Shown here piece by piece: positions 1 through 64,000 of a DNA stretch of 64,000 nt (positions are counted from its first letter, which is position 1; every line of letters begins with the position of its first letter). Source of the stretch: Oikopleura dioica. Lineage: Eukaryota > Animalia > Chordata. The position numbers and the translations under genes were made by a program. The stretch lies in contig OU015566.1 in the NCBI GenBank assembly GCA_907165135.1, positions 7,502,001 through 7,566,000 on the forward strand. The letters run 5' to 3'. The notes below the pieces were generated by a model. That model was not told the origin of the DNA and ran no database searches. It saw only the letters and a list, made by a program, of their open reading frames with translations.

Positions 1-3000
1 GAGCTATTTGAGGATCAAATAGAAAAGGCTCAAAATGGCAAGAACATCTCGCGAAAAGTGCTAAATGAGAAGAAAATCGCGATTCTGGATCGAGCACTGG
101 ATGTTAATCAGAAATCGGTGCGACTCAGGAATGGGCTCGTCAAATTTTTCTGTGTGAAAACCTGAGTCAGGGTCAGTCAAATGTCTATTGATATGCTGCC
201 CTGTTATCATTAATGAAATTCGATTTCACGCATTCAATTTTCTGAAAAAAATCTATTATTTCTGATTCAGGACCTGTTTCCAGGGCTTATTCTTGACAAA
301 TTGTTAACAGGTTGTTGAGCCTAAAATCAGGGTAGCTTTGCTCCATTTCGGCAAAAAGATCTGGCCTCAAGAAGAGCTGCAAAAGCGATGGGAAGGACTA
401 GTCTTTTCAAATCCGCATTTACCAGAACTATGGCGGGCGTTTTTGGACTCTCAATTCAACACGCCGCTGAAGGCGAAAATGAAATACTACCAGAAGCAAT
501 TCGAGACACTTGGAGCAATCTCCGAAGGTTCGTACGCAACCACCCCTCCGGAAAACTTGGAGGATGAAATGATTATTAATTTGAATCACTTGACAGCTCA
601 GTTGAGCCACTTGGGCCAGACAGAAAAAGGAAAAGGGTAAACAAGAGCTTAGTTTTTTCATTCACCCACAGCGCTTATCGTAATCAGCTTATTATTTACT
701 AAACAAAAGGGCGTATGATAATAAGGGTCCACTGAAGAAAACCTTATTTTTTTGCCTGAAGCCCTTTCTCGTTACTTTTTCATCCCTTTTAAAAGCGACT
801 GCGATTTATCAAGCCATGATTGAGTTGAATTACTTCTGCCCACCTGCTCTGCGAATGCGCAACCGCGAGAACAAGCTCAAGGAAAAGTTCTATCTATTTT
901 TAAACGCTTCTCTAATTATGAAAAGTTGTCTTTGACAACTCTAGTGCATGTCTGTTCGTTGATCTTTGTTGATATAGAACTTGTTAAATTAGGCGGCGGA
1001 GCATTACTGGGAGTCGAATCTTCCACGCTGCGGCGAGGGTAGCCATGTCAGCTGGGCTGAATATTTTATCACTGCCGGCGCAAAGGCGAGGGTTGTCTCA
1101 CTAGTCGATCGATTGCACTCCAATTTCGGATGAATATTACTTTCATATTACCACTGGACATGCATTTGAGCATCGAATCCATGCCTAGTATATTTAATCA
1201 GCAGCAGAAATGTTCTATTTGTCAACCCGGCTCGGTAGAGATTCACAGAAGAAAACACGGACGAGCTGGACGAGAACGAGTTGAAGATGATCAATCAAGA
1301 CGAGGCGGCGGGCCTCAGCTGGGCACGGGTTGAGGTGGGCAAGGCACAAAGGTTAAATAGAATATTCCCACATCGCTTATTGGCTTTTATTGATGCTACG
1401 ACAAATTAGCGTGTGGAATTCTCGATTCAGCCTTTGTTTAGTAAACAAGGCGCTTTGAATGAAATTCAAGAGAGATCCTCTTCCTTGATTCCAATTATTT
1501 TTAAGGTGTACAGAGACAGAAGACATTGGCTACCACTCAGGAGTTTGGAAGACGATGACGATCTGGATGACCACGAGCGGCGCATTAAGTTCTCAGACAT
1601 CCGTAATGCTTTGTTCTGCCTCCCTGATGATCAATTATGCATTCGACTATTATTCAGCTTCCTGAGGTATTTTTTTGCTCTTTACTCACACTCACCGGCA
1701 GTTAAACATACTTGAGAATGTTTCTTTGTCCTTTTCATAGAAAGAGAGAAAGTCCTAATCCAAGATTTTAATCAAAAAATCGTAAATATTAATTAACAAA
1801 ATGCTCTTTCAGATACCTCGGCGCTCCAACGCTGTCAGACTCTGTCCCAGGCGACATCGTTTCCGACGAGTTCTTCCAACGTCAAATAGTTTCTCACGGG
1901 CAACTGTTCTATTCTTCAACCACAAGTACCGCCGCGCCCAAAAACATTGCCGATGCACTCAACTCGCTCACGAGCTGCCGCTTCTATCAACCACTGCCAC
2001 CCGCCTGCGGGCAAACGTACGACGTTGATCGGCGCCTCGGGACATGCCCAAAGATGAATCATCAATTTGTGGCGAGGCTGTTACAGCAGATTCTCGAGAA
2101 AGCAGAAGTCAGTGGCGCTCTCCACGATCCAGATGCGAAACTGTCCTTTGCCACAAATGGAATTTATTACTTCCGAAGCAGACTGTTCTTTTTAAAACAA
2201 GGGGGCGTGCAAATATCACGAGCCCACAAAGATTACAAGGAGGGGAAAAAGTTTGCCAAGGCGGTGCTCAAACGTCCGGAGCTCCGTGGGAACGTCATTC
2301 CTTGGTGCGAGTTTGGCAGATTAGAGGCTGAAGCAGCTGGAGCCACAGCAGCTGTGAACGAAATTTTCACGAATTGTCTCGCTCTCGGCCACTCGCTCCG
2401 GGCAAAGGCGGACGATTTCAAGGTCTTTGCGTGTATGTTTTATGTGCTCAAAGAGATGGCGATGGTGATCCTGTTTGGCTCTGATATGGCCGAGTACCCC
2501 GCGTTGGCGCGCGCATTCATATCGGCCGTAGGCACCTTCCTGGCCAATGAGGAGGCGCCCTCGCTGGGCGCGACGTTTGAACCAGTCAAAGTGCTCCGGA
2601 TTCGAAATGAGCTGATCGATTTGCTGGGAAAGCATGCGACTGCATATCGTGACGATATTTATGCGTACTACGGCTGGTCATGGGGCGAATCAGCCTTTTT
2701 CGACGTTGCAGTCGTCGTTTCCGCATTTGAGCTGGCTGTAGGGGATGTTACCAGGTAATGGATAATTGGATGGATCATTAGAGAGAAAATCTTACCCTGA
2801 AAGTGATCAATTATCGTGAGCGATTTTGAGTTTACGCTGAGTGCGCTTTTTAACTATTTTTGTTTTTTTTCTTTCTCAGAGAATATTTTTACGAAGAAAG
2901 AGAAATAAAAGAATACTTCAGCTCCCTGGCAGCGCTGGAGAATGTTATCGAGACGATGAAGACAACTTTAGGGCCCCTAGTAGAACATTACGACCCGACA

Positions 3001-5898
3001 GTCGTCGACGAACCGAGAATTAGACGTCGGAGAAAAGATCTTCATTCAATTCATTTGTACCGAATTCAGCTTTTCGCCAAGTTTGCGACGAGAGAGCAGA
3101 GTTTGACGAAGAATTTGTTACAGGTATTTTAAACAAAAGATAAAAGGGTTGCTTTGAGTACAAAGTCATTGAGTGATGGTCTTTTAGGCCAATCTTGCGC
3201 GAAAATTAACCGTGAATATGTAGAATATTCAGAGGAAACGAAATAATTGTTGTCGCGGTAATTTTTTTAATTTTAAATCATGCAGAAAGAAGGCGACCCT
3301 GCCCAGTTGATCCACAAGGTCACTTTTTCTCAATGAGTTTATTTGCGATTCTCAAAGCGCGTCTGAAGTTACTCTGTTTTTTCAGTTCCGACAATTCGTA
3401 TCGAGTGGATTATCGGATTTCCCATCGTCTGTTGAGCTTCTCTACGTTTGGTACCACGTTGAATCGATGAAACTTGGAATCCACCGGCCGAGCGATAATC
3501 TTTCCTCCACTGGTTCCGTTTTACCGCGTCAGATATTTTCGATTTTGTACGACTTGTCGCGAGAGTCCCGCATCTCGAATCTGCATGCTTCGGCTGATAC
3601 TGATGCAGACTCGTCAAATACGGCGCGAGTAATGACAACTGGTCTGCACCATCGAATCAGGAAGAAATTTTCCGCCGCGGTGGAGAAGTATCCTCAATGC
3701 GCGTTGCTCTGGAGAATGTATTTGGCTTTTGAGAAGAAAATGGACAACGAGGCCGAGTATGAAAATGTCTTCTACAGGGCGATTGATCATTTGCCTCATG
3801 TGAAGTGCCTGTACATTGATGCGATTATTTACATGCCCTACAGAATCGACGAGTATTTACGAACCATGTCTGACAGAGATGTGAGACTACGCGTGCCTAT
3901 CGAAGAAATTCGAATGCTGCTGAATATACCCGTTGACGAAACGCAAAACGCAGAAGCAGCACAAGCAGAAAGCGCACAAGAGAACATCAAACAGATGCGA
4001 ATCGACGATGACGAGGACCCTGACGTAGAAGAAATACCTATAATTATCAAAGAAGAAAGGGGGAGACGATCGAACTCGAGAGAGCTCTCGCCGGATAGAA
4101 TGGACGATGTAGCTTCAAGTGGCGAAGAAGAGGAGGATGAATACGACTCTGTACCCGCTTATGAGGCGCCCCACAAGAGAGCAGACGATGACGATCGGAA
4201 AAGAAGGTCTTCCAGAAAAAGGAAAAAGGTAATTTTACTTATAATGGGTGAAATGATAAATTTCACGCGTCATTTTGAACTGTAGTGAATTTACTACGTT
4301 CAAATATTTGCGCGAAATCGCCCATTTAACACCGCCAAATCTGATTTATTTTTCGTGGCTTTTGTTAGTCTGAGTCATCCGCGTTTTTGGGTAAATACAG
4401 TACGAAACGCGAGACTCTCTGAGTACGAGCGGTGAACCACTCGCCTGAGTCACGATCCAAAATAGATGTTATTCACGCTCTGATTGCGATTTTTAAGGGA
4501 GTACAATACCCCGATCCCGAGTTTGACCGTCGATGGGAAAAGAAGCGGCGCGACGCCGAAGATGCGAAACAAAGGGAAATTGAAGAGCGGCGACGGTAAA
4601 TTATGAATTGCCAACGAAAGGCCTAAACCATTTTTTCTGTGCAGGCGACGTGACGAGGAGAGACGCGAGCGATATCGAAGTCATGACGATTACTCCGATT
4701 ATGATGATGATCATCGCGACTATAGATCAAGATCGAGATCAAGGTGAGTCGCAAAAGACCTTTATTAATGCAATTTGAATCTGTAAAGTAGCTTTATTTC
4801 GACTTGAAACTTTCAAGTTGAAAGCCCGATTTGAATACTTTATTTTCTTTGGCACGAGATAAGATAAATTTAAATTTTCATTTTTCAATTCGGCAATTTT
4901 CAATAAGAGGCCTTTTCTTATATTTACAATTAAGGAGGTAGATATCAAGAATCGGATTTCCTGTCAGTGTTTTCTCAAGTTTTTAACAAAGTGACCCCCT
5001 TATTTTTTCTGCTCAAAATTTATTTCAGGCAATTATCTATTTCCTATGGAAGCCAAAAATTTATATTTCTTGAGCTTTCGAGGTGCTACAATGCAAATCT
5101 GACACCTCCGATTGTCTCCAAAATGACCATTTTAAGAAAGTTAGCGATCTTTGACGAAAAATTTTGTTAAAATTTTTTTTGAAATTCAAAATTTCAGCTT
5201 CCATAGGAAATAGAGAAAGGTCTAAAGTTTTTGTTTCCAAAGTAAAATAAGGGTGTTACTATTTTAACTTTGGGAGAAAAGTCTGACGGAAAATGGCGAT
5301 TCTTGATATCTACCTCCTTAAACAGGATTTATTTGCTCGGTATGCGTGGCTAAAGAAGGGATGATTTGCATAATTCACATTTAGGTCACGTGAACGAGAT
5401 TATCGAAGGTCAATCAGCCCAGCCCGGCACCAGCGAGATCGGCGATCGCCGAGTTATGAGAAATCATCGCGCGACCGGAGGCGCGATTCCAGAGATCGAC
5501 ATCGCGATTACGATTCTTACGACAGGCACCGATCCAGGTCGCTGAGTAGAGACAGAAGAGATCGTCGAAAAAGCCCGTCTTATGACGAGAGAAGAGGAAG
5601 AGGCAGAAGTCAAGAGAGAGCATCAAGAAGATCAAGATCGCCTTCGTATGAGAAAAGATCAAGGAGGAGTAGAACTCCCGATAAGAGATCAAGGAGGAGT
5701 CGAGAAAGATCCCCGGGTAGATCAAGAAGAAGCCCAGTCCCTGTCAAATATGACTACGACGACAATGACTACGGGTCAGAACGTTACGATCCATCGCGGC
5801 CTACTCGTAGCCCTCCTAGGGATGAAAAAAGACGAGACAAAAGAGCGCGCTCATCTGAAGAAGGAGGGTCCTCGAGATATTACTCAAGCCGTCGATGA
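1..5898 (+). CDS. NRDE2: NRDE2 (nuclear exosome regulator / splicing-associated HAT-repeat protein); 5' end lies outside the window; multi-exon; long acidic + RS-rich C-terminal extension
   Basis: Spliced translation gives EKKIAILDRALDVNQKSVRLR-VALLHFGKKIWPQEELQKRWEGLVFSNP...EKATAIYQAMIELNYFCP...HYWESNLPRCGE and the C-terminal CALLWRMYLAFE...VFYRAIDHLPHVKCLYIDA...RLRVPIEE, matching NRDE-2 family motifs. Later exons (4498-4595, 4645-4743, 5385-5898) splice in frame via GT-AG; stop TGA at 5896-5898. Confidence 0.88.
4934..5317. mobile_element. Non-autonomous DNA transposon (MITE) with TTAA target duplication and GG...CC termini (Kolobok-type), inside an NRDE2 intron
   Basis: ttaa|GGAGGTAGATATCAAGAATC (4934) ... 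GATTCTTGATATCTACCTCC|ttaa (5317): perfect 20-bp TIR. Imperfect inverted symmetry continues inward (e.g. ctatttcctatggaagc / gcttccataggaaatag). Confidence 0.9.
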
Positions 5899-6097
5899 AA
5901 AGTTCAACTTTCTATTATATTTTCAAATCCTATTCTTCAATTCAGCAGTTTCATCACTGAAAACTTCCTTCAACAAATTAGATGAATTATTTTTTTTCCT
6001 CTTTTAGACTGGGAATGAGCATAATATAGCGTGTATAGTAAATATAAATAGAAAACAACGAAACGAAGAAAAAGAATCCCTACAATATTAAATCGGA

Positions 6098-9000
6098 ATG
6101 GGGAAATTATTTGCCTGCTTCGGCGGGGGATTCAAGTGCAATAGAAAAGTCGAATCGTTCGAAAAAACACATGCCTTTTTAGCCAGTGTGCCAGGGACGG
6201 GTCAAGATCTTATTAGACTATACTTCACACCTCTTCAATTTCACCCAGAGGGTTCCACGTCACGCTCTTTTGTTTTATAAGTTTCATCTCCAATTGGAAA
6301 GAGGGAGATCTAATTTAGTGATGATTGACCCGTTTTATAGAAGAAGTATATCGCCATTCAAGATCGCTAGAAGAGCTCCTGCTCGGGAGCAACAACATCA
6401 AAGAGTTACCAAAGCAATTCTTCAAGCTCGTAAATCTCAAAAAACTCAACTTATCCGACAATGACCTCTCAAACCTCGGCCCCGAGTTGTCACAGCTCAG
6501 CAAGCTCGTCGAGCTCGATCTGTCGAGAAACGATCTCGGCCGAATTCCGGAAAATATCAAGATGCTCGCGCTGCTAGAATCTGTTGACTTCTCCGCAAAT
6601 CCAATGACGCGTATTCCTGACACGATGGTCAACCTTGCCTCGCTCAAGCACATGAAAATCAATGCCATTTCGCTGGAGCGTTTCCCGGAAAACTTTGGCG
6701 ACCTGAAAACTTTGGAAACATTAGAAGCACGAGAGAACATGGTGATGACGCTACCAGAATCAATCTGCGATCTACCGAATCTACAATATCTCGATTTAGG
6801 AGAAAACGAAATCACAAAGCTTCCAGACAAATTCGGAAAGCTCTCAAAGCTACTTGAACTGTGGATTGACGACAATGACTTGACATCCTTGCCCGATTCA
6901 ATTGGCGGCCTTGTAAATCTAACCCTCGCCGACTTTACGAAAAACAAACTCGAAAAAATCCCGGACTCAATCTCCAACTGTGTAAATATAAGCGTCCTCA
7001 CTCTCAAAGAAAACTACCTTTCCTACTTACCTAACTCGATCGGCGCGCTCAAGAAATTATCCGAACTCACTGTCGACAACAACAAACTTTGCGAATTAAC
7101 AGACTCTATCGGCCAATGCGTCGCGTTGACGGAGCTCATTCTCACCGAAAATTTAATCCAAGAGCTTCCAGAATCGCTGGCCAACTTATCAAACCTCGGT
7201 GTCCTCAATGTTGGTCGAAATCGAATCACGCATTTGCCAGAGAGAATCGGCAAGTGCAAAGCGCTTCGGATGCTCTTTCTCCGTGAGAATCATCTTGAAA
7301 GGATACCAGACACAATCGGCGACCTGAAGAACTTGCAAACTTTGGACGTGGCCGGGAATAGACTCGACTATCTTCCCGATAGCTTGCTGCAGCTTGACAT
7401 AAAAGCGGTCTGGCTCAGCGCGAATCAAGCTCAACCTCTGGTCGCGTTTCAAGAAGACACGATCACGGAAAACGGTGTGCAAAAGAAAGTCCTAACATGT
7501 TTCCTTCTTCCACAGCATAAATTCAACAACGAAGACTACGTGCCTAAACCTTTAACGCAAAAGATTCCAACTCACGAGAGCTTATCGCAACCGCCTGAAC
7601 CAAGGATTCAATTCGAAGCGGAAGAGGAAGAGTCCAATACGGACGAAAATACGACAGGTTTCAATCGAGTGCGTGATTTTACGCCACTGCCAAAGGATCG
7701 TGATCGCATGAAACAAGAAGCGCTGAGCTACGCGCAGAAGAAGCAACAAGAAGAAGATGAAAAAGAGCGAGCAGCACAGCAAAAGAAAGAAGAAGAAGAA
7801 GCGGCTGAAGAGGAAACGGATGAACTCGACCCGCTTATTGTTCACAACGAGAGTGAAAGCCTCGATGACAGCAGAGAGCATGCGCAGCTTCAGCAAAATG
7901 GCGTCAGGTTCGACCAAAGCATCCAGGAAGAGGCGCCAATGGAGCACCGACTAAAGTGAGTGTGACTACGTTTAGCAGCTTTAATAAATTTTAGAAGGAC
8001 AAACACGCCGCATTACAAGCGAGAAGCAAGGCTGACGAATATGGATCCACCTGGAAATTTGATAATTGACAACAAGCCCAATTTAAATCTATCCGCAACT
8101 CCAAAGGTTTGTCAATGGCTGATTTGTTGAAAATAAAAATATTCTAGGTCCTGGAAATCGTCCTCGACGGTGCTGGTAGCTACGGTTTGTCCATTGCCGG
8201 CGGTCTAGGCAGTCCTCCATACATTGAAGGTGACAACGGTGTCTTCATCTCCCGCGTTGCCGTTGACGGCCGGGCCGAAGCAGGTGGAATCGAAGTTGGT
8301 GACAAAATCGCCAAAGTTAACGGCGTAAACGTTTTGGACAAAACTCACGAAGATGTTGTCGACATTTTAAGACAATGTAGAGAAGTCGACGCTGCACCCG
8401 AGTTTGTTCTCTATCGCTATCCATTGAACCAGGGCTTCCAGCCGCTTGTAAATGAGTCTGACTCGGAAGAAGATGCGGACGAGAAGGCTTTTATCAATGG
8501 AACAGGTAGCTTTGCGCTCATTATTCTAAAATAATAAAAATTAAGCCGGAATCAATGCGCAGCTTGACTTCAGCGTTCTGTCGAGCGACAGCGTCGATGA
8601 AAAACCACTACCAATTCCAGATCTCGTTCAAACTCCAGTATACTCGTCGGAACCAGCTGAAGACGGTGACTCTTCCATGCCTCCACCTCCTCTCTCGCCG
8701 CCAGAAGAGAAACAAACTGAGCCTCAAGAGACGCCTGAAGCGCTTCCTATCATCCAGCCCGTTTCACCGTCATCGGTAACTCTTGAGCTCGAGTCGACGA
8801 CGATTGATCCGTCGATTCCTGAACCTCTATCGTTCCCTGATCAGACGATAGTGAATAATGATCCCTTACCTTCCCCCCCGCTTACAAGCGAGAGTCTACC
8901 GGAGCCGGTAGCTTCTCCAACAAAGCCATCTCCCAAATTACCCTCGCAAATCACGCTCGCTACTCCGCCAGCTTCTACAGCACAGCAGCCTCCAATTGAT

Positions 9001-10031
9001 TTTCAATCACCAAAGCCATTCAAGTCTCCTGAAAGACAACCGGTAATTTTATAAATCATTCGCGTTATGATTTTCTACAAATCATCATGCTTCGAATTTT
9101 TAATTTGCTAACAATCATTCCCCAGGATGGCGCGCAAATGAGTTTCAAAGAGAAAATGAAAATGTTCAAGTCCGGCCCCGCTCCAAATTCGAGGCCCCAG
9201 ATGCGAACAAAAATCTCACTCGTTAATAACCAGGATCTCTCCAGCATCCGCGCTGACGAAAATCGAAAGGTACTAATTTTGGCTTCGCACTATCCTTCTT
9301 CTTTCCACCGGCAATAATGTGAAGGCAGCATTAGTTGCTTTGAGTTTGGTTTGTTTTTTTTTCACGCGTGTGCTTTTTAGTTGATTTCACAGAGTGCGGC
9401 ACAGCTTCGACAAGAGAAGTTCTTTGACCTTAATGACTCGGAAGATCTGGTAAACAAATTACCCCTCTGTACTCTTCGTTGATTTCAATTTTAGTACCGC
9501 CAAACAGCCGATTTGGACAATGGCGCGGGAGGAGATCAACCACCCAAAATCAAGCGAGCAGTCACTACGTCTAAAATGGAAAATCCTCTGTTACGGGGCT
9601 TGCAATTCTACATTCATAGCGCTAGACTTTATTTATTTAAATTTTTAAAAAACCTACTCGGTTTGATTTTTTCTAAGCCCTCGAAGACTGCTTTGGGCGG
9701 AAGTTCAAGCACTGGCGGTTCGCATATTCCGAGAGGAACTGATCTGACGGATTTGGAGCGTGAAGCAAGTCTTTCACTTGGTAAATTACGGTTTATCTTG
9801 AACTTTGTATTACGCAATATTAAGGTCAGAGCGTGAGCCCACGTGAGTGGGAGCGGGATGTCGAAAGGAGTCGCAAGCTGCGCATGGAACGGATGAAGGT
9901 CAGTATTGCGTCGTCTAGACATCTGTTAATCCTTTTAGGAAATGGACGACGACGCCAAGAAGGCCCAGAAAGTCCTCCGTCGCGAACGAAGTCTCAAAGG
10001 CGAAAACTACAACCTTCCGACGACGCGATAA
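6098..10031 (+). CDS. SCRIB: Scribble-type LAP protein (LRR array + LAPSD + a single PDZ + Scribble C-terminal motifs)
   Basis: N-terminus KCNRKVESFEKTH...VPEEVYRHSRSLEELLL; long LRR exon 6341-7955; LAPSD KAVWLSANQAQPLVAFQ...VLTCFLLPQ; PDZ GLSIAGGLGSPPYIEGDNGVFISRV (about 8148-8420); tail motifs MSFKEKMKMF, KISLVNNQDL and RMERMKEMDDDAKKAQKVL. Confidence 0.85.
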
Positions 10032-10861
10032 AACGTCCATCCTTCAAAAGTACCTAAAACGCCCTAAAGTTCCACCCGTTCCCTTCACTCCATAATTTTT
10101 ACTCTCCTTACGCCTCCAGATAACTCATCTCTTTTTCGTTTTCTCAACGAGGGACGATGTAAGCAATTGTACAAATTTTAATATTTTTCTTGGAAACAAA
10201 CGACTGTATGTTCTCTTGTGGCCTTTTGAATCTATACTTTTTACAAAAACACAAACCGTCAAGTTCAAATAACTACCGTTTTTTGTGTAAATAGGTCCTT
10301 TTGGTCCATTTCAATTTGCTTTAGGTCAATTTCGGGGACTTGCACTATTAATTGATATTAAATATAATTATTATATATATCGAATTACTTCGGCCGTCAT
10401 TCCACTGAAATAGTCCCTCCCAGATCCAACCAATCCTCTCTTTGCTTATCCTCCTTTCCCTATTCTTATCAACACTTTTCTTTCTGCAATTATATTTTCA
10501 CCCATTCGCTCACGACCGAATTCATATTTTAACCACGGTTTGAAGAATCAAACATTCCCATAACTCAAAAAATCTTCTTTTCGAAAATTAAATTTTTCTC
10601 AAAATTCCAAATTTTGGAAATTCTCTTCGAAAGTTTAGCTCGAAATTTCGCTGTAACATAATTTAAAAAAATCGCTCAAAGTCGCTCTTTACAAAAGTGA
10701 ACGAAAAAAACTGAACTGTATAAATCGCAATAGTTTCTTCTTACGGCCACTTAGGCCGTATTCGTTATGTCCTTTCAATAAATCTGCAATTCAACAAACG
10801 ACAGACAAGACTTCTGTAATAAATATAAACATACAAGAAGTCTTGGGGCTATATATTTTAT

Positions 10862-11816
10862 TCAAAAATAGATTATCATGAGATCACTAGCAGGACCGAC
10901 CCATTCAAATCCTTCATCACCGTAGGAAGAGGTCAATCCTTGACCGTACAAGTTCATTTGTTCAAAAAGCTCTGCATCCATGGCATCAATGTCGTCCACA
11001 ACTAAATAAATCAGCAATTTATAATTCTCAAAGTGTTGATATACTGTCGTTTTCATAGCAAGTTTGGTCAATTCCACCTCCAAGGGCATCTCTATCTAGC
11101 TCATCCAGAACTGCATCATCAAACTGATCATCGTCTCCATCATCTCCATCGGGGCCATCATCACCGTCATCGTAGTCAAGGTCTCCGGCTTCAAACGCGT
11201 CATTATTCATGAAATCTTGAATTTCGTCAATGTTATCTCTAATTAAAGATATATTAAAATCGTCGATTTCTGCTGTTTTACCCGCCATCGTCCTCCTCCT
11301 CCTCAGTATCTATCACGAGATGCGACTTATGTCAAGTTTCCATTTCATGTTGTGGACAAAAGTTGAACTTAGCATGATGATGGATCGTTCTCTCTTATTC
11401 AAAGGGGAAAGCAAATTTTCATTTCCTCTTTTCAGTTCAGAATCCTTCAAAATCGGGACAAATAATAATCGCAGCTCTTTCCTGAACCGTCTTCTTCTTC
11501 CTCTAAAGAGTCGTTCTTTTCTCTTTCCATACTAGCCTTAGCGAGTAGACAAATTGATCGAAAATCTATTCGTCGACTTTTATCCCTTGCTTTCTCTTCG
11601 GGTACAATATTATTGATAATATCGTAATTATGACATTTTTTGAGAAATTGCCATCGTTTCACCGCCTTATGCTGGGCTAAGCATCCAGTAAGCAGCAATC
11701 ATGAATTTTTTTCTATGAGCCCAAGACTTTTGCTTATCGAAGGATTTCGAGCGTCGAACGAGGTTCTCTTCGCTTGGAATTTTCCAGCGCGAGTGAAAAT
11801 ACTCACGCATGTTCAT
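10862..11816 (-). CDS. Hypothetical multi-exon protein with acidic (D/G-rich) C-terminal half
   Basis: Chain of minus-strand ORFs (11447-11698, 11028-11288, 10862-11089) separated by short AT-rich intron-like gaps. No family recognised; start uncertain. Confidence 0.45.
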
Positions 11817-11998
11817 TTCTATTAAAGATCTAGGTATTCTGAAACAGGAGGTAGGAGATCCTGTCTATTATGAAGCGGATAAGAGAACGTCGCAATTTAT
11901 CCATGCAGAACAGATTGCACGATCTGTCAAAGTTGGAAAACAACATTTGCTAATGATCACGCTCCCGAAATTGCTTGAAGAATATGTGCAAGGAACAG

Positions 11999-12447
11999 TT
12001 ATTGTTTATTCTCACATATGATATGAATAGCAGAGATGCTGACTTTATTTTTGTTTCATGACTGCTGCTAGGTAGTCGTAGTACGCCTTCAATGTGTCAT
12101 CAAAGAAATTCGCCTTCAAATGGGTTAATTGAGGATCAGTTTTGGGAACCATTCTTCAAATCATCTGTTTGAAGAATATCATAAAAATAATAGAACCCCA
12201 CCGAGGCCCTGAAAGTCTCCGTCGTCGAGATAGTCTGCTAGTGTTCCCCATTCATCGTTTTTGACGACCGATCGTTTTTGCATCGGTCTCCCCGGGCTAA
12301 AGGCGACTGGATTGTTCCAATACTTACGAACGTTTTCCAAAACATGTGAAAAAGAATCTTTTGCTGTAGCAATACTGACGGCAAATGCCAAAACTAGGAA
12401 ATAACGATCAGACTTATTCAAGAAAATATACCTAGAAAAAGTCTCAT
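11999..12447 (-). CDS. Small secreted precursor, candidate neuropeptide prohormone
   Basis: ATG at 12447 plus a short GT-AG intron gives MRLFLVLAFAVSIATA (signal peptide)-KDSFSHVLENV-RK-YWNNPVAFSP-G-R-PMQ-KR-SVVKNDEW... The last exon and stop are uncertain. Confidence 0.6.
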
Positions 12448-12642
12448 TCTTTCTTCGCGTCTAGGAAAAAATTGGTCAAATTGGCTTTTATATTCGCGAC
12501 CCACCACTCAAAATCTGATGGGAGCATAAGTAATTTTTAATGCATTAATTAACCGCATCTCGTGGCTTTTTCTCAGGTGATAATTTATTTTTGCAGTTGA
12601 ATTCCAAAAAGCATATAATGGCGAAAAAGTAATAAAAAGCTT

Positions 12643-13966
12643 GATCAATTTGCAGTGGTCGAGTTCTGATTTGTTTGACTTTCGACGGTTGTTTCTGATT
12701 CTTTTGTTGTTGTTTCATTTGTCGTCTCAGTTGTCTCGATGGATTCTGGCGCAGCTGATTCTTCGGTGGAGACCTCTACTATTGGCACAGGCCCACGAAT
12801 ATAAGCTTCATCGTAAGATAGATCGATGTCGTCAGGATTGTAGTCGTCAACCCATGGATCTACAGTGCCATTCTTGTGAACCTCACCTTCTGAAATACAA
12901 TATCGTAGTGCTACTTCGTCGTCTTACCTGTTTCACTCCACTTAGTTCGGTTAAGATGAGACATCTCATCATCTTCTGGATAGTCAGGATATTCATCGTA
13001 CGTTGGAGGAGCTAAAAACTGGTTGCAAATTATGGTAAATACAGTGAGGGTAACCAAGAGGGTTTGCGCCGTAGTTGTAGTTTTCATAGCTGTCGTAGGA
13101 GTCGAACGAGTCGTCAATAATTTCCGTTCTGTCGCTTTTTCGAGGTTCAAATTTTAAATTTTGATTCACGTATTCGCTGAATTTCATATTTTGAACCTAC
13201 CGATCTCCATTGCCATTGACTATAAGCGGCGGAGCGAGTGGGTTTGTCGTTCCTGGCTGAATATTATTCCGGTTGGAGATGTTTCCATTTGCAACCACAT
13301 ATGCGGTCGACATGCTTTTTGCGGGTTCGTATGAAAAAGAATTACGAATGACGATTTCTAAAAAATCAACCCTTGGCATACAGCTGATCCGAATAATGCC
13401 AAACTGAACACTCCAATATTTCTTGACACATTTATTCTTCCACTGAAACAAAAATTACAATCGAAAGTCCTGGTCCAGGACTCCTGGATGATTTACCTTC
13501 GCTGAAAATCTCGATGAATATCGAGCCGAGGGTTCGATCGCTGGACTGGAATTTCTTCAAAAGATCTGCCTGACTGTGGCTCGTCACACTGAGCGGCTTC
13601 TAAATCAACTGAGATCTTTGGCGGACAGACGTCTTCTTTGGGATCCTGTATCGGAGCTTTCTCTAGATCGACTTCGTATATTTTCAGTTACTCTTAGAAT
13701 AAGGGCAAAAATTTCATATTTGGCTATTTTGAACAGTAACTGAATTGCCGGCTAATTTCAAGACGTCTTGTCAACTGTTTGTCTCGCATCTGCCGGATAT
13801 AGAGTTCATGACACCTACAGTCAACAAGATGCTCCTTTCCTTACTCTCATCGTCGATATATTTCGTTACCTAAATCACGTTACATGTAGTCAATGAAGAA
13901 TCTAATTTTTGAACTCACTTCTTTCTCGAGGTTTGTCTCTGCTGGTGAAATTTTCAAAGTCGGCAT
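12643..13966 (-). CDS. Hypothetical protein with D/Y-rich and Thr/Glu-rich (mucin-like) C-terminus
   Basis: ATG 13966 (MPTLKISPAETNLEKE|gtgagt); later exons encode DDSFDSYDSYENYNY, TYDEYPDYPEDDE and ETTETTNETTTKESETT. No family recognised. Confidence 0.5.
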
Positions 13967-14902
13967 TTTGATTTCTGAGAATTTTTCTGTCAGAAAAGTG
14001 TAAAGAAGCAACTTTTTTTGATCTATCTAGAAATTACTATGTAAAAATTTATAAAAATGTTTTTAGGCTTATTCTGATTTTGGCTAACTGACACCTTCAG
14101 TCAGACGGTGCTGATATGCACATGCTTTGACAGTGATGTCAGAAGGGGATGAGACATTGAATGTCATCAGTAATTAAATGAGACCTCATCAAATAACAAG
14201 GCTTCCTTCGAATTTGCCCTCTAAGTGGGGTTATGATTTGCGTTTAAAATAATGACAGTCATTGTGCGATTGTCCAAGCAAAGTGTACAGATTTGAGTAA
14301 GAGGATGAGCTCCCAGCGCGTAGTACAGTAATCCTCCCTTTGAAAACGCGTTTGTCCTGGTTCTTTCCTCCAATCGGCGGGGCTCACTTCCTTGTGCAAA
14401 TATCATCAGAGCCGATTGTTTGCGCATGGCCGCCATAAAGCGTCTACTCCGACACTACGTCACACCCCGAAAGACCAGCGCGGCCAGGCTTATTGCCTCT
14501 TTTCAAGTGTGAAACAAGTCAAAAGACTGCAAGAGAGTGAGTAAAGCTAGAGTCTAACTTTCTACAAAAAAAGAAAAAAGAGATATTCATCCGAAATAAG
14601 AATCATTAAATTCACGCTAGAATCGTCAAGAGATCCCTCATCTAACCGAACAATCAATTGAAATTCAATTAATCTTCCAACTTATTAACAAAGTCGGATG
14701 ACTCCGCTAACATTCACCCTTACTTTTATTCAATCAAATAAGAAATCACCGGCCATGCCGAATCACAAAAGAAAGTTGGGGATTTTTACTGCGAAATCTG
14801 TTTTTATTCATTTTCCGAAAAAAGCCACAAAAAAAAGACAAATTTATTCAGAAAGAAATCAGATTTCTCGAAGAAGAATAAACAGAGAGAGAAAATTCAG
14901 GG

Positions 14903-17034
14903 ATGTCGGAACAAGAGGCGCCGGAACATCAAATTGTGCTTTTTGGAAGGGATACTGAAGGTCTGTTAAGAATCAGGCTTTGTGCCTTAGGGGAGGGCCT
15001 TGTCTTGGTATTTATCCACCGTCAAAATCGTACCTTAGTCAAATTTACAGAAGATCATCGTACAGTATTTGGTTTTACACGTGTGACTGTTTGTGTAAAT
15101 CTGACTGTATTTCGTATCCCTCGAAAAGTAAAAGCCGGCAGCGATCGAGAATGCATAGGCTGCTGCCCCTTCTCGCAGGGCCTCTTCATGATGCTCTGGC
15201 TCAAAGGATCCGTATTCAACGTGACTACGGTCGACAAGGATAGGTGAGTTTCTCTAACCATGGGAACGACGATTATTCACAATCAGAAGCTGGGAAAACG
15301 GTTTCTAATAGAGTACTTCAGCAAGCCGAAAGAACTCGCTGATATTGCGCCCGGGACCTCTACTCCGTTTATTCTCTTTAATAACGAAGTCGTCACCGAT
15401 CCGCCCAAAATTGTTGAATTCCTTGAAGCTCAACTTCAACCACCAAAGTGAGTTACCAACTTTGTTGCCTTCATTGTCTACTTGAAAGTTTAGGTACCCA
15501 AATTTGATGCCAGTCAATCCAGAAAGCATGCTCGCTGGCTTCGAAATCTTCGCCAAGTTTTCCGCGTGGATCAAGGCTAAATTCGACAGCCCAAATTATG
15601 AAAGTAAGTACCCCCCTTTCCAGAGGGTTTTAAAAAGAGTGGTTAGTTTCTTATGTCAAAAAAAATTATCCGTTGTCGAGCAAAAAACTTGTCACATCAA
15701 TGAAATTTTCGTCCATTTATGGTCTTCAAAGAAAGTCCCCTCTTGAGGGAACGGAAAAATTAGCAATGAATCTAGTTCGTGATTATAAGAACATCCCTAC
15801 GCCTTTTAGCGTATTTAAATATCAATTCTAGTTACTAGCTAAAGTTTTATGGTGTTTTGGTTGAATACTGCCCGACTGAAAGTATTAGCCAGGCTTCTAA
15901 ATATTGAGTGCTTTAACACATGATTACGATATAATCAGAGCTTAGTAACTAAGCTTGATCCAAAAGAAAGAGATATAAATATATTCGTGTGATTAAAATG
16001 CTACTTTTATTGTGTTTAGTTTTGTGAGCCCTGAGAGAAGAGGGCTTAAAATAATTCACGTGTGCAATCTAATAATGGGTGGAATTCGTTGATAACATTA
16101 TTGAAATACAACTGAATAAAATGAAAAACAACTATATCAAGTGTTGACTAGATACCCTTATGGTCCCCAATTATAGCTCTAGAAAACGCGCTTTCACGTG
16201 ATTCAGCCCTGGAAAAGCGATTCCTGACACATTTGGCCAAATTTGATGCCTTTTTGAAAATGAACTCCGACCGAAGATTCATCGATGGAAATACGATGAC
16301 TGCTGTTGACTGCAACATCTTACCAAAGTTGCACATTGCTATTGTTGTTGCGAAAGCCTTGAGACAGTTGGATATTTGTCAAGTAAGTAATATAACGAGT
16401 ATAAGCCAGGATTAAAATAAAATTATTCAACCATGATTATTCTTGATTTTATTTCAAAACTGAGTAAAAATATAAGGTGTTTTTGGGTCCAATAACGCCA
16501 TTTCATAAAAAATAAGACAAATAACAAAAAAAGTATGGGAAATATAACTTTTAGTATTTCCCAGGACATAAAAATCGGCATCTTAACCTGTCTCGGTTCA
16601 ATAATGTACCCGTTGCAATCCTGAGAAGGAATTTCTTCTCATTAGAAATCAATCAAGAATACAGTGAATGGTTATAAAGAAACCCCGGGTAAAACAGTTA
16701 CCCTGGCTCCGGAAAGTTTTTATGTGGATTCTTGATAAATAAACCCTTATCAGTAAGGGTTGCAAAGATATATAAATTAAAGGGTATTGCCTCCAATGTT
16801 AAATGCGAGCATGGTTAAGGTCTTAAAATTTGGATTACTAAGATGATGGATGGAAAATACAAAAATAAAAACGTCTGTCAAAAGTTATGGTGTAAATCTC
16901 TTTTTCAGCAATACACTGGAATCGCGCAATACATGGCGAATGCTGCTCAACATGCTGAATTCTCCCAAACCTGTGCGCAGAACGACGAAATCATCTGGTC
17001 CTACGGAGGTCCAAAGCCAAAACTCAAGAACTAA
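14903..17034 (+). CDS. CLIC: Chloride intracellular channel (CLIC/GST-fold) protein
   Basis: [97 protein letters not shown]. The first intron (14946-15128) is GA-AG. Confidence 0.95.
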
Positions 17035-17085
17035 AACCTGAATTTGTCTCCGAATTATCAAATCATGTGAATAAAATGGACTTTT

Positions 17086-19754
17086 TTATCTTGCTTTATT
17101 GACATTGAACGTAAACGTAGGGGTACTCGTGTTATCGGACTTAATTCCAAAGAGAGAACTTCGAAACTCCTTGATGTTGAATTTCAGGAACTTGCGAATC
17201 TGGCGGTGTTTTCTGAAAAAAAATGTTTTTCGGTTGAGCAAAACTAAACTTGCTTGAATGATCTTTCTGAGAATCGTGTCGATCGTTCCGTTCGTTTCAT
17301 CTTTCAGTTCTCGCAGTTGATCGACAGTTTGCTTGAAGAGCGCTGCAAACGGCGAGAGATTAATATCAGAAAGAGAGTTGGAAAAGATCATGAAAATGTT
17401 GGTATCCCGTGGGATGCAGCGACGACGAATTCGCTCCGTTGACTCTGAGGTTTGTTCGATCTCGTCGGTGTCCAGGAGGCACTTAAATCTTTATTAACTA
17501 GCTTGCAGGATGAAAGGAGGAACAAAATATGAGGCCTACGTGTTGGCCGGTAAATATTAGTCTTTTAGCTATAAGATTGATCGTTTTGATCTTTGAAATT
17601 ATCTAATTATTTTTTGCCATCTAAAAAACCGTACAATCGGTCAATAAAACACATTTATGATTTTCATCATGATTTCTAGAGCTCGATTCTCAGCCTTTGA
17701 TTCTAAGCGATACCTGGTTTTTTGGCGTCTTCATCATCCAGCTATCGATAACAAAAAGTTGCGGCTAAAAATATACCCTGATTCAGATCGAGGAAAATTA
17801 TAATTACGATCGCAATCGCCATCGAACTAAACTTCTTGATAAATTTAGAGGGCTCCGCAGTTTCATCGTCACTTCCATTGTTTCCTTCTTTGATCACCCA
17901 GCCATGTCGAGCGTTTTCAGGTGTGATGATGACAATGAAAATTATTTGTGAAATATTCGGTAGGAAGCTCTTTTTCAAAAATGAGCAAAATAGATCTTTG
18001 AAATTAGACTGTCTTTTCGACAATTTTGAATTTTTCAATAAATTTGCTCCTTTTAACTTTATCAAAATTTCCATAAAACTCCACTGCTTTTCGCTTACAT
18101 CCAATTCAGAGCATATGTAGCCGATGCTCTGGAAGACCTAAGACAAATGTTTTCGACGGTGTCTTTCAGCAAAAAGCGAAGGTTCTTCTCTGCGAATATT
18201 ATATACCTCTGTGTAGTGCTTAGCCGCCACTGCTCCGAATTTGTCTCGTACAATCACCACACGTGGGGAAGATCCTGGACGAGTTCCCTTGATGGTTATT
18301 CAATAAATATAAACTCATCTGACCCACTGTACCTTTATCACGATATCTTTTCCTTCGGTTATTTTAATCGAGCTAGCAAGTCGGTGTTTGATTTGAGATA
18401 CTTGGCCGCATTCGTGGCTAAATCCTTGCCGAACAACCTTTGTTTCTTGCAGCGCTTGATTGATTCTAATTATTTATATATAAATTGCATAAGTTATGTT
18501 GCCTGGCACCTGTAGCTAATTTGCTCGACATCAATACTCTCCCCTTTTTGAATCGCTTTTCGATATTCCGTAACCAAAGCATTGCTAAAAGTATTCGGTT
18601 TGATACTGTCCAGAAATTTTAAGGCTTACCAGAAAAGAGAACCGCGATCCATGCTCCGAAGACTTAGTGTATTCTTGACGGTTGAAAAATGAATGAATGT
18701 GTTTTTATCCGGCCGTATTTGGGAAAAGATTTGCGAAAAAAGATCATTCTAAAAATGTTTTTGAAGAGATCTTCTTTCGAAACTTACTGTGTACTGATTC
18801 ATCGACACATTTTCTTGGACTGCTTTTTGAGGAGATTCAACAGGCTTTTCGATGGATGGAATGTCTCGATCTGAAATTTGTTTTTTTTTTTGCTGGAATT
18901 CTTGAGTTTATTTCAAACTTGAGTCCAAAATCGGCAAATTTGTCTGTTCAAGAATTCTCGTCGCATCATCAGAAGTTATCGGATTAATTTGAAATCTTTG
19001 AGCTGAAATCGTCGATGGGATCAAATTTGCTGGTTCGTGGGGCAAACTGTCAAATTGCACAGTTTTCAGCGACTCTTCTTCGGATCCTCGGCAGGCATTC
19101 ACGTAGACAACAAACTTGGTGTCCTTTAGCTTTTCTTGAAGATCTGGTACTCTCATCACCAGGGTGTAAATTTTCGCGAGTCTCCAGGATCGAACTTTGT
19201 GGCCCATCATCTTCAATTTTCTTGAGCTTCAACAACAACATGAGCTTTCTACCTGGAGATACTCTCCCTTTTGATCATTAGTTCCGTGGCATCCGAAGTA
19301 GAGCATCACAAAGTCAATCTTTTCATTGCAACTAAAGTTCATCAAGTGATGAATAATGTCATCTTCAATTCTTCCATATTCCTCAACCAACTCTTTTCGC
19401 CTTTCGATCTTGATTATATTCTCCCCTTCTTAGGGTTTTTTAAATCAGTCTTACCGACTAACACTAATCTTACGTACAATCAAATTTATCCTAGAATCCA
19501 AATGTTTTCTAAAAGTATAAACTCGTGACAAAAACAGGAATGGAATTCATCAAGCCCCACAGATGTTCAGAGTCAGCTGTAGCTCCGTCTCGCTTAGAGA
19601 TGTCATTGTAAATGAGACTTTATGAGTTGAGCTTTGGGCTTTATTTCCATTCATATAGTAAGCTTTTCCATGAAATAGGAAGCTAAAAGTAAGAAGCTAA
19701 ATATCTGTTTTAAACTCAACAAATTCCTTTTCGTTTCTCTTGAGTTAGTATCAT
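17086..19754 (-). CDS. Tandem caspase: N-terminal caspase domain with intact His/Cys dyad fused to a C-terminal pseudo-caspase domain
   Basis: Domain 1: LIYNDISKRDGATADSEHL; FVMLYFGCHG (His codon 19286-19288); KFVVYVNACRG (Cys 19091-19093); IRPDKNTFIHFSTVKNTLSLRSMDRGSLF-CNALV. Domain 2: RVVIVRDKFG...YTEVFQSIGY; IIFIVIITPE; PQLFVIDSW; IPRDTNIFMIFSN...SPFAALF...IDTILRKI. Start codon approximate. Confidence 0.8.
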
Positions 19755-19901
19755 CTCGTTTAATTTTTACTCCGTTTCGTTCTTAACCTTTTGTCGGGCT
19801 CGTTCCACTTCACTGTTCAAAGAAAAGATAATACTATTTTCATGAATTAGATGCGTCAACAGAACTATATTGATATAAACTCAACAATTTTTTAATTTAG
19901 C

Positions 19902-21549
19902 TCACGATTGACGCACATTGCCGTCGTTTATTTTTGAAGAACTGTTTGAGGTGTCATGAGTGTGGAACAACTGGCAGGAAAATCAGGAAATCGAGGAAAG
20001 GTTAAAATTCTACGTTGGCGACGATGACTTCCGAGAGAGTTTGCGCGCTTTTGACGAGCTTCGTCTGCTACTCCCGCCAGAGCTGGAGTCTCGGGGATTG
20101 GGGTTGTCGGAGAGTTTTATCAACTGACGCACTTTTTGAACGACGAGTCTAAAAGAATCTCTCGATCTTGCCGTGGATTAGAAGTTTACCTAAGACATCT
20201 AGCACTCTGTTGATTTGTCACTCCGTCCATCGAGAAAGAAAGCCCAAGAACTCCTGGAATAATCAACAGTCCAGCTCCAGAGCGATTCGCTAACCAGATT
20301 CCGTACTTTTCGCACTCTGCCTGGGCTACTCTATCAGCTGCGCAAGCGTTTAAAATTTGCTTCAAGGCTGCCTGAAAATAAATTATAGCAAATCAACTGG
20401 ACATATACTTCTTTTACCTTTGAGGTATCTACAGGGATGATGATTTCTTCCGTAAACGGGCATTTTCCATTATTGGCGAAAACAGCTGCGACTATCGATG
20501 CTGCTTCCGGACTTATTGCCGTCGAACAGAGCTGGAAGTAAAGGTCCAAAATTTCTATACGAGAGCTGTGAGCCCGAAAATGCCATTGATCACCTACCTT
20601 GAACGTTTGCTCCTTGCGGAAAGCAGTCGTTAAATGCCAGGTAGTGAATGAGACCGATCTCTCCGTGAGAATGAAGACGTTTCATATTGTAGCTCCAGTT
20701 ATCACATGCGATTTCTGATTGAGCAGCCATCTTTGAGTAAAACTCATGAATCCGACCCAGTTTTTCTTCAGCAGGAGTGTCTGGAAAAAGCAAGGACGTG
20801 AGCATTAAACCACCACTTCTACATAGTGGATTCCATACTCGCCCATCTAGGAGGTTAATATCGTCAATTACTCTGTTGCGCATAATCATTGATCCTACCT
20901 GAGTGGAGGGAAAATTCATCTCTCTCACGTGGAATGGGTTTTGACGCAAAGAACTTTCCAATCATTTCCGGACCCAGTGTTTCTGTCGCTAGACTGTCGT
21001 AGATTAATTTCCATCGGAAAAAAGGGAAAGCTTACCAAAAGTTTAGTAGGTAGCAAAGTTCATTCAATGGAAAGATATTCGTCTCCGCTTCCCCAAGTTC
21101 TCCAACATTCACTCGTTTTCCGTCGACGGTGCAGACAGATAGAGACCAGTTTGTGACGGAATCAAGCTTCGACAAAATTTGCCTGAAAGGAAAATTATCC
21201 AGGAGGAAGAATATTCAGAGACCTCTTCAGAGGCTTTATTACATTCTGACGACTGCATCTAACAGCCGCAATAAAGATAATTTGTGAGCTCTCTTTACAA
21301 AGCATAATCACGGATAATTAGCGGGTAGAGTTATCTCTTCATTTGTCATGAATGACGGTTTTGTTACCTGCAGGTTTGCTCCAGGGAAACGGCGAACTCG
21401 TCCATGTTATTGAGCAAGGGACGGGGAGGAGTATCGGCTTGAGCTTCGTCGGGAGGACGAGGGGGTTGAGGCAACTCTTCTTCCGACAGATGACCATTGC
21501 TGAGGACAGTTGACGATCGACGACGCTCGGGGGAGCGGACGATGCTCAT
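19902..21549 (-). CDS. Glutaminase-fold protein lacking the catalytic residues (pseudo-glutaminase)
   Basis: NWSLSVCTVDGKR, WNPLCRSGGL, LDLYFQLCST...AAVFANNGKCPFTEE and LLIIPGVLG are GLS-family motifs. The SxxK site reads FPLNELCYLL. Confidence 0.85.
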
Positions 21550-23099
21550 GCTTAGATCAAAAATGATTTGAAGAAAAACAGAGAAAAAATGAATCTATTA
21601 TGTTTGGCACGGCTACTGCAAGAAAAAATTTTTGCTTGATAAAATTATATTCGTACTGAATATTTTCCTGTATAAAACAGTATAACTTAAATCTCTTATT
21701 ACCTTTGTCGTCTACTGGAAAATAAATTCTTCATGTTTTCTTCTTTTCAATCTCTCTTTTTTTCCTTGTAACTGAAAATTTACTTGAGCAAAATGGTCAA
21801 AACAAGGCCGTAGTATTTATTCATTCGGGGCTCAAGCGGATGATCGCCATCAGATCAATTTTCAATAAAGTGCTTCTGGCACGGAACCAGGTGTTTCATA
21901 AAATTGAGCACCTTATTATTCTTTCAATAAAATAAAAAACCTTTGAAAGAATCGCAGAATCCTAGAGAAAAAAATTGGGCTGATAAAGACTGGACTTGCT
22001 AGAGGGCGAATTCTCAGAATTCCAGCTATAAATATCGGACTCTAACTCTCTTAAATTTCGTTTAATTACCGCTTCTTCCGAAAATACTCTCACTTTTTGA
22101 GCTGCTGCCAAATATTTCGATTTATGCTTCTTTGATTTTTACTGTTTATAACTCAATTAAATCTCCTTACTTCTTTAATTTACGTCAGCTGCTATAGAAT
22201 AGTCATTAGATAGATTTCTAATAATAATTCGCATCATCTACGTAGTGTCTCAGCCCATATCATCAACTCTTGATAATGCTAATTTGACGATTCCGAATTC
22301 TCATCCTTTTTGAAATTCAGAACAAAGCAAAAACTATGGTCAAATTTGAATTTTTCAAACGACAATTACACTTGGCAATGGTCCGAGTCCCTTTGAAAAA
22401 GACGCCGGAAGATATAAATAGCGACTTTACTACTTTGAACTCGGACAAAAATGACATACTCAGCAATCGAGTGCTCTTTTTATTGAATTGTTAACTTGCA
22501 TAAAAATATCAACCGGATAATTAGCCATACAACTTCACCAGAAAATGAAGATGGAAAAAAATGACAAGTTTTCTTTCCCTTTGAAAGAAAATGATTCGTA
22601 AAATTTCAAACCTTTGAGGAAATTCTTTCTTCTTGACTTCAGATCTCTTTAAAAACGTGTTTATGTGCTCCTAAGTGGGCCAAAGACAAGAACCTGACGA
22701 CAAGGTATGGACAGAAAGGCTCAACTGGCCCCTACGAGTGCGTGCTTTAGGGTGCGAGTTAGTGTGAATTAGCGCTAGTTTCGCCCTGCTCATTGTAAAA
22801 TCCAGCCACTTGAACAAAGACCAAGTCCAACGTGTCCTCGATAACCACCTTTTGTACAAAAAACGCTAAAAATTTCGCTAGATATAAAGAAAAAAAAACG
22901 ATTCTTATAATCAGAGAAGTGTCAAATCATATAACGATTACAATTTTTTTATAAAAATAACTAAAATATCATCTCATTTTCAGTTGAGTTAACACGAATA
23001 GTAATAGAACAAAAGAAACAGCTGCAATTATATAATTTTAATTATCCATGAGATTACATGAGAACCTCTCTTTTGAAGAACACAAATCAACCAGGCATG

Positions 23100-24756
23100 T
23101 TATCTTTCTGTTTGGCCAGGTTCCGGGAGACATGGAGGTAAAATTGGTTTATTAGAAAATTCTACGTTTTATCATTTGTATCTGTGTCATGAAGAATGGG
23201 TGAACTTGAAGTCACGAATTGACGGATTCTTACACTACTAGTCGGAGCACAAGCTGCGGATCGTCTGCCACGTGAGAAATACAGCACCGTTTGAGGGGAA
23301 GGCGCTAAAATTCATAAATTATACGGTAAATACGATCGTTCCTACCGTATACAAGTTGGTACGATGCCGATCCAGAAGAATCTGAAGCCATTGATTTTCA
23401 ATCCTTCTAGCGCACACGTGACTCCTCGAAATTTTCCCTTGAAATGCTCAGGCTGGTCTGAAGATTATCAAACTCATTGTTGTTTTCGTCAAAAATGTAT
23501 ATTTATACCTAAATGTTGTGCTTGAATTTGAGTCTTCACAACATCCACGGGATAAGTAATTATCCACGAGTTCACCCCGGCACATCCTCCAGCGAAGATC
23601 ACCTTTGATGTTTCCAGTAGCTGTTCCTTTCCAAAAGAGTTGAAAGAATTATACTATTTTATATAAGACTGAGAGCTCTTTTGATGAATAATCAAACAAT
23701 TTCAATTCTTTCCTTTGACGCAAAACCAGTGTTCCCATTGAAGTTCAACCAGTTCGTACTTTTCCCAACAAGCAACTCATAAGTGTAGAAAAATGCGCCA
23801 AAAGAAGGAATATCCCTGACTGAGCTTTGAATTCGTTCATGATCGACTTTTACAAGAGAATTTGAAGCTCTGTTCCTGACAAGCGCCAAGGTGATGCCTC
23901 GGCCAAAGCCGAAGCCATTTTTGATGGCGTTGATCGATTGCTTTGAATCTGCCACTGTTCGGAATCCTTTGTACCCAGAGTGTTTGTAAATATGTAAACA
24001 TGTCTCTCGCCAGCCTCGGTAATCTTTGGTATCGGCTTTACCAATGCCTTGGATTTGCATCTGAGTCTTTGAAATTGTTTTCGATAACTTTCTACAGAGG
24101 AGTGGAGAATCTCTTGTGAGAGACTGTAGCCTACAAAATAAAGTAGGAGGAGGCGGGAGAAAACTTTTCCTTGATAAGTTCCACCGGAGAAATGATGCAA
24201 GTCTGGGCAACTCCAGCCACACATCCGGCCCACCAGTGACTCAATGCCTTCTCCTTATCAAGGTGTTCAAGGGTTTTTCCATATGTCGCGAAGATCGTTG
24301 CATTCATAAATGCAATGCCAGCTTTAGTAGGGTCATCATAAGAACCCAAATGACATTCATAAGAAAAACAAATGATCCCCTTCCTAATGGCGAAGTGACA
24401 CCTTTATAAATTCCTCGGACTTTTTCTTCCCGAAGAATTGTTGTAAAACAGTGCAGAGCACCCTTGTACTTTGGCGATATCCTTCAAGGGACACATAATT
24501 ATTCGTATCATACAATTTGTATGTTTTCATTAACTTCAAGCTAGTGATAATTGTGGTCCCTTACCTTGCATTGCGTCTGTAACCGAACTTTTACAGTGTC
24601 AAACGGATGACCTCTTTTTTATGATGCTAATTCAATGCACGAAAAAGTATTTTATCCTTAGTTAGCACCATAAATATAAGTACTGGCGACTCCACCAAGC
24701 AACCCTGCTCCAAAATCCACTGCTGGCGAAAGTTTCTTTTGCTCTTCTCTTGACAT
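23100..24756 (-). CDS. Mitochondrial solute carrier, SLC25A29/45/48-like (basic amino acid / acylcarnitine-type clade)
   Basis: DFGAGLLGGVA...HPFDTVKVRLQ, SPVELIK-TQMQ, RDIPSFGAFFYTYE and GGCAGVNSWIITYPVDVVKTQIQ give the three carrier signature repeats. The 3' end is approximate. Confidence 0.88.
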
Positions 24757-25531
24757 ACAAAAAAAACGCGTTATCTGATAAATGAAAAAAAAATGCTAAA
24801 TGAGTAATACAACGGGGTTTACAGACAGGCTGTCTGTATTTAATAAACAGTCGTCCAATAGGAGAGCATTCTCGAGAAAAAGCGCGAGTTCTGATTATTG
24901 ATGGGAAAAAAGGACGAGATCACGCCATAATAATTTGCCTTAGGGTGCTTGAATTTGATGATCTTTTCCTAACTTCAATTGAACGCTGAAGTTCTTTGGT
25001 CGAATAATACCATTCATCACAGCTTTCTTGTCAGTTTTCTGATGCTAAATTGCGTCATGATGATCGAATCTCATGATTTTAGGCTCAAATTCTTGAGCAT
25101 GCGAGTCGATGATTTTCTGAAGACGAGGATTTATTTCAAAGAAAGTAAAGGGCAGACATACAGATTAGTGACTCAACATTGCTGTGAGATTCAGCCACGG
25201 TTTCCGTTTTTTTCCGTCGTGAGTTTGATCCTTTGCGGTGACGGGGGCTAGCTAGCGTAACAGAATTATCAAACGTATCGAAACTGACGTTCCATCTGAA
25301 TGATCCACACCCGTTCTTCCTTATCTGCTGCCAAGGCGAACAATGGAAACGTCGGACAACCGTTTTCAACTTGTGATGTTCTACTCTTTCATCTTTTTCT
25401 AGCTTTGGTTCATGGTGAGTAACTATAAGTTAATTAATTAGTAAAGTTAAACTTTATTTCCGAAAAATTATATAGCAGGAAAACACGCAAGTGTCACAAA
25501 TTTGTCAGGAAAATTTCATTGAGAAGTGGTC

Positions 25532-26152
25532 TTATGCATGATATAATCTCAGAATATTCTCTTTAGTAAATTTTTTGTTACAGGTTGGACATCGTTGAGT
25601 TTCAGAATGAGTTCTTTTTATGCATTTTTCGCCAAAAACGTGCCCACAGATAGTCAAGCAACACTGCCAATGGTCCTTCTCACCGTAGGGTTCCAGGCAT
25701 ATTTCACAGCCAGGTTTGGGGGATTCTTCGTCTTCAAATACAAGTTTAGCGCCTTCCATTTTTTTCTGATAGCTATCTTTCACCAAGTTGATCTTGTGAG
25801 AGATTTTCTCTATGTTTGAATCGTGTTTTTTCAGAGTCTCTTCTGTAGTTTGCAAAAGATGCCTAATTTTTCTTGCTTGCGTTTCGAGAGTGCACAAGTA
25901 ATTTCCTTCGTCCTCCAATTGTCGGTTCAAATCTTCAATTTTACATCTCGATATTCGGATGTTTTTGTTTGTCTTGTAAAGATCAGTTTTAAGGGCAGAT
26001 TTTTGTTGATTAATGCCTTCTTTTTCTGCCTCCAAATTATATATCTGTTTTTGTAGTTTTTCTATATCTCTTTCGGCAGTACTTTGAATATCATTCAACC
26101 GAATTATAATTTTTTCCATGGTCGAATCAAGAATCTGTTGTCTTTCAGTCAT
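25532..26152 (-). CDS. Intronless coiled-coil + C-terminal RING-finger protein (RFWD3-like RING variant CGHxFGxxC)
   Basis: 206-aa ORF with a heptad-rich N-terminus; CEICLEPYGEKDHWQCCLTICGHVFGEKCI...RCPTCN. An acceptor-like ttctaacAG lies directly before the ATG. Confidence 0.8.
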   Translation of the reverse strand: MTERQQILDSTMEKIIIRLNDIQSTAERDIEKLQKQIYNLEAEKEGINQQKSALKTDLYKTNKNIRISRCKIEDLNRQLEDEGNYLCTLETQARKIRHLLQTTEETLKKHDSNIEKISHKINLVKDSYQKKMEGAKLVFEDEESPKPGCEICLEPYGEKDHWQCCLTICGHVFGEKCIKRTHSETQRCPTCNKKFTKENILRLYHA

Positions 26153-26347
26153 TCTGTTAGAAAACGATCACTTGTGCTTCATTTCTTCGCTCGAGCCGCA
26201 TTTTATTAAGGGAATTATTTACTCAGTATTGAGAAGGGAAAGCTTGAATTGTATCATTTTAGCAAATAGAACGAGTAATTGCATGCACAATTCTTTTTAT
26301 CAAACAAATTACATAATGTGAATCATAAAATCATGCTGTAAACAGGG

Positions 26348-26433
26348 GTCACGTGATCAGCTGAGTTCGTTACTTTAGGTCTCATGATACGACGATTTTC
26401 CCGATGGAGCGCCACCAGCTCCGCAAGATGGCG
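26348..26433. promoter_or_regulatory. Putative promoter elements between the divergent RING and zinc-finger genes: E-boxes and a YY1-like motif
   Basis: gtCACGTGatCAGCTGag at about 26348-26365 and CAAGATGGCG at about 26424-26433. Motif match only. Confidence 0.3.
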
Positions 26434-28544
26434 CGTGAGCAAGCTCATTTCTAGGATAGAATGCACTGCTAAAAACATCTAATGACAATATAAAGCGAAA
26501 AATTGGCAATATATTTTTCAAAGTTTTTGCGCTATATACGGCGGCTTAAATTAATTAACAGATTCGGAGATTCGAGGACTAGAACTCGCGAGCACGATCG
26601 CTGCACATCAACCGCTTGACATTATCCGACAGATACCAAAGGTAAACACTAATGTACAGCCGTCTCGGGCAAACTATATAAAATAATCTGCATAATATAT
26701 TTATTGCATCTAATGAGTGCGGTATATAAATAAGCTCATGAAATAGTCTTATATGCTTAGCTCAGTAGCAGCATGTTCGGTTCCTAATAAAACTCGCGGT
26801 CAAACGAAACGGAGAGAAACATGAATCTAATATGGACTTCATTTTCGGAAATTTGAACATTTAGAGGGCCTTGTTTCAAGCTCGATAGCATCAGATTAAT
26901 TCAAATAGAGAAAATGTCCTGTCATATAGTGAATTATTTGATCCAAAAGATATCTTTTTCATATAAGCTAAAAGGTGTAATTGTCCCTTTATATCGATAA
27001 AAATCATGTTTAGGGAATGTAGTATAGGCTACAATCCATTTTACAAGACATTCTTTTCTCCGTAACGCAGCTGAGGCTATTTTTTTCCGAAATTCAATAA
27101 AAACTAAGAATAAAATCCTTTTTTCAGGCTTTAACTTTTTTCATAAAAGGATTTAAGGGAATAAAATTGCCCTAAGCAGCATACAATCATGCAAAAAGGG
27201 TTGAAAACGAAACGGACAGGCCTTGAACAAAAGAAAAGCGACACAGAGGAAATCGTTTCAAGGCCAGATCGATCAAAGCCCCTAAAAAATAAGGGATCGC
27301 CCAAATGTCCTAAATGTGGTTACAATTGTCAATTGCCAGCAGTCATGGCGAGTTCAATTAGGATAAACACTTCTTATATCGAAAAAACGAGCCCTTGAAG
27401 CGGCCAGAACCCCATAAAACCACATACCACGCGCGACGAAGTGTCGGTCCAATTTATCGATACCCTAAAATGGTAAGTGATGGCGATTATTGACAAATCG
27501 ATAGACAAAAAATTCACTGTAAAAACGCGTCTTCGCATAAATTAAAAAAAAACACAGCGCTTCATGATTATCACAGACTTCGCGCTCAATGCTCCTCACA
27601 TGTGTACTCCTCTATGATTCCAATGAGGTTTCTCCTTTATAGAAAATTGTCCTGTAATAGCAGCTCTGTCGGTTTTCTTATTGCTTAAAGCTACAGTGGC
27701 AGGAAAAGAGCGATTCGCCGAGGCTCGTTGCTAGATGACAGCTTTGGCGATGAGCTAGTCTTTGAGATCCCAAAAGACCTCGATCTGACAAGGAGGGCCC
27801 GAATCCGCTTCGCCTTTGGCCGAGCGCATTAGTTCCATCAACCAAATGGCGCTTTATCAAATCCGGCCAGCCCACTTAAACACCTTTTAAAACTCTTTAA
27901 TCATGCAAAATGTCTAAATGAGCGACCGTGACATCAGGGGTATCAGCAGGGAGACGCCCTGCTGAGCCGTTTTGGACAAGTGCCCATAATTACCGTAATG
28001 ATTTGTCTATAATTTTCATGAAAAATATCAAGTCAAACTTATATTTATTATTTATAAGAAAGAAGAACTCGGTCAAAAAGTAGAAGAAAAGTAGTATGAA
28101 ACTACTGTTGAACAAGCCATATAAAACGGCCCATATTGAACTTTCAATGCTCATTAATCGGTAAAGAGTATCTTTGGTGTCAAGACATCATGTGCAGCTA
28201 ATAATCCATTCTCGGACAATGTTGCGCGGCGATTGAAGCTGTCAAGTGTCCCTTTCTGGCGCGTTGTTGTCCGCGGCCGAAAAGGCCCGTTCTCGCCAAA
28301 TCTGTCAGTCGAAGCTGCGATCGCGGCGAATTAATTTCAAATTATGGTCCAGTTGAGCCCCCTTTCTCAATCGATCTCATCAAAACGTGCTTTTTTGGTG
28401 AAAAATTAATGCGAACAGATACATTACGCTCGTTCTCTTCGTTTGAGCGCTCTGCTTGAAATTTGGATGATTTATTAATCGCCCTCTAAATCTTATATAA
28501 TTAAAGAAACATTAGATCTTATTTCTCAATGTTCATTCTAGAGG

Positions 28545-30017
28545 ATGATGAACGAAGTCCCAGCGATGCAATATCCTCCTGTAACTGAGCACTGGGTGAA
28601 CCCGCCTGCCTGTAACGCTCAGTCCTACGCTGGCCAATATGCCTACTCAAATGGGCCCTTCAAAATGGAAAATCAAGAATCGATCTCCACGGTGAGTCTT
28701 ACATAAAAACACTAGAAAGGCTTAAAATGTAGCAATTTCCATGGTAAAAATCATTTTCAGAATATTTTCGGAAACGTTCGCTACCAGCCGGGATACGATA
28801 CTTTTCATAGCAATTCAAGAATTTCGACGATGGTTCCACCCGACGGTTTGGTCAAAGTGGAGCCCAATACAATGCATCCAACACCTATGCAGCCAAAGTA
28901 CAATCCCATGTCGCACGGAGAGGATCGTAATCGACCAATGAGGCAACATTTGTACAAATGCGACTTGTGCAATAAAAGCTTTACGAAAAAGCCCACTCTC
29001 AAGCTTCATATGAGGTGAGAATATTCCCATCAAATAGACTAGAGTTGAAAGTAGAACGCCCATTTTAACAAAGCATCTTCAATAATATTCGCATATTCAG
29101 AACTCATACGGGTGAACGACCCTACAATTGCGCCGTGTGCTCGAAACGATTCACTCAGAAACAAAGCGTTAAAATTCACATGAGAATCCACACCGGCGAA
29201 AAACCTTTTAAATGCGGCACCTGCACCGTAAGTTTTTCATCACAATTTAATTTCCTAACTTTGCTTAAATTAAGTACACTGCGCGCACGAAGGGAAACCT
29301 CGATAATCACATGAGAAAGCACACTGGCGAAAGACCTTTTACTTGCAAAATATGTCTAAAAAGCTACACCCAAAAGTCCTCGCTCAACACGCATATCAAG
29401 ACCGTTCACAGCGAAAATGCGAATGAACCGAAACGCGATAACAAGGAAAGACCTTTTCAAGTAAGACATATTTCAACGAATCTGTTCTATCAAACCTCTA
29501 GTGCACAATTTGCCACAAAAAGTACACGCAAAAGTCCTCGCTCAACACGCACATCCGCGCGATTCACAGCACTCTCCCTCTCTCCACTCGCCAAGCTCCC
29601 GACCAGTTGCCAGCAGCTTCATCTCATCCAACATCAAGCTCATCCACCTCCCTTAGTCCCTCTTCAATTTCAACTGCCAGTATTTCCGCAGCTCGAGCCG
29701 CTCAAGTCGAGCAATCTCTTCAGCAGCACCATCGGGCCTCGCTATCGCACATTCGCTCGCCTCAGCATTCATTCCAGTCCTACTCTCCGACGTCTTCATC
29801 TTCTCCAGCCAAAATGCCAGTCGCGACGGTCACTGAAATCGGTGAGCGAGACGAAGAGGGACGAGAACAGACCATGAACCAAAATGATCAGACAGGAGTT
29901 AGCAAATTTTATTTAAAAAGGTTTTAAGAGGGAAATTAGTAAATATTATATAATAAAAATCTTGCTCATTCCATCTCAGACAATATTCATCCCTTTTATC
30001 TAACACAAACAGCTTGA
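28545..30017 (+). CDS. C2H2 zinc-finger transcription factor (5 fingers, Ser-rich tail)
   Basis: [62 protein letters not shown]...[34 protein letters not shown]...[22 protein letters not shown]. Last exon uncertain (stop at 29927 or 30017). Confidence 0.9.
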
Positions 30018-30694
30018 ATTCCTCATTGATGCAGTAATCTACCTTCAGAAGACTCTGTACAGCTATTTTATTCTATTCTCACAATCTACAGTCCTCAAAA
30101 AATCTTCTAGTCCTTGTAAAAATAACCTAAACAGACCAAATAAGTGTTTTTTCAAATTCAATGTTTTCCTATTATACCTAAATGATCGTCTTTCTTATTA
30201 TCTTTTACCACAATTTCACCTCGTTACAGTCTTTTCTACCTGCCATCCTCAGTTTTAACTCCCAATAAATATCTAACCATAAGATTCTCTATCAATTAAT
30301 TTGAATGAAAAATGCAACTTATGATGATTCCTAACGACTTATTGCCCGTCCTCAGGTAATTTGGAGTACGGAACTGCTTCACAATAAACACTTGTTGTAA
30401 AACATTATGTTTAACATTATTGAATAATACCGTAAGCAATTTTACTCGTTGAAGCACTCTAGCGACAGTAAACACCAAGTTTAGCCGGGGAAAATGTGTC
30501 AGTAAGAGTAGAGAGATGACAGAAAGAAGAACCACACCTGTACCTTATTTCTTCAGTTTCAATATTCAGAAAAATCTCGAGAAATCAGAAAGCGCGCAAA
30601 ATTCTTTCGCGGCGGCGATTGGCTGAAGAGGGAAAGCCATTTCGGCGGAAAGGGCGAAATTTGGAACGCGTTGGTGACATTTCGTGGAGAACTG

Positions 30695-31930
30695 ATGACT
30701 TTTCGAGCGTTGAGAAGCAGTAGAGTTTATATCAGAAGATTGCTTTCAGAGAAGAATAAAGCCGTAGCGGTTGTGGAAAAAGAAAATAATGAGAAAACAC
30801 AAAGGTAAGATAGCTTTTTGAGAAATATGCGTGAGTTATTAAGGAAAATTTAAAATAATTTATGTCTATTTATAAATTAAGAAATTTGGAGGACTATCAA
30901 GAAGTTCTCAACGAGCTGGAGCTTCAAAGAGCGCTGGAAGAGGCAAAAACTGGAGGGATAATCAAGCGTCCTGAAAACACAGAAATCGCACTCGTCGACA
31001 CCCAACTCCCAGCTTTTTACTCGCCAGAAACGACGTTCAGAATAATGGGAAGCAAAAAATACGACGAGAAGATCAAAAAACGCGTCATACTCCGCAAGCT
31101 TCTGAAATGGACGATTCCGAGTATAAGTTTGCTTTCTTCGCCACTGTGGATCGAAAAATACTTCTGTCTCGTGAACGAACTCTTGGGAAGGTCGATTCTT
31201 GGCTCTCTCGTGCTGGAAAACGTCGCAGCTGCTCATTTTCAGCTCGTGGCTGGCGCCGTTTTATCCGCCCCTTTTTTGGCCTTCTTGATAAAACCAAGCG
31301 TGGATTTTCCGAGGTAGGAAAGACACTAGCTAGAAGGTCCGAGTTCATTCAGATTTTCCTTTCAGATATTTAATCAGTGGAATTTATGTGACTGCTGATC
31401 GCTCGCTTTCAATCAAATGCTACCACGCTCGTGGATTGAGTACAGAGAAAAAGTTCGTCTCCGTCCTCGATTCTAGCGCCGTGATGGCTGATTATTCCGA
31501 CATAAGCTCGAGCCGTGGCCTTCCACTCATTGTCATCGACGATAATGCAAGCCAAACTCAGAACCCATTGCTGAATTTCTTCCGCAAAAGAAAGTTAAAA
31601 TCGACGATAAATCGAAATTTCCACCACATCGAAAACTACCTCCTCGCGCCGCCAAAATCCTTCGAAGACATTCGCGAATACCAACTTTCAAAAAATACTT
31701 TAGCGCCTTTGGCGGAGAAGCAAATAGAAAATGTCTTCGTTGCGATGAAAAGAAAAGACGGGAGTTTAAATCCGATTCGTTTGGAATTCGCCGATTCTTA
31801 CTTCAATATTCCGCTTCATCCGAGAATCGACAGTTTGAAAAATCTGCCACTTCTTTATTTCCAACTTTTTTCAATAGAAACGCTCAAAGCGAGCGCGCTA
31901 AAAAGAGACCTCGCGAGGAAACATTTATAA
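30695..31930 (+). CDS. Hypothetical protein, possibly mitochondrial (Arg-rich N-terminus, central hydrophobic segments)
   Basis: MTFRALRSSRVYIRRLLS...; exons about 30695-30804, 30881-31313 and 31378-31930. No family recognised. Confidence 0.6.
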
Positions 31931-31988
31931 TTTAAAACAAAAAGTATTTATAAAATTTATTTGAAGAGTGAGAAATCGGCGCTAGAAA

Positions 31989-33599
31989 ATGAAGCTTGTT
32001 GCTGGATCTAGAAAGTCGGAGCTGGCGATGCTTCAAACGAACTTTGTGAAGGCTTTACTGGTGAGTGAAATTGGAATTCTTAATCCTTGGGAAAGAGGCC
32101 TGGAAATTGAGAAATGTGTTTTTATCTTATGACGGTTATTCTTGATAACGAACGAACTTTTTATTCAATTAGAATGGTCGAAGGAAAGTAAATATTCTGA
32201 ATAATCCGCGGAAGAAAATAACCCCATTTCCCGTAGTTTTTTTATTTTCAATTTCCTTGTATTTCTCCTTCTGATATTTTCTTTTAGCAAAAGGCCAACC
32301 CGGAGCTTGAAATCGACATCGAAGGAATCGTCACCAAAGGAGACAAAGTTTTGGACGTGGCTCTTTCCAAAATCGGAGAAAAAAGTCTTTTTACCAAGGT
32401 AAATGATCGGCCCGCTTTAGTCGATAAAAATATCAGTAGGAACTTGAAATCGCGCTGCAAGAAGGAAAGGTTCAATTCTTGGTTCATTCCCTGAAGGATA
32501 TGCCGACTACGCTGCCCGAAGGAATGGTGTTGTCGACGATTCTTGAGCGAGAATCGCCACTGGATGCGGTGGTGATAAGGAAGGATCTTGCTGATAAAGG
32601 AATGGCTTTACAAATTTTTTTCATATTGCAAGTACCGTGGTTCAAATAATTGATTTATCAAAGAAGTTTAATTCTGGCTGCGTATATAATATCGTAAAAC
32701 TGATACAAAGGAATAAAAAGTCTCGATCAACTGGAGAAAACTGCTCTTATCGGCTCCAGCAGTTTGCGACGCAAGGCGCAACTGAAGCGAAAATATCCCG
32801 ACTTCAAGATCGAGTCCGTCCGTGGCAACCTCAATACTCGACTGAAAAAGCTTGATAATGTGGATAAGAGCTACGAGAAAGAATATTCGGCGCTGATTCT
32901 GGCGAGAGCTGGACTTGAGCGAATGGCAAGGCAGAATGATGCATTTGTTGGGCGATTGTCGGAGACGCTAGAACCGAGTACTTGTCTTTATGCTGTCGGA
33001 CAGGTTTGCTCAAAGATTGTTAAAACGGATTACTTTACCTTTGAATTTCTTCAGGGAGCCCTGGCTATAGAAACAATGGCTACTGATGAGAAAACGATCG
33101 AGCTCTTGAGCAGCCTCTCGCACGAAGAAACAACACTTCGAGTTGTGGCCGAGCGAAGTTTTATGAAAACTCTTAATGGCGGCTGCTCTGCGCCAGTAGC
33201 AACAGAATCGAATATCACGAAAGATAATGTGCTGGAACTTACTGGCGGCGTGTTTAGTTTGGATGGAAGCGAAGCGATTGTCAAGACAGAAAGTGTGAAT
33301 TTGTGGTGTGTTTATGAAACGATACAGATCTCACTACCAAATTTAGCCCGGAAAAGATGGCAAAAGTAGAATATCCATCAGATTTCGTTGGAATCGTACC
33401 TTGCAAGATCGAAAAGTCGAAAATGTATTTGGCGATGAAACTCGGCCGTGAGCTCGCAGAGAAGCTCCAAAAAGAAGGCGCGATGAAAATTCTCGAAGAA
33501 GCGCGCGAAGCAAACCAAGATCCGGCACCAAATAGTTCACCAAAGAAATCTTGTCCACTTCCTGCCGCCAAAGACTTTGTAAAATCGTTGACCTCATAA
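31989..33599 (+). CDS. HMBS: Porphobilinogen deaminase (hydroxymethylbilane synthase)
   Basis: [99 protein letters not shown]. Confidence 0.97.
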
Positions 33600-34176
33600 T
33601 TCTTATTTGCCTTATTTATTTAATAAAAGACAGTTGTTGTCGAACTACCTAAACAGAAACATGAAAATTGGCTCAGTGTATATTTGGAACTTTTCCAAGA
33701 TGTAAATAACTTCCGAGTGTTTATACCGGCAGAATTGAGGGACCGAATATCGGGGAGTCCTCGTTGATTCCAAAAAATCCGATAATTTTCTATTGATACA
33801 CTTTTATTCTCCTAATTTGTGTTATTTTGACGCATTTGTAAAGAATTGTTTACATTAAAAACTTAGCAATATTCATCAATTGGAACCTGAAGATAAAACG
33901 TCCCTTTGACATTGATAAAGTAGCGTGGGGCTCGTTAATCTCGTAATTCAAGATGCATTTGTCTCATCAATCAATAATTTATCGTTGCGAATTTCTCCGA
34001 AGCGACGTCAGATTCATTGAACTTGAAGGGTTGATTACTGCCTCGAGACTTGGTGGAGCGCGCGATTGCGCCACCGCCGCGCTTTTAGCGAACCGCGCGG
34101 TTAGAAATTTCGTTATACAACTTTTTGGGCTCGTTCAAGAGAGACCCTTTTTCTTTTTTAACTTGAGACTTTCGAT

Positions 34177-36287
34177 ATGAAACTCTTCAATGCTCTCCTT
34201 GCTTCAGGTAAATATCAGAGAACAGAGAAACAGTCATTTAAACGATTTAACAACGGGTTAAACGAATACTAAACTGAATACCAATAGCTGCGGCAACAGA
34301 AGTATCAGATATTCAACGTCGCAAGACCCTCGGTGAACTTCTCAGCCCCGGCGCCATCGAGCAGCTCAATCTCAATCGAAAAGGCATTCTCAACGGTGTT
34401 CTCCCAGCTCATCACCTCGAAGCACTTGAAAACCTCTGTAATCCTTGCCGAACCGATGTGCAAATTTCCGACTTCTGGATGTACACTTCTCCACCAAGAG
34501 ATCTTCTTCAACGTAAGTCAAAAAATGACCATAATTGGGAGATATTTAGACGTGATGTCCCGCGGTGCCCTATTTTACTACGTTCATTCATAGAATCTGA
34601 CGGCTTTTTCGTAGAAGTGCGCCCGCGGGCATAATCCAAATAGCTCACTTAGAGCCACTTTATTTATCTCTCTTATATCATGATCTTTCGGATTCGTCTT
34701 AATCCAATTTTCAGAGGGATCTCAAGAAGCTATCCTGGTCTACTATGAACACATTTGCCACGCTGTAGTGTGCCGTGATCGTAACAGCATGTGTCCACAG
34801 TGGGCTGGCGAAGGAAAGTGTCGCGAGGACTGGGCTCAACGAACCTGCTCCCAATCCTGCGGCTGCACTGCCCAGCGAACTTGCAACAGGCTTGATCAAT
34901 TCACCCCAAGAGTCGACAACACCGCAGTCGTCAATCTGGAGGAAGAAGACGCTGAACACAGCGCCCCAGCAAGCATGCCAATTCACGACGCGATCAAGTA
35001 TCTTGACCCTACCAGAATTCTTGCCCAGTTCACTTCTGACGTCCGAGCTACTCTTCGCGATCAGATGTGCTTTTTGCCTGATGTGGACTCGAGAATTATT
35101 GCTTCCAACGATCTCTTGAAGGTGCTTACAGAAGATCCAGAGATGGCGAAAATTCTCAATGCGCTTTCTCCCAAGACACGGTTCTGAATCAAAATTCATT
35201 TCAAACTAAGAACAATCTTGGCACCTCATTTATGTTTTTTGTACTTATATAAAAGGTGAATTGCCATGAACCTATTGAAGCTCCCAATGTACCTCACAGC
35301 CATCCCGGAAACAATGAAGGCTACTCTCGCCAACGAAGTCATCTGCGGTGGGTACGTTCGTGAGCCGCGAGCAAGCATGTGCATGGACAAGCCGATCAAC
35401 CCAGAAACCTTGTTCTGCCGCGCTCGGCTTCCCCGATGGACTTACGATCGAAACACAGGCCTCTGTCGACCAATGGATTACGATGGTTGCTTCCAAACTT
35501 CGAATAGATTTTTGACCAAAGAACAGTGCGAAGAAACATGTGAACCTTACATCAAAACCGTCTCGGAAGTCAATCGTCAGAAACTCAACAAATTCATCGG
35601 AGCCTTGACGCCGTTGAACCTCCGGGAAAGCATGCTCACTCTCTTCGGCAAAACAGAAGCCGAGGAAACGACCGAAGAACTCGTTGATCAAGCCTGTAAT
35701 CCTGAAATCGGCGCGATTCGACCAGACTACCGAGATGTTCTTTGCAAGAAACTCACTGAAGTTCTCAAAGAGCCGTCTGAAAAGGCTGAAGCACCGGCGA
35801 TTCAGGGAACTTGCGAGGCTAAAGCCTCTGAACGAGAATTTTGCACTAAAAAACCAAGCAGAAACTTCAAGAATGCGTGCGAAGAAGCTGGTTGTTGTTG
35901 GGATCCTAAGCCAGGGGTAATTTTCTATGAAAATATAGCAGGTCATTTACTGCTTTATTTAGGCTTCTCGACCGCTCTGGAAACACTACTGTTTCAAGAA
36001 ATCTGTTGCACAAAAGAGCATTGAAGCAAGCGTTGTCGAAAATGACGCAGAACACAGCGCAGCTCCAGATTGCAATGTCCCAACTCAGCGACGGTAAGAG
36101 ACATTCTTCCTTGATTCCAGCACTCGCAATCGATAATTTCAGATCGTGGTGCACTGCTCGACCAAGCAACTGGGCTAACCCTGAAACGGCCAAAAACTAC
36201 TGCGAGTCACAAGGCTGCTGCTTCGCTACAAATCCGAAGGGAAAAGTTTACCCAGTCTGGAAGTACTCCTGCTTCTCTGGAAACTAA
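34177..36287 (+). CDS. Secreted multidomain protein: signal peptide + ShK domain + Kunitz domain + two trefoil-like domains
   Basis: MKLFNALLAS...; CRDRNSMCPQWAGEGKCREDWAQRTCSQSCGC (ShK); CMDKP...FCRARLPRWTYDRNTGLCRPMDYDGCFQTSNRFLTKEQCEETC (Kunitz); EREFC...ACEEAGCCWDP and YCESQGCCF...SCF (trefoil-like). Confidence 0.82.
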
Positions 36288-37109
36288 TACTTCCCTTTTT
36301 GCCATATTTTCCTTGTACAGCTATCTTCCTCAATTACCTTCAATCTATCTTTTTGATTTGTTTAAAAATAAATCGACAAAAAGCAACAAAAATTCGATTA
36401 TATTCTGCAGTGAAAAATCGTGTGTGAAAAGTCGAAAAAAATCGATTTTAATCTTTCTTGCTATCTTCTGGCTCTGGATCATCATCGTGTCTCCCTATGT
36501 TTTTGTAGAGTTTCAGGAGATATAGGAACCAAAACGGGCATAATATATAAGTGAGGATGACAGCGGATATTTCTGGAAGGAAGAAAGAATAGGAAGACTT
36601 CACCCTGCGTACCACTGTCCACTCGCGAGATTGGCTTTTTTGGGTTATTTTTTGCCTTCTTTTTGGTAAATTTCAAGTGTTTATTTACGGCAAATAAGAT
36701 AATTTAGAACCCCTTCCTAAACTTGTTCAAGTATTCAAGCGGATAGTACAGTGACGCGTAGACAACTGCGTAGCATAACATGTAAATTCCAACGGTTATT
36801 ATCTGAAAGAACTTTTTTCCTTCAATTTAATTTAACGAAATCGTACGTATTTCAAGGCAATAGCACAATGATCTGCGATTTCCTCAGAACTCGCGTTTCG
36901 TCCCCAGCGCCGCATTGCGCTCACAGTGAAGCGTTCAACTTGATTGATCACATCTGTTAGGTTTCCAGTCACAACGAAAAAGTTTTCTCTCTTTTTGCCC
37001 TTTTCTTTACCGGGAGAGTTCGCCTTCATGAAAATGATATCTAACTCTTTATCACTGTCGTTCTCTGCCCTCGTTGAATTTGCGATTTCGTCCAGCTTTT
37101 TGGTGGCTT

Positions 37110-37767
37110 TTTAAATCTTTTCAGTACTGTTATTTTTCTGAATTATCAAGCCCGTGCATAAGTTGACATTTCTCGCGTTATTCCATTCAATCCTTGTTGT
37201 CTGATCCTCGCATCACTTTCAGCGCTCCTTTCGAACATTGAAAACGATCTCTGCATGGACGGAGCTCTTCGTTGTTGTCCATATGATGGCACTATGACCG
37301 GACTATTGACGAAATGTCTTTCGCGTAGAATATCTGCAACAGTTACAAATTATTGCTCTTTGTAAAAAATAGAGCAATATTCTTTAACTGTCCCTGGTAA
37401 TGTTGGTGCTCGCCCTGGCGTATTTTTTCGTAAAATTTCTGGCTGCTGCTCATCGGGTATATCAGCTGTTATTGATGACTGATCTGAGTTGATTTCTGAC
37501 ATATCGGTTTCTGCTTCTTCTTCGTCTCCTTTTAGACTGCTCAGTCCAGTTACACTGCCCATCAGTTGAAGAAGTGATGATGTGCGGGATTTTATTTCTG
37601 GCTCTTGTTCTTCTTTTCTCGCTGATTAGAATTGAAGAATAATATTTACAAATTTTATACTCACGTGTGATGTACTGTGTAGAATCCAGGCCCGCGTCAA
37701 CAACGTCTGAGTTAGCATCTTCATACTCTGATGATGAATCAAGCCCTGGAATGCTATCATTTTCCAT
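37110..37767 (-). CDS. Hypothetical low-complexity protein
   Basis: MENDSIPGLDSSSEYEDANSD... and EEEAETDMSEINSDQSS... exons with short introns. Boundaries approximate. Confidence 0.4.
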
Positions 37768-38360
37768 TTTATGTGCTTGAGAATCTCTATTGTTAAAACA
37801 GGCGAAAGTAAGCCCTGTGAAAGGAATGATGCTGGTTTGGATAAACATGTTTCCATCTAGAAAAAAATCCATTGCCGGCTGCAAGATCTGGAAAATCATT
37901 GTAGATTTACTAAGGAGGAACATCTTGCTATAGAAATTGCGTAAAAGATAGGATCATCTTCTCGCTGCGTTCGAGAATCACATACAAATGTCAATCATGC
38001 TCATACCGTAGAACGGTTCGACTATCTATGATCTACCTATGTCGTTCTTGAACGAGGATAAGAAACTGGTGACTTTACCTGGCCAGTCAATTGACTAAAA
38101 TTTGCCTATTGATAAATTCTGACTCAACGCTCGCCAGACAGAAGATGATCCACTCAGCTCGGTGACCATATTGACCCGTCTTGGTGCCCAATGGGCCGCC
38201 GGTATTTTTGCCCGCGGCTCTTTGAAAAGGGCTTTCACAGTCGAGAGGACTTGAAAATTTTCATCCAAGAACGTTCAATTTACAAGATTGTATTGTTTTC
38301 TAAAAGCTAACCCTTTAAATATTTAGAATGAGTCGATTTTGACAAGTTGGACGAGTGAAA

Positions 38361-39936
38361 ATGGGGTGCAAGCCGACAAAGAATGGTTAGTTAAAATAGT
38401 TAAATTGAAATTGGTATAATAAGTAAAATTCTATAAAAGACGTATTCTTTGGTAGAAAATACTGGGATTACGATTTTGAGAATTCAGAAATGCGATTTTA
38501 CTATAACGAAATCGCGCATTATCGATTTGAGATACGAGAAATCGATACTAAAGCGCAAATTTAGGAAACTCACTGGATAAGCCTCATGATCAGCCGAAAA
38601 TAACCACGAAAGTCGACCCGAGAATCCTGCAAAAATATGAAATTCAAGGTTCGCCCAGCTTTTTACGTCAATTTCAATCTGGTTAATTTAGCGTTAATTG
38701 GAACTGGCGGCTTTTCAAAAGTCGTCAGGGTTCAGCATCGAGCGACTGGCCAGCGTTATGCAATCAAAATGGTTGAAACGCTGAATAAGGATGGACAGGA
38801 GACTTGCGAAAGAGAGCTTCAAGTTTTGAGGTAAATGACGGAAAAGCTAATAACTCACATAATGGAATATTCTAATCATTTCGTCACTTATAATTATTTC
38901 TTGAAGGCGCACGAAGCATCAAAATATTATCCAGTTGATCGAAGTGTACGAAGGATCAGACAAACGAATTTACATGGTGCTAGAGCTGGCGTCTGGGAAA
39001 GAGCTCTTCGAACGAATAATTTCGGAATCTTTCGACGAAAAAGAAGCCGTTAGAAATATCAAAATGATTCTTCAGGTAAATTTCCAGTCTTAGTAAAGCC
39101 AAATCTCTTTATAAAAAGATATTCGCCGTAATATAATATTCAGGGATTGGCATATCTTCACAACTTGGGAATTGCGCATCGAGACTTGAAGCCTGAGAAT
39201 CTTCTTTACTCACATGAAGGTAAGGTTTATTTCAAGTAGAGAAGGAGACAGTCAGTTGATGAATTTCCTCCAAGAAATGTGTATATTTTTGCAATTTAGG
39301 TCGCGACGCGCGTCTTTTAATCACCGATTTTGGCTTCGCCGGTCGACGAACAACTGGTGGTTCCGAATTCACGATGAAAACAGCCTGTGGAACGGCGGAA
39401 TATGTCGCGCCAGAGGTTCTTCTTTCGATTCCCTACACCGTCGGCGTCGATTTATGGGCATTGGGCGTCATCACATTCATTCTTCTCTGCGGCCGGATGC
39501 CTTTCGATCATGATAACAAAATGGATCTTTATAAGAAGATTTTGAAGGCTGAGTATTGCATGGAAGGAGAAGAATGGGAAAGCGTCTCACAAAATGGAAA
39601 GTTGTTCATTTCCTCCTTGCTCGAGTTGGACCCAAAAAAGTAAGCGAGAATCATGTTTTACATGGCTGCATCGACGGAATCGTCTTGATAACATCAAATC
39701 CTAGACGGCTAAAAGCATCAGATGCATTGAATCATGCCTGGATCATCGAGCAAAAAGCCAATTTCATCAAACGAACGGCCAACGCCAAAAGCATACGACG
39801 TACTGGAAGCGGCAAAAGCAACGAATCTTCCAAACATTCCAATGAATCAAAATCGCTCACAAGTCAGAATCGCCGAGTTCGTGCCAAGGAACTCGACGAG
39901 CTGCTCATGTACTATCGATACGGAGATAAAGAATGA
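38361..39936 (+). CDS. PSKH1: Serine/threonine protein kinase H1 (CAMK group)
   Basis: MGCKPTK (myristoylation/palmitoylation-type N-terminus), [53 protein letters not shown] and a C-tail [14 protein letters not shown] typical of PSKH1. Confidence 0.9.
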
Positions 39937-40184
39937 CTAATTCTATTTCAAAAATCTCCATTTTCCACTGTACGATTTTTCTATTAATTTTTAAATTATC
40001 AGTTTCAAAACTTAAAACTTCATGTGCCTTAAAATCTTCATTCAATTCAATGCCGTTACTTTCTTTTGCTTTCCTTCCTTTTTTTTCTTCATTGAAATAC
40101 CAGTAGTTCCATGATTTAATATCTCAATCAAACTCGAATTTCGACCCTTTCAGAATGAACCTCAATAATACAGGAATCTCCTAA

Positions 40185-43100
40185 ATGGATGATCAAAAAG
40201 ACAACAAATCGGAGGGCAATAAAATGGCCGATGAAACTCCAAAACCTAGACCAAATGCCTCACTTCTAGCTGGCCTTATCAGCCAAGCTTTTGATCCTTC
40301 CTTCATTGGTCTCAAGAGGCCTATCGAAAATTCTGATTCTGGGTAATAAAACTCTCCATTTTTCATCTATCTAAAAATGCAAATAGAACCGATGAAGAAG
40401 GGGCAGCAACTCAAGAGAAGCCAGAAAATGGCTCCTCGAAAACGAAAAAGCGCAAGAAAAAAGACAAAGATCTTCGAAAGAACATTCGAAAAATCAAAGA
40501 CGACCTTGAGTTGGACAAAGAAACACAAGTAAGCGCAAACAATATAAAAAGGAAAAATACGTCAGATTCCACCAGTCCGACTCATCCTAGCGCTCTTCCA
40601 TTTCCTTTCCTTTTCTATAATAATTTGATTAGTGTTGAAGCGTTTTATTGTCATGATTTTCAAAAGTAAAAAAGAAAAATGCCCGTGACTCTGAAGAGAA
40701 AAATGGACTTTGACTTGAAATTTGACGATTCTGAGGATGATTCTTTCATTAATTTTTTCCTCCAGGATGCGCGAAAAGAAGAGCAAGAGCGTCTCGAGCG
40801 TCTTCGGATGCGCAACTTTGTCGATCTATCAAGTGATGGAGCGGATCACGTCAAAAAGGCAAAGCCGGTTGATGACGATTCCGACGATGATATCATCTGC
40901 ATGGGTGAGGTCACGGAAGCGGCCGAGGAGGAGGATACTGCCAATTCTGGCATGCATACTAATGACGACCAGAATAAGCCTGATCAATATGGCCGGGTCC
41001 TTGGTAATAATCATCTTTGTCGTAAATTCATCGGAAATCTTATATAGTGAATGTAAATCATCCTCAAGACGAGGAAGGAGTCTACCTTGCAACGCAGATT
41101 CAGGACAAAATCAAACCCCATCAAATCGGCGGTATAAGATTCATGTACGACAACACAATCGAATCTTTGAAAAGATGCAGGAGTTCTGCAGGCTTTGGCT
41201 GCGTGCTTGCTCATGCGATGGGATTAGGAAAAACGCTTCAAGGTAAAATCAGCTGTAATGAAAATTCAAATTGCTGAATTCAATTTAGTAATCTCCTTTG
41301 CTGATGTATTTCTCCGTCACTCGGGGCATAAATACGTGATGATTATCGTGCCAGTGAACACTATTCAAAATTGGAAATCCGAATTCGCTACTTGGCTGCC
41401 TGAAAGACCTGCTTCTTCACCCCCTGATCCGAAAATTTCCTACAGGTAGAGCCGATTCTTCATAATAAAAAATTAGCTAGAGAAAGTTTTCTATGGAAAT
41501 TTTGATTCTTTTATTTCCTGAAATTCTTCTTTCAGAACAAGCCCAGTTTATTGCGTGGATGAACGGTGCAATTCTACTGACGCTCGACTATCATTAATAA
41601 AAGGCTGGAGATCGACAGGAGGATGCTTGATCGTCGGCTATGAAACATTTCGAATACTCGTTACGCCCAAAAAGGTGAAGAAAAACTCCCCCGCTCCGGA
41701 TCAGCATCACGTTATGATGCTACAGGAATGTCAGAATCATCTTCTCGACCCTGGTGCAGGTAAAAGCAAAATTATGTCACCAAAGACGAACCTTCTTTTT
41801 ATAAAGATCTTGTAATTTGCGACGAAGGACACAGAATCAAAAACGAAAAGGCAGAATTGTCGAAAGCTCTTTCGAAGATTCGTACAAAACGGCGAGTCAT
41901 TCTGACTGGAACGCCGCTGCAAAATAACCTAATCGAGTACTGGACAATGGTCGATTTTGTTAGGCCTAGGCTGCTCGGTTCAAAGAACGAATTTCAGAAC
42001 ATGTTCGTTGCACCTATTACCAACGGTCAAGCAAAGGTACCCTTTTTCCTCCGAAGCAACAGATAAAAAACTTCTGTAGAACGCGACACCAGATGATCGG
42101 AGACAGATGAAATATCGCAGTCATGTTCTTCACGAGCTTCTCAAGGGTTGTGTTCAGCGCCGGTCGCATGCTGTTCTTTGTCATGATCTTCCTGCAAAGG
42201 TTTTATTTGGTCGCCTTTTTGAACGTTTATTGAATAATTATCGTAGAACGAATACATTCTGATGGTTCGCCTGAGCCAGCAGCAGATTCCGTACTATCAA
42301 AAATTCACGCAGTTGAAGAACGACGACAACGAAGAAGGGTCGATGAATGCTGTTGTCGCTCACGCAACTTGCTCGAAGATTTGGAATCACCCGGATCTGC
42401 TGTATCGAACCGCTGTCCAAGGTGTGTATTCGAAATTAAGGCAGGCTTAACTCTGAGTTGCGCCACTTAGTTTCGATTTTTGCTTGAGATGGCACTGACA
42501 AGGCAGTGGCACCGTCTCTTAGATCAATGACTTTGAGGATTTGAACTTGTGGTGACTATGCTTCATGGTGTGCTTCAAGCTGAGATGGATTTAACTGCCT
42601 TTCGTACCAACGGAATTCATTCATGTTATCAAATAAAAAGGGAATTTCCGCAAGCGTAAATGAACATTTTAGGAGATGACTCTGACGCACGTGAGCTTGA
42701 TGACGAGTTTGACCATTTCGATGCTGGCCTCATTAAGCCCAAAGGAAAGCCAAAGAACAAGAAGGAGCTGAAAGCGTCCGTGGAATGGGCCCGCAAGAGC
42801 GGAATCCGGGAAGATTACAGCCCTGGCCACCCAGAAGCTGGATTCAAGGTTCCCCTTCTCCTCAACATTTTGCGCAAGTCAGCGCTCAAAGGGGAAAAAC
42901 TTATCTGTTTCTCTCAAAGGAAGGGGCTCGGAAAATTTCTTAAAGATATCTATCTTTACTTAGCCATCTGTGTTTTGAATTCCGAAAGAGTAAATATACA
43001 TCTTCCGTTACATCGTTAGTTATAATACTGAAGTTCATCATCCCATAGAGAAATAACTTACTCTGAGCCCTATACAGCCTGGGCACACTAGATCTGCTAG

Positions 43101-44707
43101 GAGATTTCATCACAGCAGACCCTACACTTCCGCTGATGCCAGGTGAGCTCAACTGGGCCGGCCGTATTATGCGGATAGATGGCTCCTGTGGCTCAATGGA
43201 AAGGGAGAAGATTATAAAAAAATTCACCGATTTTCCTTTGCCGTCAATTTTGCTTATTTCGACGCGCGCCGGCTGCGTTGGAATCAATGTGACAGCTGCG
43301 ACCAGAGTGGTAATGTTTGACGTCTCTTGGAATCCTGTTCATGATGCACAAGCTGTTTGTCGCATTTACAGAATCGGCCAGGAGAAAGCTTGCTTCATTT
43401 ACAGGCTGGTCGCCGATGGCTGTATGGAGAGGGCGATTTACGAGCGCCAGGTTGCCAAGGGACGTTTTTGGATTAATTCTATTAATTTATTCAGGATAAC
43501 ATTTGCTTTTTTGGTTATTAGCGACTAGACTGTTTTTTATAACATAAATTTCGTATAGTAATGAAGGTCTTTTTATCATTTTACATCCGGTAGGTTTTTC
43601 AAGGAACACATAGAAACATGCTAATTTTATCTTGATTATCATACATGAAGCGTCATGAGTCCACTGAAAATAGACAAAGAAATGTTGCTATATAGCATTT
43701 AAGATTCTCCCGATTTAAAAATTCGTATGATACATTCCATTAAACTCAAAAAGACCTCTTTATCGCGCCGAATCGTTGACGAAAAGAACATCGACCGATT
43801 ACGAGTGGATTGTAATCGCGCTCTATTAATTTTCCAAGACCAGTCTAACTTTCCTCCGCCCTTGCCGATGACCGCGGAAGAGGCCGGCGACTCAGTGATC
43901 GAAGAAGTTTCGCGAGAATGCGGCAAGTATCTTTCCCACACGCCGATTAAAATGGAAAGCCTGATTGTTGAAAGCAAGCAGCAACTAACTGCTAGCGAGA
44001 AACGTATCGCTAAACGTCAGTACGAAAGCGAGAAGAACACTAACGGGGGCTACGCATGTGGCCGTGGACGACCGCGAATGGAGCATCGCCCTATCGCGCA
44101 TGTTCGACCGTTCCAATCTGGAAACTCTCCTCACGGTCATTCGAATATGCCTCCTGGAATGGGATCTCATCATCACAGCACCGCAGGCATTCCATCTTGG
44201 AGACACGCTGCTATGAACTTAGCGCGTCAAGGCACTCCGCCTTTCAATCATCAGAACAGTCCGAGCTCTTTAATCGGCGGCCTTCCTTTTGGCTCCAATC
44301 CTCTTCTCTCGCCTCGTCATTCAAGCTCTCCGGGATGCGACGGATCTTCGATACAATCCATGTCTCGCGAAACCGTTTCCTTCGGTCCTTCGATTCCTAA
44401 TGAAGAGCAAAACTTCCTCAACGATTTCCCAGTTCGCGGAAGCTCTTCGTCGCAAAACGGATCGTCCTCAAATGCAGTAATTCCCCCTCCATCTGACCCC
44501 CTCCCGTTCCCCAGCTTGCTGGGCAATAACTTCAACCAGCCGAGACTAGACAACGTCTCCAGCATCATGCAGTTTCTCAAGGATGGCTACAGTAGCTCCG
44601 CTGCGCTAGACTTGCAGCGTCATCGTGAACGAACGAGTTTGAACTTGTCGAGCATCATTCCTCAAGCTCCACCGGGCGGCACCATCGACATCATCGATTC
44701 CGATTAG
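40185..44707 (+). CDS. RAD54L2: RAD54L2/ARIP4 SNF2-family helicase-like ATPase
   Basis: [121 protein letters not shown]. Confidence 0.93.
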
Positions 44708-45456
44708 CTTCTAAGTTTATTCAAAATTCGTCATTTATCCAGAGAGTTCATTCCATCATCAAAATGACCTTTTTTATATTCCACAATTTCTTCTGCTTTT
44801 CTTTCATGATTTTCAGCTTCTTTGAGCGAAAGAATAACTGCACTTTAATTTCGTATTCAGAATTGAATCTCGCTTTCAACTTTTAACTTTAGCTTTAAAC
44901 TCCATGATACCACTGAAAAAATATCTGTAGTTCAATGTATTTCTACTTTCGTTATATATTTCTTGTTTATTTTGCATCTTTCTCGCCCTTTTTTTCGTTT
45001 GTCTTTTTTCATAAATCGACCTCATCAGTGTTTTCTGCTGTGCAATCCGTTTTGATGTAATTTTCTTTCTCTATCCGTTTATCCATGTTTACCGATATTA
45101 CCTTTCAATTATTCTAACTCCCAAAAACAACCACTGATGATTTTTGTTCTCCTGAAAAGTCCAATTAAGGTGTAAATACAAAGCACAAATGTGATCAATA
45201 CTTATTGCCGACCTACTCTTTAAAAAATAACTGAATAGTACAAAAATTCTAAGTTGTAAATAATTGTCTGAAAAACTCCCCGCAAAGCTTCTCCTATCCT
45301 ATCAAACATGTCCTGAAATAAAGTATACAAAATTCCTTACAAGGATATCTATGGCACTACCAATTCTTATGTAAAAATATAGATAGGCGAAAACTATTTC
45401 AAAGTGATTATTTTAGGAGCACTGTTTGGAAAATCGAAACTCGGAAAGCGCAAAAA

Positions 45457-48400
45457 ATGGTGAAAACTCGTAATCGACCTGAGAGTCGATCGAAACGCGA
45501 AAAAGTTTCTGAACGCGTTACGGATATTATTGCTACCACGAGGAAATGGCTCTTTCCAGATGGTGTCTCCCTCAAGGAAGGGTTTTTTTACTTAAAAACA
45601 TCTTGAAATCTAATCACTTATTCCAGCTTTTGCTTATTTTAGGACGAAGGGACGTTCATAAATGATTCGACTTGTGGTTTTTTATCTTCTTACTTTTCGC
45701 TAGAGTTTCCATCACAAGCTACTACCTATATCCTTTTCCACAAGTTACCGTTAACTTTCGTAACCCTCGCCGAAGCACATCCGAGATGTTGCCCACCGTC
45801 TTCCCCGCGAACGCCAAAAACACTTTATCGACAAATTCTCGTCAATGGAGCGCTTGAGGAGCTTTTGCACCTTGGCTGATAACGCTCGAGCAACAAGTTC
45901 AACCATCAACGAAGATATTTTAAAACTGGTCGTTGAAGAAAACGGAGAAATTGAGTTATCTCCACATGTGTTGTTCATCCTTCATCAGCGGCTCCCTAGC
46001 TTGAGAAATAGAATCTCTCAAATTAAAAGAGAAAGGAAAGCGTTTCATGGTGAACTTTTATGCAAAATAGCTGATTCTTTGAGGCATTGATAAAATTTGA
46101 AAAAATATGATTTTCAATATTTTGAAATTGCTTCTGATTCCTAGTCTACGAAACGTTGAAATCATTGACGTAATCATATATATCTAAATGATGAATAAAT
46201 ATATTAAAAACGCAAATAAAGAAATTACGATTGTCTTGATTCTATTTTGAAATTTCCAGAAAACTGCGGTGCTGATCTCCAAAATGAATACTGGAAGCTC
46301 CTTCTGACAGGGAAATGCAAGTCGAAGCAGTGGAAAGAGGAGGTGGAGAATCTGATGAGAAAAGCTGCTCATTTGCAAATACCGAACGGGTTCAAAACTG
46401 ACACGAAGGTAGATTCTCTTCTGAAATTCAATAATTGAATCGTTTGGATAGATTCTCTTCGAAACTGGCAAGTCTTATGATGCGATTGTGATTCCCTCCG
46501 ACGCGGTTGGAACGATGGTGATTCCGCTGTCAATCCATCCGGACGAGATTGAGACGCTTTCGACGATTTCCTACAGAAAAAATGTCCACAGGCTCATTTT
46601 GAGTTCGCGCTCCCCCTTCTTCCGAAAACTGTTCGACAGGAGGACAGATTGTCCTCTTGGCCACATTTCCTTGGTCGTCCTTGACTCTAGCATCATTCCT
46701 AGCCATCTTCTCAAGAGTACGTTGCGTCAAAAATTCCCAAGTGAAAAGATGTTTTTCTGAATAAATTTTTTTCATAACTAATTCAAGCAGACGTAATAAA
46801 TTATCTTCTTAGTCGTCCTTTCGTTCTTCTACACGAGTGAACTTCCGTCCTTGGACATGGAATCGTCTCAGAAATCATGCGACCTTGCGTCTGACACTGA
46901 ACTGACAGACTTGCCAATTTCCATCCGAAGAGCAGTTGCTTTGTTCGGGGTGGGCAAGATTCTTCAGATGACGTCGCTCATTCAGGTATCAAGCAAGGAA
47001 ACCATAAGTAAATCTTGTCAAGGATTATATGGGGTTTTTAATTCGAGTGTTGCGCCATCTGAACATTGATGATTTTCAAGACTATCGTTCGACTGAAGCC
47101 AGTTGATGACAACTTTGAATTCCTCGTAACTGAGTTCACTCGTGTTTTTCCAATCTCGATCTACACGATCAAGTGTTACCCAAATGGGTACACCCATAAA
47201 AGACATCTTAAAAGAGTAAATACTCTTAATTAAACTGGGGTGTAAGTCTCCCAACTCCGCGGGCAGGCGTCTCAGAGACACACCCTTATACCTCCAAAAT
47301 TCTTTTTCAAAATCATCGATAATCTGTCGGAGCGTGGAAACTGAGTCATTCTTTTCAATCATCCACAGAAGTATTAAAATTCCTTCAGGCAGCTGAAGAC
47401 AAAATTGCTCACGAGCTGTCTTATAATACCGTTCTTCCCATCCTTCAATGGGCAGAGCGTGACCATGGCAGCTCCTTCGTTTCCCGCAAATGCCTCGCCT
47501 TCATCAGGGAGAACTTCCACCACCTCTCTCAAACGGGCATTTTGACCGGGTTGACGACAGAAGAGATGATAAAGCTGCTCCAAGATGATTATCTTCAAGC
47601 GCATGAGTTGGACGTTCTTCGCGCCGCGCTCAGATGGGCGGAAAACACTGCCCGGGAGAAGGAACCGGATATCATCAAAAAGAGAAAAAAGGAACCCTCC
47701 AACGATCTGATCAGAAATGCTCTTGGTATGATCAAAGACACTTCATACATTGTAAACGATTTCAGCGCCTCTCCTTCCTTACATCCGCCTGGAGTACATC
47801 CTTCCCGCAAACTGCCCCGATCTAGCAAAGGTCTTCCAGAGCGGCCTCATCCGAAATCCTCCCACTTCTATAGACGGATCTACAACGATCGGTCGAGGAT
47901 GGGACTATGGCGACTCCCGCTCCCCTCGATTTTACAAACCTTTTGTTGAAATTTTCCTGGAGCTGAACTCAAATGAATGGTCAGAAGGTATTTTTCTTTT
48001 TGTTGATTTTGCCTTGGAAATTCCGTTTTAGAATCATGCCATGGGATTGAAACTGTGCCCCGAGCGAGTGCTGTGGGTCTAGATACTCCTGAGATCATTC
48101 AGAATTGCGTAGGAAAGGAATTGAATTTTAGCATAAAATCAAGCCGTTTTAAACGGAATCTGATGTCTTTTTGAGGTATCAATAAGCCCGACAGGCTTGG
48201 AAAATACAGTATAATTGTGATATAAGGATCACACAATAATTCCGCAAAAAGTTGACGAGATTCTCGAGCAGAATCTAATCCTCCCTTCCGAAACAGTTTG
48301 CTGCCAAGTGTTGAAAAGGCTCCACTCGCTTCAGCAAAAACACCAGCCGATTATACCGCGCCACATGCATTTCCTTCGACTCACTGCTCTAAGAGAGCAT

Positions 48401-49334
48401 TCTCTGCCTGATGGACTCATCGCCGTCCTCCGCGATCCTTACCAGTATTTTCCAGGCTCAAAGGTAAGTGACCATTAAATCTATGAAGCCTTGGAAACAT
48501 AGAAGAGTACCTTGAAACATTGTTGCATTGAAACTTTCAGAACATAAAACACCACTACGCCCTCGTCCAGCGATACCGCTACTACAAAAAACTCAACGAC
48601 AACGCTTCATCCTCCGCGGCCTCACCTCCAACTGCTTCCGCTTCAAACCGCCCCTTTCACCCCCAACCTGATCTTCTTGGAAGCCCATCGAGAACGAATT
48701 CGTTAACATCTGCTCCTTCGCGATCACCACAAAAACCTTCAGGAAATTTTTTCACTCTTATTCAGGAATCTATCATTTTTAGAGTTTCAAAGTAATATAT
48801 GAATTTAAATTCAAGGAAGTTCCGTCGAGTCAATATCGGAAATGTATTTGCCTAGGTGTTTTTTAATATTTATTTACAAATGTGCTTTTTGTCGCATTTC
48901 CTTTTTTCTCCGTTATATCGGATAATTTATGCCGCGATAACCTTTTTTGGAAATATGAATTAGGTCAACTGTCGCGCAACAGTCCTTCAACCATTCTAGC
49001 CATTTCGATATGTTGAAATACACAAAAAGCATCCACTCTCGTCAGGCTTATGCAATCGCCAGTAAGGAAGATCCGACAAAACTTCAGAAGTTTGACGGCG
49101 ACGACTCCTGATAGAAATCAAAACAACCACAGCTGCGTCATCGACTACATTCCCTCATTGTCAGTATTAAATCTGTCTACTCGACGGTAAAGTTGCTCTT
49201 TTAGAAATAAAGGCGCAAAAGCCAAACCCACCCTCCCTTCCGGCTCAATGACTCTGCCTGACATCGCCACGACGTCGAGAGGAATCGAAAATTTAACTTA
49301 CCGCACGAGCTCTTCTAATTCCTCGACGGAATAA
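45457..49334 (+). CDS. BTBD7: BTB/POZ + BACK domain protein BTBD7
   Basis: LADNARATSSTINED, HRLILSSRSPFFRKLFDRR...VVLDSSIIP, YLQAHELDVLRAALRWAE, LLPYIRLEYILP and PAPRFYKPF correspond to BTBD7 motifs. Confidence 0.82.
47018..47362 (-). CDS. Intronless 114-aa antisense ORF nested in a BTBD7 intron (nested gene or inserted fragment)
   Basis: ATG-initiated ORF occupying 345 of about 402 nt of the GT-AG intron 46987-47388; globular-looking composition. Confidence 0.4.
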   Translation of the reverse strand: MIEKNDSVSTLRQIIDDFEKEFWRYKGVSLRRLPAELGDLHPSLIKSIYSFKMSFMGVPIWVTLDRVDRDWKNTSELSYEEFKVVINWLQSNDSLENHQCSDGATLELKTPYNP

Positions 49335-49546
49335 AAATATCGTTCAAAATAATTTCAACCCGCTCCTTATGATTCCAACTTTCTCTATTCTCTTTATTCC
49401 ACCAATATTCATTTCAACTTTATTCTAAAAATATTCATTCAAAGTTAATAAAAAAATCAAGTGTTCAAACATTTTTTAAAGCCTCTTCTCATCTGTGTGT
49501 ATTTGAAAATGAGCTAGTGGGTGTTAAAATAGCTTTTAATTTCAGA

Positions 49547-50532
49547 ATGGGCATAACTCCATCTTCGGAAGACAAAAACATGGAAATTTTATGTTTGAAA
49601 AATTCAAAAATCGACACTGTTCGAAATTGCCCGATTGAGATTTTTGCCAGAATCGCGATGTACCTTGGTCCAGGAGAATGCAAGCGTCTTGCCGCCTTCT
49701 TTCCAGAGATAGAAGAAGCATGGGAGGTTGCTCAAGCGATGAATTGGGGAAGGGTGTTCAACTTTTCTCTAAATTTTTCAATAATAGCAAAATTTTAGAA
49801 TACTGATTGACGTAACTTTTCTAAGATAAAAGCACTGAAAACACCTTCAAGTCGTCATACCTGAAAGGTGCAGATTATGAGCTGGAAGAAAAAATCGACC
49901 GAGGATTTTCTGACGACGCGAATTTTCTCAAAGATTCGTTTAGAATTTCGACCCTGATGTCTCAAGGCTTGATTTGAAACGTCTGATCTATAAATAAATA
50001 TCGAACATGTTTTATTGAATCAAACTGAAAGCAAAGGAAGACACCAGAGTCGTCCATATGCCTCGATATATCAACTGGACGAATTCGGATGAACTCGGTT
50101 ATGAAATTCTCTATCTGGACTCAGTTTGTTGGCTAGAATTTAAAACAGAAATGAGTTTACCGAAGGCTCGCAGTCTTCATCTGTATTTCAAGGAAAAGGT
50201 TCTCTCCTTTTTTCTTAAAAAAATTAAAATTTGAAAAAAAACCTAAAAAGATGAAATTTGGCAACGACCGAAACAATCACCACCAAACCCGAACGCCTGA
50301 AATAACAATTCGCTCTGAAGGAAATGTCATCTCAAAAGGCTTCGTCGATGGAAAAGACATGGCCATTGCTGGATCCTGGCGTTGGGTGAAAGTTTACCAA
50401 GACAAAAAGTTCGGAAAGCTGATGACTTTCAACATTGCCAAAGCTGCGCGTTGCGAAATTCACTGGTTCAGCGAGAAGCCCTACTGGTATCATGACATCA
50501 GCTGGGGAGGCCTGACGGTTGCATCAGAGTAA
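49547..50532 (+). CDS. F-box protein with C-terminal phloem protein 2 (PP2/Nictaba)-like lectin domain
   Basis: F-box: VRNCPIEIFARIAMYLGPGECKRLAAFFPEIEEAW. PP2-like: LMSQEDTRVVHMPRYINW...YEILYLDSVCWLEFKTEM...GSWRWV...EKPYWYHDISWGGLTV. Confidence 0.75.
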
Positions 50533-50733
50533 AACCTGCTTTCTTCACTTTTCATTCCCATTGATACGATTCTACTGATACAATAAAATTCATAGTATAA
50601 ACATCTTGGATTTTTTTGGTTGTTTTTATTTTCAATAAAATCAAGAACTTTGCATTCGCAGTGGGTAGTTTTGAGTGGTGAAAGAATACAGATGAGAATA
50701 AATAACAATTGAGCGAGGATTTTTGCGGGAGGT

Positions 50734-51000
50734 TTAGTTTTGTTGGTGGTACTTGACGAAATTCATTTTACGCTGGATTTTGAATGATCTAGCGGTTTGT
50801 TTGCGGAGTACAAAGCTTTCATATTGTCTTTTAATGTCGCTATCGAATGAGAAAATGGTGTTCAGGACGCTTTCTTCTTGTGGGGATACGATGCTGTTCC
50901 TGTAGCTGTTGTGGCCGAAGTTGAGCTTGTTCATTGTTCGATTTATGGCGAGAAGATCGCCGAAAGCGGCGGAGAAGAGAGCGAAGTTGACGATTTTCAT
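50734..51000 (-). CDS. Small intronless secreted protein (88 aa)
   Basis: MKIVNFALFSAAFG signal-like N-terminus; basic C-terminus with KR/RK pairs. Confidence 0.5.
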   Translation of the reverse strand: MKIVNFALFSAAFGDLLAINRTMNKLNFGHNSYRNSIVSPQEESVLNTIFSFDSDIKRQYESFVLRKQTARSFKIQRKMNFVKYHQQN

Positions 51001-51403
51001 TTTTTTAAATGATTTCTCAGGTCTTATGATATCGAAAGTGCAAGAAACCGGCATTTTTATAGATAACCCGGAGAGTTCAATTGGAGGCGACAGAGCGTTT
51101 TTTCGCTACAGCGCCTTTCTTTAAATATATTTTTCATGACAGGTGAATCAGCTTAAATTACGGAAGCGCGTTGTTTCCATCATCGATTGAGTGGCATTCG
51201 ACTCACTTATTTCAAAGAATTACGTAAATTTATAAATAACTTTAAAATTTGATAATGATAAAATTTCTAAAACAGCCGATTATACCGTATATCGATTCAT
51301 GAACAGAGTTTTCCTTGATGAATGAAAAGTTGTATCAAGTCATGGGGATAATTAAAAAAACAATGATTGCAGTCTTCTCATCCGAGAAAAAGGTAGATCG
51401 AGA

Positions 51404-52820
51404 ATGTCCACTGTCGAAGAGTTTCAACCCCTGAGAAGATTCTACAGGTAGCCCTTCAGAAAAAAAAACAAGCGATAGATCTTTCAAGGTCGAAATGGGC
51501 AGTTCCGAAAAGCACTTCGCTAAATTTCCAAGCTTATCGCGAAATACAAGAAATCTCTCGATTGCCCAAGTCCTTCACCGATGTTGACTTTTCAACGCTC
51601 GAACGGCAACAGACAAATGCAAGTCTGAAAGTCTCGTTTGCCGAAGAGTTGGAAGATCCGGACGATTTTAAATGCTGCGATCTCCAGGAACACAAAAAAG
51701 TCACCGGAAGGAGAAAGTTTCTTTATCAACTCAAGTTGACATTTGTCAAGCTTCGAGCTACCTTTGCAGATAAAAGTAAGGATTTGAAAGGGTTTGACAA
51801 GGTTTGAGATTATTTTTTAGCAAGAAAAGAGGAAATAATTTCTAATTTCAAACATCGACAAAGCATCGTTTCTCATATTTCAACAAATTTAAACATTGAC
51901 TCTGACGACAAAAAAGAGTAAGTCTAGTAGACAACCAAGTCTGTTTCTCCTTAAATTTATCTTATAAAGGATGAACGATATGTACGAGTGGGAGGACCAG
52001 TTTCAGGACTGCTATTCTCTTTCATAAAAATGTTATCAGGCTAATTATTCATTTTCCGACGATTTGTAGACATTTTTCTGGAAGCCTTCGAAAATCACAT
52101 TGAATTTTAAATATAGATTTTACGTAAATAAGGAAAGAATCAGACTTAGAATAACGCTGACGTCGGAGGAGACGACGAGTCGGAGACAGAGGATGAGGAA
52201 CAAGACGAGGCGGCTCTTCAGCCAACAACAGCTGATGATTTCAACAAGGTGAGCTGACCACAGAAAGTTTGATTTATTCGTCGGTAAGGGCAATATGGAT
52301 GACGAGGCGGAAATGGATGATGGAGGCGATGACCCGGACAACGAAGAAGAAGAAGAGGACCAAATGGCCGAAGTCGAAAGCGAGATCGAAGCGCTTCTCG
52401 AGATTCCAGTGCTGCTTTGCGGTGAGAAATCGTTGATAAAGTAGGGTCATGGAAAGAGTCTAGTAGACGAGGATTGTCATGCTCCTAATCCGGACGGCCT
52501 TAATAGCCAGGTTTGCGGCAATTAATTCTGTTTGATTCCAAGCTCGCGCTCTAGCAGAGTGGAGATGACTCGGATGATTTCTACGAAGCTTTAGCAATCG
52601 ATCAGCGAGGTTATAGTTTTTTTGTTGAATAAAAAGTAATTGCATGCCCTAACTTTAATCTTGGTTTAACAACGTCGATACTGTCTTTAGTTAGTTTGAT
52701 TAATCACTTTTTAGTTGGAATGGAGGAAGCAAGAGGTGATATTGGCATGAGTGCAACTGACGATGAAATGAGCGACGATGACTTTTCGTTTGATTCTGGC
52801 GATGATCGGCCCCCAAGTTG
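51404..52820 (+). CDS. Hypothetical protein(s): KVSF (RVxF-like) motif followed by highly acidic exons; one or two genes
   Basis: MSTVEEFQPLRRFYR|SKWAVPK...ASLKVSFAEELED; later exons GDDESETEDEEQDE, MDDEAEMDDGGDDPDNEEEEED and MSDDDFSFDSGDDRPPS*. Confidence 0.45.
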
Positions 52821-52909
52821 AACGAATTTTGTAATATTTTTCTGCGAATAAAATTATTTAATGAAGGAGTTTTTGAAATTGTCTTCTATGATCTCAATCG
52901 GCTCTATTT

Positions 52910-53926
52910 TCCCACCCAAAAACACCGATTTGGGAAACTTTGCAATAACATTTGTCAACAAGTCTCTTCAGATCACAGCTGCAACAACGTAACCGTGTTT
53001 ATAGACACTTGAGTTTCTGTACTCTAAAGAGGCACAATCGCAGAATCATTACAGGTGTCGATGCGCGTTTTCGACAACTTCACGTCAAGTCGCTCTTTCA
53101 TCTTTGGTTCCGGAAAGGAAGAAGAACAAGAATGGTTTGGAAGGCAAGATTCTATGAAATTTTTCTGTGAGTGAACTTCTTCGGTCGTTTCGATTTTGAA
53201 ATCAAAGTTGTAAAAAGTCAGCCGGATGCTATAACTCATAGTGTATCTTTGTTTATTCGAAAGGAAATCCTAGCGGTCACTTGGCGGGAAGCTCAAAGAA
53301 ATGGTCGGAATTATTAAAACGCGTGTTAACACACCTTGTGACATTTGCGGATGGAAGTTTTCGGGAATGAAAATTCTCGAACTTTGTCCAGGTGCACCTT
53401 TAATCGCGCCAGTGATTGAGCTCGCTCTTTGCGCATCCATCAAGCTCATCCGAGCGAGTTCTCAGCATTTAAATCGTCGAAGAAATGAGTATTTGGCTGT
53501 TGAAAAATAGCTTATGAACTCATGATGTTCCGGAAATGGCAAGGAGTCTTGTTGGTGGTCCGTTTGAAGACGTAATGAAGGCAGTTTAGTACTAAAAGGC
53601 TCGTATCTTTCTTCTTTGGGCGAATTGACGATTAGCAGCTGCGGATGTAGCAGTGCCATAACCACTGACGGTGGAAGCAATAAACCACCTGTTAGCTTCA
53701 TTAAATCAACCATACTAATTAATCTAGACCTCGCTTATGCTCAATTTATGAGCAGAAAGCAGACCATCCGCCGCCAAAAGAGAACCATTATCGTGATCTC
53801 GTGAGTGTCTTTTGATTGTCCTCCATGATTTCATTTGAAAATCGAATCATTTTATATCGTAAAAAGCGTAAAATCGATGGCCAAAGATGAGAGAATCCAT
53901 TCCACTGGGCTCAAAACATCGTCCAT
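52910..53926 (-). CDS. Hypothetical multi-exon protein
   Basis: GC-balanced minus-strand segments with splice-like boundaries (e.g. WFIASTVSGYGTATSAAANRQF, ELARMSLMDAQRASSITGAIKG). Structure unresolved. Confidence 0.3.
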
Positions 53927-55017
53927 CTGTAACTATAAAACCGCTCATAAACGCTCATAAATGCTGAAAATTCGACCTTGAGGTAAGCTTGTCCCGCGGC
54001 TTAATTGACAAATACGGGACATTACTCGCCCCAGGCAACATCAAACGGCGATTATGTTTACTCGCTGCCAACTCTTGGTTGTTTTACTTTTGCGCGTTAT
54101 TTTACAAATGACTTTGGCTTAGCTTGAGGATTTGGGAAGAAGAGGCAATTTCCACGATGCCAAAACCAGCTTTGTGACAGATTTGAGCACTATGCAATCG
54201 ACGGAGATGCACCTGCCTGTGTTCAAAGAGCTAACTGCCTCGATTGTCAAAATGTTATTTTCAAAGTTCCAAAACAGTTGAAATTTTCACGCGAACTGGG
54301 TAAATTACGTCTCGAGGAGGGTAGCTTTGGAAGACCCATTCTTCGCATAATGAAATTTTCATCGTTGATCTCCATTTCGTTGACCCCACTCATCGTTGTT
54401 TTCAATTATGAAATTTCGATTCCTATCAGTACAAACTGTTAGTTCGCCCTTATGTCATCGTTCCCTGGTGACTTTAGATACAGTTACTAACCGCGGTACT
54501 AGAAGATGGATTTCCGGTTATCTCGTTTGGTTAGATAAGGGAATCATGTTTGAGCTTTCAGATGCTATCGGCCCGCGCTGAGCACTGTAAGTTGGGCGCA
54601 TTTATCGCACTTGATAGTGTTTCTTTGTTATCAAAACGTCATTCTATCGTGGTAATCTCTGATCGCCCACGAAAATGTTTAAACAGACTTATGCTCTTTA
54701 TCGGCTTCAATGCCAAAAGAGACCGAGATGGCGACCCCGGAGCTAAAACAGATTCAGCATTATTCCAACTCGGAAATTTGCTGAAATACTGTCTACAATT
54801 TGTTGTACCCATTGATTTTTCATTTATACAATTATCTCAAAGTGCTTTTATTCAATTTGGGAGCAATCAATTATCGTTAACTTCATTAAAATAATCTCGC
54901 CTTGTGAGTTCAATTATCGATAAAGGACAATCAAATGAGCTCGAGCGTAAAAATCAAGGTCCTTTCCACGTGTTCCTTATCGCTTCGCTTAATTAAAAAT
55001 ATACAGTAGTGACCTTG

Positions 55018-57210
55018 ATGATTTTCGAAAAATTTTTCAGGCCGAAAAATCACTTTTAAACTGTTAGTGCCATCTTCTCCGCCGTAAAAATTCGAGTCGA
55101 CTCATATAGGTTTGGGTCGGTAATTCTAGAGTTTTAGGTACTTCCGGTCGATTTCAAAAAAACGTAATTCCGCTGCCGTTTTTGATACAGTAATGCAATA
55201 TAGGCATGCTATATATCAAAATGATCCTCATGAAACGAGGAATGTAGGGGTACCAAAAAAGTACCTTACTATAGTAAAGTACCAAAAAATTTTTTTCATT
55301 TTTTCAATTTTGTATCATGATTTAATCATGATGATTTTAAAAAATTTGTTGGTACAAATACTGTATTGGTCAGATTTACAGCCAATCAGAAAGCCTGATC
55401 AATTTTGAGTCGATTCGACAAAATCGTATTCGTTATTTTCTAGAGAATGACGTCAAAAATGACGTCAGATGGTTTCAAAGAGCTGAAACTTTTACGTTTT
55501 AACGGTTAAGGACCCCCATCAAGAATCGTGAAAATTTGGTTCAGTGAACATTTTTCTCAAAAACTATCTGAGGTAAACCCTTACTTTCAATTGCTACTTT
55601 TAGATCAAGCCCTGGCCTGCAACCTTTCCCCTTCTAATTATCTCTCGATATCAAACTTAAGGTTATACAGGCCCTTAAAAGTAAGGTTGCTTAGTGCAGG
55701 TTTTTGGGTTTTTAGTTGGGGTATTCCCTTAATTTTTAATTTTTCAGCATAAAGTTAAGGCCATAAGCAACGACCGTTCCCTTTTAAGAGTTTATTGTCC
55801 ACAGACTTAAGGATATAGCCTTGAATATTGAACTTTCGTAGCGCCGAATCCCTGTTACGAATTTATTCATTTTCAAAGAAACCCTACCTAAAATCCAGCG
55901 TAGATTTCGAAAATTCCCTTATTTTTAGTACTTTCTATAGTGTTTATACCTAAAAATCGACTTCAAAATAAAACAGACCATTGTTCTCTGAAAATTCCCA
56001 TTAAAAGGTAAATCTGGATTGATGATATGAAAGATTGAAGCCTTCTCTCCAATCTAGCGGAGGATTTTGTAAAAATATTTAAAATTACGGCTTCTAGTAA
56101 CTGGTTTATGATTGTACTTCGAAATGAAGAGTGGCGCGCGCAGCCAATTAGAGCGAGGGAAAATCTCACTCAGCCCATCGCTCATCCTATTTTACACGAG
56201 AAATTTTGTCGACAGCTTGGACGAAATCTAACTAGGATTCTCCCCTCGCTCTAATTGGCTGCACGCGCCACTCTCCATTTCGAAGTACAATCATAAACCA
56301 GTTACTAGAAGCCGTAATTTTTAATATTTTTACAAAATCCTCCGCTAGATTAGAGAGAAGGCTTCAATCTTTCATATCATCAATCAGATTTACCTTTTAA
56401 TGGGAATTTTCAGAGAACAATGGTCTGTTTTATTTCGAAGTCGATTTTTAGGTATAAACACTACAGAAAGTACTAAAAATAAGGGAATTTTCGAAATCTA
56501 CGCTAGATTTTAGGTAGGGTTCCTTTGAAAAATGAAAGAATTCGTAACAGGGATTCGGCGCTACGAAAGTTCAATATTCAAGGCTATATCCTTAAGGAGG
56601 ACGGCTCCTTAAATATTTTATCAGCCAAATTAAAGGCAAATTTCTATATTTTTATTTTCAATTTATTAAAATTATAATAAAAAAGAGCAAACCAAAGTTT
56701 TTAATGAAAAAATATGCAAATTTCCAATTTTATTATTTAGGTACCTCGATTATTGTCTTGATAGGGCGCACATGCACGTTAAGTACCTCTGCAGATCATG
56801 CACCTGTGATTTTAAAAAATGGCCGGAAGTGGGAGAAAAGATTTTTTAATAAATTTATCGAACAAAATAATAAATTCAAGCAGGAACGCTGTGAGAATTA
56901 ATCAAAATGAAAAACTTTAAAATGAAAAAAAAATTTTTTTGGTACTTTTCTTAACTTAAGTACCTTTTTTTGGTACCCCTACATTCCTTGTTTCATGAGG
57001 ATCATTTTGATATATTACATGCCTTTACAGCATAACTGTATCAAAAACGGCAGCGGAATTACGTTTTTTTTTTAAATCGACCGGAAGTACCTAAAACTCT
57101 AGAATTACCGACCCGAACCTATATGAGTCGACTCGAATTTTTACGGCGGAGAAGATGGCACTAACAGTTAAAAAGTGATTTTTCGGCCTGAAAAATTTTT
57201 CGAAAATCAT
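55018..57210. mobile_element. Outer non-autonomous DNA transposon with about 290-bp terminal inverted repeats
   Basis: ATGATTTTCGAAAAATTTTTCAGGCCGAAAAATCAC...GGGGTACCAAAAAA (55018 to about 55305) is the near-perfect reverse complement of about 56918-57210. Flanked by the direct repeat CCTTG (55013-55017, 57211-57215). Confidence 0.9.
55811..56591. mobile_element. Inner near-fully palindromic MITE with TTAA TSD and GG...CC ends (Kolobok-type), nested in the outer element
   Basis: ttaa|GGATATAGCCTTGAATATTGAAC...GCAGCCAATTAGAGCGAGGG (55811 to about 56165) vs CCCTCGCTCTAATTGGCTGC...TCAAGGCTATATCC|ttaa (about 56240-56591): arms of about 350 bp around a spacer of about 75 bp. Confidence 0.93.
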
Positions 57211-58545
57211 CCTTGAAGGTTGAAAACAGACAGCTCATGAGCATCCTTACGAGTCAGAAAGAAGTTGTAAATTTTTGCAACTGGCATCCGGCATCGTTTG
57301 ACACCTCTTTGCAGCGTTAAACGCACAATATATCCGAACAAGCTTATCTCCTATCGAAGATGCATTTAGTCAAAGTTCAAGTAATAATTTCACAAAGAAA
57401 AATATGTTCCAAAATGTTCCGTGGGCTCAAAAACAGCCACAGATCACGATTCTTTGTCACGATTTTTGACACTTTATTACCCATTTGTCGATAAGTAAGT
57501 GAGCATTTACGTAGTCGTCGTGAGGAGGTAATTCTTATGGCAGGTATTAAAGCACGTTGTAAATCGCCGAGTAAAATTTCGCGAAAAATGTCAGCGGCGG
57601 AAATCGGCGGAAGTGTAAAAGCGGATTAGCACGTGCGCCAACTTTCCTCAAAAGTCGCTAAAAACGCTGTAAAAGGAGCGATAGGGTTAGGAGCGGGCCT
57701 GGGCTGGAGCTCAGGCGAGATTTTGATAGTTTATGAAGGTCACTGTGACTCGGTATGCGGAAGTATTACTGTCATTTCGGAGGAAAAACGACTCCGATGA
57801 TCGGAGTCCGATCGAGCTCATTTTATTTCAAACTGGAGTCAGCCTGCATGCTTTGCGGTCTTATGATAGTAATACATGCTAAAAAGACAAGCGGCATATA
57901 ATTTTCATTGAACCCTGATTGGGAATAATGGGCAATTAAGCGAAGGCACTTGTTCATCAAGATGATAATGCACGGTTTTGACGCGAAATGGACAGCTTCG
58001 TTTGCTGCTTTGCATCAGATGGAAGGAGGCAATAAGCGATTTTGGTGATTTGGCTGGGGAAACGGTTAACAGTAATCCTAACAGTTAGTATCTACACACA
58101 AGGTGCAAAGTCTTTGACGGAAGTGCTTGATTTAGGAGCTGTCAGCTTTTCAGCTTTAATCAGAGACATTAAACGATCGTCTCGTTTTCTCTACCCACCG
58201 CGCTGCCACTTGCCACTTGTACCCTTATTACTCTGCCAAGGTGCTATAATTCATGTTACTTTTTTCTGTTCCTGCTCGGGCTAAAAATGTTTTCCTTTTT
58301 TTCAACAATATATATTTTTTTTATTCTCGGACAAAATCATTATATACAGAAGTAACAATCGCCAATTTTATACAGTAATGAATAAATACACAACAGTTAG
58401 TTTTAGACAGTAGATACCGACAGGCCTGGAATACTGTATCAGAGTGACTGTTAGTGTAAGATACAAGTGGAAAATTTTGATGAAGGAAAAATATATATTA
58501 CAGTGTTTTTTGATAACAAGTTCTGTAGTTGTTGTTTATATGTTT

Positions 58546-61500
58546 TCAAGCAGCAGTTTGAGGAATAATTGAAACTTCTGCTTTTTGAAGATCAGGTGCT
58601 TTAGTCGTTTGTTCGATAGGTTCAGGAATTGGCTCAGAGGTGCTACCAGAGCCGTCGCTCTTCACTGGTGAAATGGCACTCGATTCGGACTTGTTGACGT
58701 TTGAGCTTGGATCGCTAGAGCTAGAATATGCCTCGTCGATTTCTTCCTCTTCGCAGCTCGACTCCGATTTTCCCTCGAGATCTTCTGGGTTCAGTTTTGA
58801 TCGGTTCTGTTTCTTCCACTTCATTCGTCGATTTTGATACCAGGTCTTGACTTGAAGCTGGGTCAGACCGAGCTCTGCAGCGAGGCCGACCCGGTCGGAA
58901 GTAGAGAGGTACTTTTTCGTGTCGAATTCGCGCTCAAGTCGAAGAAGCTGACCTTCTGTAAAAACCTGAAAGAAACGGTCAATATCAAGTCTATTCGGTT
59001 CTAGAGTTCAGCATGAGAGGGCGTTTTTATTCGCGTATTTTACAAAATAAGATCACACCAACAAATGGCTATTTATTTTTAAATTATGATTATTGCCAAT
59101 TTAATTAACTAAATCGCAGCTGCTGCGGGAGAAAGGGCACCACTCACTTTAAAAATACTCGTTTGGTTTTATGAGCGCGGGACTGGTAATCGAGAAATTG
59201 TCGTCGATTATCTTGTACCATTTTGGTTAACGACTCGATAGATTACGAGCCAGCCTTGCTACTAAGTACTCGCTCTAATCACCATTACGCGCAAAAATAG
59301 CGAACACAAATCCTACCCAATGATTAATTACGCCCGCCGAGATATTTTAGGGCGATGAGTTTTCAAGGGACAGTGCATAATTCCCCCTCAAAACGACCAG
59401 ATGTCCAGAATATTCCACAAAGTCTACTCCCGCGACAATAATGCCCTATCAATTGATGTGGCTGTATTTGCCTTTGCAAGATTACTGTAAATCCGTCCGC
59501 TTCAATTTCGACTTTCGTGTAAATAACTTTCACGAAATTCGAAGCTTTCATAAAGCAACTGCATCTTCTGGATAGCGTCTTCCCCGTCGTTCGTGGCGCC
59601 CGGCTGGCTCCGCGCGGGGGAAATTCTGGTGGTGCTGCTAATGCCAGAACTGTGACATCTTTTTGTCCAAATCTGTTTGGCTCAATGTCACTAAAGTTTC
59701 TAATTGAGCAGATCCGGAATTTTCAGCAATGCGAAAATTTGTACTTAGCTACGATCAAAAAAGGTCATTCCTGTCAACTTATCGGTAGTAGCAAGTCGCT
59801 TTTAAGGTTAGCGGAAGCAACTCCTCAGATTCGAAAATTAGTAATGATTGCTACAGCAGCTTATCCACTACTTTCCGCTTGAACTTTTCTGTTCTTACTT
59901 TCCGGCTCAAGTGGATTTTCCTTGAGGAACTTTAACAATCCTTAATTGTTAAAAAAGGTAGAGCGTGTTTGATCTATCGATCTTTTAGGCGGATATGCCG
60001 CCTAATGTAAAGCTCCTTGAGGGGGTATACAAGTCGCGAAGGAGTATTTACCCACTTATTGCTTCGAGTTGGGAAATTTTCAATCAAAAAGACTTTTCTC
60101 GCCGGAAAGTGCCCAAAATCAGACATGAGTGGCGCCTTTGAGGCAACAGGGGCTCATCCAGGCGAGCCACAATGGATTAAGATACTTTTGAGCAAAGTAA
60201 TCCTAATTAAATTTGGCGCCTTGATTACTTATCAAACTAACTCTTGGCGGAACTACAAAATATCGATCTAAATTTACTTCAAATTTGATTTTAATTTTGT
60301 TTCATTTTCAGCAAAAAAGATTCGCCCCAAGTATAAACGTTCGCGTAATATCAGAACTACATAAAACGTCATCTAATCTGCGGTCAAAGTGCGTGCCTCA
60401 ATCCGGTTGATGTTAGGGCACGCAGAAAGAGATCAATCGCGCCGAAATGGATTTGGGAATAATCGTAGAAACAACAGCTCAAACCCGATTAATTCCATTA
60501 TTTCTCGATTAAGGTGCCCGCCCCGGGGGCTTTCAATATCAAAATCCCACGATTTTCCAAGCTCTAAGTAAAACCAGCTGGGAATAACTATCCCGTGCGC
60601 TTCTCTTCGAAAAGAGGCTATCAAACATTACGTGTACTAAATTTCCAAAGATCAAAGCCCTGTTGTAAAAGTTCACTAGCACTGCTTTGGATACCCTTAC
60701 TTTAGTAACTTTTTATATCCTCGTGGTCGGGAGCACTTTCAGTTTTACGGCTGCGAATTCAAATCGGCATAAAATTGACATTTGCAGCACCTGTGATTAT
60801 GGCAAATTTCGAATTATAGCTCGGATTAGCGTGTTTACGTCATTTTCTAGCTATTGCAATGTTACTAATAGTCTATCAAATAAGCGTTAGTTAAACTTGC
60901 GAAAGGCCTATGAAAACGGAAGTAGATTCCCGCTCAAGTACACAAAAAAACAATGATGGGCAAAAATTATCTTATTTAGAAAAAACAGGAAAGGACTCAT
61001 TTATTTTAACTCCTTCTTACCGTTCGGGAGCGGCGACACTTGCGCACACGGTGGTCCAAATGCATCCGCCACAGTGGGTTAAGACCATACGGGAACATGC
61101 CGAACGGGGACAAGCCTAAAAGACAAATATTAAATAAAGAAGAAACATTACAATTTTGATAGCCTGGGGCTGACAAAGAGGGCACCCGCCGGAAGGAGTT
61201 ACCCACCGCGACTTGTGTATTCCGGCTGAGCTAATCCTCCCAGAGCTATTAGCATTCGCCCATCGATCCTGCATAAAAATAAGGGGATGAAAACGATTCC
61301 CAGACGAAATTTGGGCATAGAACAAACAAGTTAACCCGTTTGAAATTCAAATATGATCATATTTCTTTCCCCTAATAGGAAACAAAAAAGTATTGCCAAA
61401 ATATAATGTTCTAATTATGTTGCCAATTAAAGCCTGCTTGGGATATTGAACCCGTCAAGAAGCTGTCAAATGCACAATAGAATGTTACCTGGATTGAGTG

Positions 61501-62024
61501 TCGCTGGCGGGACGAGGCCGGGTACTCGCGGAGCCAAGCCTCGATTCATCGAATGCAACAGGGCAGCGTTGGTGAGCGCGATGTTGTTGCTGAGGGCAGC
61601 GGCCTGGGCCTGGGCGATGGTTTGTTGGGCATGGTGCTCGGTGATGGCTAGGAAAGGAGTGTAACTAGAGAAATAATGGAAAGCGGAAGTACCGTTCAGA
61701 CGGGCTTGGCTGGAGAGGATGTCTTCTATCATGAAACTGCTCGATCTGGAAGGACGAGCTTTCTTGCTTTCTTTTTCTTGAGCTCGACAACTATTCTAGG
61801 GACATGATTTCACTTCGGTTATAGTTTCGTTTGATGTCCGATATTTAAAAACATAAAATAAAGACACTCAAGTGCCATTAAAGTCCCTATTTTCGCATTT
61901 TTATAAGGTCAAAAATGACAGCTTCTATTCAACACAACTGATTATATCGTCTATTTTGTCGAACTTTGCCTGGGCAGGAAGAAGTGGACGATGCGGATTG
62001 AACTTCACTTTCGATGGTAGCCAT
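58546..62024 (-). CDS. BARX: BarX homeobox transcription factor with eh1 motif
   Basis: eh1 [10 protein letters not shown] (about 61712-61741). Homeodomain RKCRRSRT|[53 protein letters not shown], split by an intron of about 2 kb (58966-61018); WYQN and QLQVKTW...MKWKK are BarX signatures. First exon approximate. Confidence 0.9.
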
Positions 62025-62742
62025 TCTTGGTCTTCGGGTACTCTTCGTTGATTCCCGGTGAAAACCTCTTTCTTGATTTTTTGAAGAATCGGGGGTTTGA
62101 AGGCAAACAGCTATCTTTTGGGAAAAAAAGAAGATGTGTTTTTAATTATTGGTATAAGTTTCTGGCGCACAAGGCAATCAGGGAAGACGAAGAGGGAATC
62201 GTCCAATGCGCCTCGCCCGAGTCTCAGCAGCGCCGGAGTGTGTTCGCCAGCGAGCGCCGCGGAGAGACCCCCAAAAACAATGATGGCGAGAAATTGAAAG
62301 AACTTGAATTATCGTAGTTTTGAATGTTTATTAGAAGCTTTTCACTCTTTCGATTATTATCAGCAGGTTTCCTAAAATTTAAAAGAAAGAAAAAAAGAGT
62401 CTAACTTAGCAAAAGCGTTTTGAAGACTGACTGTCACAGTACAGACTGTAACCACTGTGGTTACAACGTCGAGTCGTGTTGAGGAACTTTAATTATCATT
62501 AATTATTGCTTATAAATTATAAGTTATAATCAAAAACTTTTAGTTACAAAATTTGGCCGATTTCCGGCATATTCGGATAAAGACAGACATTCGAATCGGA
62601 ATTACAGTTGAGTTATTTCAGGTGCTTAATCAGTTATTTTGAGAAGTACCAATTAAAACTTACATAATCACTTAGATTGCCAAAGATTTTAATTGAAGCT
62701 TAAAATAATCCGGTTCAATTTATATCGTCAGACACTCGCAGT

Positions 62743-63055
62743 CAGGGTTCGGTAATTTGAGCTCAAGCTAAAACTCATTTTGGCTAGACGCTCAAATTTC
62801 CTCAAATTGAGAACTCAAAGTGACTTGAGAAATCATTTTGAGAAGATTTGAGATTTTGAGTTTTTGGGAGATTTGAGAGTTTTGAGTTTTCAAAACTCAA
62901 ATTAAGCGAGCGCTTCCTTGATTGGCTCATGGATCGCCAGAATTGATTTCTCACGTGAGCTCTCATCTCTGAGTTCTCAAAACTCAAATTAAAAAACGTG
63001 AGTCTCAAGCTTTGTTTCCTTGAGTTTTAGCGTGAGCTCAAATTACCGAACCCTG
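62743..63055. mobile_element. hAT-type MITE with 8-bp target-site duplication
   Basis: CTCGCAGT|CAGGGTTCGGTAATTTGAGCTCA...TGAGCTCAAATTACCGAACCCTG|CTCGCAGT: perfect 23-bp TIR and perfect 8-bp TSD, with many internal TGAG/CTCA motifs. Confidence 0.95.
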
Positions 63056-64000
63056 CTCGCAGTTAGAATTCTTCTATTTTATTTGGATCTCAAGATGAAT
63101 ATAGGAATGTTCTTTGAATGAGCGAGTTCTTTCTGAAAGAATTTACGATTGCTGAAAACAATTTTCCTAAATGTTAAAATGATAATGCCGTCATGCGATG
63201 TCATTTGATGATCTCCGGGCACCTGAAAGTTGTTAATAATTGTCGCTAATACGAGATTTACGCGCCAGGGTTGTACCATTTGCACATCTGACTCGCCACT
63301 GCTCAGTATTAGAAAATCGTCAAGAATTGCCGAGCTCAGCTATTTCCGCTTTAATAGCTAAAATGAAAGCTTAGTTAATTGAATAAATATAAAATTTAAT
63401 GAACTCCTTTCCTGTCCAACTTATTAATAAAAACATTAACTGATGTATTGGCAATTTAATATCGTAAATGAAAGGTAACAAAATAATGGTATTATTAATA
63501 ATAACGATTTAGTATTCATGGGATCTCAGGCCCTTCATTTCAGGATTTTATTTTAATAACATTTCAAATAAAGCTCCTGGAGAGTAATTCCTGAGAACCG
63601 GTTCGCGTGTTCCCAAACGATTCCGTCCTTAGAACAGTGTAATTCCAGCGATATAAAGCTTTAGGGGGCTTATGCTCGAGTTTGGGTTCGGATCATAACT
63701 GTCAGCGCGCGGCGCCTTGGGCACACGCGCGTTCGGGATCTTCATCTTCAAAAAGTGTTTTTGTTTGTCGTGAACTTGGCGCAAGTTCCACCGCTGAATC
63801 CGGCCATAAATCATTCAAGAAACTGTTAGTTTGTTATCCAAAACTTATTTGCATTATTTGAAGATACACTCTTAGAAATGCGCGCGTTTCTCCAAGATTG
63901 TCTAAGCTCGATAGAAGCGATTCAATCAGTCAAAAAGTTCTATCAGAAGCGTGACAGAAGTAAGCCAAGGTACTCCCCTTATTCGATAGCTACTGTCATT

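What the first reader, a model, noticed from the sequence alone, without database searches (positions are those of the whole stretch)
17086..19754. Two-headed caspase: an active-site caspase spliced in frame to a catalytically dead second caspase domain
Seen in sequence: domain 1 has every caspase landmark, namely LIYND..KRDG (S1 Arg), FGCHG (His), YVNACRG (Cys; QACRG with Q->N), a long Asp-containing linker (VQFDS, TSDDA, PILDS) and a small subunit NTFIHFSTVKNTLSLRSMDRGSLF. It does not stop there. A 45-nt phase-0 GT-AG intron (18288-18332) joins DIVIK to GTRPGSSPRVVIVRDKFGAVAAKHYTE|VFQSIGY..., which repeats the caspase motif order. In this second unit IIFIVIITPE stands where LSHG should be, PQLFVIDSW where PKLFIIQAC should be (Cys->Trp at 17738-17740), and IPRDTNIFMIFSN...SPFAALF...IDTILRKI forms the small subunit. 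No ATG opens domain 2, and retaining the intron gives an immediate stop, i.e. a single-domain caspase. Established: caspases work as dimers, and caspase-8 is tuned by heterodimerising with the pseudo-caspase c-FLIP-L. Inference: one gene may encode a pre-tethered caspase/pseudo-caspase heterodimer with no CARD/DED prodomain, switchable by intron retention. I do not know this architecture from chordates.
Basis: partly seen in the sequence, partly recalled or inferred. Interest (0 to 1): 0.9.

Follow-up and report, generated by a model that had tools for sequence, protein, structure and literature searches.

The report
Larvacean caspase with dead twin domain
A small planktonic tunicate (Oikopleura dioica) has a conserved cell-death protease gene in which a working caspase is followed, in the same protein chain, by a catalytically dead copy of the caspase fold; corals and mammals have similar two-domain caspases, but with the dead copy in front.

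Summary
Real, with corrections. The window is O. dioica (OKI2018_I69). A 13-exon, 588-aa minus-strand gene (19754-17141, not 17086; the last intron is GC-AG) encodes a prodomain-less caspase (Pfam PF00656 above cut-off; His, Cys and both S1 Arg positions present) followed by a second caspase-fold domain (Atlas TM 0.60-0.63; top 15 PDB fold matches of a homologue all caspase-clan) with His->Pro, Cys->Trp and no S1 arginines. The linker intron keeps its position and phase in four O. dioica lineages, usually with no ATG behind it; both domains are under purifying selection (dN/dS about 0.04-0.11). An intron-free 512-aa homologue (33% identical, probably from a metatranscriptome) carries both domains, with the same Pro and Trp, in one ORF. 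The architecture is known: coral caspase-X and mammalian caspase-16 join a pseudo-caspase and a caspase, and both papers make the c-FLIP analogy, so 'unknown in chordates' is wrong. New: the reversed order (active first) and an apparently independent origin. Intramolecular dimer packing was not shown (pTM 0.35); nothing supports an intron-retention switch. The public OKI model mislabels the gene 'glutaminase'. The scan noted other tandem caspase-fold ORFs elsewhere in this genome (unchecked).

The parts
19720..19754 (-). Exon 1 with start ATG (19754); about 8 residues before strand beta-1, no CARD/DED/pyrin prodomain
   Evidence: In-frame stop 5 codons upstream; block conserved in sister loci; homologue P0021 starts the same way with a stop 8 codons upstream
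19618..19719 (-). Intron 1, non-canonical (TT..AG, or GT..AA shifted by one base); probable reason both public annotations miss the true N-terminus
   Evidence: Same ends in L021/22, L026/27, L030, L036, L039; join inferred, no read covers it
19523..19617 (-). Exon 2: beta-1, loop with first S1 Arg (codon 19592-19590), helix A
19253..19425 (-). Exon 3: catalytic His (19288-19286)
   Evidence: PF00656 match over cut-off; polyA reads of a sister lineage lie here
18919..19210 (-). Exon 4: catalytic Cys (19093-19091, NACRG) and conserved intersubunit Asp site 14 residues after it (codon at 19051)
18788..18870 (-). Exon 5: variable part of intersubunit linker
   Evidence: much shorter in P0021
18333..18748 (-). 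Exons 6-8 (18748-18630, 18584-18510, 18465-18333): small subunit of domain 1 with second S1 Arg (18658-18656) and beta-6
   Evidence: profile A4 matches caspase-7 small subunit, E 0.0086
18288..18332 (-). 45-nt phase-0 GT-AG intron inside the interdomain linker
   Evidence: position and phase conserved in 13 other loci from four lineages, 39-45 nt, sequence free to vary, ATG behind it only in L026-29; used by both public gene models
17808..18287 (-). Exons 9-10 (18287-18207, 18137-17808): large-subunit part of pseudo-caspase; Pro (17921-17919) at the His position; first S1 Arg loop absent
17960..18061 (-). About 102-nt AT-rich insertion in exon 10, private to the window's lineage (exact ends uncertain); in-frame insert or GA-AG intron
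   Evidence: exon 10 is 330 nt in window/L031/L032, 228 nt in all other lineages; GC 0.26; dN/dS about 0.5 on few changes
17714..17764 (-). Exon 11: Trp (17740-17738) at the catalytic Cys position
   Evidence: Trp conserved in all lineages and in P0021; splice to exon 12 seen in 3 polyA reads of a sister lineage
17254..17481 (-). Exon 12: short linker and small-subunit part of pseudo-caspase, second S1 Arg absent
   Evidence: dN/dS 0.04-0.10
17141..17212 (-). Exon 13 after GC-AG intron 17253-17213: beta-6 of pseudo-caspase and stop (17143-17141); AATAAA-like hexamer at 17100

Best explanation
One gene encodes a prodomain-less caspase zymogen with its own pseudo-caspase partner attached at the C-terminus. 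SHOWN: single ORF in a homologue, conserved gene structure, caspase fold of both halves, dyad and both S1 Arg positions kept in domain 1 and lost in domain 2, purifying selection on both. INFERRED: domain 2 folds back over the 15-20-residue linker and pairs beta-6 to beta-6 with domain 1, giving a single-chain heterodimer with one active site, as proposed for caspase-X and caspase-16 and seen between caspase-8 and c-FLIP(L). Cleavage at the conserved Asp 14 residues after the Cys would give p20 plus a p10-pseudocaspase chain; no Asp site is conserved in the interdomain linker, so the dead domain would stay attached and set the activity of the enzyme, replacing the adaptor-driven dimerisation for which this protein has no prodomain. 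Likely origin: tandem duplication in the larvacean NACRG caspase group followed by read-through fusion, independent of corals and mammals (inferred; no tree built).
For: Single chain: P0021, 512 aa, 33% identical over 99% of P0019:341-855, intron-free ORF in a 1808-nt contig of run ERR1719285; neighbouring accessions are Tara Oceans metatranscriptomes (PMC9983209). Linker intron conserved, ATG behind it absent in three of four lineages. Domain 1: PF00656 43.8 bits, cut-off 21.4. Domain 2: Atlas features 0.95 to caspase clusters, TM 0.60-0.63; P0021 domain 2 PF00656 E 0.026; model pTM 0.60, VIA-align top 15 all caspase-clan, c-FLIP(L) 3h13 Z 10.1, rmsd 4.2, 182 aligned, Foldseek E 3e-5. dN/dS 0.04-0.11 in both domains. 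Weak hint: in caspase-3 numbering (my recollection, register fixed by the Gln/Pro motif) domain 1 has Lys at the two-fold position 266, which should disfavour homodimers, and Arg268 faces Glu264 of domain 2; both are Gln in P0021; 266 is a known interface control point (PMC2805924 abstract). A tandem pair of separate NACRG caspases, the closest paralogues of domain 1's small subunit, lies at C2:1.727 Mb.
Against: The two-domain AlphaFold model is low-confidence (pLDDT 44, pTM 0.35), so packing is untested. No read spans the junction in O. dioica. Domain 1 versus domain 2 profile comparison is not significant (hhalign probability 1.3%), so an internal-duplication origin is not shown. Activity of domain 1 is untested; the oxyanion/S1 Gln is Asn. 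That ERR1719285 is RNA is inferred from the accession series.
Confidence: 0.58

Rival explanations
1. Same single chain, but domain 2 works in trans or as a scaffold: domain 1 forms ordinary intermolecular dimers, and domain 2 binds other caspases or adaptors (a c-FLIP-like regulator carried on the tail), or dimerises with domain 2 of another chain.
For: Domain 2 evolves somewhat faster than domain 1 (aa identity 0.79 vs 0.88 between lineages); the genome has at least six other caspase loci it could bind; the caspase-16 paper names intermolecular pairing as an open alternative.
Against: A covalently tethered partner at high local concentration with an intact beta-6 would normally win; beta-6 residues look complementary between the two domains (weak, n=2).
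Confidence: 0.27
2. Domain 1 is not a conventional apoptotic Asp-ase (weak or altered specificity), and the whole protein has a non-death signalling or processing role.
For: Gln of QACRG is Asn, the His motif is GCHG, PDB sequence matches are weak; domain 2 dampens killing in coral caspase-X.
Against: His, Cys, both S1 Arg positions and a hydrophobic-x-x-Asp/Ser linker site are conserved down to 33% identity.
Confidence: 0.11
3. Two separate operon genes, or a gene whose regulated intron retention switches between one-domain and two-domain forms.
For: O. dioica has operons and very short spacers (own knowledge); retention would truncate after domain 1 in every lineage; L026-29 have a Met two codons after the acceptor.
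Against: No ATG in three of four lineages; only 27 nt between the retained-intron stop and the acceptor, with no polyA hexamer; retention outcome varies (stop at codon 3-9, or frameshift and stop at 27-30); P0021 is one ORF; linker codons are conserved as coding.
Confidence: 0.04

Closest known systems
Coral caspase-X (Acropora AmCaspase Xa-d; PMC4715348)
   Same: Two caspase domains in one chain, one lacking His and Cys; cDNA-verified; modelled as a c-FLIP/caspase-8-like pair through beta-6; the dead domain lowers killing in HeLa cells.
   Different: Dead domain is N-terminal there, C-terminal here; reported as restricted to corals; not retrieved by the homologue search with this protein (limited sensitivity).
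Mammalian caspase-16 (PMC12198278, PMC12292325)
   Same: A chordate caspase with a duplicated, catalytically dead caspase-fold domain; same c-FLIP analogy; intramolecular pairing is an open question there too.
   Different: Dead domain is an N-terminal 'prodomain', still clearly similar in sequence to the active domain and without an intersubunit linker; caspase-14 clade. Here the dead domain is C-terminal, very diverged (no significant similarity to domain 1) and stays on the small subunit.
c-FLIP(L)/caspase-8 heterodimer (PMC7586951; PDB 3h11, 3h13)
   Same: Pseudo-caspase with conserved replacements at the dyad (Arg/Tyr there, Pro/Trp here); 3h13 ties for the best fold match (Z 10.1).
   Different: Two genes with DED prodomains recruited at the DISC; here one chain and no DED. 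A tied top Z score is not evidence of orthology.
Separase and CHAT proteases (pseudo-protease plus active protease domain; own knowledge)
   Same: Caspase-clan fold duplicated with one dead copy in the same chain; SAVED-CHAT appears among the fold matches.
   Different: Distant clan CD families, pseudo-domain N-terminal, different specificity and partners.

Membership tests
Caspases (Peptidase C14A), domain 1 | PF00656 match above gathering score | tested here: met
   43.8 bits for P0019:341-602, 46.9 for P0021:1-285, cut-off 21.4
Caspases (Peptidase C14A), domain 1 | His-Cys catalytic dyad | tested here: met
   His 19288, Cys 19093; invariant in all homologues
Caspases (Peptidase C14A), domain 1 | S1 pocket Arg/Gln/Arg for Asp specificity | tested here: inconclusive
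   Both Arg positions conserved by motif and alignment to caspase-7; Gln replaced by Asn
Caspases (Peptidase C14A), domain 1 | Proteolysis after Asp | not testable with these tools
   needs a recombinant assay
Pseudo-caspase (c-FLIP-like), domain 2 | Caspase fold | tested here: met
   Atlas TM 0.60-0.63 for the window's own domain; homologue model: top 15 caspase-clan, Z 8.5-10.1
Pseudo-caspase (c-FLIP-like), domain 2 | Dyad absent while the domain is conserved | tested here: met
   Pro and Trp in all O. dioica lineages and P0021; dN/dS 0.04-0.10. A His five residues past the normal position is Tyr in Bergen and absent in P0021
c-FLIP / CFLAR family | Tandem N-terminal DEDs | tested here: not met
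   no DED or CARD hit, about 8 residues before beta-1
Caspase-X / caspase-16 type | Active and inactive caspase domain in one chain | tested here: met
Caspase-X / caspase-16 type | Inactive domain N-terminal to the active one | tested here: not met
   order is reversed in the window and in P0021
Caspase-X / caspase-16 type | Orthology by phylogeny | not tested
   no coral or mammalian sequence was retrieved; no tree built
Caspase-X / caspase-16 type | Intramolecular beta-6/beta-6 interface | tested here: inconclusive
   two-domain model pTM 0.35

The most novel reading that the evidence does not exclude
A third independent origin of a single-chain caspase/pseudo-caspase heterodimer, and the first with the dead domain on the C-terminus, so that it cannot be shed like a prodomain: an obligate, self-dimerised one-site caspase that needs no adaptor platform and is conserved across distant larvaceans.
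Probability: 0.45. Interest if true: 0.66.

Novelty: new variant of a known kind. Interest (0 to 1): 0.54.

Why it matters
Caspases need a dimer to be active. A natural chain carrying its own dead partner is a clean reagent for a question that the caspase-14/16 review leaves open (PMC12292325): whether intramolecular pairing with a pseudo-domain suffices for activity. Repeated, independent evolution of this design in corals, mammals and larvaceans would point to a general solution to caspase control, here with reversed topology. Practically, the gene is hidden in public databases: the Okinawa model fuses it to the upstream gene and is named 'glutaminase', and the Bergen model skips exons 1-3 and 6-8 and has no Pfam hit.

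Tried and rejected
Exon-by-exon Pfam scans gave nothing; single-sequence and profile searches of PDB sequences for domain 2 gave nothing relevant; the own-genome PF00656 search missed domain 2: it is too diverged for sequence methods. Domain 1 versus domain 2 comparisons were not significant. RNA runs were from a lineage under 90% identical, so no read spans the linker intron; the two Logan contig sets laid behaved like DNA (intron-sized gaps) and were not used as transcript evidence. The JGI metagenome scan gave only more O. dioica loci. The two-domain fold was too poor to judge packing. Weill et al. 2005 on urochordate caspases is not held, so I cannot say whether it lists this gene. Rejected: glutaminase-caspase fusion of CAG5105293.1 (Bergen annotates two genes; P0021 has a stop upstream of its ATG; the model skips conserved exons 1-2); exon 6-8 skipping of the Bergen model as a real isoform (more simply explained by the GG donor of exon 7 in that lineage; not excluded); domain 2 as pseudogene (dN/dS, spliced reads). 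My own joined gene model has no reference, so it was used only inside scripts (frame check, dN/dS, comparison with P0019) and never sent to a search or fold tool; that joined search step was left out, and joined-chain searches used stored database proteins P0019, P0020 and P0021 by id.

Full report
Source. The genome has 64,281,565 bases in 19 contigs, matching the O. dioica Okinawa assembly OKI2018_I69 (64.3 Mb, 19 scaffolds, median intron 49 bp, 11% non-canonical introns; PMC8008620). The public model covering this locus is CAG5105293.1, chr1.g1999.t1.

Gene structure. Reading the minus strand gives 13 exons: 19754-19720, 19617-19523, 19425-19253, 19210-18919, 18870-18788, 18748-18630, 18584-18510, 18465-18333, 18287-18207, 18137-17808, 17764-17714, 17481-17254, 17212-17141. 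They translate to 588 aa with no internal stop; introns are mostly 39-69 nt and AT-rich. About twenty homologous loci from marine metagenomes and the Bergen assembly, falling into roughly four lineages (about 67% nucleotide identity to the window for the distant ones, 91% for the near one), keep every exon boundary and nearly all exon lengths. The RNA-hinted public model agrees with mine at 514 of 515 residues from residue 74 on. Intron 1 is non-canonical and its join is inferred; the resulting N-terminus matches homologue P0021. A 102-nt AT-rich stretch in exon 10 occurs only in the window's lineage and is either an in-frame insert or a GA-AG intron, a type common in this species (PMC7072748).

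One chain or two genes. The linker intron is GT-AG, phase 0 and at the same codon in all 14 loci examined, while its interior varies; the residues after it are Gly-Thr-Arg, Gly-Thr-Thr, Gly-Thr-Ile or Gly-Met-Thr, so only one lineage has a possible start codon. Both public annotations use this acceptor as a cis-splice. The strongest evidence is P0021, a 512-aa protein 33% identical over 99% of the query, encoded without interruption in a 1808-nt contig from run ERR1719285. Neighbouring accessions are Tara Oceans metatranscriptomes, so it is probably a spliced mRNA of another larvacean; library type and species are inferred, but one ORF for both domains is shown either way. PolyA reads from a diverged O. 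dioica lineage fall on both domains, and three join exon 11 to exon 12 at the predicted splice; none could be laid across the linker. The retention switch has no support: any short intron truncates when retained, and the outcome here differs by lineage.

Domain 1. PF00656 scores 43.8 bits against a cut-off of 21.4. His (19288), Cys (19093) and both S1 Arg positions (19592, 18658) are conserved down to P0021; the Gln before the Cys motif is Asn. A hydrophobic-x-x-Asp/Ser site 14 residues after the Cys is conserved in all homologues, the same spacing as the caspase-8 linker site (own knowledge). There is no prodomain. Its closest paralogues in the genome are two adjacent, separate NACRG caspases at C2:1.727 Mb.

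Domain 2. Sequence searches fail, but the ESM Atlas places residues 603-855 of P0019 with caspases by features (0.95, 181 of 256 shared) and by structure (TM 0.60-0.63). The P0021 half has a weak PF00656 hit (E 0.026), keeps a recognisable GKPKLF motif before the Trp, and its model (pTM 0.60) has caspase-clan proteins as the top 15 of 48,161 PDB representatives, with c-FLIP(L), caspase-8 and insect caspases tied at Z about 10 (Foldseek agrees). Pro stands at the His position and Trp at the Cys position in every homologue; both S1 Arg loops are gone. dN/dS is 0.04-0.10, close to domain 1's 0.04-0.11 (the window-L022 domain 2 row rests on a mis-mapped exon and is ignored). It is single-copy in the genome. 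It is a long-conserved pseudo-enzyme, not decay.

Mechanism. Established: caspases are active as beta-6/beta-6 dimers and c-FLIP(L) gives caspase-8 a one-site heterodimer (PMC7586951). Inferred here: domain 2 is the built-in partner. The linker of 15-20 residues has no conserved Asp, so after cleavage of the intersubunit site the pseudo-domain would stay on the small subunit. The beta-6 residues look complementary between the two domains and change together in P0021, a weak hint from two sequences and recalled numbering. The direct test failed for lack of alignment depth (pLDDT 44, pTM 0.35), although secondary-structure order is caspase-like in both halves. Whether domain 2 activates or restrains domain 1 cannot be told; in coral caspase-X the dead domain restrains. 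I put the single-chain active-plus-pseudo architecture at about 0.93 and the intramolecular mechanism at about 0.58.

Comparison and novelty. Acropora caspase-X (PMC4715348) and mammalian caspase-16 (PMC12198278) both have an inactive and an active caspase domain in one chain, and both papers draw the c-FLIP parallel; caspase-16 is a chordate example. In both the dead domain comes first. I found no report of the reverse order or of this O. dioica gene, but the 2005 urochordate caspase survey was not available and the coral paper notes unverified multi-domain predictions in nr. The homologue search found no full-length relative outside O. dioica and P0021, with limited sensitivity, so the range in other tunicates is open. 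Verdict: real and well supported; a new variant of a known kind; interest 0.54.

Limits of procedure. My joined gene model was used only in local scripts and not sent to any search or folding tool; that step was left out. Searches across exons used stored proteins by id.

Noticed in passing
window 19930-21734 (-), P0019 residues 1-340: Upstream glutaminase-like gene (PF04960, 96 bits), wrongly fused to the caspase in CAG5105293.1; same neighbour in the Bergen assembly. A conserved block near 19821-19800 with an AG may be a trans-splice acceptor, which would make the caspase a downstream operon gene (inference).
   Followed up: partly
window 16152-16412 and 16903-17035 (+): Convergent CLIC/GST-like gene (Pfam on the Bergen orthologue); its last conserved exon ends about 100 nt from the caspase stop, so the 3' ends may overlap. 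Well covered by polyA reads.
   Followed up: partly
window 19719-19618 (-): Intron with one non-canonical end (TT..AG or GT..AA) conserved across all lineages seen; the exon 7 donor is GT in the window's lineage but GG in the others.
   Followed up: partly
L002/L007, G000:C2:1.727-1.730 Mb (-): Two adjacent single-domain NACRG caspases, each with its own stop and long N-terminal extension; closest paralogues of domain 1's small subunit; a possible model for the pre-fusion state.
   Followed up: partly
L003/L008/L009, G000:C5:6.76-6.77 Mb; L011, C2:4.857 Mb; L001; L004: At least six further caspase loci in the genome pass the PF00656 cut-off, several with unusual active-site motifs.
   Followed up: no
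window 19291-19286 (-): A Cys directly before the catalytic His is conserved down to P0021; possible redox or metal control (speculation).
   Followed up: no
P0020/P0022 (CBY31797.1, CBY22215.1): Bergen models join exon 5 to exon 9, giving a protein with no Pfam hit; probably a prediction artefact, but an exon-skipping isoform is not excluded.
   Followed up: partly
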